A DNA stretch of 60,848 bases, the filler included, from Basidiobolus ranarum (lineage: Eukaryota): assembly GCA_040143965.1 (NCBI GenBank). It is 13 parts of 13 records of this genome, joined end to end, with 100 filler letters (N's around TTAATTAATTAA, not from the genome) between each part and the next. Parts side by side here need not be neighbours in the genome. Positions count along the whole stretch, not along the records: positions 1 to 4,601 come from JASJQH010001896.1; 12 more parts are not named here. One strand, given 5' to 3'. The notes below the pieces were generated by a model. It worked only from the letters and a program-made list of their open reading frames with translations. It was not told the origin of the DNA and did no database searches. How positions within the stretch are numbered: the first letter of the stretch is position 1; the number at the start of each line of letters is the position of its first letter. This document shows, piece by piece, positions 1-60,848 of the stretch. Position numbers and translations under genes: made by a program.

Positions 1-186
1 ATCCAGCCAGGATATCAGGGATGTGACTCATATGGCCATGTTGCCGTAGTTGAAAGCATCAATGATGATGGAAGTGTATACACGAGTAACTGGAACTACA
101 AGGTCAATGGGGAAGGAGGTCCTTATATCACCACTTACGTCACATTCAACACTGGTGAAGGAGTATCATTCATCTGGTATGAGTAG
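1..186 (+). CDS. C-terminal part of a CHAP-domain (cysteine/histidine-dependent amidohydrolase/peptidase) protein, 5'-truncated by the window edge
   Basis: Frame 1 reads IQPGYQGCDSYGHVAVVESINDDGSVYTSNWNYKVNGEGGPYITTYVTFNTGEGVSFIWYE* (TAG 184-186). YGHVAVVE..NxDGSV..SNWN matches the catalytic-His half of bacterial CHAP domains. Not in the ORF track because no start codon is present. Confidence 0.8.
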   Translation: MQPGYQGCDSYGHVAVVESINDDGSVYTSNWNYKVNGEGGPYITTYVTFNTGEGVSFIWYE

Positions 187-614
187 ATACCACTCCTGAT
201 TATAGATACCCACAAAAGATAAAGCAACCAGCTATCTTTTGCTTCTTATTCCCTTTTCATACTTTTAATATAGAGTAATTAGAACATACTGATTGCAAAA
301 TAGAAATATCCTTAACGCGATGCTTAACATGATATATTTATACCTCAATAAAGTATTGTGACCCGAGAATGTTCGGATACCTTGAATTGTAGTGATGATA
401 AGTGAGGAGAAAGTGGTACTTCTATTACGAGAAATGTATAATTCATAGTAAAGCTATCAAGCGGTTACCGTTATGCACAAATAATAAGAAGTGAATTCCC
501 TATTTGTGTACTGAATTCAGTAAATTGATCGAGTTGCATAGAAAAAAACGATGAAATAGCAGGCGCACTTTTATAATACTTGGTTTATGTAAACAATAAA
601 AGTAGAATCAAGAA

Positions 615-1869
615 TCAATGATTGGAATTGAAGACCAAAAGATTAGGAGTGGTGCCCTTCAACCCAATGATTACATTTCTGGTAGCTCTGGAAACAAGTG
701 CGGCGTACACTTGGGCTGGCGAATGCAAACCACCCTGAGATAAGTACAAAGCTGCTACTCCAGCAACGTGAGGAGTGGCCATACTAGTACCAGAGCCTTT
801 GTGGCTAGCTGATGTACTGCCTACCCATGCTGAGGTGATTTCTTGACCAGGTGCGAAGAGTTTAACACATTTGCCGTAGTTACTGAAACTAGCAGCCTTG
901 TCAGTGCTGTTCGTGGCTCCAACAGTGAAGGCTAATCTTGCATTAGCTGGTGAAACACTGCAGGCATCTTTACTATCATTGCCAGCACCTACAATGAAAG
1001 ATACTCCAGCCCTGACTGCAGCATTGACCGCTTGCTTCAGCGCCTCACTGTCATCACCAGCAAGGGACATATTAGCGACGCTCTTACGACCACTGGCCTT
1101 GGCTTGCTTAGCTACCCAATTGATTCCAGAGATGATTCCGGACGTAGTACCACTGCCATCTCCACTGATTACCTTGACGCCAATGAGTTTAACTTTCTTT
1201 GCCACACCATAACTGGCTCCTCCAACTGTACCAGCGACATGAGTTCCGTGTCCATGAAGATCATCAACTGCCTCACCAGTGATGAAGCTGACAGGCAGCG
1301 ATGCTCTGCCTTCAAAATCAACATGTCTGAAATTAATACCAGAGTCAATGATGTATACATCTACTCCTTCACCAGCACGTCCTGGATATTTATATGGAGC
1401 ATTGATATTCAATGCACGTTGGGAGATTCTAGTAAGACCCCAACTTGGTGGATTATTTTGCACTCCCGAGACGGTGAAAATTTTTTCAGCTTCAACATAC
1501 TCAACATCACTGTTTGTCTTGAGCTCGCTGACGAGGGCCTCACTGAGAGTACCAGAGTAAGCATTGAAGTTCTCCAGATTAAACTGGTTCTTGAGTTCAT
1601 TTTTGAGGGAGTTGCTACCACTACGTCCACGATTATATTGATCAAGCTTTGTCTTTAGGAATTGGTCAACTAAAATCCAAATTTCGAATAAGCTTGTATT
1701 ATTATATTTATTATCTTTACCAAGATACTCTACCTTTTGTATAATCAGCGCCTTCTTTGATCTTGACGATGTAACTGTTGGAGATGGCGGCGTTTTGGGC
1801 ATCAGTAAGTGGCATAGCCAAGAGGATAGCAAGAAGAGATCCCAAAGTAATTAAGCGAGCATTGACCAT
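615..1869 (-). CDS. Secreted subtilisin-like serine protease (S8A, proteinase K type) with I9 propeptide; 2 exons (1869-1734, 1669-615)
   Basis: Signal peptide MVNARLITLGSLLAILLAMP; 64-nt GT..AG intron at 1733-1670 restores the frame; triad motifs IIDSG, HGTHVAG, GTSMATPHVAG. Confidence 0.95.
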
Positions 1870-2642
1870 AGTGAAATTGGCAATACTTTTATCAGATACA
1901 AAGAGGAGTTTTATGAATGAAAACTCCTTTGTTCTAGTCTATTTTATACATTTCTTCGTTTTGACGCTTATCTTACTCAGTGACGTAAACAGGATTATCC
2001 TCCAGTTATTGAAACGATACAGTGTACTGGGAATAGAGAACGAAATTAGTGGTATGGCAATGTCGTAATTATATAAACAATCCTATCGTCTATATTTCAC
2101 ACATTTTAGAATGCAGCTAATGCCTGTATATATCAGTCAATGGTTACCACAGTCAATCCAAAGATCATTTCTGAACACACTCCAGATGACACGCGGTATT
2201 TTTTATGTGTGGTTGATCTTTGCCAAGTAAAATCTTAGATGAGAAAATCTACGAGAATAGAACTTGAAAAGTTTGTTACTATAAGATGAAGATACAATAT
2301 TGTCTACCCTCGCTGATCATTACCTCATAGAGTGAATCATTCATTATGTCAATTTTAGAGTACTTTGATGTAGAAATATCCGGATTGTAGAAACCGAAAT
2401 CCAGATTTCTCAAACTTGGGTTACTATTCAGTGAGCTAAGTTAGGAAGGTTGGTGAAATACAATGATGCTCTCACACTGGTTAACTAAATATGTTTAAAA
2501 TATAAATATAAACCTAATGCTTGGCAAAGATGTTCGACTCAAGATAGACATCCTTGTATCTATGGGATATATGTATTACAACTGAAGTATGATATGTTTA
2601 TTGATAACGTAGGCGCTCTTATTCCATATCATATAGAACATA

Positions 2643-3896
2643 TTACTGGTTTGAGTTGAATACCAAGAGATTGGGGGTGACTCCTTTCAATCCTGTGACC
2701 ACATTCTTAGTGGCCTTGGAGACAAGAGCTGAGTACACGTCGGCTGGTGTGTTAAGATTACCTTGGGATAGATATAAGGCGGCAACACCAGCAACATGAG
2801 GACTGGCCATGCTTGTTCCAGAAATTCTCTTTCTAGCCGAGGTACCTCCAATCCATGCTGAGGTAATATCTTGACCAGGTGCTGAGAGTTTGACACATTC
2901 GCCGTAGTTGCTGAAGCTAGCAGCACTATCATTGATGGTACTAGCACCAACAGCGAATGCCAACCCGGCGTTGGCTGGAGAGACATTGCAAGCATCTTGA
3001 CTCTCGTTTCCAGCTGCTACAATGAAAGTTACTCCGGCATTGACTGCAGCATCTACAGCTTGCTTCAGTGCCTCACTATTACCGCCGCCAAGGGACATGT
3101 TGGCAACACTCTTGCGGCCACTAGTTTTTACCTGCTGTGCCACCCAGTTAACACCTGCGATTACTCCGGAGGTAGTACCACTACCACTTCCACTGAGTAC
3201 TTTAACACCAATTAGCCTGACTTTCTTAGCCACACCATAACTTGCCCCTCCAACTGTTCCGGAGACGTGAGTACCATGGCCATTAAGATCATCAGTGGCT
3301 TCACCATCGATGAAACTAACTGGCAATGTTGCTCTGCCTTCGAAGTCAGAGTGTTTAACACTAATACCAGTGTCAATGATATATGCATCTACCCCCTCTC
3401 CCGCTGTATCTGGGTAGTTGTATTGTTCATTGGTATTCAATACACGTTGAGATACTCTTGGTAGACCCCAGCTTGGTGGATTATACTGAGCACCAGAGAT
3501 GGTAAAAATTTGCTCAGCCTCGACATATTCAACATCATTATTTGTCTTGAGGTCACTGACTAGATCTTGACTAAGAATACCAGCATAAGCGTTGAAGTTT
3601 TCCCAAGTGAACTGATTCTTGAGTTCATTTTTTAGAGTATTATTACCGCTACGCCCACGATTATATTGATCAAGTTTTGTCTTTAGAAATTGGTCCACTA
3701 TTATATCAATTTAAAAATTTGTTAACATTACTTTGAATATTACATCTATCACTGACCTACCTTTTTGAGTATCAGCGCCCTCTTTGATTTTGACGATATA
3801 ACGGTTAGAGATATCCACATTTTGTACTTCAGTAATTGGCATAGCCAAGACGATAGCAAGAAGAGATCCCAGAGCAAGTATACGAATATTGATCAT
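2643..3896 (-). CDS. Secreted subtilisin-like serine protease (S8A), tandem paralog; 2 exons (3896-3761, 3697-2643)
   Basis: Signal peptide MINIRILALGSLLAIVLAMP; 63-nt intron at 3760-3698 in the same position and phase as the paralog; IIDTG, HGTHVSG, AAGN, GTSMASPHVAG. Confidence 0.95.
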
Positions 3897-4490
3897 AGTT
3901 ATCAAAGGAAGAGAAAAGAACTATTTTATCATAAGCAGTCAAACTACGAATTTTTATATGTTTATGACAGCACTAAATTCGCAACATTCATGTTGATCAA
4001 CTTTAGAGTCATTTGACTTGTTTCAAAGTCCACCAACCCTGACCCACCTCCCTATGAAATGGGTGTTGAAGTTCTCTCCCTAAGATACCTCAGATTAAGG
4101 CTGAACAGTAGAGATGATTAGAAGAATAGATGCACGAGATATCATATAGTACACTTTTCATCAACTCGATATAAAGATTCTTTCAGTTAGTGAATGAACC
4201 AAATGGATATCTAAGTTAACTCATATAAAGAATTGATTTTCCCTCCTATATTTCTCCCTTCTCCCCCTAAATCCGGATGTTCGGGTCTATCATTTCTATA
4301 TTAGTGATCAAACCATGTTCGTTAGGAATTTGTCTTGGTATCTTCCCATGTAAGATAAGTGAGTAAGCAAAGTAATCTACTTGTTTTCTAATTGAATTCA
4401 ATGCTCTTTCAATAAATAAAAAATCTCAACCAAGAGGAATCACGAAATATTTGAGAAATACACCCAAGTACGTATATAAATAAGATTAAA

Positions 4491-4538
4491 TTCATTGTGA
4501 CTGACATACAGTGTTCATTGTGACTGACATACAGTGTT
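4491..4538. repeat. Perfect 23-bp tandem duplication
   Basis: TTCATTGTGACTGACATACAGTG twice, followed by TT. Confidence 0.9.
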
Positions 4539-4601
4539 GTAAAGACTACATTTACTTGACCATATTCACATGATTGTGGTAACATGGATGGGAAAAGTCA
4601 C

Positions 4602-4701
4602 NNNNNNNNNNNNNNNNNNNNNNNNNNNNNNNNNNNNNNNNNNNNTTAATTAATTAANNNNNNNNNNNNNNNNNNNNNNNNNNNNNNNNNNNNNNNNNNN
4701 N
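4602..4701. other. Artificial contig linker N44-TTAATTAATTAA-N44 (first of 12)
   Basis: Identical 100-nt linkers also at 9300-9399, 13997-14096, 18693-18792, 23388-23487, 28080-28179, 32770-32869, 37456-37555, 42138-42237, 46818-46917, 51496-51595 and 56174-56273. The core gives stops in all six frames. Confidence 0.99.
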
Positions 4702-4725
4702 GTTTCCGGTGGTTTTTTTTCTTAG

Positions 4726-5752
4726 GCCTTTATGGTTTCGACAAAATGGGTTAGTGTCTACACCGTTTAAGCTGTTGTTGTTTACAGGTGACTTATGTTC
4801 CTTTATCTTAGGTCCTGAGTCCTTCCCAGCTCTTCAGATTCATTATTGGCAGGGTATCAAGGAAGCGCTTGAAAAGATAGGTGCCAAAGTAATTGTTACT
4901 GGTGTTTCGAGGCACGTATGTTTCTAAGTCTGACTAAGCAATCCAACACGACTAACATCGTTGCAACCTTAGGACAGGAGAAATTAAACGACGTGCCGAG
5001 GAAATCCATCGTGTCTTAGAGATGACCGCTGCCGGCAATCAAATTAACTTTGTTGCTCATTCCATGGTAAATTTTCTATTCATCTAAATTTCTATCGAAC
5101 TTGTAGTAATATGAAATTTCAGGGTGGTTTGGATTGCCGATATCTCATCAGTCATTTAAAGCCTAAAACGTACAAAGTAAAATCTTTGACTACACTTTGT
5201 ACACCACATCGAGGAAGTCCATTTATGGACTGGTGTAGAGATCAATTTGGTGTTGGATTTGTCTCTCTAGGTGATGTCGCCCAAACGGTATATCCCGATC
5301 GGATGCAAAAGAAGCGATCAATCATCAAATACTTGTCACCATCCAATCCGACTTATCCCCAAGGGTTTCATCCTGATCTTGGGTGGATAAGTTTCCTACT
5401 TGACGAGCCAGCTTATGCTAATCTTACTACCGACTATTGTCGCAAATATTTTAATCCTAATACACCGGATTCTCCCGATGTTGCCTACTACTCGTATGGA
5501 GCCCAAGCAAAGTCACTTTCTTGGGCCTCACCTCTATGGTTTACTCACGACATTATCATGAACAAAGAAGGGGAAAATGATGGCATGGTGAGTCTTGGAT
5601 CTGCTCAATGGGGCAAGTATGTCGAAACCATAGAGGCTAATCACTGGGAACTGAACAATAGATTCCGTATTAGCACTATTGGACAACACCGATTCGACGC
5701 TGTTGACTTCTTTCTCCGAGTGGCAACACAATTGTACCAAGAAGGTTATTAG
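4726..5752 (+). CDS. Alpha/beta-hydrolase triacylglycerol lipase (TGL2-like), 5'-truncated; exons 4726-4749, 4812-4911, 4973-5066, 5123-5752
   Basis: Spliced product GLYGFDKMGPESFPALQIHYWQGIKEAL...INFVAHSMGGLDCRYLISH...TPHRGSPFMDW...ENDGMVS...ANHWEL: AHSMG nucleophile elbow plus Asp and His of the triad; introns of 62, 61 and 56 nt. Confidence 0.9.
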
Positions 5753-6849
5753 ATGATAATATATATAACTGTCATCACCGACCCCAATGTAGTGCTAGTT
5801 ATTTAGATACCTCAGCCTTTCGCATTTCCCATTAACCCGGAAGCCAACATTAATCCCTCTGTACCTTTTCTCACAACAAGTTTTATTTTATTTACATTAC
5901 AATATACCTTGCCATTATTCTCCACCTCCGAGGCCAACATATCTCCCCTAAATTTTCTTGGCCTCTCATTTTGAACACTTTGTATTTGCTTTATGATATT
6001 CATCTCGTCTTTCGTTATCCTTGTACAAAAAATAAATTATCAATTGTCTACATTACTGACTACCATTCGTAAATGAATCCCCATTGTACCACGCATCATT
6101 ATGCTCTGAGATTTACCATTTTTGTTCGATCATCGTTGTTGATTTCCCGTTGTTTCCTTTGCCGAGAACTTGTCTGTTACACGAGGAGGAGTTTTACCAT
6201 TGGCGTTTACTAGTCATTGACTGGCGTAAATTCCACTTTGCTCTCCGAAGAAATAACCACGTTCGTGTGTATCCATACCGGTTTTGCTCAGCCTCGTGAT
6301 TGTCCGACTTATTTACGTACGTGTTTCGTGATGCGCCACATGCATGAAGAAAACACCTCCATTTTTCTGCAACATGATGCCTTTTGTTCATTCGGGACCA
6401 ATATTTATTAGCTCATTGTGAGACCAAAACTAAGCTAAGATAACTTTGGTAATGATCATCAAGCCCTATTGTAGGATAATGAATAACGATTATTATGTCA
6501 CTGTTATTCTAGTATGGTTGGATGTAGTCAGAGTGGCACTCCTATTTAAATCGGAAAACTTGAGATGAGAATACAATAGGAGTCATTTATACACACAAGG
6601 GAAGTATTCACATACAAGTATTCCTATATCAGTCTTGGAAGTTCAAGTTCATCCCGAATGTTACCTTTGGAATGCTTAGCAAGGTCAAAACTGTATTTAT
6701 TAATTTGGTTTGTGAATTAACTCTTCATTCAAATATAATATCCGTTACTGACTAGTTTAAATGTTATCGGCTACAATAGACCGTGGTCATCTTGAAGTGG
6801 AATTGATTGCATCTGTTTAGAAAATCTCTTGGTTTGTATGCTCTTCTTG

Positions 6850-7065
6850 TCAACACTTTGTATTTCACCCCTTTGCTTGATAAACTAGTGTAACATTTCT
6901 AGCTTTGCTTCAAAGTAGTACTCAGCAGTATTACATTGGCTTACTATTTCTTGCCATTCTATATATATATTATCCCAAAGTTCAGCAATCAGCTCATCAT
7001 CAATGTTGCAACCAGGCAAATATTGTAGATTTTGTCACATCATATACCACACCGTCTATTGCTAT
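6850..7065 (-). mobile_element. Possible Tc1/mariner transposase C-terminal remnant
   Basis: Disrupted frame TVWYMM*QNLQYLPGCNIDDELIAELWDNIYIEWQEI...IKQRG resembles the Tc1 C-terminal pattern (IExxW...L...W..I...I...G). Short and degenerate. Confidence 0.35.
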
Positions 7066-7351
7066 TACCAATACTCCTATATATTTTAGAATAAACACCC
7101 TCCTCTTTATGTAGTTTGCGATTGGCACTGGCTGTGCAGGTTGTCTTTGTGCCTTGATTCTATTCGAATCCCCGAATCCCACCTTAAAGCATCACTTACT
7201 GGACTTCATGAATTATTTTCAATAAATTTGATTTAGATGCATTCTAAAAGTATTTGCCTGAAAAATATTCAAAGTACTAGTTAATTTTGGGGTGGATAAA
7301 TGATGCTTCAAAAGATGTTGGGCTTTTTTAGTAACTACTACTAGTTAGAAT

Positions 7352-7756
7352 TGTTGAAATTAATATTGTCTAAACACCTATTTAGACCTTCCTTAGGATT
7401 AGTTTATATGACTATTTAGTTGAGATTGTTGAAATTAGCATTGCCTAAATACCTATATAGTCATATATAGCTTAGCATTTAGTTATCCTATATTTTACTA
7501 TTACATTACTCATTATTCTCAATTGGAATTTACTTAGAAGTTCTTGGATATATATATTTTTCAAACTTGTGCCAGAAGCCCCAAACTTTGCACACATGTT
7601 CCTGGGATGCTCCTTAAAATATTTTACATGCTTGAGTGCTTATCTCTTGAAAATGCTATAAATGTCAACTTTCTACTTAATAAACCGATAAGTGAAAACC
7701 ACCAATTTCTGTAGTTCTCCAAACTACTTCCAACAGGCTCCCAAAGTACTTTAATA
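7352..7756 (+). mobile_element. Copia family A solo LTR with duplicated/rearranged 5' end; TSD AGAAT
   Basis: TGTTGAAATT start at 7352, a restart at 7427, end ..TACTTTAATA at 7756; AGAAT at 7347-7351 and 7757-7761. Confidence 0.85.
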
Positions 7757-8100
7757 AGAATAACATGTTTTACTGCAAGAGAAAGCTGAATAAAGTTACC
7801 CGAGTCATGAAGAAGTGGTACTCTCAAAAAATATTGACAGATAACCAATTTTTGGAAGTATTCAAGTAAAATATATGAATACTTGAATCCAATGCAGATT
7901 GTTATTAGTAAATGAGTGTACAGTAAATGGGGTATTGAACTTTTAGATTATTGTCAAGCATATAATATTACTATATGAGCACTTATTTATGTCAAGAGGA
8001 ATTTAAAAGGACACAGGAAAGAGAGTTTGCAGATGAAACAAAAACTACACAAGCATCTTGTTTCCAAAATAGCCAGCCAGAGAAAAGCACTGGTAGCTGT

Positions 8101-8386
8101 TGTTGAAAATGACATAGCTTAAGCATCTATATAGTAATATGGCTAGCTACCTAAATTTCACTATGTTATTATTCAATATCTTCATAAGGGATTTACTGAA
8201 AATATTGAGACCAACTTCAGAGTTTGAACACTATATGATTTTCTCAAGCTTTGTGCTACACTTGTTAGTTTATCTACTTCTTGACAAAAGTATGAATGTC
8301 AAGTTGAACAAAATAAATCATTAAGTGAAAACCACCAATTCTTGTAGTTCTCTAAATCACTGAACAACTCCCAAAATACTTCAACA
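8101..8386 (+). mobile_element. Copia LTR, variant family B (related to family A)
   Basis: TGTTGAAAATGACATAGC...CCCAAAATACTTCAACA; shares the GTGAAAACCACCAATT core with family A; similar pieces at 10572-10864 and 21991-22110. Confidence 0.75.
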
Positions 8387-8449
8387 TATATTGTATGTGC
8401 AACTTTCAGATTGCTGGGCCAGCACATATCTATTATCACTATTTACTAT

Positions 8450-8700
8450 ATCACTATTTATAGCAGATTGGAAAATATCTCAAATTGGCTACTTGAACTT
8501 GTCCAGGGCTAACAAATGGATATCAACATTAGCTCTAAGTTTGAACTACTTTCAGGCAATATCTAGAAATATTATGGCTATTGAAATTAATCTGAGAACT
8601 GATCACTAAGGCCCAGTTTAACATGCTTAAGATGATTATTAATACCTACATTGTGTGTAGAAAGATGGAGTGAATCCTGCTGATATATTAGAGTTAAGCA
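8450..8700 (+). mobile_element. Possible degenerate Gypsy RNase H remnant
   Basis: LALSLNYFQ...INLRTDH* then, in another frame, GVNPADIL; resembles the Gypsy RNase H TDH and NxxAD motifs. Confidence 0.35.
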
Positions 8701-9399
8701 TCTAAATAAATATATATATTTATAATATTTATTTATTTACTGAACCTTGGTCTGTCAAAATGGCAATATTTGATGGGATATACCTTTGAAAAATGGAAAA
8801 TGACAAACTCGTCCAAAATTACCCCCAGTTTCCGCAGTATCTTAGCTACATATTCATTTTCTTATTTTCTTTAGTTCCAATACAATCAAACATTGAAGGG
8901 CAAGTCACATTCTTCTTAATGTCTTGGACACTTTCAATTGATCCCAAATCCTTACAACAGTTCCAATCAGGGGTTTCTGGCTTCAGCAAGCCATCATAAG
9001 CAGTGCCATAGGTTATTTAAGGAGAACAATGAGTTTTGCAAGAGAAGCACTAATTGTTGTAATGGCATGATAAATTGAGATCTCCATATTGTATACTCGT
9101 CACATGTAGGTCCCAATTAGATTAGTATGAGTCATTACTAAGGATTTATCCTCTCCAATATTTGAAATTACAATTCAAGAACTCACCAAGCAGCACTTCC
9201 ACTACTTGGCTAACGTCCTTCTGTTAGGATACCGGAGCACAACAAGTGTACTCTATTTGTATTCATCTAAATATGGAGAAGGTAAGCATCGTCGCTTTCN
9301 NNNNNNNNNNNNNNNNNNNNNNNNNNNNNNNNNNNNNNNNNNNTTAATTAATTAANNNNNNNNNNNNNNNNNNNNNNNNNNNNNNNNNNNNNNNNNNNN

Positions 9400-9650
9400 T
9401 GGAATTTACTTAGAATATTTTTACCAACTTAGAAGTTCTCAGATATATAGATTTTTCAAACCTGTGCTAGAAGCCCCAAACTTTGCACACATGTTTCTGG
9501 GACCTTCCTTAACATATTCTACACATTAGTTTGCTTACATCTTGACAAAACTATAAATGTCAACTTTCTACTGAATAAATCAATAAGTGAAAGCCACCAA
9601 TTCCTCTAATTCTCCAAACCACTTCCAACAGGCTCCCAAATACTTTAACA
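9400..9650 (+). mobile_element. Copia family A LTR, 3' part (cut by the contig start)
   Basis: Matches the LTR-A consensus and ends ..CCCAAATACTTTAACA at 9650. Confidence 0.9.
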
Positions 9651-9852
9651 ATATCAATATTGATGATGGCTAAGCATGGTACAGCTACATTTGTACTCTT
9701 TTATCTTAGAAAGTAAACTAAGTGACTGGTGCAAAAAACCATCCATATTGATATAGGACACTTGCCTTTGATAGATTTTACTTCAAGTATTTGGTATGAA
9801 TTGAAAACATCTAGGATAAGTTAAAGAAATATGTGATTTACACTTGATATTT

Positions 9853-10571
9853 TGTTAAATTGGAAATAATTATTTCCAAATATTTTGGGAGCCTGTTGGA
9901 AGTGGCTTAGAGAACTAGAGAAAGTGTTAGTTTTTACTCATGGATTTATTGAGTAGAGTGGACATTTCTAGCTTTGCCAAGATGTAAACAAACCAACATG
10001 TGGAATGTGTTAAAGAAGGTCCCAGGTGTTGAAATTAGCATTGCCTAAGCACCTGTATTGTCATATATAGCTTAGTACTTAGTTATCTTATATTGAACTA
10101 AGATATTACTCAGTATTCTCAATTGGAATTTACTTGAAATATTTTTACCAACTTAGAAGTTCTCAGATATATGAATTTTTCAAACTTTTGTTAGAAGCCC
10201 CAAATTTTGTACACATGCTTCTGGCATCTTTCTTAACATATTCAACATGCTGGGTTGCTTACACCATGACAAAACTATAAATGTCAACTTTCAACTCAAC
10301 AAATCAATATGTGAAAACCACCTACTTCCCTGTTTCTCTAACCATTTCCAACAGGCTCCCAAGTACTCTAACACCATGAACATGTGTGCAAAGTTTGGGA
10401 CCTCTAGCACAAGTTGTCAAAATGTATGTATATGAGAACTTCTAAGTTGGTACAAATGCTCAAAGTAAACTCCTCTTAAGAAAAATGTGAAATATCTTAG
10501 TTCAAAATAGAATAATTAATACTTTAACAATATATGGCTATATGGGTGTTTAGGCAATGCTAATTTCAACA
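9853..10571 (-). mobile_element. Copia family A LTR interrupted by a second LTR-A
   Basis: Reverse-orientation LTR-A in two parts (9853-10026, 10374-10571), ending ..GCTAATTTCAACA. Confidence 0.85.
10027..10373 (+). mobile_element. Nested Copia family A solo LTR (opposite orientation); near-TSD CCAGG/CCATG
   Basis: TGTTGAAATTAGC at 10027 to ..CTCTAACA at 10373; flanking 5-mers differ by one base. Confidence 0.9.
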
Positions 10572-10864
10572 CAAAATAGTCATACAGCATACTCCTTAAT
10601 TTGCACTGTGTTATTATTCAATATCTTTATCAGGAAATTACTTGGAAGTTCTCAGATTATATACTTTTCACAAACTTGTCCAAGAAGCTCTAAACTTGGC
10701 ATACATGTTTCTGAAATCTTCATAAACATATTCTACATGTCAATTTTCCTACTTCTTGACAAAAGTATAATTGACTACCTTCACTCCCAAAAATCATTAT
10801 GTGAATACCATCAATTCTTCTAGTTCTCCAAAGCACTTCCAACAACTCGCAAAATACTTCAACA
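10572..10864 (+). mobile_element. Copia LTR family B, 3' portion
   Basis: Similar to 8130-8386 and ends ..CAAAATACTTCAACA. Confidence 0.7.
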
Positions 10865-13442
10865 TTATTAAATAAATCAAAAATATACTTTTCAATTTTG
10901 ACTTATTATATATTAGCTAAATTAGTACTAAATATGCTAAGCTCAATATATGAGTAATTTGGTGCTCAATTTTAGTATCTCAGCAAGGAATTATTAGAAG
11001 AAATACATGATTAGCACTAGTTGTTTAGTTTTATTCAAAATTGTCATATATGCACATAGTGCTGCTAAGGCACTAGGAGGGTTGGGAGAAGCTTGAAGAG
11101 AGTCTGAAATTTATATTTCTATTGAGGTCACTCAGATGTATCTACAACAACCGTTATGGCTTTGACAATATTCGTTAAACAGGCCAAATAAGATGTATAA
11201 GTATTAGATGTTTTACTCCAATATGTCAGCATAGTAGATAGAAAAAATCCAACATATTCTCCTAATCTCTGAATACACTAATCTTCAACTCAGGCTTGCA
11301 TATCTTACAACGGGCTGCAGTTGAATTCATATACATAAGTATCAAATTCCCATCACACTTGAAACTCATATTTTGAATATCAAGTTAGTCAACCTAATAC
11401 ATATGCTGTGTATCTTACTACAACAGTCCGAACAGATAATTTCAAACTAACACGATCCCTTGAACTTCACTTATTACATTATAGTTATTTATGGCGACTG
11501 AAAAGTGCTTAGCATCGACATATGTGTCGTTGCACTATTTCTTAATGTTGCTTAAAATTAAGATTCGTTGGTATGTAATAATTAAGAAAATATAGCGACT
11601 CGGACATTTCTAGAATGCTAACGATACTGATGAGATGTTTCGGTAAGCATTTATTGGGTTCAGAGATATTCCGTGCCTTAACGTTGCTGTGAGAATGCAG
11701 TCTACTTTTGGATCTTGACATACATAATCAGCACACAGAAATTGTGCTGTATACAGAAAATGAATGTCCTGGTGCATTCCTCTGATGTAAGCATTTAGAA
11801 CAGCTTGGTTGTCCTTTATTTTTGCTATTGGCTATCAATTGTGAAGATACTTATCATACTCCTGGGGCAGAACAGCACGATGACTTGATATGCAAATTCT
11901 ACTCACAAAAGGGAATTAAGGATGTAAGTGAATCTATATAGCTTTAAGTAACGTAATATCTAAAACCATGTATACGAAACTAGTATCTTCCACCCTTATT
12001 ATACTACCAAAACTCCCTAAATCTCGGCTAATTTACCTGAATTCTTCAACAATAACACAGTTGACATTACAACACAGTACCAATGGCTTAACTAGAAGTA
12101 TATTTAATATACACTTCAAGACTGAGATGGATAGGTGCTTGGTAAACAAGAATTGAAACATGTCATCAATGAAAAGTTGATTAAGAATCGGCTGACCAGC
12201 GCCATTCCGCATAATAGTTTAACCGTGACACCCAAATATATGAATGTTTCATACATGTCATCATAGCACGTATCCTTCGCTATGTACTACAGTACAGTGA
12301 ACTAATGTCCGGTGGGAACTTTAAAGCATCTTTCCCATGCAGCATTTACACAACCTAGTTATTCTCATCATGGTTATTGTAGCACCTGCACTAGTAAGGT
12401 TTATAGTTTATATGAGCTCTAAATCTTAATCAAATCTTGATTTGCTTTAGCTCATATGCGGTGATCTAATGGATCTATGATTTTCTGATTGAAATGAATC
12501 TTGGTTGAGCCAATCTTCAAAATATCTGGTTATTAGTCTTATGAAACATGCGAATGGTATCTGACTAATCTTAAGGTTCCATAACGTTTCCAATATATAT
12601 TGATCGAGGCAATCGTCTCATATGGTAGATTGAGTTCCCTTGTCAAAACGTTTCAACTCTGTCTGGTCATAATTCACTGTATTCACAGAAGTTGCGCAAA
12701 ACCTAGAGAATATCAAATAAACTACTTGATAAAAAATTTACCTGTCTTCATATACATTAGCCCTACTTGACTAGTTGCTCAGAATAGCATCTTGTAAAGA
12801 GCTGGAATGTACTGAATCTACTTACTTAATTTATGTATCACGTACCCAGGGTCAAGTAGGTTTATATCGTAGTAAAATACTCTTCTGTTCATTCTTATTA
12901 TATGTTCGTGATCGTACATAAAAGAATAACAAGTAGATTTGCATCAGCATGTTCCATCTTACATTTATAAAATTCCGACTGAAAATTCAGTATTTGTATA
13001 AGTGAGCATGAGAACCTTTTCCGGCTACAACGTTTCTCAAACCTCTTTTATACCTTCATATTATTGTCAATAACGTGAATAATCTCGAGGTATGTATGAA
13101 TCATAAAGATCTATTTTACGCGCAAAAGTATCAGGAAACCCGCTTTGGCTATCCTTCTACTTGAATCTCTAACTATTATGTTGGTGATAAACTTAAACAG
13201 ACCTTGGTATTTAGTGTCATTAATTTAGTGCCTATTCGCCCACGTAGAATAACTCAAATTGTTACTTTGTTTTTGCAAGACTACACCGAAAAAGTATCAT
13301 TTCAGGAGTAACAAGGAAAAGGCCGATTTTATTGTTAAAGTAAATGGATTTTATAACGAAAATAATGTACAACCAAGAGATATCACGACAATCATATTTG
13401 CAGAGCTCAAGTTAATAACAATTAAGGGAGAAGGGCAGGTTC

Positions 13443-13996
13443 TCAAAACTTCTCTTCGATGATTTCTTTATGTATATTTTGGGTCATTGAACTATCCTCG
13501 TGGCTAGGAATTTGCTGTGGATGATGGCCTCGCAGGCTAGTATCGTTTGCGAATAAGTTGGCAAATGTTGCAACGATCGCCATGGCAAGTGTAGCATACC
13601 ACATTCGAGTGTAGTTTTTGTGGGCGTCATATTCCAGACCGCCAATGTATGCTCCACAAAATGCTCCAATTTGATGCCCCACAAAGGTGACAGACGACAT
13701 AGTTCCAAGGTACCGATGACCGTAAACATCCCCGACAAATTTGGTTGTGGCTGGAACAGTCGAGAGCCAAATTACTCCGAAAATGGCTGAAAAGGAAAAG
13801 ACAGTGGCCAACGACAATGGAATAAAAATGAAGATGGCCAGTATCACTGCGCGTAGCCCGTAGATACACGCTAAGATATGCTTAGGGCGATAACGAGTAC
13901 ACAGGAATCCCACCAGTACCGTGCCAACCATAGAACCAAAGCCAAGCACGGATACAGTCCATGCCGCGACGGATCCATCGATCCCATTGCCAACCA
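13443..13996 (-). CDS. MFS transporter (bacterial YbfB/YcxA- or monocarboxylate-porter-like), C-terminal half, 5'-truncated by linker
   Basis: Multi-TM frame with no intron: ...GFGSMVGTVLVGFLCTRY...IWLSTVPATTKFVGDVYGHRYLGTMSSVTFVGHQIGAFCGAYIGGLEYDAHKNY... Confidence 0.85.
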
Positions 13997-14096
13997 NNNN
14001 NNNNNNNNNNNNNNNNNNNNNNNNNNNNNNNNNNNNNNNNTTAATTAATTAANNNNNNNNNNNNNNNNNNNNNNNNNNNNNNNNNNNNNNNNNNNN

Positions 14097-15646
14097 GTCT
14101 TTGTTGTAGTCTTTCAAACAACCAGTTGTCACGTTTAACAGCCTGGTGGATAGCATCAGTCAAGGTCACTGGGTTGGCCATAGTGAGTAAAAGATCCTTA
14201 ATATTTTCTTGGAGTCCATATTGGAATTGGTTGATCAGGGCATATTCTCCCCAATTAAGTTTGCAGGCATAAAGGCAGAATTCTGCAGCATAAGTTTATG
14301 CAGGCTTTGCCCCTTGTTTAAGTACATGGTGGCTGAAGTTCTTTCCTTATCTGTATCTCCAAATGTGGCTTCCAATTCAGCCAGAAAGGCAAAGAAGTTT
14401 AAAAGAAGAGGAGCTTGATTTTCCATCAAAGGAGCAAACTAAGATGGAGCTGTTCCTGATAATAGTGTTCCCACTAAGCCTACTTTTGCTTGGTCACAGG
14501 GATAGCAATGGGGATGTAACTGCATGATGACCTTCACTCCGTTAATAAAATCACAATAGTTTTGGCAAGTGCCATCAAACTTATTTGTTAGGGAGATCTT
14601 GGGTTCAGGAGTTGCATTTGCAGGATAGTTGGGTGGAGCTGGATTCTGTACTTGGGCAAGAGAAGCACAAAGTTCTTGATTTTCTTACTGAAGCTGAGTA
14701 GGAGCTTGCATGATATCTTCCATTGTAGGGGCTGGGGTAGAAATAATACTTACAATGTTGGGAGAGGGAAGTTTTTAAAAAACAGAAGTTTCTCTAGGAA
14801 TGATATTCACAATGCAAAGTCCAACTTTCTGTTGATCAAATGTTTGGCACATTCACAAAAGAATGTACTGGTATCAACATCCTTTGATCTTGATTGAGTA
14901 CTCAAGCTTTGTTGATCAAAAACAACTGCAAACTCAACCAGTAATGTCCTGACAAGGATGCACTTAGAGCAATTGTCCAGAGGTGGAAGGTACCTTTGCC
15001 TTAGCAGGGAAGCTTGGGAAAGATGGGGAATAACAGGGAAGCAAACCTTGGGGGTTTCAAGATTGGAGAACAGCAATGGAAAGAAGTCTACAGGCAAGTG
15101 TAAGTAGTCCAATCAAACTATCACAATAAGGAACTGGCCAAGGACTTGAAGCAACTACAACAGAGTAGAAGGCAGGAGAGTACATGGGTGTAGACCACAA
15201 GACAAGACAATACTGGACAAGGGAGATACTTTGGCAAGAATCTTTATTGCTAATTGATGTTGATCAGACTGAAGTCTAATCAAGCAATACTTTGGCTTAT
15301 ATAAATATTGCAGGGTGAAACATAAAATACTGAATAGGAATATACTGTGGTAAGTTCAAGTCTTAGGGTGCTGGGGACTACAAGGACCAATACAAAGAGA
15401 GATGTTTTAAGGATGATCAGGTGACCTTCCATGTAAGGTTATGGCAGAAATACACTATGTGTAGGATGATATGATTGGTTAGGTTTCATGGAATGTTCCA
15501 AAGAACATGACTTCTACATATGGTAACTGGGATGAACTAACACAAGATTGCCATTAAGGGATGGCACAGCAGCTTTGATATCATACTCTGATTATAGAAG
15601 GGTTCTATTTGCAGTAGATCAGTACGCTGGGATAAGAATCATGACA
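14097..15646 (-). mobile_element. Gypsy (Tf1/sushi-like) LTR retrotransposon 5' part: LTR (15646-15119), leader and decayed gag
   Basis: Gag reads PKISLTNKFDG...VGTLLSGTAPS*FAPLMENQAPLLLNFFAFLAELEATFGDTDKERTSA (Retrotrans_gag-like). LTR runs TGTCATG...TTGTGATA (TTGTGACA in the second copy at 40373) and contains TATATAA and AATAAA. Confidence 0.8.
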
Positions 15647-15679
15647 TCATATATTGTTTGCACACAATTGGCAATCACT

Positions 15680-16480
15680 GAATCAGGTAAATATTGTTCA
15701 CATTTGGCCTAAATACTGTTGATTCCCCACCTGAAAGTTTAGATGAAATCACCTAAATATAGATCATTGATCCAATATCAAAGTACTCACCATAAAGCTG
15801 ATGGTATTACCAATATAAGTGATGAATATCAGTACCAGAATCTGAAAAGTGAAGGTTTCTTTGAGAACGCATATGATCATGTATTTGCATTGGCTCTGGA
15901 TGCTTTCTCACTAAACACATATACCATTGGAAAGGCTTGCAGGCCAATGATTGTTATTAACTTCAATCTTTCTTCTTCTGAGTGGTATAAGAGTCCTAAT
16001 ATTTTGATACTATCCCTCATATCTGGACCCAAATCGCCAGTGATTATATACAGCTTCTTGGGCCTTTGAATGCAGAATTTGAATGGTTATTTAATGGGTT
16101 TCAGATGGGTGAATATCTTATTAAAGCTATTATCATTGTATGTATTGGTGATACTCTTGCCATCAGTAAACTTGAAGGTTTTTGCAGGCACAATGCCCTA
16201 TCTTGCTGTAGATGTAGCAAATCAATGGAGTTTACTCTATCAGTCATACACAATACTAATATCCAAATACAAAACTAAACTCCATGACTTTACCATCAAG
16301 AGCCTACTTGCATCTCAACATGATCCCTGATATCGATTCACCAAATAGACAGTCTAATATGAAAATTGGTATTAGCCATAAGCCTAAGATTATATTATCT
16401 AAGAGGATCCACTGGAGCCAGAGCTTCCCATTAGGCACTATGCATGTATTATTCAACAACATTCCAATACCCTTAACAGA
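15680..16480 (+). mobile_element. CACTA/En-Spm (Tnp2/Transposase_21-like) transposase remnant
   Basis: LALDAF...PMIVINFNLSSSEWYK...LISGPKSP...SFL, frameshift, then IGDTLAISKLEGFCRHNALSCCRC and FPLGTMHVLFNNI. Confidence 0.75.
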
Positions 16481-16489
16481 AATATGATG

Positions 16490-16790
16490 ATTGTTATCAT
16501 AGAAAAACCATCAAAATTTTAATTCATTTGGGTTTTACTATTTACTTACTGTCTTCAAACTCTCAAGTTGGATTTGATTTTGATCAATTTTTTCAGTTTC
16601 AGGAGTGAAATTTCAAGATCTTGGAAAATAGTTGCACATGATTGGCTACAATCTTGGCAAACTATGGACCAATGCATTTGCAAAAAACATAACTCAAATT
16701 TAACACATTTACCTTTGAAAAGATCCTTGTGTATGCAGACAAATCTAGGAAAAAAATATAAAGTATCAGAAATTTGACACCTATCTGTCA
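16490..16790 (-). repeat. Dispersed ~250-bp repeat D, copy 1
   Basis: The reverse complement (GGTAAATGTGTTAAATTTGAGTTATG...GATTGTAGCCAATCATGTGCAACTATT...AAAATCAAATC) matches 32340-32605 and 41648-41885. Confidence 0.85.
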
Positions 16791-17459
16791 GTACTTCCTT
16801 TGAGCCAGTCAAGTACTTTCTAGTCACACAGTAGCCTGTAACTGTCTCTAGTAGTCTCTCTTGAGCTTCCTCTTCAAAGGTTGCGTAAGCAGTGATGAAA
16901 ATAAGGGGTGATCACAAGTAGCAAATGTTAGTTGAAAACCAAGATTGTTTCTATTTGAAAAAATAAGGCTCCACTTTATACTTTTCTGATGGAAGAAATG
17001 TTTACCAATAAGAATTTCTGGAAAGTTCCAGAGAATTCTATTGGTGGGGATCTGGGGTTATGATATCACCATAAATCATAAGATTAGAAATCCATTGAAT
17101 GTTCCAAAAGGTTGTAGAATAATCCAGAAATTCATCAAATGTTCTGGCAAAATCAAGTTTTGATTGGTCAAAACTCAATCAATCATGAAGTATTCCAAGA
17201 ATCTTGTGGAATATTCTGGAAGATTGTAGAATTTTCTAGAAAATAATAAGGCTAATGTGGGGTAATAAGGCTGAATCTAAAATAATAGGGAACAATACAA
17301 ATGGTGGGATATGATTGGCTATAAAATATGGGTAATTCAAATATGGATATTGAAATAGATATTGTGCAATAGTAATCATATGAGCTTGGAGAGGAAATAA
17401 GTCAACTTGCCACTGGGTAGCAATGCTACCCACTACAATGCCCTTGTAGTTTGATACTA

Positions 17460-18345
17460 GCAAGTGTGCTTTGTGAAATTTGTGTGGCTTTTTACTTGCA
17501 TTTAGGTTTGGGTCTAATTTGAACTCTTTGAAAAGTACTAGTTGAGGTTGGAGATCCATGAGTTTTATTTGATGATGTTTTAGCTTGTTGAGAGATGCCA
17601 GGTGTTGGACAAACTTCCAAATTTAGCACTCATCCAACTGGTTTACCTGGTTCCATGGTGAAATGAAGCTTTTTTGTCACTTTGTCTGACTCTGGATATG
17701 CAAATCTTTGTAATGATGTGAAGAATTTTTTAAGTGGGGCAGTAAAGCCTAAAATCACTGGCTCCTTTGCTTTCCCTTGGGTTTACTAACTTCCTGCTAC
17801 TAGAGTACTTCTTTAGCCGTATTCTTTTTTTTACACAGTCTCCAAAATGTTAAACCACTCTTCATCAGAGCAAGTAACAGTAACTCTGACATTCAGAGTC
17901 TTTTGGTTTGCTGGTTTTCCTATGAGATTTCTACTTTCATGTGCCTAAGCAGTTTGGGCCATTGTCTAAGCTTAATGGTTGCACACATATTTCGCTATGC
18001 TAGATTGTCACAGTGACATTCATATGTATGGTGTGGGATTGACTGAAATCCCATATGAGAATTAATTAAGGGAACAGCATGTTGCTGTAACCCAAGTACA
18101 GCATTCTGAAGTTCTTGTATCAAGGTTAAGTGACTACCTAACTGCTGACTAGTTGCTTTCAAACGCTGCATTAATTGCAATATTGCGGCATTATTGCATA
18201 TCATGGCCTGTAGAGCAACTTCATAGCCTTTACTTATGATTGCATATAAATCAATATGGTGTTCTGCTTGTGATTCCCTTATTGTAATAATTCTATCCAA
18301 ATTTTCAACAGAGGGCTGTTCAATAGTGGGCAAAGTAGCCATTTT
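17460..18345 (-). mobile_element. Unclassified repeated element with a decayed coiled-coil-like ORF, copy 1
   Basis: MATLPTIEQPSVENLDRII...QQHAVPLINSHMGFQSIPHHTYECHCDNLA; homologous at DNA and protein level to 40565-41285 (+). Confidence 0.65.
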
Positions 18346-18419
18346 CGAAGTTGATGGTCTTGATGGTGTTTTCGATGAACTTTGCTCAACTATTGATTTA
18401 CTATGTAATCAGGGGATTA

Positions 18420-18692
18420 CAATCTCATCTATTGGAGCATCACTAAGTGAAGATGACTTAGTCATGACACTACTTGGGAGCTTGCCAGATGAGTTTGGGA
18501 ACCTCATAATTGCCCTAGAATCAAGATCAGCACCATTAACAATGGAATATGTTGGTGCTAGGCTTTTTAAGGAAGAATTGCGGAGATCTAATTCTCAGCA
18601 AAATAATGCAGAACAGGCATTTTTTGGAGCTGTAAAACATCCAACAGGCTTCAATAATGGTGCTCCTATTAGGAAATTAATCATCTGCAAGT
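18420..18692 (+). mobile_element. Copia gag fragment (UBN2-like), different family from A
   Basis: SIGASLSEDDLVMTLLGSLPDEFGNLIIALES...MEYVGARLFKEELRR. Confidence 0.8.
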
Positions 18693-18792
18693 NNNNNNNN
18701 NNNNNNNNNNNNNNNNNNNNNNNNNNNNNNNNNNNNTTAATTAATTAANNNNNNNNNNNNNNNNNNNNNNNNNNNNNNNNNNNNNNNNNNNN

Positions 18793-18885
18793 ACCACATT
18801 GGTTATCTTTAGAGATGCGAGCTTGAGAAGCGGTAACCTGAAGGAAGATCGCCAGCGAAATGAGGACAGCTTTCGAGAAATACAT
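18793..18885 (-). CDS. 5' end of a secreted protein, probably starting a hevein/CBM18 chitin-binding domain; truncated by linker
   Basis: MYFSKAVLISLAIFLQVTASQARISKDNQCG: signal peptide followed by an ISxDxxCG start typical of fungal CBM18. TATA-like element about 40 nt upstream. Confidence 0.6.
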
Positions 18886-19449
18886 GATTAGTTGAAGTGA
18901 TAATCCATTATGCAATTAGTTAGCTTTTATAGAGTAAGTCGAACCAGAATTTGATACGGACGTTCCACAAATTGAGAAAGCAATGTCGCACTTCTAATAA
19001 AGTTAAGCATAGATCGGTTGAACTAATCTAATTTCGTTTAGACTATGAATTTAGTGCAACCAAATCAGTATATCTATCCAATCAATGGTTCTGAAGCCCT
19101 GGTTGTCCACTTGTGTCTATTGAACATGCAGTAATGTATTGTTTGACAAGCTAGTTTCCTGTAAAAAAGCAGTATTCTGGTTTTGTTTACCCAAGAAAAT
19201 ACAGCAATTGCGAGGGAGGAAGATAGAACTGTTCTTAAGAACCATCTCTTTACCCAAACTTGTCAATAAGCTTGGCAGTTCACGCTGCTTATTTATCGTA
19301 CAACATATTATTATGCAATTATATCCAGTGTATGTAACTCTCACAACAATGCTCGATACTGTCAAAGCAAGTTTTATTGATCAATATTTAAGTAATTGAT
19401 ATGACTATACAGCGAGTATACTATTATTTAATTATTTCATGCGACTAAA

Positions 19450-20260
19450 CTAGGCTGTTAGCTTCTTAGTAAGTAGCTTACTGAGATCGAAACCATTGAG
19501 ATTTTTGTGGGCAGTGATCTGGAAGCAGGTGGCACTGCCTTGGCGAGAAATGATGGTTGACCAAGCAAGGAATATTTCCCACATGCGGAACCAGTGCTCT
19601 CCATATTTCGAGGTAATTCTCTCTCTGCTATTCCAGCAATTTCTATACCAGCGTTCAATGGCTGCAGAGTAATGAACCCAATGGTGTCAACATTCTTAAT
19701 TCAATTCCGGGATCCACTGAAAGAAGAAGAATTTCACTTGACCAAGTTGCAAGTGGAATGAAGCCCAGTCATAGCGATGCTCTAACACCTCTAATGCATC
19801 ACCTTTAAAGTCAATGTTGCTATCAAAATAATTCTCCAAGAATGTTTCTATAGGGATCTTGTTCTTTCTTTGTAATGCGAAAGGTTGGAACTTTTGATAT
19901 CAAGGTATTCTTCGATATTTCGTTGGGGTAATTTAACACTATTTCTCTATGGTACTGAGATACAAGAGCCCAAACAAATTGAGCAACCGAGGATAGGTAG
20001 GGCTAGGATAGCCGTCAGTCCGATTAGACTCCAAATGCCAAGGCCAAAGACATACACGAGGGAAGTGGGAATTCCAATGATTGCAGTAAGCAAAAATATG
20101 TTGGAAAAGGTTTGGTTTCCAGTGCCTTCGGCAGGATACAGGGCTTTAGCTACCGTCGGCCGTGATGGCTCTTCATTCGCTGATATCTATAATATCAAGC
20201 TACGGAGCAAGTAGCATACAATCCGAAGCTTACTTTTGCTTTGAAAGAAGGAACAGCTGG
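19450..20260 (-). pseudogene. MTS1: Sphingolipid C9-methyltransferase (cyclopropane-FA-synthase family) pseudogene with a large internal deletion
   Basis: PAEGTGNQTFSN, two TM segments, in-frame TAG, frameshift, NKIPIETFLENYFDSNIDFKGDALEVLEHRYDWASF...WIPE joined directly to IKNVDTIG/VHYSAAIERWYRN...KYGEHWFRMWEIFLAWSTIISRQGSATCFQITAHKNLN. The 5' boundary is approximate. Confidence 0.85.
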
Positions 20261-21512
20261 TTAACTTACAACATTAATCTTCTAAGGGTTTTATTCATCT
20301 GGAATTCAGGGGTTAACTTAGTTCAACATCGTTAGGAACTAGTATGTATCACTATTACTTAAGCACTGGAGGCGATGTATGGCACTTTACCGAGTTTTAA
20401 TACACTCCATAAATCAATGGCCAATTCCGCATATGCACACAGGAAACAGTTCATCAGTTCCAAATGGTGTAGGGGTAGTTCGAAATTCTCAGTGTGTCCA
20501 AATGTAAACGTATATAACACTGAGAATAGGTCTCTCAAATAATTCTGTTGGACCCCTCAATCGTTTTACCCGACTACTATATACGGATCGTGGGGTATTA
20601 TAAAGCAGATTTCACAATATTTCAACTATGAACATATTGGAGAAATAGTCCAGTTGCTTGGTTGGACAGGTCAAAGTTTACAAACCGGTGATAGGTAATC
20701 TGGATTGGGGGTACAAATGATTATGTTAAGAATCTTCTCAAGACTTATCAAAGTTATGCTATCGTACAAGACCAGATACTGATTATCACTAAAACCTGTA
20801 TACTAACTAATTTCGGATGAGATCATGTGAAAGACAGGAGTATTAGGATAAGTATCAAGTAAGTCGTTAGCACTATTTGGGTCTAGTTCACTCAACAATG
20901 ACGGTCGGTACAGATCTGAATAGTGTACATCTTGATAATAGAATAATTATCTATGGGTAATTGAATCCGTTGTAATAACCACGATAGTATTTTTCGCCAC
21001 ATCAATAATAATAATATTCGAATATCTAGTCTAATATATTTATCATTTATTTCCTGGATAATTCGAATCCAACATCGGCTTTGGAAATAACTCGAATCTG
21101 TTAGGAAAAGATAAAATCTTCAAATTTTTCAAAATCTCCTCAACTTTGTTAGCGCCTAAGGGTTAGGTAATCCGGCTTAGAGGTAATGGAGGTATATGAG
21201 AACAACATTTAAGCAGTGATGACGCTCGATATCTTCCCACTACAATTTCGCAGTTACGCAGACTTTTTAGCTAATAGTATTTTTTACCAAATACATATTT
21301 TTAAACATATGATCTTGTTTATTTGGAAGGTCAGTCTTTGCTGCCTAATATCTTTATTAGCCTCATCAATGTTTAAAACCAGTGTTTTCCCCTGGAAGAG
21401 CAATACCTTCCTAATAATTATCTGATACTCTAGAATATTTGTTTCCCCCTTTGTTCTCCTATTATTCCTTACATAGTCCTTGAGCCATAGCACTAGACTA
21501 TAAAGTCTATTC

Positions 21513-21840
21513 TGTTAAAGTATTTGGTAGCCTGTTGGAAGTGGCTTGGAGAATTAGAGGAATTGGTGGTTTTCACTTATTGATTTATTGAGTATTCAGT
21601 TGACATTTATAGTTTTGTCAAGATGTAAACAAACTAACGTGTAGAATGTGTTAACAAAGATCCCAGGAGCATGTGTGCAAAGTTTGGGGCTTCTAGCACC
21701 AGTTTGAAAATCTGTATATCTGAGAACTTCTAAGTAAATTCCGATTGAGAATAATGGATAATATCTTGGTGAATTATAAGATAACTAAGTACTAAGCTAT
21801 ATATGACTATATAGGTGTTTAGGTAATGCTAATTTCAACA
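21513..21840 (-). mobile_element. Copia family A solo LTR, perfect TSD TATTC
   Basis: TGTTAAAG...TTTCAACA flanked by TATTC at 21508-21512 and 21841-21845. Confidence 0.95.
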
Positions 21841-21990
21841 TATTCCGACATTTCTTCACTATTGCTATCAACACAAAGTACGGTATTTGGCTTAGAAAGC
21901 ACTTTAAGCAATAATGTACTTTGCAGATTTTATCCACCATTCCTTTACATATAATCCAACTGATATTTCTATAGCTACAATCCAAAATTT

Positions 21991-22325
21991 TGATGAAAAT
22001 AACATAGCTTAAGCATCTATATAGTCACATAGCTAGCTACCTAAATTTCACCATACTGTTATTCAATATCTTCACTTGGAATTTACTTTGCATACTTTTG
22101 CCAACTTGGAAGTTAATCAACAAATTTATGCTATATTTAAGCACATTAATATTCAATCTTAGTCTGATACAGAATCTGTTAAAAGTGAGCTAATCCAGTT
22201 GGAATGTTTTCAATCTAGGATATTTTGACAAATATTCTAACCAAACCTTTGCCTATGCCTAATTTTGAGGAATTAGGGTAGCCGTTGAGATGGAGTTGGA
22301 TTAAGGACCAAACAAGGGGAGGTGC
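21991..22325 (+). mobile_element. Partial LTR-B followed by a decayed Copia RNase H end and polypurine tract
   Basis: TGATGAAAATAACATAGC (LTR-B start); then KHINIQ...ILTKPL-like remnant and AAGGGGAGG followed by TG. Confidence 0.6.
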
Positions 22326-23501
22326 GGAAGTTTATGAAGTTAATCATACCTATTGTAACTGTAGTAATTCATCAAATAATCTCAAAATTTCTATCACAAT
22401 TAGGTGGTATCATTTAGTTAATTATCATATAATTCAAATTTGCAACTTAAATTTAGGATAAAATCAGTTTTCCATAAATTGGCGATGCTGCACATTCCGG
22501 AGTTTTTAAAGTGAATCCCAGAATTACACGTTTTACTCTCATATGTACTGTGTACTGAGCTCCATTGCTTTTTTGTGCTGTTTCTACGGAAAGTGTAAGT
22601 AATTTTCCTGGTTAATTGATAAATATAACTCAAAATCATAAAAAGTCCATTTCTCAAATATCTCTTCCAAATATCATTTTGACTTTGCAACGTACACCGA
22701 AATGTAAATTTTTGACAGATATTTATACACAACAGGAACTTTTTACTTGGCTTCAAATATCGTTGCTAACTCTAAATCCTTACTAATACTGCCAAGAATA
22801 TTAATATATATATATATGAAACTCCAGTGGAAATCTACACAACATGATAATCTGAAGTAATAGGTCTGCTGTATTAAATGAATCATTGCAAAAGCGAACT
22901 TGTACAACATTTACCATGTGATCTGATTCAATTGAATTATCTTGCTTGTGCTTTATTGATTTTTAAAACAAATATTGGCCAGTCGTATGAGTAAGACGAA
23001 GTGTTTCTGCGAAAGGAGGCATATTGTAATGCAGTTAATAAACGAGAATTGAACTTTGAATTTCTCCTGGCTGCCATTCCCAACAGTACTCCATTCGATC
23101 TTCCACATGCATGTCGTTATTGATTCTAGAAGTTGTAGTAGTAACACTATAAGAGCCACTTGATGTAATGAGAAACGTAATGGGAAACGGTTATCTAACG
23201 AATATGGCAATAATTTAGACACCTAGATCTTTTCATTGGTTCAATTCCACAGGTACACTCTACCACGTGAGAAGTAAAAGTGATTTGCGCTCAAGGACGG
23301 ATGTTATATAAACAAATACCTTTAATTCAGGTGAGACCCAATCATTGCCCTTACGCAACAGCCATCATTCTTCTAAATAGAAGAAGCNNNNNNNNNNNNN
23401 NNNNNNNNNNNNNNNNNNNNNNNNNNNNNNNTTAATTAATTAANNNNNNNNNNNNNNNNNNNNNNNNNNNNNNNNNNNNNNNNNNNNGGGGTTGGGGCTG
23501 G

Positions 23502-23915
23502 TTACTTTGTCGTGGTTTTTTTACTACATTTGCTCCAAACGCCAAATTTTTTCTGGCAACCTCCTGTACAGTGGTCGGATGAGTAACCACACCAACCCCA
23601 TTCACTACAGCACAATCCTGGTGTGCATGAACCGAACCCGGAACCGCATTTCTCATTAAGCTGCTTCCAAGGAGTTGGAGTTGCGGCGGCTTTTGTGGTG
23701 GTTGTCTTTGAAGCTATACCACAGGTACCGAATTTCTTTTGGCAGCCTGTAGAGCAGTAAGCGGAAGTTGAACCACAGTATCCCCATGAACTGCAGCATA
23801 AACCTGGTGCACAAGTACCATACTTGGAGCCACATCGGTTGTAGCTGTATTTCGAGGCACCCTCGATGGATATTGCAGCTAATACAATAATAAGCAGAGA
23901 AAGGAACGATTTCAT
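23502..23915 (-). CDS. Small secreted protein with two hevein/CBM18 chitin-binding domains; 3' end uncertain
   Basis: MKSFLSLLIIVLAAISIEG signal peptide; CGSKYGTCAPGLCCSSWGYCGSTSAYCSTGC and CGSGFGSCTPGLCCSEWGWCGYSSDHCTGGC separated by a Thr-rich linker. Confidence 0.9.
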   Translation of the reverse strand: MKSFLSLLIIVLAAISIEGASKYSYNRCGSKYGTCAPGLCCSSWGYCGSTSAYCSTGCQKKFGTCGIASKTTTTKAAATPTPWKQLNEKCGSGFGSCTPGLCCSEWGWCGYSSDHCTGGCQKKFGVWSKCSKKTTTK

Positions 23916-26775
23916 GATCAAGAGTGAGATACCCGAGAAATCTGAGAAAGTATTAGTGGGATATCATGACTTATAAAGATGATGCTTTCGGACAGTGAAG
24001 ATCGAACACTCCGATTCCAAGAACTGGTTACTTGCCTGACGATAACTCGTTGCTGTAAGCATACTAGAAACTAAATGGAAGTGATACTTGGGGTAACGTA
24101 ACGGTAATACTGCATAAGCCAACGCTAATGCGAGTCGCCCACTAACACGAGGTACAAAATTCGTGATACTCGCCCGAAGAACAATTCTACCCTGAACGTG
24201 AGTAGAAAGATTACCTATCTTACTGAATCTCATTCACACAAGCGAGGTAAAGTGAGTATCCCATATTGGCTGGTTCCCTCTTCATTACTTTGATTGATAT
24301 CAAGTGGCTGGCCGGTTTATCAGGTGTGGTTTCACTTGAGTCGAGTTAAATGCACTGGTTGCCAGTAATATAGATTCATCGAGATCGTGTTCGGATTTAT
24401 TGTGCTCACAGATCTATATGGAGTAAGGTCGGACAAGAGGCTATCTTTATTTAGGTTTTCTGATCCAAATCGCGCCAAGTTAGTAATGGATGTAACCGAG
24501 GTGATTATTTAGGCATATTGCGGAGTAAATATTAAAAGATCACTACTTCATATTTTTTAGGCCCACCGAGCCCTTCACTAAAAAATAATACTCAAGAAAG
24601 TAAAGTCGGCAACCAAAATGCAGATTACGAATTATAGGTGTCAAAATATGTACAGAAGAGTTCCCACCTAATTAGGTATTTAGCCGCACCCCACGTAGTA
24701 GGATTGTTAACAACCAAGATATTGAAGGTGTTCAGAGAAGTTTTATAACGGATCGGCATAAGTAGTCAACTATAACGGACACTTTGAAGGCTGTCATATA
24801 TCTCTGGATAAGGAGAGAAGCAAGTGTCTTAGAAAAGTAATGCGGTGAGCATTCAGGCTCACGGCCAGAATTGAAGCAAACAACAGCAGTTCGTATAGCG
24901 TTCATCAATCTACTTTTCATGATTGCTCATTTTTTCAGTGGTCATACGAGCTATAAATAAACGACAATTACCAGCTCAAGGTAAGCTACACAAGAGATAT
25001 CCAGCCTTTGCTGAGCATCAGTTCCAATTACTACTCGAAATGAGCCACTGTGCCTGGTGAGACCCGAAATTGTTCGAACAAGGTATTGCAAACGAGTGAG
25101 AGACAGAGAGAGATAGGGATTCTGAACTATTCACTGATTCAGATGATTACTTGAGCATCGGCAATCTACATCGTCTCAAAAGGGTTAGGTTAATATCTAC
25201 AAGTGTGCAGCCCCCAATCGAATTACACAAATACTATACATATTATATGGCTTTCTCATCCCCAGATCCGAAGTCTGATTCCTTATCCATTAGGCCAACC
25301 CCCCAACTGCGATCTTCGTGACTGAGATTAGTGTTATCCACTATTGGGAGTCTTGTTTTCAGTTCTGCATACCTGAACGCATTCTACTCTTGAGTAGGAT
25401 GTGAGTTTGAAGGTTAATCTAATACTGTAACTTCGACTTCTAACTTGCTACAACTCCTATCCAGTAGACAGTCCTCCAAATTTCGAAACGAATTATGCTA
25501 TCAAGAAACAAAAATTGCTAATTAATAAGATACTAGGGCTTTATAATTATGTGATGGATTTACATTGAGAATGATCCTAGAGGGCCAAATACAAAACTTA
25601 ATGATAACAGTGTTTGTAGTAGTTTTTGAAAACAGATTGATAATGTTTTATATATTCACCTCATATCTCATATAGATTATACTATTTACCAAGGTAATGC
25701 ATTCATTGATTTACACCATTCGCCTCATAAAATACCAAGAAAAAACGGATGATGTACTTGGGTAATAAATAAACAATCTCTTGGCACTTATTCCTCATAC
25801 CTTTCAGTTGTGTTATTGCTCAAAGAATTGTCATGAACTAATTACTGGAATACGCAAGAATGGCCCACATGAGTGATTAGTTTTTCAATAGCATGGTAGG
25901 AAGGAATATATCTTTCTGATAGTTTGAGGTAATATTATATCCACTTTATTTTTATATTAAGTACAACTTCTATATTTACAGCTGCCGTACACTTATATCC
26001 AATGACATGTCCAATTACTCTCTCAATCATTCGCACTGTTGGATTCGGTTTGAAACTGGCGAGTCAGTACAATTGGGTTTCCGACGGGCTTCTATGTATT
26101 CATTGGATTTTTAACAATCAACATGACATAGTTTTTCTCAAGTGAAAGCAATATCAAGTGCTACCATACGATAACCTGAGTAGATTATCTAAATACAGAG
26201 AAAATTGGAATTCACTTCCATACGTGAAATAAATATCGTACCCAGAACTGAAACAAGGACTTGGCGAAATAAATGGCGCAGATGGAAACTTATAAATGAC
26301 TGCTTACGTAAGATTCGTAGTAAAATATGTTGATAAATCACATCTGACTCCATCACAATCTATTGAATCGGGATCACTCTTCCTGGCAACACTGATCCAG
26401 ATACAGGTAAATACAACACAATCATTTTCACATATCAGGTCTAAGCAATCAACCTGCTCGATAAGGTTACCTTATTATCAGATACGAATCTCTCAGATCT
26501 TTGAATGCAGCGATTAGTCCTCACTTGATGCATTTATTCGTTACCTAGAGGTTTCAAATGTGCGTACTAAGAAATATGTTGTGGGATTGATCGTTCCACT
26601 GGATTCAGAGACCAGCGATATTATATCTAGCTTTACCTTTTAGGTAAAATCATTGAATATACTCCAGCACCAACCGAAGTTGCCTTGAAACCAGTTCAAT
26701 GATAGAATCTTTATTGAAATAAATTAGACTTCTATGAAGTGATCATTAAATTAGCTACGTCTTTGTTAAAGGCAT

Positions 26776-28079
<1,304 letters not shown>

Positions 28080-28179
28080 NNNNNNNNNNNNNNNNNNNNN
28101 NNNNNNNNNNNNNNNNNNNNNNNTTAATTAATTAANNNNNNNNNNNNNNNNNNNNNNNNNNNNNNNNNNNNNNNNNNNN

Positions 28180-28905
28180 TAAGTTAAAGAATTGTCTTCT
28201 TAGAAACATCTTGTTGGCAGCAGAACTTGTTTGTTAGGTGTCTTCCAAGGCTTTCCATACCTTCTTGGCAGTTTTAGCTCTTGAACATTGCATTAGCAAT
28301 TTGTCTTTAACATGAAGACAAATTGCATTAAAGGCACTTTGTTTTATTTTAACCTGCAGTAAAACCTGGATTTCATATAGTTTTGCATTGTTTTCTTCTC
28401 CTACAACAGTGTCTCAAAGTCCTTTTTCTTGCAGCAGCATTTTCATTTTAACTTTCCAAACATGATGAATGGTTCCATCCAATTTTTCAGAAGAAGGAAA
28501 AATTCCATGTATTTGAGAAGTAGACATTACAGAGAGTGCAAGCTTGGGGCTCATAACCTGGTAAAGTATTTAGGAGCCTGTTGGAAGTGGTTTGGAGAAT
28601 TAGAGAAATTAGTGATTTTCACTTATTGATTTATTGTGTAGAAAGTTAACATTTATAGTTTTTCAAGATGAAAACAAACTAACATGTAGAATGTGTTTAG
28701 GAAGGTCCCAGAAAGTTGTGTGCAAAGTTTGGGGATTCTAGCACAAGTTTGAAAAATCTACATATCTGAGAACTTCTCAGTTGGTAAAAATATTCCAAGT
28801 AAATCCCAATTGAGAATAATTGATAATATCTTAGTGAGTTATAAGATAACTAAGTATTAAGTTATATATGACTATATAGGTGTTTAAGCAATGCTAATTT
28901 CAACA
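28180..28905 (-). mobile_element. Copia family A 5' end: LTR (28905-28559), PBS and decayed gag
   Basis: LTR followed by GGTTATGAGCCCC, then MSTSQIHGIFPSSEKLDG... Confidence 0.9.
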
Positions 28906-31394
28906 AAAACCACCAATTCCTTTAATTCTCCAAACCACTTCCAATAGGCTCCCAAATCCTTTAAAAGGTTATGAGCCCCAAGCTTGCACTCTCTGTAATG
29001 TCTACTTCTCAAATTTATGGAACTTTTCCCTTTTCTAAAAAATTGGATGGAACCAATTATCAAGTTTGGAAAGTTAAAATGATAATGCTTCTGCACAAAA
29101 AGGACTTTGGGACCCTGTTGTGGGAGAAGAAAACAATGCAAACTATATGAAACCACAGTTTTACTCCAGGTTAAAATCAAACAAAGTGCCTTTAACACAA
29201 TTTGTCTTAATGTTAAGGACAAATTGCTAATTCAATGTTCAGGAGCTAAAACTGCCAAGAAGATATGGAAAGACTTGGAAGACACCTACCAAACAAGTTC
29301 TGCTTCCAACAAGATGTTTCAAAGAAGACAATTCTTTGACTTAAAGATGAAGCCAGGAGAAGACATCAAATCACAATATAATAGAGTCACTATTCTAGTG
29401 GATGAAATGGCATGGATTGGAGTACCTACTACTGATCAAGATATTGTAGTTACAGTACTGAATAGCCTGTCACACAAGTTTCAGAGCCTAGTAATGTATC
29501 TAGAATCATGAACTGATAATTTGACCTTAAATCATTTATTTGGCAGACTGCTGGATGAAAATTTTCACAAATCAGGATCTAACCATAAGAATGAAGAATA
29601 CTTTTTATAGGCTATGGGAAGCCTTCATATAAAGGTCAAAAGCACTTTAAGAAGAAAAGTAACACATTCTGTAAATTACTGTAAAAGAACTGGCCATTTA
29701 AGCAAAGACTGCTCTAAAAGAATTGCAGAAGAAAACATATTGAATCTGGCAATGTGGTTACAACAGATGATCACTTGTTCATATCTGCTCTATCAATGAA
29801 TACCAACAAGGATTCTCAGACGTGGTATATTGATTCTGAAGCTTCCCAACATTTCACAAATGAACAACATTAGTTTGTGGATTTATGAAGAAATCCCAAT
29901 TAGAAAGGTTTTCATGGGAGATGACCACACATTGGATGCTATTGGAATGGGACCAATTCAAGTCAATTTAACTGGAGCTTTTGAAGAGAAAGTGTATACT
30001 TTTAAGAATGTACTACATGTTCTATAAATTGCCAAGAATTTAATATCTGCATGCAAGGCCACCTCAGAAGGGCAAAAATTCAACTTTGATAAGTTGGGAT
30101 GCACCATCACTGAACAAAATGGGAATTATTTAGCTTTGGGAGAAAAGGGTCACAACTTATACAAACTTACAGATTGTCCAAGAGGTTTATGTGTAAATAT
30201 AAGTTATTTCAACACAGAAACTATACAATTATGGCATGAGAGATTTGGCCACATTGGATTTGATTATTAGAGCAAAATGATCAAAAATTTCCTAATTTCT
30301 GGAATTCAAATTAACCCCCCAACCAAAATGAGAATTTGTAAGGGTTGTATATAGGGAAAACAAGCCAGGTAACCATTCAAGAGCTCTGGTTTAATCCAAT
30401 CTGTCAAAAAATTGAATTTAATTCATTCAGATTTGTGTGGACCTATGCAAAATTTATCTTTAGGTGGAAAAAGATATTTAATCACATTTATTGATGATTA
30501 TTCAAGATACACTTGGGTCTACTTTATGGAAAGAGAAGAAAAAGCTCTCTGTATCTTTAGAGATTTTAAAACACTTGTGGAGACTGAAATTGGAACTAAA
30601 ATCAAAAAAATACATACTGATAATGGTGGAGAATATACTTCAACACTATTTAAGCACTTTTGCAAAGTTTATGGAATTAAGCAAGAAACTACTGCCCTCT
30701 ATTCACCACAACAAAATAGAGTTGCTGAAAGAGCTAACCGGAGTATAATAGAAATGGCAAGATCTAAGATAAATGCACAAAATTTATCTCATAACTTTTG
30801 GGTTGAATCTGTTGCTACAGCTGTATAACTGAAGTATAGGAGTTTTACTAGAAGTGTGTCTAACTCTACACCATATAAGGCTTGGTTTGGAGTTAAACCT
30901 GATGAAAACATATGAGGATCTTTGGATGCATTGCTTATGTCAAAATTATGACCAAAAATTGGTCTAAATTTGATCCAAAAAGTAAAAAACACATAATTCT
31001 AGTTTATTGTACTCACATTCAGGCCTACAGACTCTATCTTACCAAGATTTCCAAGTTAATCAAGTCCAGGGATGTTATATTTAATCGTAATAAGAATATT
31101 TACCCAAAATGACCACAGATGATGACAAAAAACAATTTCCTCCTGATCCAATCATCAAAATTGATTCAAATCAAAACAATGAAGAAAATAGCATTCCTGT
31201 AAACCCTTCTACCAATGCTTTGCCTACTGAAGTGCCCAATTCAATGCCAGAAGTTGTAGTACCTTTATCCCAAGCCAGGAGATCAAATTACATGAAAAAT
31301 AGCCCTGATTAATATAGCAATCAGTCCCAAAATTGGGACTATGCCTGCACAGCTCAAATGCATGAGCCCCAGACTGTAAAAGAGGCCTTGAATG
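28906..31394 (+). mobile_element. Degenerate Copia family A element: LTR 3' end, PBS (28967-28978), gag, protease, integrase
   Basis: Gag from ATG 28998; CCHC knuckle remnant (YCKRTGHLSKDC); protease WYIDSEASQHFT; LWHERFGH; integrase IHSDLCGP..FIDDYSR..TDNGGEY..PQQNRVAER; ends at HEPQTVKEAL. Many stops and frameshifts. Confidence 0.95.
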
Positions 31395-31742
31395 TGTTGA
31401 AATTTGCATTGCCTAAGCACCAATATAGTCATATATATCTTAGTACTTAGTTATCTTATAATTCAACAAGATATTATCCATTATTCTCAATTGGAATTTA
31501 CTTGGAATATTTTTACCAACTTAAAAGTTCTCTGGTATATAGATTTTTCAAACTTATGCTAGAAGCCCCAAACTTTACACACATGTTCCTGGGACCTTCC
31601 TTAACATATTCTACATGCTAGTTTGTATACATCTTGACAAAACTATAAATATCAGCTGTCTACTCAATAAATCAATAAGTGAAAACCACCAACTCCTCTA
31701 ATTCTCCTAACCACTTCCAACAGGCTCCCAAATATTTTAACA
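31395..31742 (+). mobile_element. Copia family A LTR between two non-contiguous pol segments (no TSD)
   Basis: TGTTGAAATTTGC...TTTTAACA with flanks GAATG and ATTGG; no PPT before it and no PBS after it. Confidence 0.9.
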
Positions 31743-31910
31743 ATTGGAATGGGAACAATTCAAGTCAATTTAATTGGAGCTTCTGAAGAGAAAGTATATA
31801 CATTTAAGGGAGTACTATATGTTCCAGATATTGCCAAGAATTTAATATCTGTATGCAAGGCTTCCTCAGAATGGCTAAAATTGAATTTTGATAAGTCAGG
31901 AGGCACCAAC
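31743..31910 (+). mobile_element. Copia family A pol (protease-region) fragment
   Basis: IGMGTIQVNLIGASEEKVYTFKGVLYVPDIAKNLISV, homologous to 29941-30110. Confidence 0.85.
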
Positions 31911-32288
31911 TATTGGGAAAATATGGGCTGTTTGGAGGAACTTTAGAAAAGTGGAGTTGTGAATAGCTTTGTGAGATAATTATTTATTGACCAGAAATTA
32001 AGCATTTATACATTTTGGTGGAAATACAGAAAACTAACACTGGGGTTGTGTTCAGAACATCTGTGGGAGTAAAATGAGCTATCTTTGGGGCAATTTGGAC
32101 GAGTTTGAAATTTCCAATATGTAATTGCTAATTCTCACATAATTCACATATATATATAATATATGTTCCGATTTTCAGCTAAGTGATATTTGACTAAGTA
32201 ATGTTAACTAACTTATATGTGATATATGAAATAGTTAGGTGTATAAAGATAGAGATAATAAATATGATAAAGACAATAAACTTCAACA
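31911..32288 (-). mobile_element. Copia LTR family C
   Basis: Reverse complement aligns end to end with 51962-52338 (TGTTGAAG...CAATA). Confidence 0.85.
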
Positions 32289-32339
32289 TATACTTGGGTG
32301 ATTTCATCAAAACTTTTAGATGGGGAATCAATGGTATGT

Positions 32340-32605
32340 AAGCCAAATATGACAAATTAGCATTCAAGTGGTAAATGTGTAAAATTTGAGTTACATTTTT
32401 TGCACATGTGTTGATCCATAGTTCTGTGAGATTTTAGCCAATCATGTGCAACTATTTTGCAAGATCTTGAAAATGTACTCCTGAAAATGAAAAATTGATT
32501 AAAATCAAATCTAACTTGACAACTTTATGATGGTAAGTAAGTGGTCAATCCAAAATGGATTAAAATTGTGATGGTTTTCCTACAATAACAATCCTCAGAT
32601 TTCTG
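32340..32605 (+). repeat. Dispersed repeat D, copy 2
   Basis: Matches 41648-41885 and the reverse complement of 16490-16790. Confidence 0.85.
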
Positions 32606-32609
32606 TCAG

Positions 32610-32769
32610 GAAGAAATCCCAGTTAGAAAGGTTTTCATGGGAGATGACTGCACATTGGATGCTATTGGAATAGGAACAATTCAAGTCAATTTAACTGGAG
32701 CTTCTGAAGAGAAAGTATATAATTTTAAGGAATGACTACATGTTCCAGATATTGCCAAGAATTTAATAT
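32610..32769 (+). mobile_element. Copia family A pol fragment
   Basis: EEIPVRKVFMGDDCTLDAIGIGTIQVNLTGASEEKVY, homologous to 29887-30045. Confidence 0.85.
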
Positions 32770-33480
32770 NNNNNNNNNNNNNNNNNNNNNNNNNNNNNNN
32801 NNNNNNNNNNNNNTTAATTAATTAANNNNNNNNNNNNNNNNNNNNNNNNNNNNNNNNNNNNNNNNNNNNAACTTGACAAATGTGTAACTGGAATGCGCAT
32901 CAGTGTGTTGATTCATGGTGCTTGAATGAAAACAAGTCCTTTCTTTCGGCGGAAAGACAAACCGCCGAGTTAATGTTGCACCACGGCAAGAGAAGGAGAG
33001 CGTGGCGTCTCACTCAAGATATGTATTGTGAGGTGAGAAGTGGATGAGCCTCACATACTATTTCCTTTTTCTTCATCGCAACTCACTCTCCTTGTGATCC
33101 ACCTGATCCCTAGTTTGTTCTCACCAATAGTAATATCACATGTCTGTATTGAATCTGAGATTTGATTATTGCCCAAGAAGGTGGATCAGAAACACTTTCT
33201 TCCCAAGTCATTCGCACCTTCGGATGGATCCGTGATCCAAAAGCATCTTACCCACAATGCATCAATCTTCAAGAGAGTTCACTTCAAAATGATAGCATCA
33301 TGCATGCTTCTCGTCCCACCTCACTCCTAGGTGAGATTTTCAAGTGGAGCTTATTTCATATTCGTTCTCTTATTTGGTCTTCATATTCCAAAGAATTCAA
33401 GGGAAAAGTAGAAGATTCAAGGCTGATTTGTTAGTGACTCTGGTTTAATGCAGTGATGATTGATTTGGAACGTGAAAAGT

Positions 33481-33519
33481 CACTAGCACTAGCACTTGCA
33501 CTTGCACTTGCACTTGCAC
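33481..33519. repeat. Hexanucleotide microsatellite (CACTAG/CACTTG)n
   Basis: CACTAG x2 then CACTTG x4. Confidence 0.9.
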
Positions 33520-35090
33520 ATGGGATCATTTTCACTCCCACCAATCTCAGGGTCCGTGTGGAGTGTGGCAACATCTGGACAATCAGGATCATTTCCATAT
33601 GAGTGTTCGTGTGGATGTTTATTTTGACTGTCATTTCATCGCTCCAAAAGGTTTGTATCTTGATTCGATGCACATTCCATTCATTTCGCTTGCAATTTCT
33701 TTTTCTTTTTCCCTGACACTTCCCCTTCTTTCTTATTCCGGATCACTCTCCCCCTTCAAACCCTCAATATCACCAAACATCTATCATTTCCTCACTGTAT
33801 GGCTCATTACTGACGATGAGCAAGAGGCGAGAGAGAATGAGTCAAGGATGACAAGCAAGCATAGAGATACTTCTAATCACGTGATGTATCTTGGCATATA
33901 CAAGATATAGGCGACTTTTAAGGGATAGAAAGGAAAGAAGATACAGGTGCCGGAACTCGCACTCATACTCGTTTTCATAATCATAGCATGCTGCTATGAA
34001 TAATCATCTAAATAGGAGTAATGAATGTCAAAGTCAAAATCAACGCCCACACCAATGAAAGTTAGCATGAATAAGGTATCCGTTCCCGTTCCTGTCCGTA
34101 GCCATGTGAAAGTAATGGAATACATCGGAGGGAGTCGGGATGCCCGGATAGAGAATGTGTAGGACGAGAGTTAGTGTTCACACTATCTCCATGCTTGATT
34201 TGGGGAACACCCTGGCAGGTAAAGTCTTGGAAAAATGCTCCTGATCGTCTGGTGCTACCAAGAATTTTCATTATTCTGAATTCAATACATTCACTCTACT
34301 CTCATCCTATCACCGCTCATACTTCACCTATGGTGAGGTAGAAGCCAATCATTTGTTCAGTTTCCTGATGGCAATATCTCTTTACATTACTTTTCCGTTC
34401 ATCCACGTAATTCATGTACCTATTGCAGTGATCAAGGATATGCCAAGTATTTGAATAATGTGGTGATGATTGTGATTGTGATTGAAATTATAGTTAGGGT
34501 AGTGACAGTGGCAGCAGCAATGATAACGATAACAGTATTTAGTGCAGTAATAGTGAAAATGATAGAAATGACCTCGAGTGAGTTGCTGATATTGAGTTTC
34601 GAATGTAGCCAATACTTACATCAGGATTGATGATGATTTCACCATTGACTAAAGGCTCTCCGATAGTGAATCCTCCTCATATCGTGCTCAGATAATGGAA
34701 TTCCTTTGGGTCGGAGGATTGATAGAGATGCAGTGAAGGAGTGGGTGATGAAGGAGGACCAGGTATAGATGTTGCTTCCGTGATTTCAACTAGTACTGAT
34801 TCCTGATTACCGCCTCCACTCAGTGAAGGAAGGGGAGAGAACGGGTTTGCTAACTGTGGATACATCGAAATATATAAATATGAGTGATTTGGTGAGGATC
34901 TCTTCATCCACATTCTCTTGAGGTGAAGCCTTTGCTACAGTTAACCAACTGGAAGTTCCTTCCATAAGCTCCATTACGTAAAACATTTTGAGTTCTCAGT
35001 CATAATAACGCGAGCTAAAGCAAGTGCAATTCTTGAACGTTGCTACCATTAATCCACCGCAAATCAATCCAAGAAGAAATTGATCCAAAG

Positions 35091-35252
35091 ATGTATATAA
35101 CCCAAGCATTTCGCAGTACTATTACCCGCGCGGCAATGAATGGCCCCAAACTCGGAGTCTTTGGGGCTGGACTTGCTTGTGCAGCCTGGTATGGGAGTAA
35201 AGTAATTCGCGGCGAGGAGGTGATCTATTTTAATTTCACAGCAAAGGCTTAG
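35091..35252 (+). CDS. Candidate 53-aa single-TM micropeptide
   Basis: MYITQAFRSTITRAAMNGPKLGVFGAGLACAAWYGSKVIRGEEVIYFNFTAKA*; GC- and CpG-richer than its flanks; AAAGATG start context; no family recognised. Confidence 0.45.
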   Translation: MYITQAFRSTITRAAMNGPKLGVFGAGLACAAWYGSKVIRGEEVIYFNFTAKA

Positions 35253-36399
35253 ATTGGTCTTAACTTCATAGTGAGGGCTGGAGTAGGTAGTTTGCGTGTA
35301 TCTTTGCATATATTGAGGAGTAGTTATATCAAAACCCCCCCATAACTAGCATGTCTTGCTATAATATTTTCTTTCATTCTAAATTCAATTTTATATCTCG
35401 TTGTTAAAGTTCAAATGGATCTGTCCATATTGATGGTGGTATAGTTTTACTCTTCTTTGATACAACAATTAAAAGTAATTATATATAAATGACTGTAGAA
35501 GTTTGAAAACTTTGAAAAAAGGCATTGATTCGTGGTTTGAAATGAAGTCAAATTGGTGAAACTTTCAGAAACATATTACTTACAATGAACTGTCCTACTA
35601 ACTGCTGTTTTAAGAGCTAGATAGTATGTGTGTGCAGTAGACCAAGGTTAAAGTTATGTTGAAGATATATGGCTTTTGTAGTTAAAGACTTGGACCATAC
35701 GTTTAAGATAAAATAAGTTTTCTTACTCAAAGTATTCAATTTGATAGTGTATTTAATTATCTCCATCACTTATCAGTCAGATACAACTTGACAGAAAAAC
35801 AGAAAGTATATTACTTAACATGGATCGTCATCATCGTCTTCAAAATGATAAAACTCTATTTCCGGTTAATTGTATAAATCGCGCAAAAGCACAATTGCTT
35901 CATATTTTCAAGCTCCTCTCAAAATCCTCAAAATCAATCAATACTCTATGAACTCTTATCTGAGACTATTGAGGAAATGAAGATATCTACAATGGATTTA
36001 CACATTCAACCCTTAATTAACCTGATGGTTAAAATAATGTGATCTAGAAGTTTGAATTCAGAATGCCAATTAATGATAGTTATTTTTGAACGGTAGTCAA
36101 TAAAGAAGTTAACAAGCTATAACAGCCTATTACACCAGGTACATATGGAAAGAATAACGAAAGGAACTCAATACTATCTCTCCAAGCATGAAAGATACTC
36201 AGATAGCAACATTCAACAACCAGAAATTTCGAATAAAGCCTGGGCCATTTAAGGAGGAGATTTGATTGCAAAGATGTATGCCAATAGAATATTCTGCTTA
36301 ATAAATTCTTTACTTGAAGATAAAAGCTGCAAAAAATACAATGGCACCAACAAGAACTTTGGTAAGGCTACTAGAAATGTTGAATGTATATTATGGTAA

Positions 36400-36565
36400 T
36401 ATAATAAAAATATTTGAAGTAAATCATAATTGAGAATAGTGAGTAATATCTTAGTTCAATATGGAATAGCTAGATATTAAGCTATATAAGACTATATAGG
36501 TAGAAGTAACACAAAAACAAACACTGAGGTTGTGTTCAGAATGTTTGCGGGAGTAAGGTGAGTAA
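36400..36565 (-). mobile_element. Fused fragments of LTR-A and LTR-C
   Basis: AATTGAGAATAG...GACTATATAGG (family A) followed by GGTTGTGTTCAGAATGTTTGCGGGAGTAAG (family C). Confidence 0.65.
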
Positions 36566-37250
36566 TAAAGTAATATCAATATTCAGAGTATAATATCACA
36601 ACACCATAGCTTTTATGGCAATTATTTACCCATACTATGCCAGTGATGATTTAAAATTACAGATTAGCACTTGTCATATGGATTCGTAACTGCTTTCTAA
36701 ATTTATATGTATTGTCAACAATCAAAGTCCTCCAAATATGGCTCAAAGCCTCTCATATGAAAACCCTAAGTATATGAAACAAGGAATTGCAGAGAGTTTG
36801 ATTGTTACAATGACAGTAACTAGTACAGATATTTACTCTTAAGTGAGGAAAGTTAGCCAATATATGAAGAGTTCAGGACATGACCATTATGTACAAGCAC
36901 CGTATATGTTCAGATATATGGAGATACTATTGATCCAGGATTGAGATGTATATATGCTTCTATATATGAGAATTTGATAAGACATGCTATGGAAGGCTCA
37001 CTCATGAAAAGTTGGGATAATGTACTTGGCAGTTTGTAGACTATTTAGAGTACCCAAGAATGCCCAATACTCAACCACAAAGCTAGTTCTTTTTGTCAAC
37101 GAAACTTCTGCGGCATAATTAATAGTTATTATTCCTCTAACTTTAGCGAGATTGCAGTAAAAATGCTTTGATGTCAATTGTGTATGAAGTTAAAGTGTGT
37201 CAGTCATGGGTGTATACTGTTTAAATGGAATAAAAGTCTAATGCAATAGG

Positions 37251-37455
37251 TGTTGAAATTAGCATTGCCTAAACACCTATATAGTCATATATAGCTTAGT
37301 ACTTGGTTATCTTATAATTCACTAAGATATTATCAATTATTCTAAATCGGAATTTACTTAGAATATTTTTACCAACTTAGAAGTTCTCAGATATATAGAT
37401 TTTTCAAAGAAGCCCCAAACTTTGCACACATGTTCCTGGGACCTTCCTTAACATA
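37251..37455 (+). mobile_element. Copia family A LTR, 5' part (cut by the contig end)
   Basis: TGTTGAAATTAGCATTGCCTAAACACC... continuing to the linker. Confidence 0.9.
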
Positions 37456-39499
37456 NNNNNNNNNNNNNNNNNNNNNNNNNNNNNNNNNNNNNNNNNNNNT
37501 TAATTAATTAANNNNNNNNNNNNNNNNNNNNNNNNNNNNNNNNNNNNNNNNNNNNTGCTGCTACCGTAGCCAATGCGCTCCGTTTACCACAACCAGCTAA
37601 TTGGGATTCCAAATTCGTCTCCATTTACTAAAGCGATCAAAATGGAGTTGTTCATATTCTTTATTACGCACATTTTATAAGAAATAAAAGCATTTCCAAA
37701 ACTTTCCTGATATTCATTATACTGTTCAAGTGGAAACAGTATGGATAATGAAAAGCTAGATGGTTGAATGTTAATCTGGTCACGATTTGGCTCATACATC
37801 CTATTACTATGATGGATCTTTTAACAAACGTAGATGGCAACTACTAAGACTTGTATGTCTTCACTAGATTCTAATTCAATACTACCGAGAACATGTCTAA
37901 TGTAAAGCAAAAATCTCCGAAACCATTTCACAGTATAGATGTCGAATGTCGAATGAACACAATGCTCAGAGTAAAGATCTGTAGGAAGCTTCATTTACAT
38001 GAGAATATAATATACTGGTTAGATTCTAGTAAGAAACCTTTTTTATGGATTAATAAGTGTAAAACTTGGTCATCAGACCACCAGTTCTTCCATTTTTTGT
38101 TGATCATGAATTATATACAGTGACGATATATTATGTTGGCAATATAATTGTAGTAAAGTTAATGAAGTGGTGTGAGGGATATGATTTGGAATAGATAATT
38201 GAATTCTCCGACTTACTCCAAGTTGGATATAAATCTCCATTATATTCTTTTATGTTCTCTTTCTTTTTTGCGTGAGTAATTTTGCATTTCCTTTATTTTG
38301 TTAAGAATCAGTATTGGCTCTAACCACAATCCTGTGTCATGGGAATGCACTCGTCAACAAACAAGATTTGAGCTGCGATTGAGCACAAATGGTAGTATGA
38401 GGATGGCAGTATTGAGATGGTAGTATTGGAATGGTATGGTTATTGGGTTGGTAGCAATTATTTAACAAAGTTCTTTTGGGTGCAGCAACAGATTTATGCA
38501 ATCCGAAATCGAAGCCATTGCAGTTATAAACTTCACGTGAGCCTTATTTCACGTTTCTTTATTGTACTACTAATCAATCGAAAATATCGCCTTTATTTTC
38601 TTTGCGAATGCAGAGGTAACACTAAACCAGAAAGACATGAGAGAATCAACCATTTCACCCATATTCCATTGCATGAAGGATATGAGATTACCAGACAAAC
38701 CGAATTCTTTCAAAAGTATGGCCCTCACATGATAGTATTGTTGCATTCACTAAATATGGGCTTAAAAGCTGCCGTGGATAGAAGAGGACCAAGTAGACAA
38801 TGATTCACTTCTTCGAGGCATGAATTCAGTGAAAGGAGCCATCTTAGAATTTTTCATCGAATGAGCATAGGCTATTAGGAATGTTATGCAGAATCAGTCA
38901 CTACACTCTCTTTGGTTACACACAAACGACCGGTTCATTGACAACGGAGTAGCGTGCATCAGCGAAATATCTAGTCTCAGAATTCTCAATCTCAGGTCGC
39001 AATTGGAAACATTTACTAGGGAGAGAATTCAAGCAATAGCGGTGGTACTATGTAACAAAGTGCCTCAGAAATCGAAAGACTGACTGAGCTTAGCGTTAAA
39101 AGTACAAAATGGTGATGTCTAAAGTACTTTTCACTATGTTACCTAATTCAGATGTTCTTATCAAGTAAATACGTTGGCTGCGACTTATACTCTGCTCCTA
39201 GTCAATAAACTCGCCTCTCTTTGGGGGCTGAAAAAAAACCAAAAAAATACATCTCTTTTACTTCTTGTTTCCCCAGTTTTTGTAAAGATATATGCTCCAG
39301 GATATCTAAAACTGAAAAGTTTAGTTTCTGTTTGCATAAGATCCGAGAACTCTACAATGACACAGACTATGATGCTGTTAATTTGTGGTGTTTGCTGATG
39401 CGCTCTACTGAAGAGCGTTTTTGCAAGCATTTTTCGTAAGGTAATACATCTGCATCCACTTCATTATTCAACTCGATATTTGCCCCAAAGCCTGATGGT

Positions 39500-39845
39500 G
39501 CTAAATTCTTTTGAGAGTATGTCAGAAGTGGCTTGGAGGGCTAGAAGAACTGGTGATTTTCACTTTTAGATTTATTAAGTAGAAAGATGACATTTACGAT
39601 TTTTCAAACTGCAATTGAAAAACTTGTAGGAGACGTTAAGGAAGGTCTCAGGCAGATGTGTACAAAGTTTGGGGCTTCCAATATACGTTTGTAAGTTCTA
39701 TATGTATGAGAATGTCAAACATGGTTAAAATGTTCAAAGTAAATTTCATTTGAGAATAGTGGGTGATACCTTAGTAAGATTGGGAATAACAAAATATTTA
39801 GCTATATATGACTATATAGATGCTTAGGCTATGTCTATTTCAGCT
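39500..39845 (-). mobile_element. Old, diverged Copia family A LTR
   Basis: Recognisable AAAGTTTGGGGCTTC and GCTATATATGACTATATAG cores with degenerate termini. Confidence 0.75.
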
Positions 39846-40092
39846 GATTGGAGCCAGTATCAAAGTCTTCATAATTACAAATTTGATCTGAGTACTGTTT
39901 GGGATTCTATATTCATTACTATTAGGCACTGGCATTAAATTCATTTGTGCTCTCACTGTTGAAATATCTTTACCTGGTTTCTACTTTCTAGCTCATGCTA
40001 TTGTTTTGGATATTTGCCCTGTAGATATACTAGAATTAAGCTCTTGATTATTCATATAAGGTCACTCAATAATCCTTACAAAATCCCCCTAT

Positions 40093-40560
40093 TTGTCAGT
40101 CCTTGTAGTCCCTGACACACTGATGCTTGAACTTGCCACAGTATATTCCCTATTCAGTATATTATGCTTCACCCTGCAATATCTATATAAGCTCCCTGTT
40201 TTCTTTGATCAGACCTCAATGTGATCAATGCCAGCTGTCAACAAAGATTCTTGCCCAAGTAGCTTCCTTCTCCAGTCTTGTCTTGTCTTGCCTTGTGGTC
40301 TACACCCAGTATCCTCCTGCTTTCTAGCCCTTTATACCTGTTTCCAGTCCTTGTCTAGTTCTTTATTGTGACAGTTTCATTGAACTACTTACACGTGCCT
40401 GTAAATCCCTCTATATCCCTTTTCCCCAACCTTGAAACCCCCCAATGTTGGCTTCCCTCTTATTGCCCATCTTTCCCAAGTTTCTCTACTAAGGCAAAGG
40501 TACCTTTCACCTTTGGATAATTACTCCAAGTTTATCCTCTTCAAGACACTACCAGTTGAG
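40093..40560 (+). mobile_element. Gypsy LTR 3' part (ends TGTGACA at 40373) and leader; second copy of the 14930-15400 sequence
   Basis: Aligns with the reverse complement of about 14930-15395, e.g. AAAGATTCTTGCC and CTAAGGCAAAGGTACCTT. Confidence 0.8.
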
Positions 40561-40564
40561 TTAT

Positions 40565-41285
40565 AGTTGTAAATTTGGATAAAATTAGTGCAACAAGAGA
40601 ATTTCAGTTAGAACACTGAGATGATTTGTATGCAATCATAAATAACAACTACAAAGTTGCTGTACAGGCCATGACAAGCAATAACACTGCAATATTGCAA
40701 AAAATGGTGCATTCTGAAGCAACTAAGCAATAATCAGAGAGTCACTCAACAATAATATTAGACCTTTGGAAACTGTACTTGAGCAACAGCAACATGCTGT
40801 TCCCTATGTCCATTCTCATATGGGATTTCAAGTAATCCCACACCATACATATGAATGTCACCATGATAATCTAGCAGAGCAGAATATGTGTTGCACCATT
40901 AAGCATACTAAACAACCCAAAAGTGCTTGGGTTCATGAAAGTAGAATTCTCATAGGAAAGCCAGCTGACCAAAAGACTCTTACTGTCCAAGCTGCCATCA
41001 CTTGCTCTGATAATGAGAGATTCAAAATTTTGGAAGCTGTGTGGAATCTTGCCCAAAATCACCTTGATAAGAGCCAATTATTGAAAAACTAAAAATCAGG
41101 CATTACTCTTAGGAGTGCTAAATTTGGAATTTATCCAACACCTGTCACCTTGCAACAAGCCAAAACGCCAGTAAATAAAACTCATGGCTCTGCAACCTCA
41201 ACTGGTACTTTTGAAAGTGTTGAAACTAACCCCAAACTCAAAGGCAAGCCAAATGCCACACAAACTATGCAAAGCACCCATGGTA
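40565..41285 (+). mobile_element. Unclassified repeated element with a decayed ORF, copy 2
   Basis: ...QQHAVPYVHSHMGFQVIPHHTYECHHDNLAEQNMCC...ILIGKPADQKTL, homologous to 17460-18345. Confidence 0.65.
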
Positions 41286-41647
41286 GGGTCATACCACAAG
41301 GATGTATAAAAATAGTCAAAGTGCTGGAGAAGTATTTACAAAAGTATATTGGGAAAGATGCAGTGCAAGTATGCAAAAAGTGACTTCAGAATGAAGAACA
41401 TTGAACTTGACATTCAGTCTGGTGTTGACCATGCAGATATCTGGGATGAACGTGATACAGAATGGCATAATATGGCAGGGTATCTGCCAGATAGTTCAAT
41501 TAATGTTGATTCTGCAACTTTAATACAATGGTATGCTTTAATGGAGATATGGATTTAAGCTTCTGTTGGATATGTGCTAAACCATGTGTATGAAGAACTC
41601 AATAAATATATTCAGGAGAATATAGCAAAGAAACTAGTGATTTTGAA

Positions 41648-41885
41648 GGTGACAAATTAGCAATCAAGTGGTAAATGTGTTAATTTGAGTTATGTTTTTT
41701 GCACATGTGTTGATCCATAATTCTTTGAGATTGTAGCCAAGCATGTGCAACTATTCTGCAAGATACTAAAATTTCACTCCTGAGACTGAAAAAATTGATT
41801 AAAATCAAATCTAACTTGATGATTTTATGATGGTAAGTAAACTGTCAATCCCAAATGGATTAAAATTGTGATGGGTTTAGTGATA
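41648..41885 (+). repeat. Dispersed repeat D, copy 3
   Basis: Matches 32340-32605. Confidence 0.85.
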
Positions 41886-41924
41886 GTTTTCTGATTCTAA
41901 CCATCCTGAAATACCCATTAGAGA

Positions 41925-42137
41925 TAGTAATCAATGCAATTTCTGATTCAATTTGATCTCCTGGTTTGGCATAAAGGTACACAACATCTACTATTGCATT
42001 AAGCACTTTAGTTGACTGATCTAAAGTTGAAGGGTCATCAAGAATGCTATCTTCTTCATTGTGTTGGTTTGATTCAATTTGAATGAAAAGTTCAGGAAAA
42101 AATTGATTTTTGTCAGTATTTAAGGTCCTTTTGGGTG
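41925..42137 (-). mobile_element. Copia family A post-integrase linker fragment
   Basis: Reverse complement matches about 31100-31310 (CAATGAAGAA.ATAGCATTC, CCAGGAGATCAAATT). Confidence 0.7.
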
Positions 42138-43877
42138 NNNNNNNNNNNNNNNNNNNNNNNNNNNNNNNNNNNNNNNNNNNNTTAATTAATTAANNNNNNN
42201 NNNNNNNNNNNNNNNNNNNNNNNNNNNNNNNNNNNNNCGCAGAAACATCAAGTTTAATAATGCTATGAAAGAACATTCATCTTTATCTTTCTAGTTTCCT
42301 CCTTATTCCAATTAACATTATTAATGAAATCTCCCTTACTCGACTCTACTACCCAATCTTGACATCAACCTACTTTTTATAGTTACTTTGGTTGCACCAT
42401 CTTTAACATATCATCCATCATATGAATTCCCGCTCACCGCTCAACTTCAACATGCAAACAAAAAACGCAACGCAACGCAACAAAATGAAATAGTCGACGT
42501 TAATCCATAGAGAATTGAGAGGGTTTCAATTTGGGATTATATTGTCCGATTTTTTCTTCTTAAAAAGTATATAATATTCACCCTCTCATGCAACATTCAT
42601 ACTTGGCTTTGATTTCCATCCTCTTCCTCTCGTTCCCGTTAAGCGCTCTACATTTCATTGTTACCAACACATTCTCGATTAAATATATACATGTATATTA
42701 TGTCGTTGAACATAAAACCAAGATTGAGATATTTTTACAATGAATTAATCATTCTAGGAACTCGATAGAAATTTAAGTTGAAGTACACGTGTACTTTACT
42801 TGATTTTGAGTGAAATCACGTTAAAGTGTGATTAAGATTGGTAGATCCCAATTTGAATATATATTAATTGATTCGTAATCTAGGGAAAAGTTTACCAATC
42901 ATTAACCTCGCAACTTTAATGATCATGTTAATCTCAATCAAGATTCGTATATTCTCCACCTCTAAATCAACTACATAAAAGTTTCTCAAGAGATTCTTTG
43001 AGAGAAACAAATGAGAAACTTTGAATTCCATAGCATTAATTTCAACTTTGAGATATTATGAAACTATTTGCAATTGATGGAGCATGGAATTTGAGCTCTG
43101 CCAAACATTTCCACATCAATATCAATTTTGCCCTGAGAGTTTTTGTTAGTATTGGATGGCTTGAGGCTGGTGGGCCCGAGAAAATGTAATCAATTTGTAG
43201 ACTTAGATTTGAGAATTATTTGTACCATGTAATGTATTGACTCTAGTGATACTCCTTTTCTAAGTCTTATTTGTGAAGATTTCCTGCATATAAAAAATGC
43301 TTAATTAATGACATCAATTAAGTATAAAAGGTAGCGCTAGAGACAATGCTTATTAGATTTCCCATGTTATTGATCAATTATGAACCTTGGTAATGGTTAG
43401 GAATCAACCATTTGCTTTTATCAAGTTTACAATGGAGCAATAAGAAATACTCGAGCTCATACGACCCAAGTGTTTCAAAAACTAATTTATCATCATCATG
43501 CCTATGTTTCTGTAAATCAAAGCCAAGGCAAGCCTGAAATTAGTTATTCAGTAGATTGAAAGTATTCTATTAGCCAAATAAGGAGTATTTAACAGTATAT
43601 TTAATACGGATTAGCTATACTTTGATTCACCGCAAAGTCCATATATTTACTTTGGTCACTATGCTACATGCTCCAGTTATAGCGTGTGCTATTTTGAGTC
43701 ATCAGCCGAGTACTTTAGTACGAGGTATCCGTATCGGAGGCATAGAGTTTGATGATAATATTAAATCATCAAAGTGCTGGTATTAATGGTCATTTTGGTG
43801 GAAGATTCTGGTGCAGTGCAAGAATATATTGGTCCATATGAAATACAATAAAACAAAAAATAGCTATGGGTTGTAAT

Positions 43878-44207
43878 TGTTAAAGTATTTTGGAAGCCTG
43901 TTGGAAGTGGTTTGGAGTACTAGAGAAATTGGTGGTTTTCACTTATTGATTTGTTGAGTAGAAAGTTGACACTATTAGTTTTGTCAAGATGTAAATAAAC
44001 AAACATGTAAAATATATTAAGAAAGGTCCCAGGAACATGTGTGCAAAGTTCGGGGCTTCTAGCACAAGTTTGAAAAATCTATATATCTGAGAACTTCTAA
44101 GTAAATTCCTCTTGAGAATAATGGGTGATATCTTGGTGAAATATAGGGTAACTAAATACTAAGTTATATATGACTATATAGGTGTTTAGGCAATGCTAAT
44201 TTCAACA
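43878..44207 (-). mobile_element. Copia family A solo LTR, perfect TSD GTAAT
   Basis: TGTTAAAG...TTTCAACA flanked by GTAAT at 43873-43877 and 44208-44212. Confidence 0.95.
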
Positions 44208-46235
44208 GTAATATCGTGGTTGATAGTGAGAATGAGTTAACTGTAACAAACTAACCATTATATTGAAAGTGGCGTTTTTATAAAAAAAATTCCGACTCGG
44301 TTCATATATATACATCAGAATTTGATTATTTTCCTGATGCAAATGGATCGATCGGGCCGATGCTCCTATGAATCGCTAGAAACATTTTCATATGGTAATG
44401 AAAAGTGGTCATAGCTGTATCATATAAAGCATATTATTAATGCAGTCGAACACACTGTAAATTCAGTTTATCATAAGTTTATATTACAGATTTATTATAG
44501 TGAAATTGCGATTAAGATTGGTATGTTACTATTCTTCAGTTCGCCCATATTGCAAAGGTATATACAGTGAAGTACAGGAATATTTGAGTGTAGTAGGACA
44601 CCTCATTAATAGATGTGATTATATATGTCTTCTAAGACTCTTGGACTAGCTGAAGCATGAGACGAAGAGCAATATACTGGTAGTGTAATGCGAGCTCCTG
44701 ATGGTAGAGATAAGAATCAGTGCTATGGTGATCATCCGATGAGTTGAGCCGAGCCATGCTTGTATTAATAGTAAACCTAAATAGTTGCTTATATATAATT
44801 TCATGTTGAATCATCCGCTGGGTTTTAAACATAAGACTACTATGACATCATAATTTGATTAGTGTGACTTGGTCTAATCCGCGAGTTACGTGGCGAAATC
44901 ACTCCAAGCTAACCTAAATTTAGGACCTGTACCGATTCTTTGTGTCTTAACAGTCATGACATCATTAAAAAGAGATCTAACTAATTTTGGTAGTGTTGAT
45001 TGAAAGGTCTAGACCCATTTTACCTGCAAGATACATATCCGGTTAGTTCATTATGATTTTACTAAGCGGAGAAAAAAGGATTCAGCCATTGAAACTCTTA
45101 ATATTTGACTGATGAAGGATGCACGATGAGGTCATGAGTTTGTGCGGTTCAAGGGAATTAGGGTTGATGTTTTTACATGGCTCTAAACCAGTTGATTAAC
45201 TCGTTTGAATTACATCAAGTTTACCTGGAACGTATAAATAATAAACTGTCGGTTGTTCTCTTTTTTCTAACTCAAAATCTCAACCACCTGTCTAACACTA
45301 AAGCAGCTGATGAGTAGCAAAATGGCCTCTGAATCCACCAAGATCACCACTACCTGCAGCATTAGGAGTTCTTCCAATTTCAGCCCTCAATATCCGAATT
45401 CCCAAACAATGAGGGAGAAGAACACTAAATTGGCCATCAAAGAATATCACCAGGGCTTGGCCATTCAATACCGGTACTGCTTGCTATACGCCTTAGTACA
45501 GACTACTTCGTGCGTAGAAAATCTCTCTGACAAAAGAAATTAGGATCGGACTAGCTGACATCGTGTACAAACAGTTCTTCGAACCATTTATGCTAAGAAG
45601 TTACAATGTAAAATCTATATATATTTTCTAAGTCTTCACTGTCATACCTTACTATTTCTAAATTCCAATTTATTTTGCAAACATTCTATGATTATTACTC
45701 GAACTAAGGTGTATATTGTAATCCATTTAAATTCATCGAATTGGACCTTATTCTATTTTGAAGTAACTAATATTAAAAATATATATAACCTATGCAACTA
45801 ATAGTTGTCTAAAATAGCGTCAGTTCTTGGTTAAATACCAAGGAGTGGAGTAACAATGGTTGATTGTTAACTTCCCCCACACCGATTCGGGTACATCATG
45901 TCATTGCAAGGAGCTCGGATGATACTCAATTTCCTCTCAAGATTCGTAAGGGTTATAAACTCCTCAATCATATCGGTAGTCTGGTTTAGGGGATTTCATG
46001 TTCCAATCGTAACATATATAAATCAAAGTTGGAGTATGATGTATTATACTGTATATTTCAAAGTTAAAAACAGAATTTATAAAAAATCCAAGAAACACTC
46101 GATTCATTTAATAGCTTTACCACTATTCCAACTCGATTAAAGAGGAAGGAAAAGAGGGGAGAGGGAGAAATGGTTGAAGAGAAATGTTAGTTAAATATGG
46201 TATTTTAAAGAGTTACTAATTTACCAACACGTGCT

Positions 46236-46817
46236 CTATATTTTTTCTGGCCAGTCACAAATGATCGCAGTACCATATGGTTTACATACAGTACCATCAC
46301 CACAAGTTGATACAATCCACTTACCGTGGACGCACCAATTGAATTCAGGTTGGTTAGCACCATGACACTTGTAAGTTCCAGAGACACACTCTTCCGTGTT
46401 GGTTGGGACGGAAGGGCAATCACTGTTTGTAACAGTCTTGGTAACGGTTACTGTTATAGGAGCGCAGGTGGTTTCGGTAGGTACCACTGTATCAGTGTTG
46501 GTTATAGTAGGGGCTACTATTGCAGTCGAGGAGATGGTCTCAGAGGCAGTGGGCACCACTGTTTCGGTAGGGGTAACAGTCTCAGAAGCAGTAGAAGTAG
46601 CAGTCTCTGTAGGTACTACTGTACCGGTAGAGGTAGTAGTTTCAGAAGCAGTAGCAGTAACAGTGTCTGTCGGTGCTACTGTATCAGTGGAGGTAACAGT
46701 CTCAGAGGCAGTAGAAGTAATAGTTTCTGTTGGTACTACTGTATCAGTGGAAGTAGCAGTCTCAGTAGGTACTACTGTACCGGTAGAGGTAGTAGTTTCA
46801 GAAGCAGTAGCAGTAAC
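46236..46817 (-). CDS. C-terminus of a Thr-rich repeat protein with a CBM19-like chitin-binding module; 5'-truncated
   Basis: Repeats of TVVPTETATSTASETVT followed by CVSGTYKCHGANQPEFNWCVHGKWIVSTCGDGTVC...CDWP; frame is open up to the linker. Confidence 0.85.
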   Translation of the reverse strand, partial: VTATASETTTSTGTVVPTETATSTDTVVPTETITSTASETVTSTDTVAPTDTVTATASETTTSTGTVVPTETATSTASETVTPTETVVPTASETISSTAIVAPTITNTDTVVPTETTCAPITVTVTKTVTNSDCPSVPTNTEECVSGTYKCHGANQPEFNWCVHGKWIVSTCGDGTVCKPYGTAIICDWPEKI

Positions 46818-46917
46818 NNNNNNNNNNNNNNNNNNNNNNNNNNNNNNNNNNNNNNNNNNNNTTAATTAATTAANNNNNNNNNNNNNNNNNNNNNNNNNNN
46901 NNNNNNNNNNNNNNNNN

Positions 46918-48615
46918 GTTAATTTGAATACAGGAAATTGGGCAATTTTCAATCATTTTGCTCAAATAATCAAATCCAATATGGCCAAATCTCTATGCCA
47001 TAATTGAATAGTTTCTTGATTGGAATCACTTATATGTACACATATACCTCTCAGATTTTATGTAAGCTTGTTTATGTTTTGATCCTTTGCTCCCACAGCT
47101 AAATAATTCCCATTTTGATCAGTGATGGTGCATTGTGACTTATGAAAATTGAATTTAAGCCCTTCTGAGGTGGCCTTGCATATAGATATTAAATTCTTGG
47201 CAATATCTGAAATATGAAGTACATCCTTAAAAGTATGTACTTTCCCTTCAGAAGCTCCAGTTAAATTGACTTGAATTGTTCCCATTCCAATAGTATCCAA
47301 TGTGTGGTCATCTCCCATTAAAACCTTTCTATTGGTATTTGTTCATATTCCACAGACCAATGTTTTCATTTGTTGAATGTTGGGAAGCTCCTGAATCAAC
47401 TTACCATGTCTGAGAATCCTTGTTAGTAGTCATAGATAGAGCAGAAGTGAATAAGTGATCTTCTGTTGTAACCACATTTCCAGATCCAGTATGTTTTTCT
47501 TCTTTTGCAAGTCTTATAAAGTAATCTTTGCTTAAATGGCCAGTTCTTTTACAGTAATCACAGAATATGTTACTTTTCTTCTTAAAGTGCTTTTGACCTT
47601 TATAGGAAAGTCTCCATAGCCTATTAAAGCATTTTCCTCATTCTTATCATTAAGTCCTGATTTGTGTAAATCTTCATCCAGAAGTCTGCCAAATACATAA
47701 TTTACGGTCAAATTTTCAGTTTTTGATTCTAGAACCATTACTTGGCTCTGAAACTCATGTGGCAGTCTATTCTGGACTATAACAATGTTCTCTTGATCAA
47801 AAGCAGGTACCATAATGCATTCCATTTCATCCACTAAAATAGTGACTATATTAATTAGTGATTTAATGTCTTCTCCTGCCTTCATCTTTGAGTTAAAGAA
47901 TTGTCTTCTTATAAACATTTTGTTAGCAGCAGAACTTATTTGGTAGGTGGCTTCCAAGGCTTTCCATACCTTCTTGGCAATATTAGCTTTTGAACATTGA
48001 CTTAGCAATTTGTATTTAACATTAAGATAAATGGTGTTCAAGACACTTTGTTCTTTTTTAACTTGGAGTGAAATTTTGGTTACAGAAAGTTTTGCATTGT
48101 TTTTTTCTCCTACAACAGTGTCCCAAAGTCCTTTTTCTGGCAGCAGCATTTTTATTTTAATTTTCCAAACTTGATAATTGAGGCCATCCAATTTTTCAGC
48201 AGAGGGAACAGTTACATAAATTTGAGAAGTAGACATTACAGAGAGTGCAAGCTTTGCACTCTTAACCTGTTAAAGTATTTGGAAGCCTGTTCAAAGTGGT
48301 TTGCAGAATTAGAGGAATTGGTGGTTATTAATTATTGATTTATTGAGTAGAAAGTTGACATTGATTGTTTTGTCAAGATGTAAACAAACTAACATTTAGA
48401 ATATGTTATGGAAGGTCCTAGGAACATGTGTGCAAAGTTTGGGGCTTCTAGCACAAGTTTGAAAAATCTATATATCTGAGAACTTCCAAGGTGGTAAAAA
48501 TATTCTAAGCAAATTCCAATTTATAGTAACGGATAATATTTTAGTGAATAATAAGATAACTAAGTACTAGGCTATATATAACAATATTGGTGTCTAGACT
48601 ATGCTAGTTTCTACA
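46918..48615 (-). mobile_element. Copia family A 5' part: LTR (48615-48268), degenerate PBS, gag, protease, pre-integrase
   Basis: 234-aa gag ORF MSTSQIY...LDGLNYQVWKIKIKMLL; protease DSGASQH remnant; LWHRDLA-type pre-integrase remnant. Confidence 0.92.
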
Positions 48616-48990
48616 GAAACACAATTTGGTTTAGTGGGCCACATCCATAAAAGACACCATGACAAAAGGCTTTGGGTTGAGAGGCATGCACCATTTGTAA
48701 GTTAAGAGAAGACTATGGCTGATTTGGCATAGGTTGGGGGGGAATGCAGAAGGCTAGGATGTGTCACTGCTAACAAGAGGCCCAGAGTAGGGATACTCAC
48801 AAAGAGGCAAAAGCTTTATAGTGACATTTTTTCCCTTTTTAGAGCAAGAGTAGAACATAGCTTTGGCTTCCTAAAGAGATATAGCATTGTAGCAGGAATG
48901 TATTGAGGAAAATCATTTTGTGAGCTTCAATCAAAGCTAGGCAAAGTAGTCAAAATCTTGGTCAATTATTAATACATTCACACTTAAATA
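48616..48990 (+). mobile_element. PIF/Harbinger-type (DDE_Tnp_4, ISL2EU-like) transposase remnant
   Basis: IWFSGPHP/RHHDKRLW...EKTMADLA*VG...KRPRVGILTKRQKLY...RARVEHSFGFLKRYSI: second and third catalytic residue motifs (AD, RxRVE). Confidence 0.75.
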
Positions 48991-49259
48991 TATCCATTGA
49001 GAGCTCAAGACTCAAGACACTATGAATAAAGCTTATATGAACTTTTGAAAGTACAATAATATTGAAAAGCATTTTTCCTTAATATGCCACAAAAGTGCAA
49101 CTTTTCCCTCTGAAATGGTAAATAATATCATGCCAGATAGTGCCCGATCAGGCCAATTTGTGCTGGCACACTTTTTAGCTGGGCTGATCTGGCTTAATAA
49201 AATGGAACAAGTTCAATACTGATAAATGGTAAATAAAAGGGGGTAGTACTAGCAGTGTG

Positions 49260-50170
49260 ATATGATTGGCTAGAAGTATGGGTAAGTCAAACATGGTTGG
49301 TAAAATATAAATTTTGGGATAGTAAGTATATGAGCTAGCAATGGATATATGTCAACCTGCCAATCAATAGCAATGGCATCCCACTACACCAGTATTCAAT
49401 ACATTCCTTGCTGCATCTCTCATAATGCTGAGAGATTATAGACCCTTGCTATACATTCAGGGAGTTCCCAATGGAGTGCACCTGTGGTGAGATGATTCTC
49501 CATGTGAAATTGTCAGTTTTGCCATATGCTATTTTATTTAACAATGTTTTGGCAAAATCAGTGATGGATGTAATGTAATAGTTTAAGCAGACTGCAGACT
49601 ATACTAACCTTCCAACAAAGGGCTCTCTTCAATGTGCTCACAGGTTTTTGCATAATTTGAGCATAATAATGGCAACAAAGCCAAATCCATGAACTCAGAG
49701 TAAGTACCTCTATAATTTAACTAATTTGTATGGGTGATAATGTGACATTATTTCTAGGAGAGCTTCAAGATAGGCTTCTTGGTGAGATAGTTTGAGATAC
49801 ACAGTATATTGATTTAGCCATGGGAAACTCTATTCAAGCAATGACATACCTGCTTGTGGCAGAACATTTGCTGACTGCCAGTTAAGGATATTTTGGCTGA
49901 ATTTTTTGAAGACATTTGCCCAAATCCAGAGCTTACTCTCATTATGAGCAGTAATAAGAGTCAGCTCTTTGCCAAGTGTCAGTGCTATTCAGAATCTCAG
50001 ATTTTTAGCAATTTTTCCACTGTTAGTTGGCTGGTGAAGCATATTAATGTTGTTAGGTTGTGTCTGGCCAGTCTAGTACATGTATATGTGGAGACTAAAA
50101 ACAACAAGATTCTTGTATTTTTTGATTCTCATTATGGCAGGAATATGAAGCCAAAAGTATGTAAATAAAG
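49260..50170 (+). mobile_element. CACTA transposase C-terminal (DUF4218-like) remnant
   Basis: IHSLLHLS*C*EIIDPCYTFREFPMECTCGEMILHVKLSVLPYAILFNNV matches HxLxHL...GP...WxFPMERxCG...KS..PY. Boundaries are approximate. Confidence 0.65.
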
Positions 50171-50479
50171 GCATGCATATGAATTCAAATTTTTATAGCA
50201 GTAAACCCAGTAATTTGCATTTGAAAATTAGTTTTTGGCAAAAATTGTTGGAAATTAAATAACTTATGCCAAATATCAGGATTAATATTTTACCATGTAG
50301 GATTTCCATCATAATACTGTCAAGAAGCTGCTATCTCACCATCAAAATCCCTGGCAGTATGCAAGCCACCAATACTGTGATAGCTCTCTGATGGTTTTGT
50401 GATCCAGAAAGATGGATCTGATCCAGATCAAAGCAATTTTATCTTTGTAAGGGAAGTTGTTGTGATCCTAATCTTAGAT

Positions 50480-50945
50480 GTATCTCTCTAAATGTCTATC
50501 TGTCTTTTTCTTTGAAGGTCACCCTGGCTTCTTTGTTTCAGTATCAGAATATGTACTCTGTACCTCAGAAGTTTCTTCTTTGTCATCTGGTTGAACTATT
50601 TCCCAGACATCTTTCCCTTAAAGTACAAGTTGCATCTTGAATATCTGTTGAGGGAAATCTTCAACATTGAATAGTGGACGATTAGTAATCTCTTTTAGGG
50701 GAAAAGACTCTAATTCACTTGCTCCTACTATGTTGGAGGATCTTGATATAATGCAAGTACACTTCATATATTACAGACAGCTTATGAAATTGTTTTAGTT
50801 ACTTTATTTATAAGAGAATATAGTGACTTTTATGATACAGTGGTAAATTGATTGTAGGAGATATTCAAGAGTTTGTGTAATACAACAAAATAGATAAGTG
50901 GGGGTAATAAGACATACTTATTATATAGATATAAAGATCAAATAT
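50480..50945 (-). mobile_element. Another Copia family (E): partial LTR, leader and gag N-terminus, copy 1
   Basis: FKMQLVL*GKDVWEIVQPDDKEETSE (DUF4219-like); homologous to 52480-52945. Confidence 0.7.
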
Positions 50946-50949
50946 CCAA

Positions 50950-51390
50950 CAGAACTAAAATCAAAAAAATATATACTGCTAATGGTGGAGAATATATTTC
51001 AACACTATTTCATTAATTTTACCATGTTCATGGAATTAAGGAAGAAACTACTGCTCCCTATTCATCTCAACAAAATGGAGTTGCTGATGTGCACCAGCAT
51101 GTTGAATGTGTTAAGGAAGGTCCCAGGGACATGTATGCAAAGTTTGGGCTTGTAGCTCAAGTTTAAAAATCTATGTATTGGAGAACTTCCCAGCTGGTAA
51201 AGCATTCTAAGTAAGTTCCAATTGAGAATCATGGAAAATATCTCAGTGAACTATACAATAACTAAGTACTAAGCTATATATGAATGTGTAAGTGTTTAGG
51301 CAATGCTAATTTCAACAACTGATAGAGCTAACATGACTTTAATTGAAAAGGCAAGATCTACTTTAAAAGTACAAAATATATCTCATAATT
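50950..51390 (+). mobile_element. Copia A integrase fragment interrupted by an internally deleted reverse LTR-A (51088-51317; near-TSD GCTGA/ACTGA)
   Basis: TANGGEY...SQQNGVAD, then the LTR, then DRANMTLIEKARS. Confidence 0.8.
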
Positions 51391-51595
51391 GATAAAAGTG
51401 TTTAGGGGATTTGGAAGTGTTTTGGACAAGATTTGGATTTGTGAATTAGACACTTAAGTTTTATTGAATTGAATATGTCCTATTTATAGTTTACTNNNNN
51501 NNNNNNNNNNNNNNNNNNNNNNNNNNNNNNNNNNNNNNNTTAATTAATTAANNNNNNNNNNNNNNNNNNNNNNNNNNNNNNNNNNNNNNNNNNNN

Positions 51596-51692
51596 ATTGA
51601 GAATAATTGATAATATCTTAGTGAATTATAAGATAACTAAGTACTAAGCTATATATGACTATATAGGTGTTTAGGCAATGTTAATTTCAACA
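51596..51692 (-). mobile_element. Copia family A LTR 5' end (cut by the contig start)
   Basis: Ends GGCAATGTTAATTTCAACA at 51692. Confidence 0.85.
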
Positions 51693-52338
51693 TTCTCAAC
51701 ATTCACCCACTATAATTTTTAAGGATATTCAAAGTTGTGTTTCTTTTGTTAAAAGTCCCAAATTTCATGCTATAATGGGCACATTGACATTCAGCATCAC
51801 TTTGTTAGGGAAGCTATTGAGAACCAGCACATTCAATTGAAGTACTGTCCAATTGGAGACATGATTGCTGATATCCTTGCCCAGCCATTAATAAAGCCAA
51901 ATTTTGAAGAATTAAGATTTAAGTTAGGATTTGGATATATGAATGTTTAGTTGAGTGGGAGTGTTGAAGTTCATTGTCTTCATCATAGTTATCAGCTTTA
52001 TACTTGTACACTTAACTATTTCATATATCACACTTAAGTTGGTTAACATTACTTAGTCACATATCACTTTGCTATATATCAGAACATATATCTTATATAT
52101 ATGTAAATTATGTGAGAATTTGCAATTTTACACTGGAAATTCCAAACCTGTCCAAATTGCCCCAAAAATAGCTCATCTTACTCCCACAGATGTTCTGAAC
52201 ACAACACCAGCATTAGTTTTCTGTGTTTCAACCAAAATATATGAATGCTATATATCTGGAAAATAAATTATAATCTTTCAAGCTACTCACAACTCCATTT
52301 TTCTAAAGTTCCTCCAAACAGCCCATATTTTCTCAATA
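51693..52338 (+). mobile_element. Copia family C 3' end: RNase H C-terminus, PPT and 3' LTR (51962-52338)
   Basis: HIDIQHHFVREAIENQHIQLKYCPIGDMIADILAQPL...*; PPT TTGAGTGGGAG directly before TGTTGAAG. Confidence 0.88.
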
Positions 52339-52479
52339 AATAAGAATTTTAGAATTATCTTTGTGGCATCATTTAGTGAACAAACCCTTTTTGCTTGTGT
52401 TGCTCCATTAGGATTTTCTATGTTTTCTTGCCAGAGTTAGCATCTCTGACTAGCATAAGTTGTTGTAATCCCAGTTGTA

Positions 52480-52945
52480 GACATATTTACCTCAGTACCT
52501 ATCCATCTTTTTCTTTGAATACTGCCCTGGCTTTTTTGTTTCAGCATAGGAATCTGTACTTTCATCTTCAGAGATTTCTTCTTCATCATCTGATTGAACT
52601 ACCTCTCAGCTATGTTTCTCTTCAAGCATAAGTTGCATGTTCAATTGCAATTAACACAAATCTTCCCCTTTGAACATTGTAATATTAGTGATCTCCTTTT
52701 GGTAAGAGTACTCTAATTCACTTGCTGCTATCATGCAGGAGGTTCTTGACATAATGGAGGTAAAATATTTATATTAGAGGCAACTTATGATAGTGTTTTA
52801 GTTTGTTTATTTGTAAGAGAATATGGTGACTTACATGGCAGAAAAGTAAATCAATAGTTTGAGGTATTTGCATGTTTGTATGATAGGATATAACAGATAA
52901 GTGGAGGTAGTAAGATATACTGTTCATATAGATATAGAGATATTC
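52480..52945 (-). mobile_element. Copia family E, copy 2
   Basis: Collinear with 50480-50945 (CCCTGGCTT.TTTGTTTCAG, CTCTAATTCACTTGCT). Confidence 0.7.
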
Positions 52946-53039
52946 CTAATTAGAGTATAGAGGCCATGATATGTTGCTTTCTGTTTCTGATATATGTATC
53001 ATTACCAGAGTTAACCAAGATGTTTACAAATGATTAATT

Positions 53040-53652
53040 ATTTTACTGCTTTGGCTGTTGAACATTGAATTAGCAATTTATCTTTAACATTAAGACAAAT
53101 TGTGTTGAGAGAACTTTGTTTTTCCTTAACCTGAAGTAATGATTTGGTTAAGCATAATTTTGCATTGCTTTCTTTTCTCTAACAATATCTCAAAGTCCTT
53201 TTTCTGAGCTGATAATTGATTCATCCAATTTTCATAAGAGGAAAAATGTATGGAAATTCAAGATGTTGACATTACAGAGGGTGCATGCTTGTGGCTCAAA
53301 GCCTGTTAAACTATCCTGGGAGCTTGTTGGAAGTGGTTTGGAGAAAATAACAAAGCTGGTGGTTTTCACTTGTTGTTTTATTGAGTATTCATTTGACATT
53401 TGTAGTTTTGTCAAGATGTACATAAACTAACATGTAAAGTATGTTAAACAAGATCCTAAAAGCTTGTGTGCAAAATTTGGGGCTTCTAACACAAGTTTGA
53501 AAAATCTATATATCTGAGAACTTCTAAGTTGGTGTCCATTTTCTAAGTAAGTTCCAATTGAGAATAATTTGTAATATCTTAGTGAAATATAGGACAACTA
53601 ACTACTAACAATATATAACTATATAGGTGCTTAGGCAATGCTAATTTCAACA
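53040..53652 (-). mobile_element. Copia family A LTR (53652-53304) with degenerate PBS and gag remnant
   Basis: LTR followed by GGCTTTGAGCCAC, then ATGTCAACATCT... Confidence 0.85.
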
Positions 53653-55848
53653 CCATATAGTCACCAAATTTATAAGCAGTTTCCATCTCTGAGAAATGTA
53701 CTTCCTGCCATCTAAATTAATAAGAGCATAATGGCTGTCAGTCATGATGAAGAATTTAGGAAATCTAAAATTGTTGGCATAAAGAGCTTGTAAAGTATGT
53801 ACAGAATTTTTAGTTTGTGTAGAAAATCCTTAACACATGATATTAGCTATGCTAGCTTGAAAGAAATGTATTTAACTTGGGCATTTGAATTTATTTTTTT
53901 TGAAAGAGATGTTGAAAATCAATATTGAGGTAATGGGTAATAGATAATAATAACATTGAGAGTAGAATTAGTCCCCTCTGGATAAATCTGTGTGATATAG
54001 AAATTCAGAGTTCAACTTAACAAATTGACGAGTTATTCGCCCTATCTTGTTCGGATTATGCACCAAGTGATATGCTATTAGATACTGTTAGCCAGCTTAG
54101 ACTTTTAAAAATAGTGATAGCAAGTATGATGGAGATAATTACTCAGCATATAACGTATTTGGTCAGTTATGCTGTATGTAAGGAGAGACTGCAATCGCAC
54201 CTAGAATGTTACTGTGACCTCAGATCAGTTCAAACTCAATTTTGCACTGTCTAGGCAAAGAAACTGAAAAATTGATTATTTTGATGGTGACAACATTGAC
54301 AATGTCTAATATAAGCTATAATCCACACCCTATGTAGTAACTGGCCCCATTTACTGTGTTTAATTTATTAACAACCTAAGTGATTCGATGCTACTTAGAA
54401 GGAATCGGTGGTCTACCAGATGTTGAAATCATACACAGTAGTACAGTTTCAAAAACATAGTGTTTAGGAGAACTAATTGCACTTGCCTATGCCATGCTCT
54501 CAATTGAGAACCTTCATCGAGCAAATACCATCACACAATCAGTTACAAAGGAATATCCTGTACAGAATGTTATGCACTGTTCAATTTACTGCCCCAGAGA
54601 GTACTGCTGTTTGCATAAATTTTATAGTTATCTGAAACTTGGCATTTTTTTGTGGAATTAGTAAACTGACTGGAGCAGACTCTAATGGTGATTGAAGCAT
54701 CAAATTGATTTTTGAAACCTTCAATATATTGAATTTTGGAAGTATGAATCTATTTTGAAGGAGGAATAATATTGAACCGTTGAATGTTTCCAGAGTTCTG
54801 ATCTTTATGGATTTAACCATATCACGAAGCGATTTGGTTAATGGTTCGATTGATCATATATAACCGGTACTCCAAGCAGGATAAGTAAGCGCATTGATTG
54901 TATCAGGCGTCAGATTGTTGTACTGTCGCAGTTTGAGTAGAGTAAAGAAGTGGTGCATATTCAACCTCCTCTCATTAAAGATAATTGATTCGCAGCAAGA
55001 AATGAATTTAATAATATAATATATTTCGGATCAACTCAAGCACGGTGAGAGAATTGATATCTTAGTCAACAAGACTAATTATGATCATCGTACCATATTG
55101 TGGTCCATCAATATCCTAGTACAAGGTTTGTATTATATATAACGACAAGAAACACTGGAATGCAACCACATTCTCTAGTGCGTCAACACTGATGCGTGCG
55201 CTTTCCCAAAGTACATATATGATCTTTCTTTTCTACGCTAGCATTGTCACTGGCCTTATCGGATGCAAGCAAATGTATGTACAACAAAGCTAGGTGGTGG
55301 AAATACCTGAGCGAGAGAAACTGCCAGCGTTAGTCACATGTGTCACTGCAATAAAGACCAATCAAGCTTGCGATCATTCGAAACTTGATCAAATGTTATT
55401 GGTCATCAATGAAAAATGAGATATGTCCAAGATCAACTAAGACCCGAATGAATCAATTAGTTCCATGATTCTATTTACTTCAACCTGAACATACAAATAC
55501 TTAATTTTAATGCTGATTGTAAATAAAACTCTTCTCACCACAATAGTCAAGAAACCGCCTCGGAACAGGATTGAATATTTATTTATATGTGTTACAATAT
55601 CCAACTTCAACAAGTCAAGATAAAAGTTCATGATGACCAATCAAGCGTGATTACCACAATTGTCAGACATTTATCAAGGTTTCGAAATGGATAAAAGAGT
55701 CCATGGGTTACACGACCCTCAAATGCCTTAATTTGTGAAAAACTAACCGTCAAATAATATAGGTAATAATGACCATGGATTTTTATTGAGTTATATTACA
55801 AAGTTATTTATAAATTATCTTCTCGTCGTTGCTAGAATAAGTATAGGT

Positions 55849-56173
55849 TTAGGCAGCAATTTGTTCATTCTCCTCTTCGTCGAGATCCTCGGCTTCTTTG
55901 GGCATCACCAAATTCAAAACAATTGCTATGATCGAAGCAATGGTGAAACCAGAGTTCACAATCATTTCGGCAGAGATGATGAGGCCGTTGACTGTGGTGT
56001 TAGAGCCCTTGTAGTAAGAAAGTGCATAGGAGAACCAGTCATCCTTAATGGTAGTACCCATACCGAGAGTCATGGCTGCCGCTGCGATAAAACGATCACG
56101 ACGTGTCCATTTGAGGTAAGAGAGAATACGAATGCCGGATACAAGTACATTGGCAAACAGGAAGGTGGTCATT
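55849..56173 (-). CDS. NCS2/NAT-family purine (xanthine/uric acid) permease, C-terminal part, 5'-truncated
   Basis: MTTFLFANVLVSGIRILSYLKWTRRDRFIAAAAMTLGMG...IAIVLNLVMP matches the C-terminal TMs of fungal UapA/UapC-type permeases. Confidence 0.85.
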
Positions 56174-56273
56174 NNNNNNNNNNNNNNNNNNNNNNNNNNN
56201 NNNNNNNNNNNNNNNNNTTAATTAATTAANNNNNNNNNNNNNNNNNNNNNNNNNNNNNNNNNNNNNNNNNNNN

Positions 56274-57013
56274 CCTGGGTTCATCTTTAAGTTAAAGAAT
56301 TGTCTTCTTAGAAGCATCTTGCTGGTAGCAGAACTTGTTTGGTAGGTGTCTTCCCAGGCTTTCCATACCTGTTGGCAGTTTTAGGTCTTGAACATTGAAT
56401 TAGCAATTTGTCTTTAATATTAAGACAAATTGTGTTAAAGGCACTTTGTTCTTTTTTAACCTGGAGTAAAACTTTGGTTTCAGATAGTTCTGCATTGCTT
56501 TCTTCTCCTAAAACAGTGTCCCAAAGTCCTTTTTCTTGCAGCAGCACTTTCATTTTAATTTTCCAAACTTGATAATTGGTTCCATCAAATTTTTCAGAAG
56601 AGGGAAAAGTTCCATAGATTTGAGAGGTAGACATTACAGAGAGTGCAAGCTTGGGGCTCATAGCCTGTTAAAGTATTTGGGAGCCTGTTTGAAGTGGCTT
56701 GGAGAATTAGAGGAATTGGTGGTTTTCACTAATTGATTTATTGAGTAGAAAGTTGACATTTATAGTTTTGTCAAGATGTAAACAAGCAAATGTGTAGAGT
56801 GTGTTAAGGAATGTCCCAGGAACATGTATGCAAAGTTTGGGGCTTCTAGCACAAGTTTGAAAAATCTATATATCTGAGAACTTCTAAGTGTGTAAAAATA
56901 TTCTAAGTAAATTCCGATTGAGAATAATTGATAATATCTTAGTGAATTATAAGATAGCTAAGTACTAAGCTATATATGACTATATAGGTGTTTAGGCAAT
57001 GCTAATTTCAACA
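56274..57013 (-). mobile_element. Copia family A 5' end: LTR (57013-56666), PBS and gag
   Basis: 348-bp TG..CA LTR, GGCTATGAGCCCC, then MSTSQIYGTFPSSEKFDGTNYQVWKIKMKVLLQEKGLWD. Confidence 0.92.
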
Positions 57014-58096
57014 ACAAGTACCTATTATAGTGGCCATCTAGTGCTTAATGTTATAAGTGAGAACTACAAAATGATGTTACACTGAGATAGCGGATGATAG
57101 TTGTAGAAGAAGATAGTAGTACTACAAATTCACTCAAATAAAAGATTACAAATACTAATAGTAAAGCGACAATACAATGTGAAAATTTCCGAAATTATTC
57201 TTTGCATGTAAATAGTGGCGCATGAAATGAAATATCTTGATCAACCTAGTGCTTGCTGAGCTATATCAATGTACATATACGAAAATAGGAATCAATCATG
57301 AGTGCTAGTGTGTATTCTGAAGCAGTTGAAAAGAAATGTCAAGACTCTTTTGGAAATCATTATTATTATTGACTATATCTATGTCACGAACTCAGCCATC
57401 AAATGCAATTCATCCACATATTATTATTAACACTAGCAATACTTTTTGGTTGAATGTAGTGATGCAACACCAACTATCTTTTCTCTTGGATACTTTTAAT
57501 CTATGTACCCACTATGTGTTGAATTGTCATACTAAGCTGTAAAAGATCGGGTACAACCATCTATTTCATTCTTTCGATATTGCCTGCATGTTCACCATAC
57601 ATGTGCCAATAATGAATCACTATTGAAAGATAACTTGGAATTGCGAGTGAAAGCTGGGTAAACCTAGGGTCTACCTTGCGAGATTTATAGCAAGTACTGC
57701 TGCGCATATGAAAGAAGTGTCCATGAATTTTTTGGGATTATTGATGTGAACGTGGCCTATGGCTATTGAAGTAAAATACTGAATGGAGTTGGATGGGTAT
57801 TTGAAATTCAATAATATTAACAAACGTAAGATGTCAATGTAACTCAGGAGAGGAACTCTAAATACTAATGAACCTGACCCACTTGATGGTCATAAACAGT
57901 CCAAACAAAATACTACTAGAATTAACGATTAGCTAGGTTGGAGGTCATCAGTGAAGCATATAGTGAATGACAGTCCGTGACACAAGTATGGATATGCTAA
58001 TGCTACAAACGGAATTTAACAACTGAACGGTTCGAGTTTTCCCTGTTGAAAGTGATGCTCGTCTACAGTAAAGCGGCCCTTCGGCGCTGCGAATTC

Positions 58097-59795
58097 TTAA
58101 GCCACTAAATGGGATTCAAAGCGAAAATTATCAACCTTCTTCTCAGAAGGGGTAACTGGCGGTGTGCCCAGAGCCTCTAAAATGCATTGTGCGGTGGAAA
58201 GATGATCCTCCTCAACCTGTGATTTATCACATCCGCGTTAGCTATTTGCAGTGGGGATTTCTCAATGATTCAGGTTACTTACTAGAACATTGGCACATTG
58301 TGTGGTACTAAGGTAAATGAGGTTGATTCCAGCGTCACTGAGAGGGCTGGACATCGAATGCACGATACCATACCGATCGCAAACTAGATTCATCGTCCAA
58401 GGATTAGTAATCATATTTAAAACCAACATGATGTTCTTTCTTAGCTCACCTCCACCGAAAATCGAAAGGTCAATCTGGATCAACCTCATCGGGCGTCTAG
58501 TCAAACTCATATTAATCATATAGTGCTCGAACTGCGCGAGTATGCTTTCTTCAACGATTAATGAAGTGCCGTCCTCAGTGGCAGTAAATGATACGAATCT
58601 AGATTTTGCACTTCTACTAAACATGTTAACACTACTCTCTCACTATGTTTCAGTAGTAAATTTACCTCAGATCCTCGTCAAGCTCTGGGTACAATAAGAT
58701 TCGGATAAGTTTCATAGCCCAGCTATCTCGGTACTCTTTAACCAAGCCTACAAGTCGCAGCTTGTGCTTTGTAACAATCTTGGTGCATTGACGCCGCACC
58801 TGAATGATAATGTCCTGGTCTACCATATGTCTACCTCCTGTGTTTTCGGGGTTGAAAACCGGTTGCTCAGAGATGGAATTCTGAGCTACAACATCTTCCG
58901 GGGTAGGGTATGTGGACAGTGTGGTAAACTCCATCATATCCAAATCTATAAAGTCAAACCCACAAGCCTGCAGCGTCTCTACAGCAAAAGGGATGCGTTT
59001 TTCTTTGATCTACACGAATTAGTCGGATAAGTAGGAAGTATAATCATATCTCATTGAGGATATTGAAACTCACGAGGAAATAATCGGTTTGGTATGTGGA
59101 TAGATAAAATATACTAATTCCAGCGCGAGCAAGGGGTCCTGTAAGCTCATTGATACGTCTAGAGTTGACCTCTGATCGACAAAACACAATCATAAAATAC
59201 GGATTAGTTTCATATACTGGATATACCTCGAAAGTGCTGACTCCTTACCCATTCCATAAGCGTTATCTATTTCGAGTACCCGAAAAGTATCCGGGCAGAT
59301 GTTGATCTCAGTCGTGGATTTTAATGCAGGTGATTGTAAGAAATCCATTTCAACCGAGTGAACATCTGCGATGACAGAGATCTCCGACAAATTCTCAGTA
59401 TAACTAAAAAAGCTGTCGCGTCTGTTATTTAGAAAGGTTCAGTTTTGAAGAGCACAAGTCGAGATAAAGCGTCGATAAGCGTAAAACAGAGATTCAGCGA
59501 TAATGATAATCAACAAACGAGTATAAAATTGGATAAGAAGAAATACGTTAAGATAATGTTTAAGAGAACATGAATATTTGTTCGCTTTGAAAACCAAAGG
59601 TATGTTGCCATTGATGAGATAACTCAAAGAGACGATACTCGTTCGATCAAAAGCATTGAAGCGGTTTAAAATTGAATAATATATTGACCTTGAAGGAAAG
59701 AATGTGTTCTTAACAATTGCGTGCGTCCATAATGGTCGAGAGTGTATAGGGAAACTGAGAATACGCACACGTGCTGGCAGTATCGAGATGTTCAT
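58097..59795 (-). CDS. CASTOR/GATS-like tandem ACT-domain protein, about 7 exons, apparently complete
   Basis: Spliced: MNISILPARVRILS...FFSYTENLSEISVIAD...RRINELTGPLARAGISIFYLSTYQTDYFLIKE...FVSFTATEDGTSLIVE...DRYGIVHSMSSPLSDAGINLIYLSTTQCANVLVEEDHL...VA*. Two ACT_7-type signatures; GT-AG introns keep the frame. Confidence 0.85.
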
Positions 59796-60848
59796 AAGTA
59801 ATGAGGGAGAACAAATATTGACGAAGTAGTAGAAGACTTTTAATTCCGAGAGGACAAGTCAATCGAAAAATTATCAGTACAATCAGACCGAACAATAAAA
59901 GTATAAGAGGCTGAGTTGGAAGTGAACGCCACAAGACAAAGGAGAAACCGAAGAAATCTTGTTCGAAACCAATACCAAATTGGAACAGTCTGGGTAACTG
60001 AAGAGGGTATTTATACAAATGGAAGGGATCAGTGATGAGACACGATGGAATCAAAAAAGGATGTTCATAGTTAAAACAGGTTTGGAGTCTAGATTACATT
60101 AAACTTTTACTGAGTGGATGGCGGGGGAGTTGAGGTGTGTTTGGGATTATTTCGCGCAGGTGAGTAGAAATTTTCCTCATGTTTCCGGCTTCTGAGGGAT
60201 TGTTGTTTGCTAGTGTCCCTAGTATCTTCATGTGGTGCGCATGTTTCGTTGACAGCTTGCGGTTACACCTATCTCTGTACAATACACCAAGTAACATCAG
60301 CTACGACCACCAGAACCTCGATAAGACTTGATGCTATTACCATTTTTGCAATGTTTGGATCGGTCACGATGATGAATGATGAGCCATTATTATTAACTAG
60401 TAATTTAGCAATACTCTGACTTGCGTTAAAGATTTGGGGCTGATTTGGAACTTATCTGCCCATCCTCGATTTTGGAATACCAATGCCATCTCAGCAAATC
60501 ACAATCCCTCTTCCGGTTATTTCCGCAGTGGTTTTTTTTCGAGGGAGCCACCGATGTTGAGCGACACTGAACAATCGGTGGCAAATGCACTAGAGAAACC
60601 AAGAAACTGATGAAATCCAGAGTACAACAGCAGTTTGCATTGGCCTACCAACGGAAATGCAAGGTTTACTAGGCTAGTACTGCAGTAGATACGAGAACAC
60701 TGGCACTCGCGAGTTACCATAGTAAAGGCTGATAGACTGAGTATATGTTCATCACCGGACCATACCCGAATTGAGACTAATTAAATGGGAAAGAACAAGC
60801 GGCCGTTAGTTTCTCTGCTTCTAACCGTAGGATACGAATAGACCATCT

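Follow-up and report, generated by a model that had tools for sequence, protein, structure and literature searches.

The window analysed here is a 60.8-kb stretch of Basidiobolus ranarum DNA composed of 13 pieces of about 4.6 kb, with 24 runs of 44 N paired around the sequence TTAATTAATTAA. Since the window consists of separate contigs joined together, any argument from a shared contig was confined to piece 1 (positions 1-4601), on which the following features were found.

1..183, plus strand: last 61 codons of a CHAP (peptidase C51) gene, from translation, Pfam and 90% identity to paralogue P0001
22..24, plus strand: codon for Cys8, equivalent to position 128 of P0001 and one of the three added cysteines that set class A apart
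37..39, plus strand: codon for His13, which corresponds to H133 of P0001, the histidine of the catalytic CHAP dyad
88..96, plus strand: Asn30-Trp31-Asn32 (Asn-x-Asn motif), from alignment to 2k3a and in alignment A1
184..186, plus strand: TAG stop of the CHAP gene, from translation, at the same end point as in paralogues P0001, P0002 and P0004
187..614, no strand: AT-rich spacer of 428 bp between convergent 3' ends, GC 0.318
615..1869, minus strand: subtilisin gene 1 (signal peptide, Inhibitor_I9, Peptidase_S8), from Pfam; exon 1 at 1734-1869, intron at 1670-1733 (64 nt, GT-AG), exon 2 at 615-1669
2643..3896, minus strand: subtilisin gene 2, a tandem paralogue, from Pfam; exon 1 at 3761-3896, intron at 3698-3760 (63 nt, GT-AG), exon 2 at 2643-3697
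4602..4701, no strand: joiner (N44, TTAATTAATTAA, N44) closing contig 1, beyond which the pieces are unlinked

The peptide quoted in the preliminary description was found in frame 1 of positions 1-183, which translate to IQPGYQGCDSYGHVAVVESINDDGSVYTSNWNYKVNGEGGPYITTYVTFNTGEGVSFIWYE and are followed by TAG; the gene is truncated by the contig end at base 1 of the window. The same description had assigned the peptide to the CHAP domain, and this assignment was borne out by a Pfam search (PF05257, 26.7 bits against a gathering cutoff of 26, E 7.8e-06), with which the profile and fold matches given below agree. The Pfam match of the 61-residue fragment spans profile positions 59-80 of 81, and paralogue P0001 scores 61.9 bits with the CHAP profile. 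When the fragment was searched against 5.8 billion proteins, the top match (E 3.6e-28) was 90% identical to it across its full 61 residues, which is far beyond chance. The best annotated B. ranarum protein was 87% identical, and the fragment's own copy was absent among the proteins found. P0001 has 181 amino acids and the fragment aligns with its residues 121-181; as the catalytic cysteine is residue 72 of P0001, it lies upstream of the window, where the preliminary description had placed it. A tblastn search of the window with 13 homologues found bases 1-183 only, the remaining hits having E values of at least 0.02.

The residues expected of an active CHAP enzyme were followed in alignment A1 (103 rows). 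The catalytic cysteine (P0001 C72) is invariant across the alignment and present in all 36 Basidiobolus rows, and the histidine (H133, His13 of the window) is kept in at least 90% of the rows and aligns with the GHVA motif of the CHAP domain 2k3a. Asn32 of the window (N152) is likewise invariant, including 36 of the 36 Basidiobolus rows. In 2k3a the Glu of 'SEMNY', which we take to be the third (triad) residue that orients the His, is aligned with Asn30 of the window; in the fungal protein Asn30 is a candidate for that role, though Asn32 may also have it. Cys72 and His133 occur together in 35 of the 36 Basidiobolus rows; in paralogue P0035 a Tyr replaces the catalytic His.

The family profile matched CHAP domains of solved structure, 2k3a first (2.8e-28), followed by 5t1q, 9eum and PcsB. 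Block-mean pLDDT values in the AF2 model of P0001 are 92-98 all the way from near residue 61 to the end of the chain, and a papain-like alpha+beta fold is predicted for this paralogue. All 21 matches of the model in a Foldseek search of the PDB (E ≤ 0.001) are CHAP proteins, comprising staphylococcal and streptococcal CHAP hydrolases, staphylococcal phage CHAP tail lysins and CHAP endolysins; glutathionylspermidine (Gsp) amidase and trypanothione synthetase were weak fold matches. A search of the ESM Atlas with the CHAP domain returned generic bacterial CHAP clusters only. The fold and the Cys-His arrangement are those of the staphylococcal and phage CHAPs (2k3a, 5t1q, the phi812 hub 9eum/9euf, LysK CHAPK 4csh and LysGH15 4olk), with profile E values of 2.8e-28 to 1e-21, Foldseek probability 1.00 and 17-32% identity. 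Unlike these sequence-distant relatives, the Basidiobolus-type CHAPs have Asn or Asp at the position of the 'SEMNY' Glu and are without SH3b or LysM wall-binding domains.

The closest relatives of the fragment form a large family within the genus. With P0001 as the query, 53 of 302 candidates were found at E ≤ 1e-3, and 34 of the 53 are named Basidiobolus proteins of 133-296 amino acids, 18 from B. meristosporus CBS 931.73 and 16 from B. ranarum. As this count covers named cluster representatives from two species, the family has at least 34 members. No eukaryote other than Basidiobolus was seen among the named matches, although only about one quarter of the proteins in the database carry names and other eukaryotes could hide among the rest. 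A control search of the same database with a subtilisin query found proteins of Syncephalis, Mortierella, chytrids and other fungi. The preliminary description had allowed for a vertical distribution of homologues across fungi; the distribution found is a patchy one, with all 34 named eukaryotic matches in Basidiobolus where the subtilisin query reached many other fungi. When 1.84 billion representatives were searched exhaustively with phmmer, 965 matched at E ≤ 1e-3, and the top 12 are of the Basidiobolus type.

Full-length Basidiobolus paralogues start with a hydrophobic, signal-peptide-like segment, and in some of them an Asn-rich linker, additional cysteines or a Cys-rich module are also present. 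The window fragment falls in class A, a Basidiobolus clade of 14 rows (support 100/98). Cysteines at P0001 positions 61, 85 and 128 are present in 13 of 13 class-A rows, and a cysteine at 85 or 128 occurs in none of the 67 non-Basidiobolus rows of A1; the class-A cysteines may have a role in disulphide formation. The Cys-rich module of the class-B paralogues resembles modules of Myxococcota M23 and Amidase_2 wall hydrolases, a likeness to be taken as a lead only. Given the signal-peptide-like N-termini and the retention of Cys and His in 35 of 36 rows, a secreted antibacterial role of the family is plausible. The preliminary description had proposed a horizontally acquired, antibacterial enzyme; its second half is kept here at the level of plausibility, and the first half is taken up next.

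After the Basidiobolus proteins, the next matches to P0001 were CHAP proteins of Thermogemmatispora and Ktedonobacteraceae together with unnamed 'surface antigen' proteins, at 54-60% identity. Among 29 loci taken from bacterial contigs at one genome per species, the four nearest belong to a Ktedonobacteraceae MAG, a Ktedonosporobacter MAG and two 'Chloroflexia' MAGs. The membrane-anchored CHAPs of this Ktedonobacteria type (Chloroflexota; P0044, P0051 and L001-L004) belong to the same subfamily as the fungal proteins, with 54-60% identity in the domain, and have in common with them the GQCT(Y/D)WA motif around the Cys, the YGHVAVVE motif around the His and a C-terminal extension of about 30 residues that ends in GVSF(I/V)W. 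They differ in architecture, being 240-420 amino acids long as against the 133-296 of the fungal proteins with their signal-peptide-like start; in the bacterial proteins the domain either comes after a long N-terminal region and then a hydrophobic segment, or stands first, with the anchor at the C-terminus. The Basidiobolus paralogues are without this bacterial N-terminal region and membrane segment. The CHAP domain is N-terminal in the nearest bacterial rows of the tree described below, one of which also carries an SLT domain. A mobile element as donor was considered and dropped as unsupported: locus L004, the only locus of this nearest type (N-terminal CHAP) with genomic context, lies beside a polyphosphate kinase gene and is without phage or plasmid sign.

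The comparison with bacterial CHAPs was made in a tree of 91 rows and 125 columns, with a bootstrap still short of convergence (correlation 0.965). The Basidiobolus rows, 37 with the window fragment, form a single clade (100/100) on a stem of 0.54, and with the root placed on Dormibacterota-type CHAPs this clade lies inside the Ktedonobacteria-type bacterial set. The immediate sister is weakly resolved (P0095 alone, 78/63; P0095 with P0096, 91/87), so the donor can be placed no finer than the Ktedonobacteria-type radiation. The 91-row tree replaced a quick tree of 136 rows, from which L013 and L019 (outgroup segments with a branch length of 10), P0117 and P0110 were removed. P0117, an unnamed protein of 124 amino acids on a long branch, had grouped with Basidiobolus in the quick tree (support 84) and was left out of the 91-row trees; if it comes from another organism, the family is distributed more widely than Basidiobolus. 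The composition of the fragment is host-like (GC 0.44, GC3 0.44), the subtilisin exons having GC 0.46 and GC3 0.37-0.38, against GC 0.56-0.63 and GC3 0.57-0.75 for the equivalent 61 codons of the four Ktedonobacteria-type loci. Horizontal acquisition from bacteria, as first proposed, fits both the distribution and the tree. Ktedonobacteria are mainly soil bacteria and Basidiobolus lives in guts, so that the habitats do not point to an obvious ecological setting for the transfer.

The fungal context of the fragment was then limited to what contig 1 itself carries. An MFS transporter, a chitin deacetylase and copia fragments were discarded as fungal context, being on separate contigs past the N joiners. 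At the level of the assembly, and on a single contig of 4601 bp, the fragment is linked to fungal genes, each of which has one GT-AG intron, in agreement with the preliminary description. The convergent spacing, given there as about 430 bp, was measured as 428 bp between the CHAP stop and the minus-strand subtilisin gene 1, which ends at 615. The GC content of the spacer compares with 0.44-0.46 in the flanking coding sequence. The spliced products of the two subtilisin genes are identical to B. ranarum K7432_015040 (P0200) for gene 1 and K7432_015041 (P0203) for gene 2, and P0203 has 77% identity to the exon-2 product of gene 1. For both proteins the longest contig on record is 4601 bp, the same length as contig 1. 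The best explanation of the neighbouring tandem subtilisins is that they are ordinary, vertically inherited fungal genes.

The reading that we consider probable is that the window carries the 3' end of a B. ranarum nuclear gene from a transferred, duplicated and secreted CHAP family, that the product is a peptidoglycan hydrolase, and that its adjacency to the subtilisins is incidental. Several other explanations were weighed against it. The contig is short (4.6 kb) and the fragment lies right at its end, which would favour bacterial contamination or a chimeric join there. However, its closest relatives, at 82-90% identity, come from two independently sequenced Basidiobolus species, where CHAP paralogues sit on contigs of up to 268 kb, and the bacterial matches are lower, at 47-62% where the alignment takes in most of the fragment or the whole of it, with one at 70% over about half. 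The fragment is also host-like in GC and GC3, unlike its bacterial homologues, and the spacer downstream of it is AT-rich, as is the other intergenic region of contig 1; an artefact of this kind is therefore extremely improbable. That the window copy is a decaying or truncated pseudogene within a functional family is quite unlikely. Large, recently duplicated families shed copies, P0035 with its Tyr for the catalytic His is a case within this one, and the window copy can be inspected over 61 codons only. Against this, all 61 codons are open and end at the usual stop of the family, the copy retains His13, Glu18, Asn30 and Asn32 as well as the GVSFIW motif at its C-terminus, and the end branch of the fragment is short (0.064), so the copy is probably intact. 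The preliminary description had further suggested a bacteriolytic module of the CHAP lysin and the two proteases, which in its full form would be co-regulated, secreted and under selection, the lysin opening the wall and the subtilisins digesting the contents. Such a module would account for three genes within 3.9 kb of one contig, two of them (the CHAP gene and subtilisin 1) convergent and 428 bp apart, and for the signal-peptide-like N-termini of both subtilisins and of the full-length CHAP paralogues, the N-terminus of the window copy being outside the window. Convergent genes, however, have no promoter in common, and the adjacency is not recurrent in either genome: in B. meristosporus none of the 12 contigs with a CHAP gene is among the 10 with the closest subtilisins, and in B. 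ranarum none of the 15 is among the 13 with subtilisins, in a comparison that is a proxy, with contigs matched by size alone, listed subtilisin relatives only and short contigs in B. ranarum. Among the subtilisins of B. meristosporus, the nearest counterpart of subtilisin 1 (75% identity) lies on a contig of 165,975 bp, and the closest CHAPs of that species are on contigs of 176,536, 185,105 and 135,950 bp. Since both gene families are large, chance adjacency is likely; the neighbourhood is most likely incidental, and the module, for which no recurrent co-localisation was found, is very unlikely.

The function of the family as a whole leaves room for two further readings. The enzymes could be secreted and yet not bactericidal, trimming shed peptidoglycan to blunt detection by the host or cleaving other amides, such as those of fungal or host peptides. 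Non-wall amidases do occur among CHAP domains, with Gsp amidase and trypanothione synthetase as the weak fold matches, and the extra cysteines and added modules indicate evolution after the transfer; a non-bactericidal role would also fit a gut associate and occasional pathogen, as Basidiobolus is described in the available text of PMC9391592. Nevertheless, among solved structures every one of the nearest relatives, by sequence or by fold, is a cell-wall hydrolase. In the bacterial source clade, moreover, the domain sits outside a membrane anchor or, in P0072, is joined to an SLT transglycosylase, as is typical of wall enzymes. The likeness of the class-B module to those of wall hydrolases, as a lead only, points the same way, and we regard this reading as unlikely. 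A more far-reaching view is that the family is a large arsenal of secreted CHAP lysins (at least 34, of three architectures) which was built from one Ktedonobacteria-type wall hydrolase gene and is one of the chief means through which Basidiobolus, living in the gut, would kill, feed on or shape the bacteria around it, with subfamilies specialised for particular wall chemistries; this is possible but tentative. Among its members would be the fusions to the Cys-rich module, to which modules in myxobacterial wall hydrolases are similar.

The preferred reading, that of a transferred and duplicated family of secreted peptidoglycan hydrolases, would involve the following steps. In a single old transfer, a CHAP cell-wall hydrolase gene would have passed from a Ktedonobacteria-type (Chloroflexota) bacterium to Basidiobolus, and a eukaryotic signal peptide would have replaced the bacterial N-terminal region and the membrane anchor. 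Repeated duplication in the fungus, partly in tandem, would have led to at least three architectures: signal peptide and CHAP; signal peptide, Asn/Ser-rich linker and CHAP; and signal peptide, Cys-rich module, linker and CHAP. The fungus would secrete a mature enzyme some 120 residues long, which would cut amide or peptide bonds of bacterial peptidoglycan by means of a papain-like dyad of Cys72 and His133 (P0001 numbering), presumably aided by Asn150 and Asn152. Peptidoglycan is the substrate that we infer, given that CHAP domains also include amidases acting elsewhere than on the wall, such as glutathionylspermidine amidase. By these enzymes Basidiobolus may kill, hold back or feed on the bacteria that are dense in the herptile gut, in dung and in litter.

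Eukaryotic borrowers of bacterial wall-degrading enzymes are a small and well-studied set, and the tick Dae is among these borrowings. In the available parts of the sources, the NlpC/P60 proteins of Trichomonas vaginalis are described as peptidoglycan hydrolases of bacterial origin with which the parasite targets bacteria (PMC6299479, PMC10461829), GH25 lysozymes as acquired from bacteria by fungi and other eukaryotes (PMC4241558, PMC7954357), and Saprolegnia parasitica as having seven secreted CHAP genes (PMC3681718). The Basidiobolus family resembles these cases in that a bacterial wall enzyme was integrated, gained secretion and was duplicated, and the secreted Saprolegnia CHAPs, as they are described there, are of the same Pfam family, which is the level at which the likeness holds. 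It differs from them in the recipient, in the donor group and in a much larger expansion (at least 34 members in two species). The Trichomonas enzymes, moreover, are reported in the available text to target bacteria, whereas the Basidiobolus CHAPs are known here from their sequences.

For Basidiobolus itself, 2-5% of the genes are given as candidate transfers from bacteria in the available text of Tabima et al. 2020 (PMC7466969), most of them intron-poor and of host-like composition, so that, as far as that text goes, the organism and the kind of event are the same as in the present case. Neither 'CHAP' nor 'peptidoglycan' appears in the main text of that paper, or in that of a study which surveyed 44 early-diverging fungi for transfer between kingdoms (PMC11291939), and the available text of PMC9391592 and PMC8778642 makes no mention of a CHAP family in Basidiobolus; no published description of it was found in the literature. 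The interaction of Basidiobolus with bacteria is now studied at the community level, according to the available text of PMC12400927 and PMC10964425, and a 2025 preprint (10.1101/2025.03.31.646025) is reported to add 19 genomes of the genus. An expanded, fungus-specific CHAP family would add to the known borrowings a clear example from the fungi, one whose donor group can be identified, and would give a molecular handle on the dealings of Basidiobolus with gut and soil bacteria. Enzymologists would gain from it a set of small lysins that are naturally secreted and adapted to eukaryotes.

Frame 1 of the window is open from base 1 through 183 and is closed by TAG at 184-186, giving 61 residues that contain the peptide quoted in the preliminary description. 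The fragment matched the Pfam CHAP profile (PF05257) at 26.7 bits, just above the gathering score of 26 (E 7.8e-06), over positions 59-80 of 81, the final quarter, which bears out the CHAP identity proposed there. Among 31 candidates from a collection of 5.8 billion proteins, 13 matched at E <= 1e-3, the top one with 90% identity across all 61 residues (E 3.6e-28). In alignment, the fragment corresponds to residues 121-181 of the 181-aa Basidiobolus paralogue P0001, used here for numbering. The window therefore begins within the gene, and the catalytic Cys (C72 of P0001) lies upstream of it, just as had been described; the window copy itself is presumably intact. An Asn-Trp-Asn motif is also present, its second Asn invariant across 103 aligned family members, and the fragment shares with the bacterial relatives a C-terminal extension some 30 residues long.

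The family profile matched solved CHAP domains, including 2k3a (2.8e-28), 5t1q, the phage phi812 hub domain and PcsB. An AlphaFold2 model, made for P0001 on the 103-sequence alignment and not for the window's own incomplete protein, had a mean pLDDT of 84; between about residue 61 and the C-terminus the block means lie at 92-98. Foldseek found 21 matches to this model in the PDB at E <= 0.001, which were staphylococcal or streptococcal CHAP wall hydrolases, staphylococcal-phage CHAP tail lysins and CHAP endolysins.

The window contains 24 runs of 44 N, paired around TTAATTAATTAA, and is thus made up of 13 artificially joined, unlinked pieces, each about 4.6 kb long. Since contig 1 ends at 4601, nothing beyond that position is linked to the CHAP fragment.

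Features of the window
22-24, plus strand: Cys8 of the fragment, position 128 of P0001
37-39, plus strand: catalytic His (His13), from the CHAP alignment
615-1869, minus strand: subtilisin 1, with a single canonical GT-AG intron at 1670-1733
2643-3896, minus strand: subtilisin 2, with a single canonical GT-AG intron at 3698-3760
4602-4701 and 11 further sites (9300-9399, 13997-14096, ... 56174-56273): N joiners, paired 44-N runs
5048-5752, plus strand: open frame of 234 aa
18227-18748, 29086-29511, 30373-30828, 47532-48269 and 56308-56667: copia-type LTR retrotransposon fragments (gag, integrase core, DUF4219)
23502-23963, minus strand: ORF with two chitin-binding repeats, separate from the deacetylase-like ORF and on a contig other than piece 1
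26776-28131, minus strand: chitin deacetylase-like ORF (Polysacc_deac_1; weak Chitin_bind_1 below the curated cutoff), running into an N joiner

Both tandem subtilisin genes of piece 1 carry Inhibitor_I9 and Peptidase_S8 domains (Pfam), and their spliced models are identical to B. ranarum K7432_015040 and K7432_015041. The stops of the CHAP gene and subtilisin 1 are convergent and 428 bp apart, with an AT-rich spacer (GC 0.32). The argument that the CHAP fragment shares a contig with intron-bearing fungal genes thus stands, over the 4.6 kb of piece 1 only. An MFS transporter, the chitin deacetylase and the copia fragments were rejected as linkage evidence because they sit on other contigs. The presence of copia fragments on several small contigs probably explains the assembly breaks there. 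The open frame at 5048-5752 had no Pfam match at E <= 0.001; by eye it may be lipase- or esterase-like.

With full-length P0001 as the query, 53 of 302 candidates matched at E <= 1e-3. Among them were 34 named Basidiobolus proteins, to which B. meristosporus CBS 931.73 contributed 18 and B. ranarum 16; they are 133-296 aa long and are recorded publicly as hypothetical or 'Peptidase C51 domain-containing' proteins. Several of these paralogues lie together, three of them on one 122,520-base contig and a pair with adjoining locus tags, K7432_016307 and K7432_016308, which points to tandem duplication. Full-length members, judged by eye, have a hydrophobic N-terminus resembling a signal peptide, so that the family is predicted to be secreted. 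Three architectures were distinguished: a signal peptide followed directly by CHAP, as in the class of the window fragment (class A); a signal peptide, an Asn/Ser/Gly-rich linker and CHAP; and a signal peptide, a Cys-rich module of about 60 residues, a linker and CHAP. The Cys-rich module, seen at residues ~18-76 of four paralogues outside the window (P0022, P0023, P0026 and P0041), has no Pfam match. Its look-alikes among Atlas structures (TM 0.54-0.78 over 45-55 residues) are small Ascomycota proteins and modules within M23 and Amidase_2 wall hydrolases of Myxococcota; as a lead, it could possibly be a wall-targeting module.

The catalytic residues are retained. Cys72 and His133 are both kept in 35 of 36 Basidiobolus rows, and Asn152 in all 36. 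In P0035 (B. ranarum K7432_012594) the His position is occupied by Tyr (DGYVAVVE), which may mean that the paralogue is inactive or that its sequencing or annotation is at fault. All 13 class-A rows have extra cysteines at 61, 85 and 128, which are confined to this subfamily and with the catalytic Cys make up the four of P0001; at 85 and 128, Cys is absent from all 67 non-Basidiobolus rows. On this alignment the extra cysteines appear to be a novelty arisen after transfer, and they may form a disulphide.

No fungus besides Basidiobolus was found among the named CHAP matches when the protein database was searched with the fragment and with P0001. The same database, queried with a subtilisin, gave proteins about 50% identical from Syncephalis, Mortierella and its relatives, chytrids and others, so the missing fungal CHAP proteins are not a database gap. 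The next-best matches were 'surface antigen' proteins and proteins from Thermogemmatispora and Ktedonobacteraceae (54-60% identity over the domain). These Ktedonobacteria-type proteins differ in having 240-420 aa, the domain being preceded by a long N-terminal region with a hydrophobic segment. One such protein, P0006, was used to scan one genome per bacterial species and gave 29 loci, the nearest four being from a Ktedonobacteraceae MAG, a Ktedonosporobacter MAG and two 'Chloroflexia'-labelled MAGs. The remaining 25, mostly Dormibacterota, had about 40% identity to P0006 and resembled the fungal domain only marginally (E 1e-5 to 2e-2). When 1.84 billion cluster representatives were searched exhaustively with phmmer, 965 matched at E <= 1e-3, of which 255 reached <= 1e-10 and 14 reached <= 1e-30; the best 12 are of Basidiobolus type.

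For the phylogeny, the domain was cut from 204 hits, and rows with at least 100 profile positions were kept with the window fragment, giving 192 rows. A quick tree of 136 rows took in every Basidiobolus row, the loci, ids as far as P0060, five outgroup loci and, out of 131 further rows, the first 70. In it the outgroup segments L013 and L019 were mis-extracted, and P0117, a divergent 124-aa CHAP fragment on a very long branch (1.96), grouped with the Basidiobolus rows (support 84). A set of 91 rows was then used, leaving out P0117, P0110, L013 and L019 and including 47 hand-picked bacterial rows. All 37 Basidiobolus rows formed one clade in both 91-row trees. The quick tree supports it with SH-aLRT 99; the careful tree (125 columns), whose support values are rough at a bootstrap correlation of 0.965, gives it 100/100 and a stem of 0.54. 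The window fragment fell within a 14-row class-A clade (100/98). Under a root of three Dormibacterota-type rows the fungal clade was nested within the bacterial radiation, which fits the proposed acquisition from bacteria. Nearest to it were P0095 and P0096 (91/87), then N-terminal-CHAP proteins together with locus L004 of Ktedonosporobacter (61/90); with deeper supports this weak, the donor cannot be named more closely. The bacterial rows closest to the fungal clade, with weak support, belong to a sub-group (P0071, P0072, P0095, P0096, P0119 and P0123) with an N-terminal CHAP domain and a hydrophobic region at the C-terminus; in one of these proteins an SLT transglycosylase domain precedes CHAP. 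No signs of mobile elements were seen at L004, the sole locus near the fungal clade with gene context.

The fragment has GC 0.44 and GC3 0.44, the subtilisin exons 0.46 and 0.37-0.38, and the same 61 codons in the nearest bacterial loci (L001-L004) 0.56-0.63 and 0.57-0.75. This composition, a small sample, fits an old, ameliorated transfer, in agreement with Basidiobolus candidate transfers generally (Tabima et al., PMC7466969).

The preliminary description had also suggested that the CHAP enzyme and the two subtilisins possibly form a bacteriolytic module of a lysin and two proteases. The 12 CHAP-bearing contigs of B. meristosporus and the 10 with the closest subtilisins had none in common, nor had the 15 and 13 of B. 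ranarum, contig overlap being a proxy in which contigs were matched by number of bases and only the listed closest subtilisins were compared. Given also that both families are large and that the CHAP gene and subtilisin 1 are convergent, a selected module is very improbable. We consider it likely that the family in Basidiobolus goes back to one old transfer, with a Ktedonobacteria-type bacterium as the donor. A signal peptide would have taken the place of the bacterial N-terminus, and repeated duplication would have produced a family of secreted peptidoglycan amidases or endopeptidases of the Cys-His type, used against, or on, surrounding bacteria. The analysis shows the identity of the family, the linkage on contig 1, the distribution, the single Basidiobolus clade and the retention of the catalytic residues; secretion, substrate, biological role and the intactness of the window copy are inferred.

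Transfer of bacterial wall hydrolases into eukaryotes is already known from GH25 lysozymes (PMC4241558), Trichomonas NlpC/P60 (PMC6299479) and seven secreted CHAP genes of Saprolegnia (PMC3681718), as is abundant bacterial gene acquisition by Basidiobolus (PMC7466969), and the proteins themselves are public under generic names. No published mention of the Basidiobolus CHAP family was found; 'CHAP' is absent from the main text of PMC11291939, and supplementary tables may list the genes. What most merits following is how large, and how varied in architecture, the CHAP expansion in Basidiobolus is.
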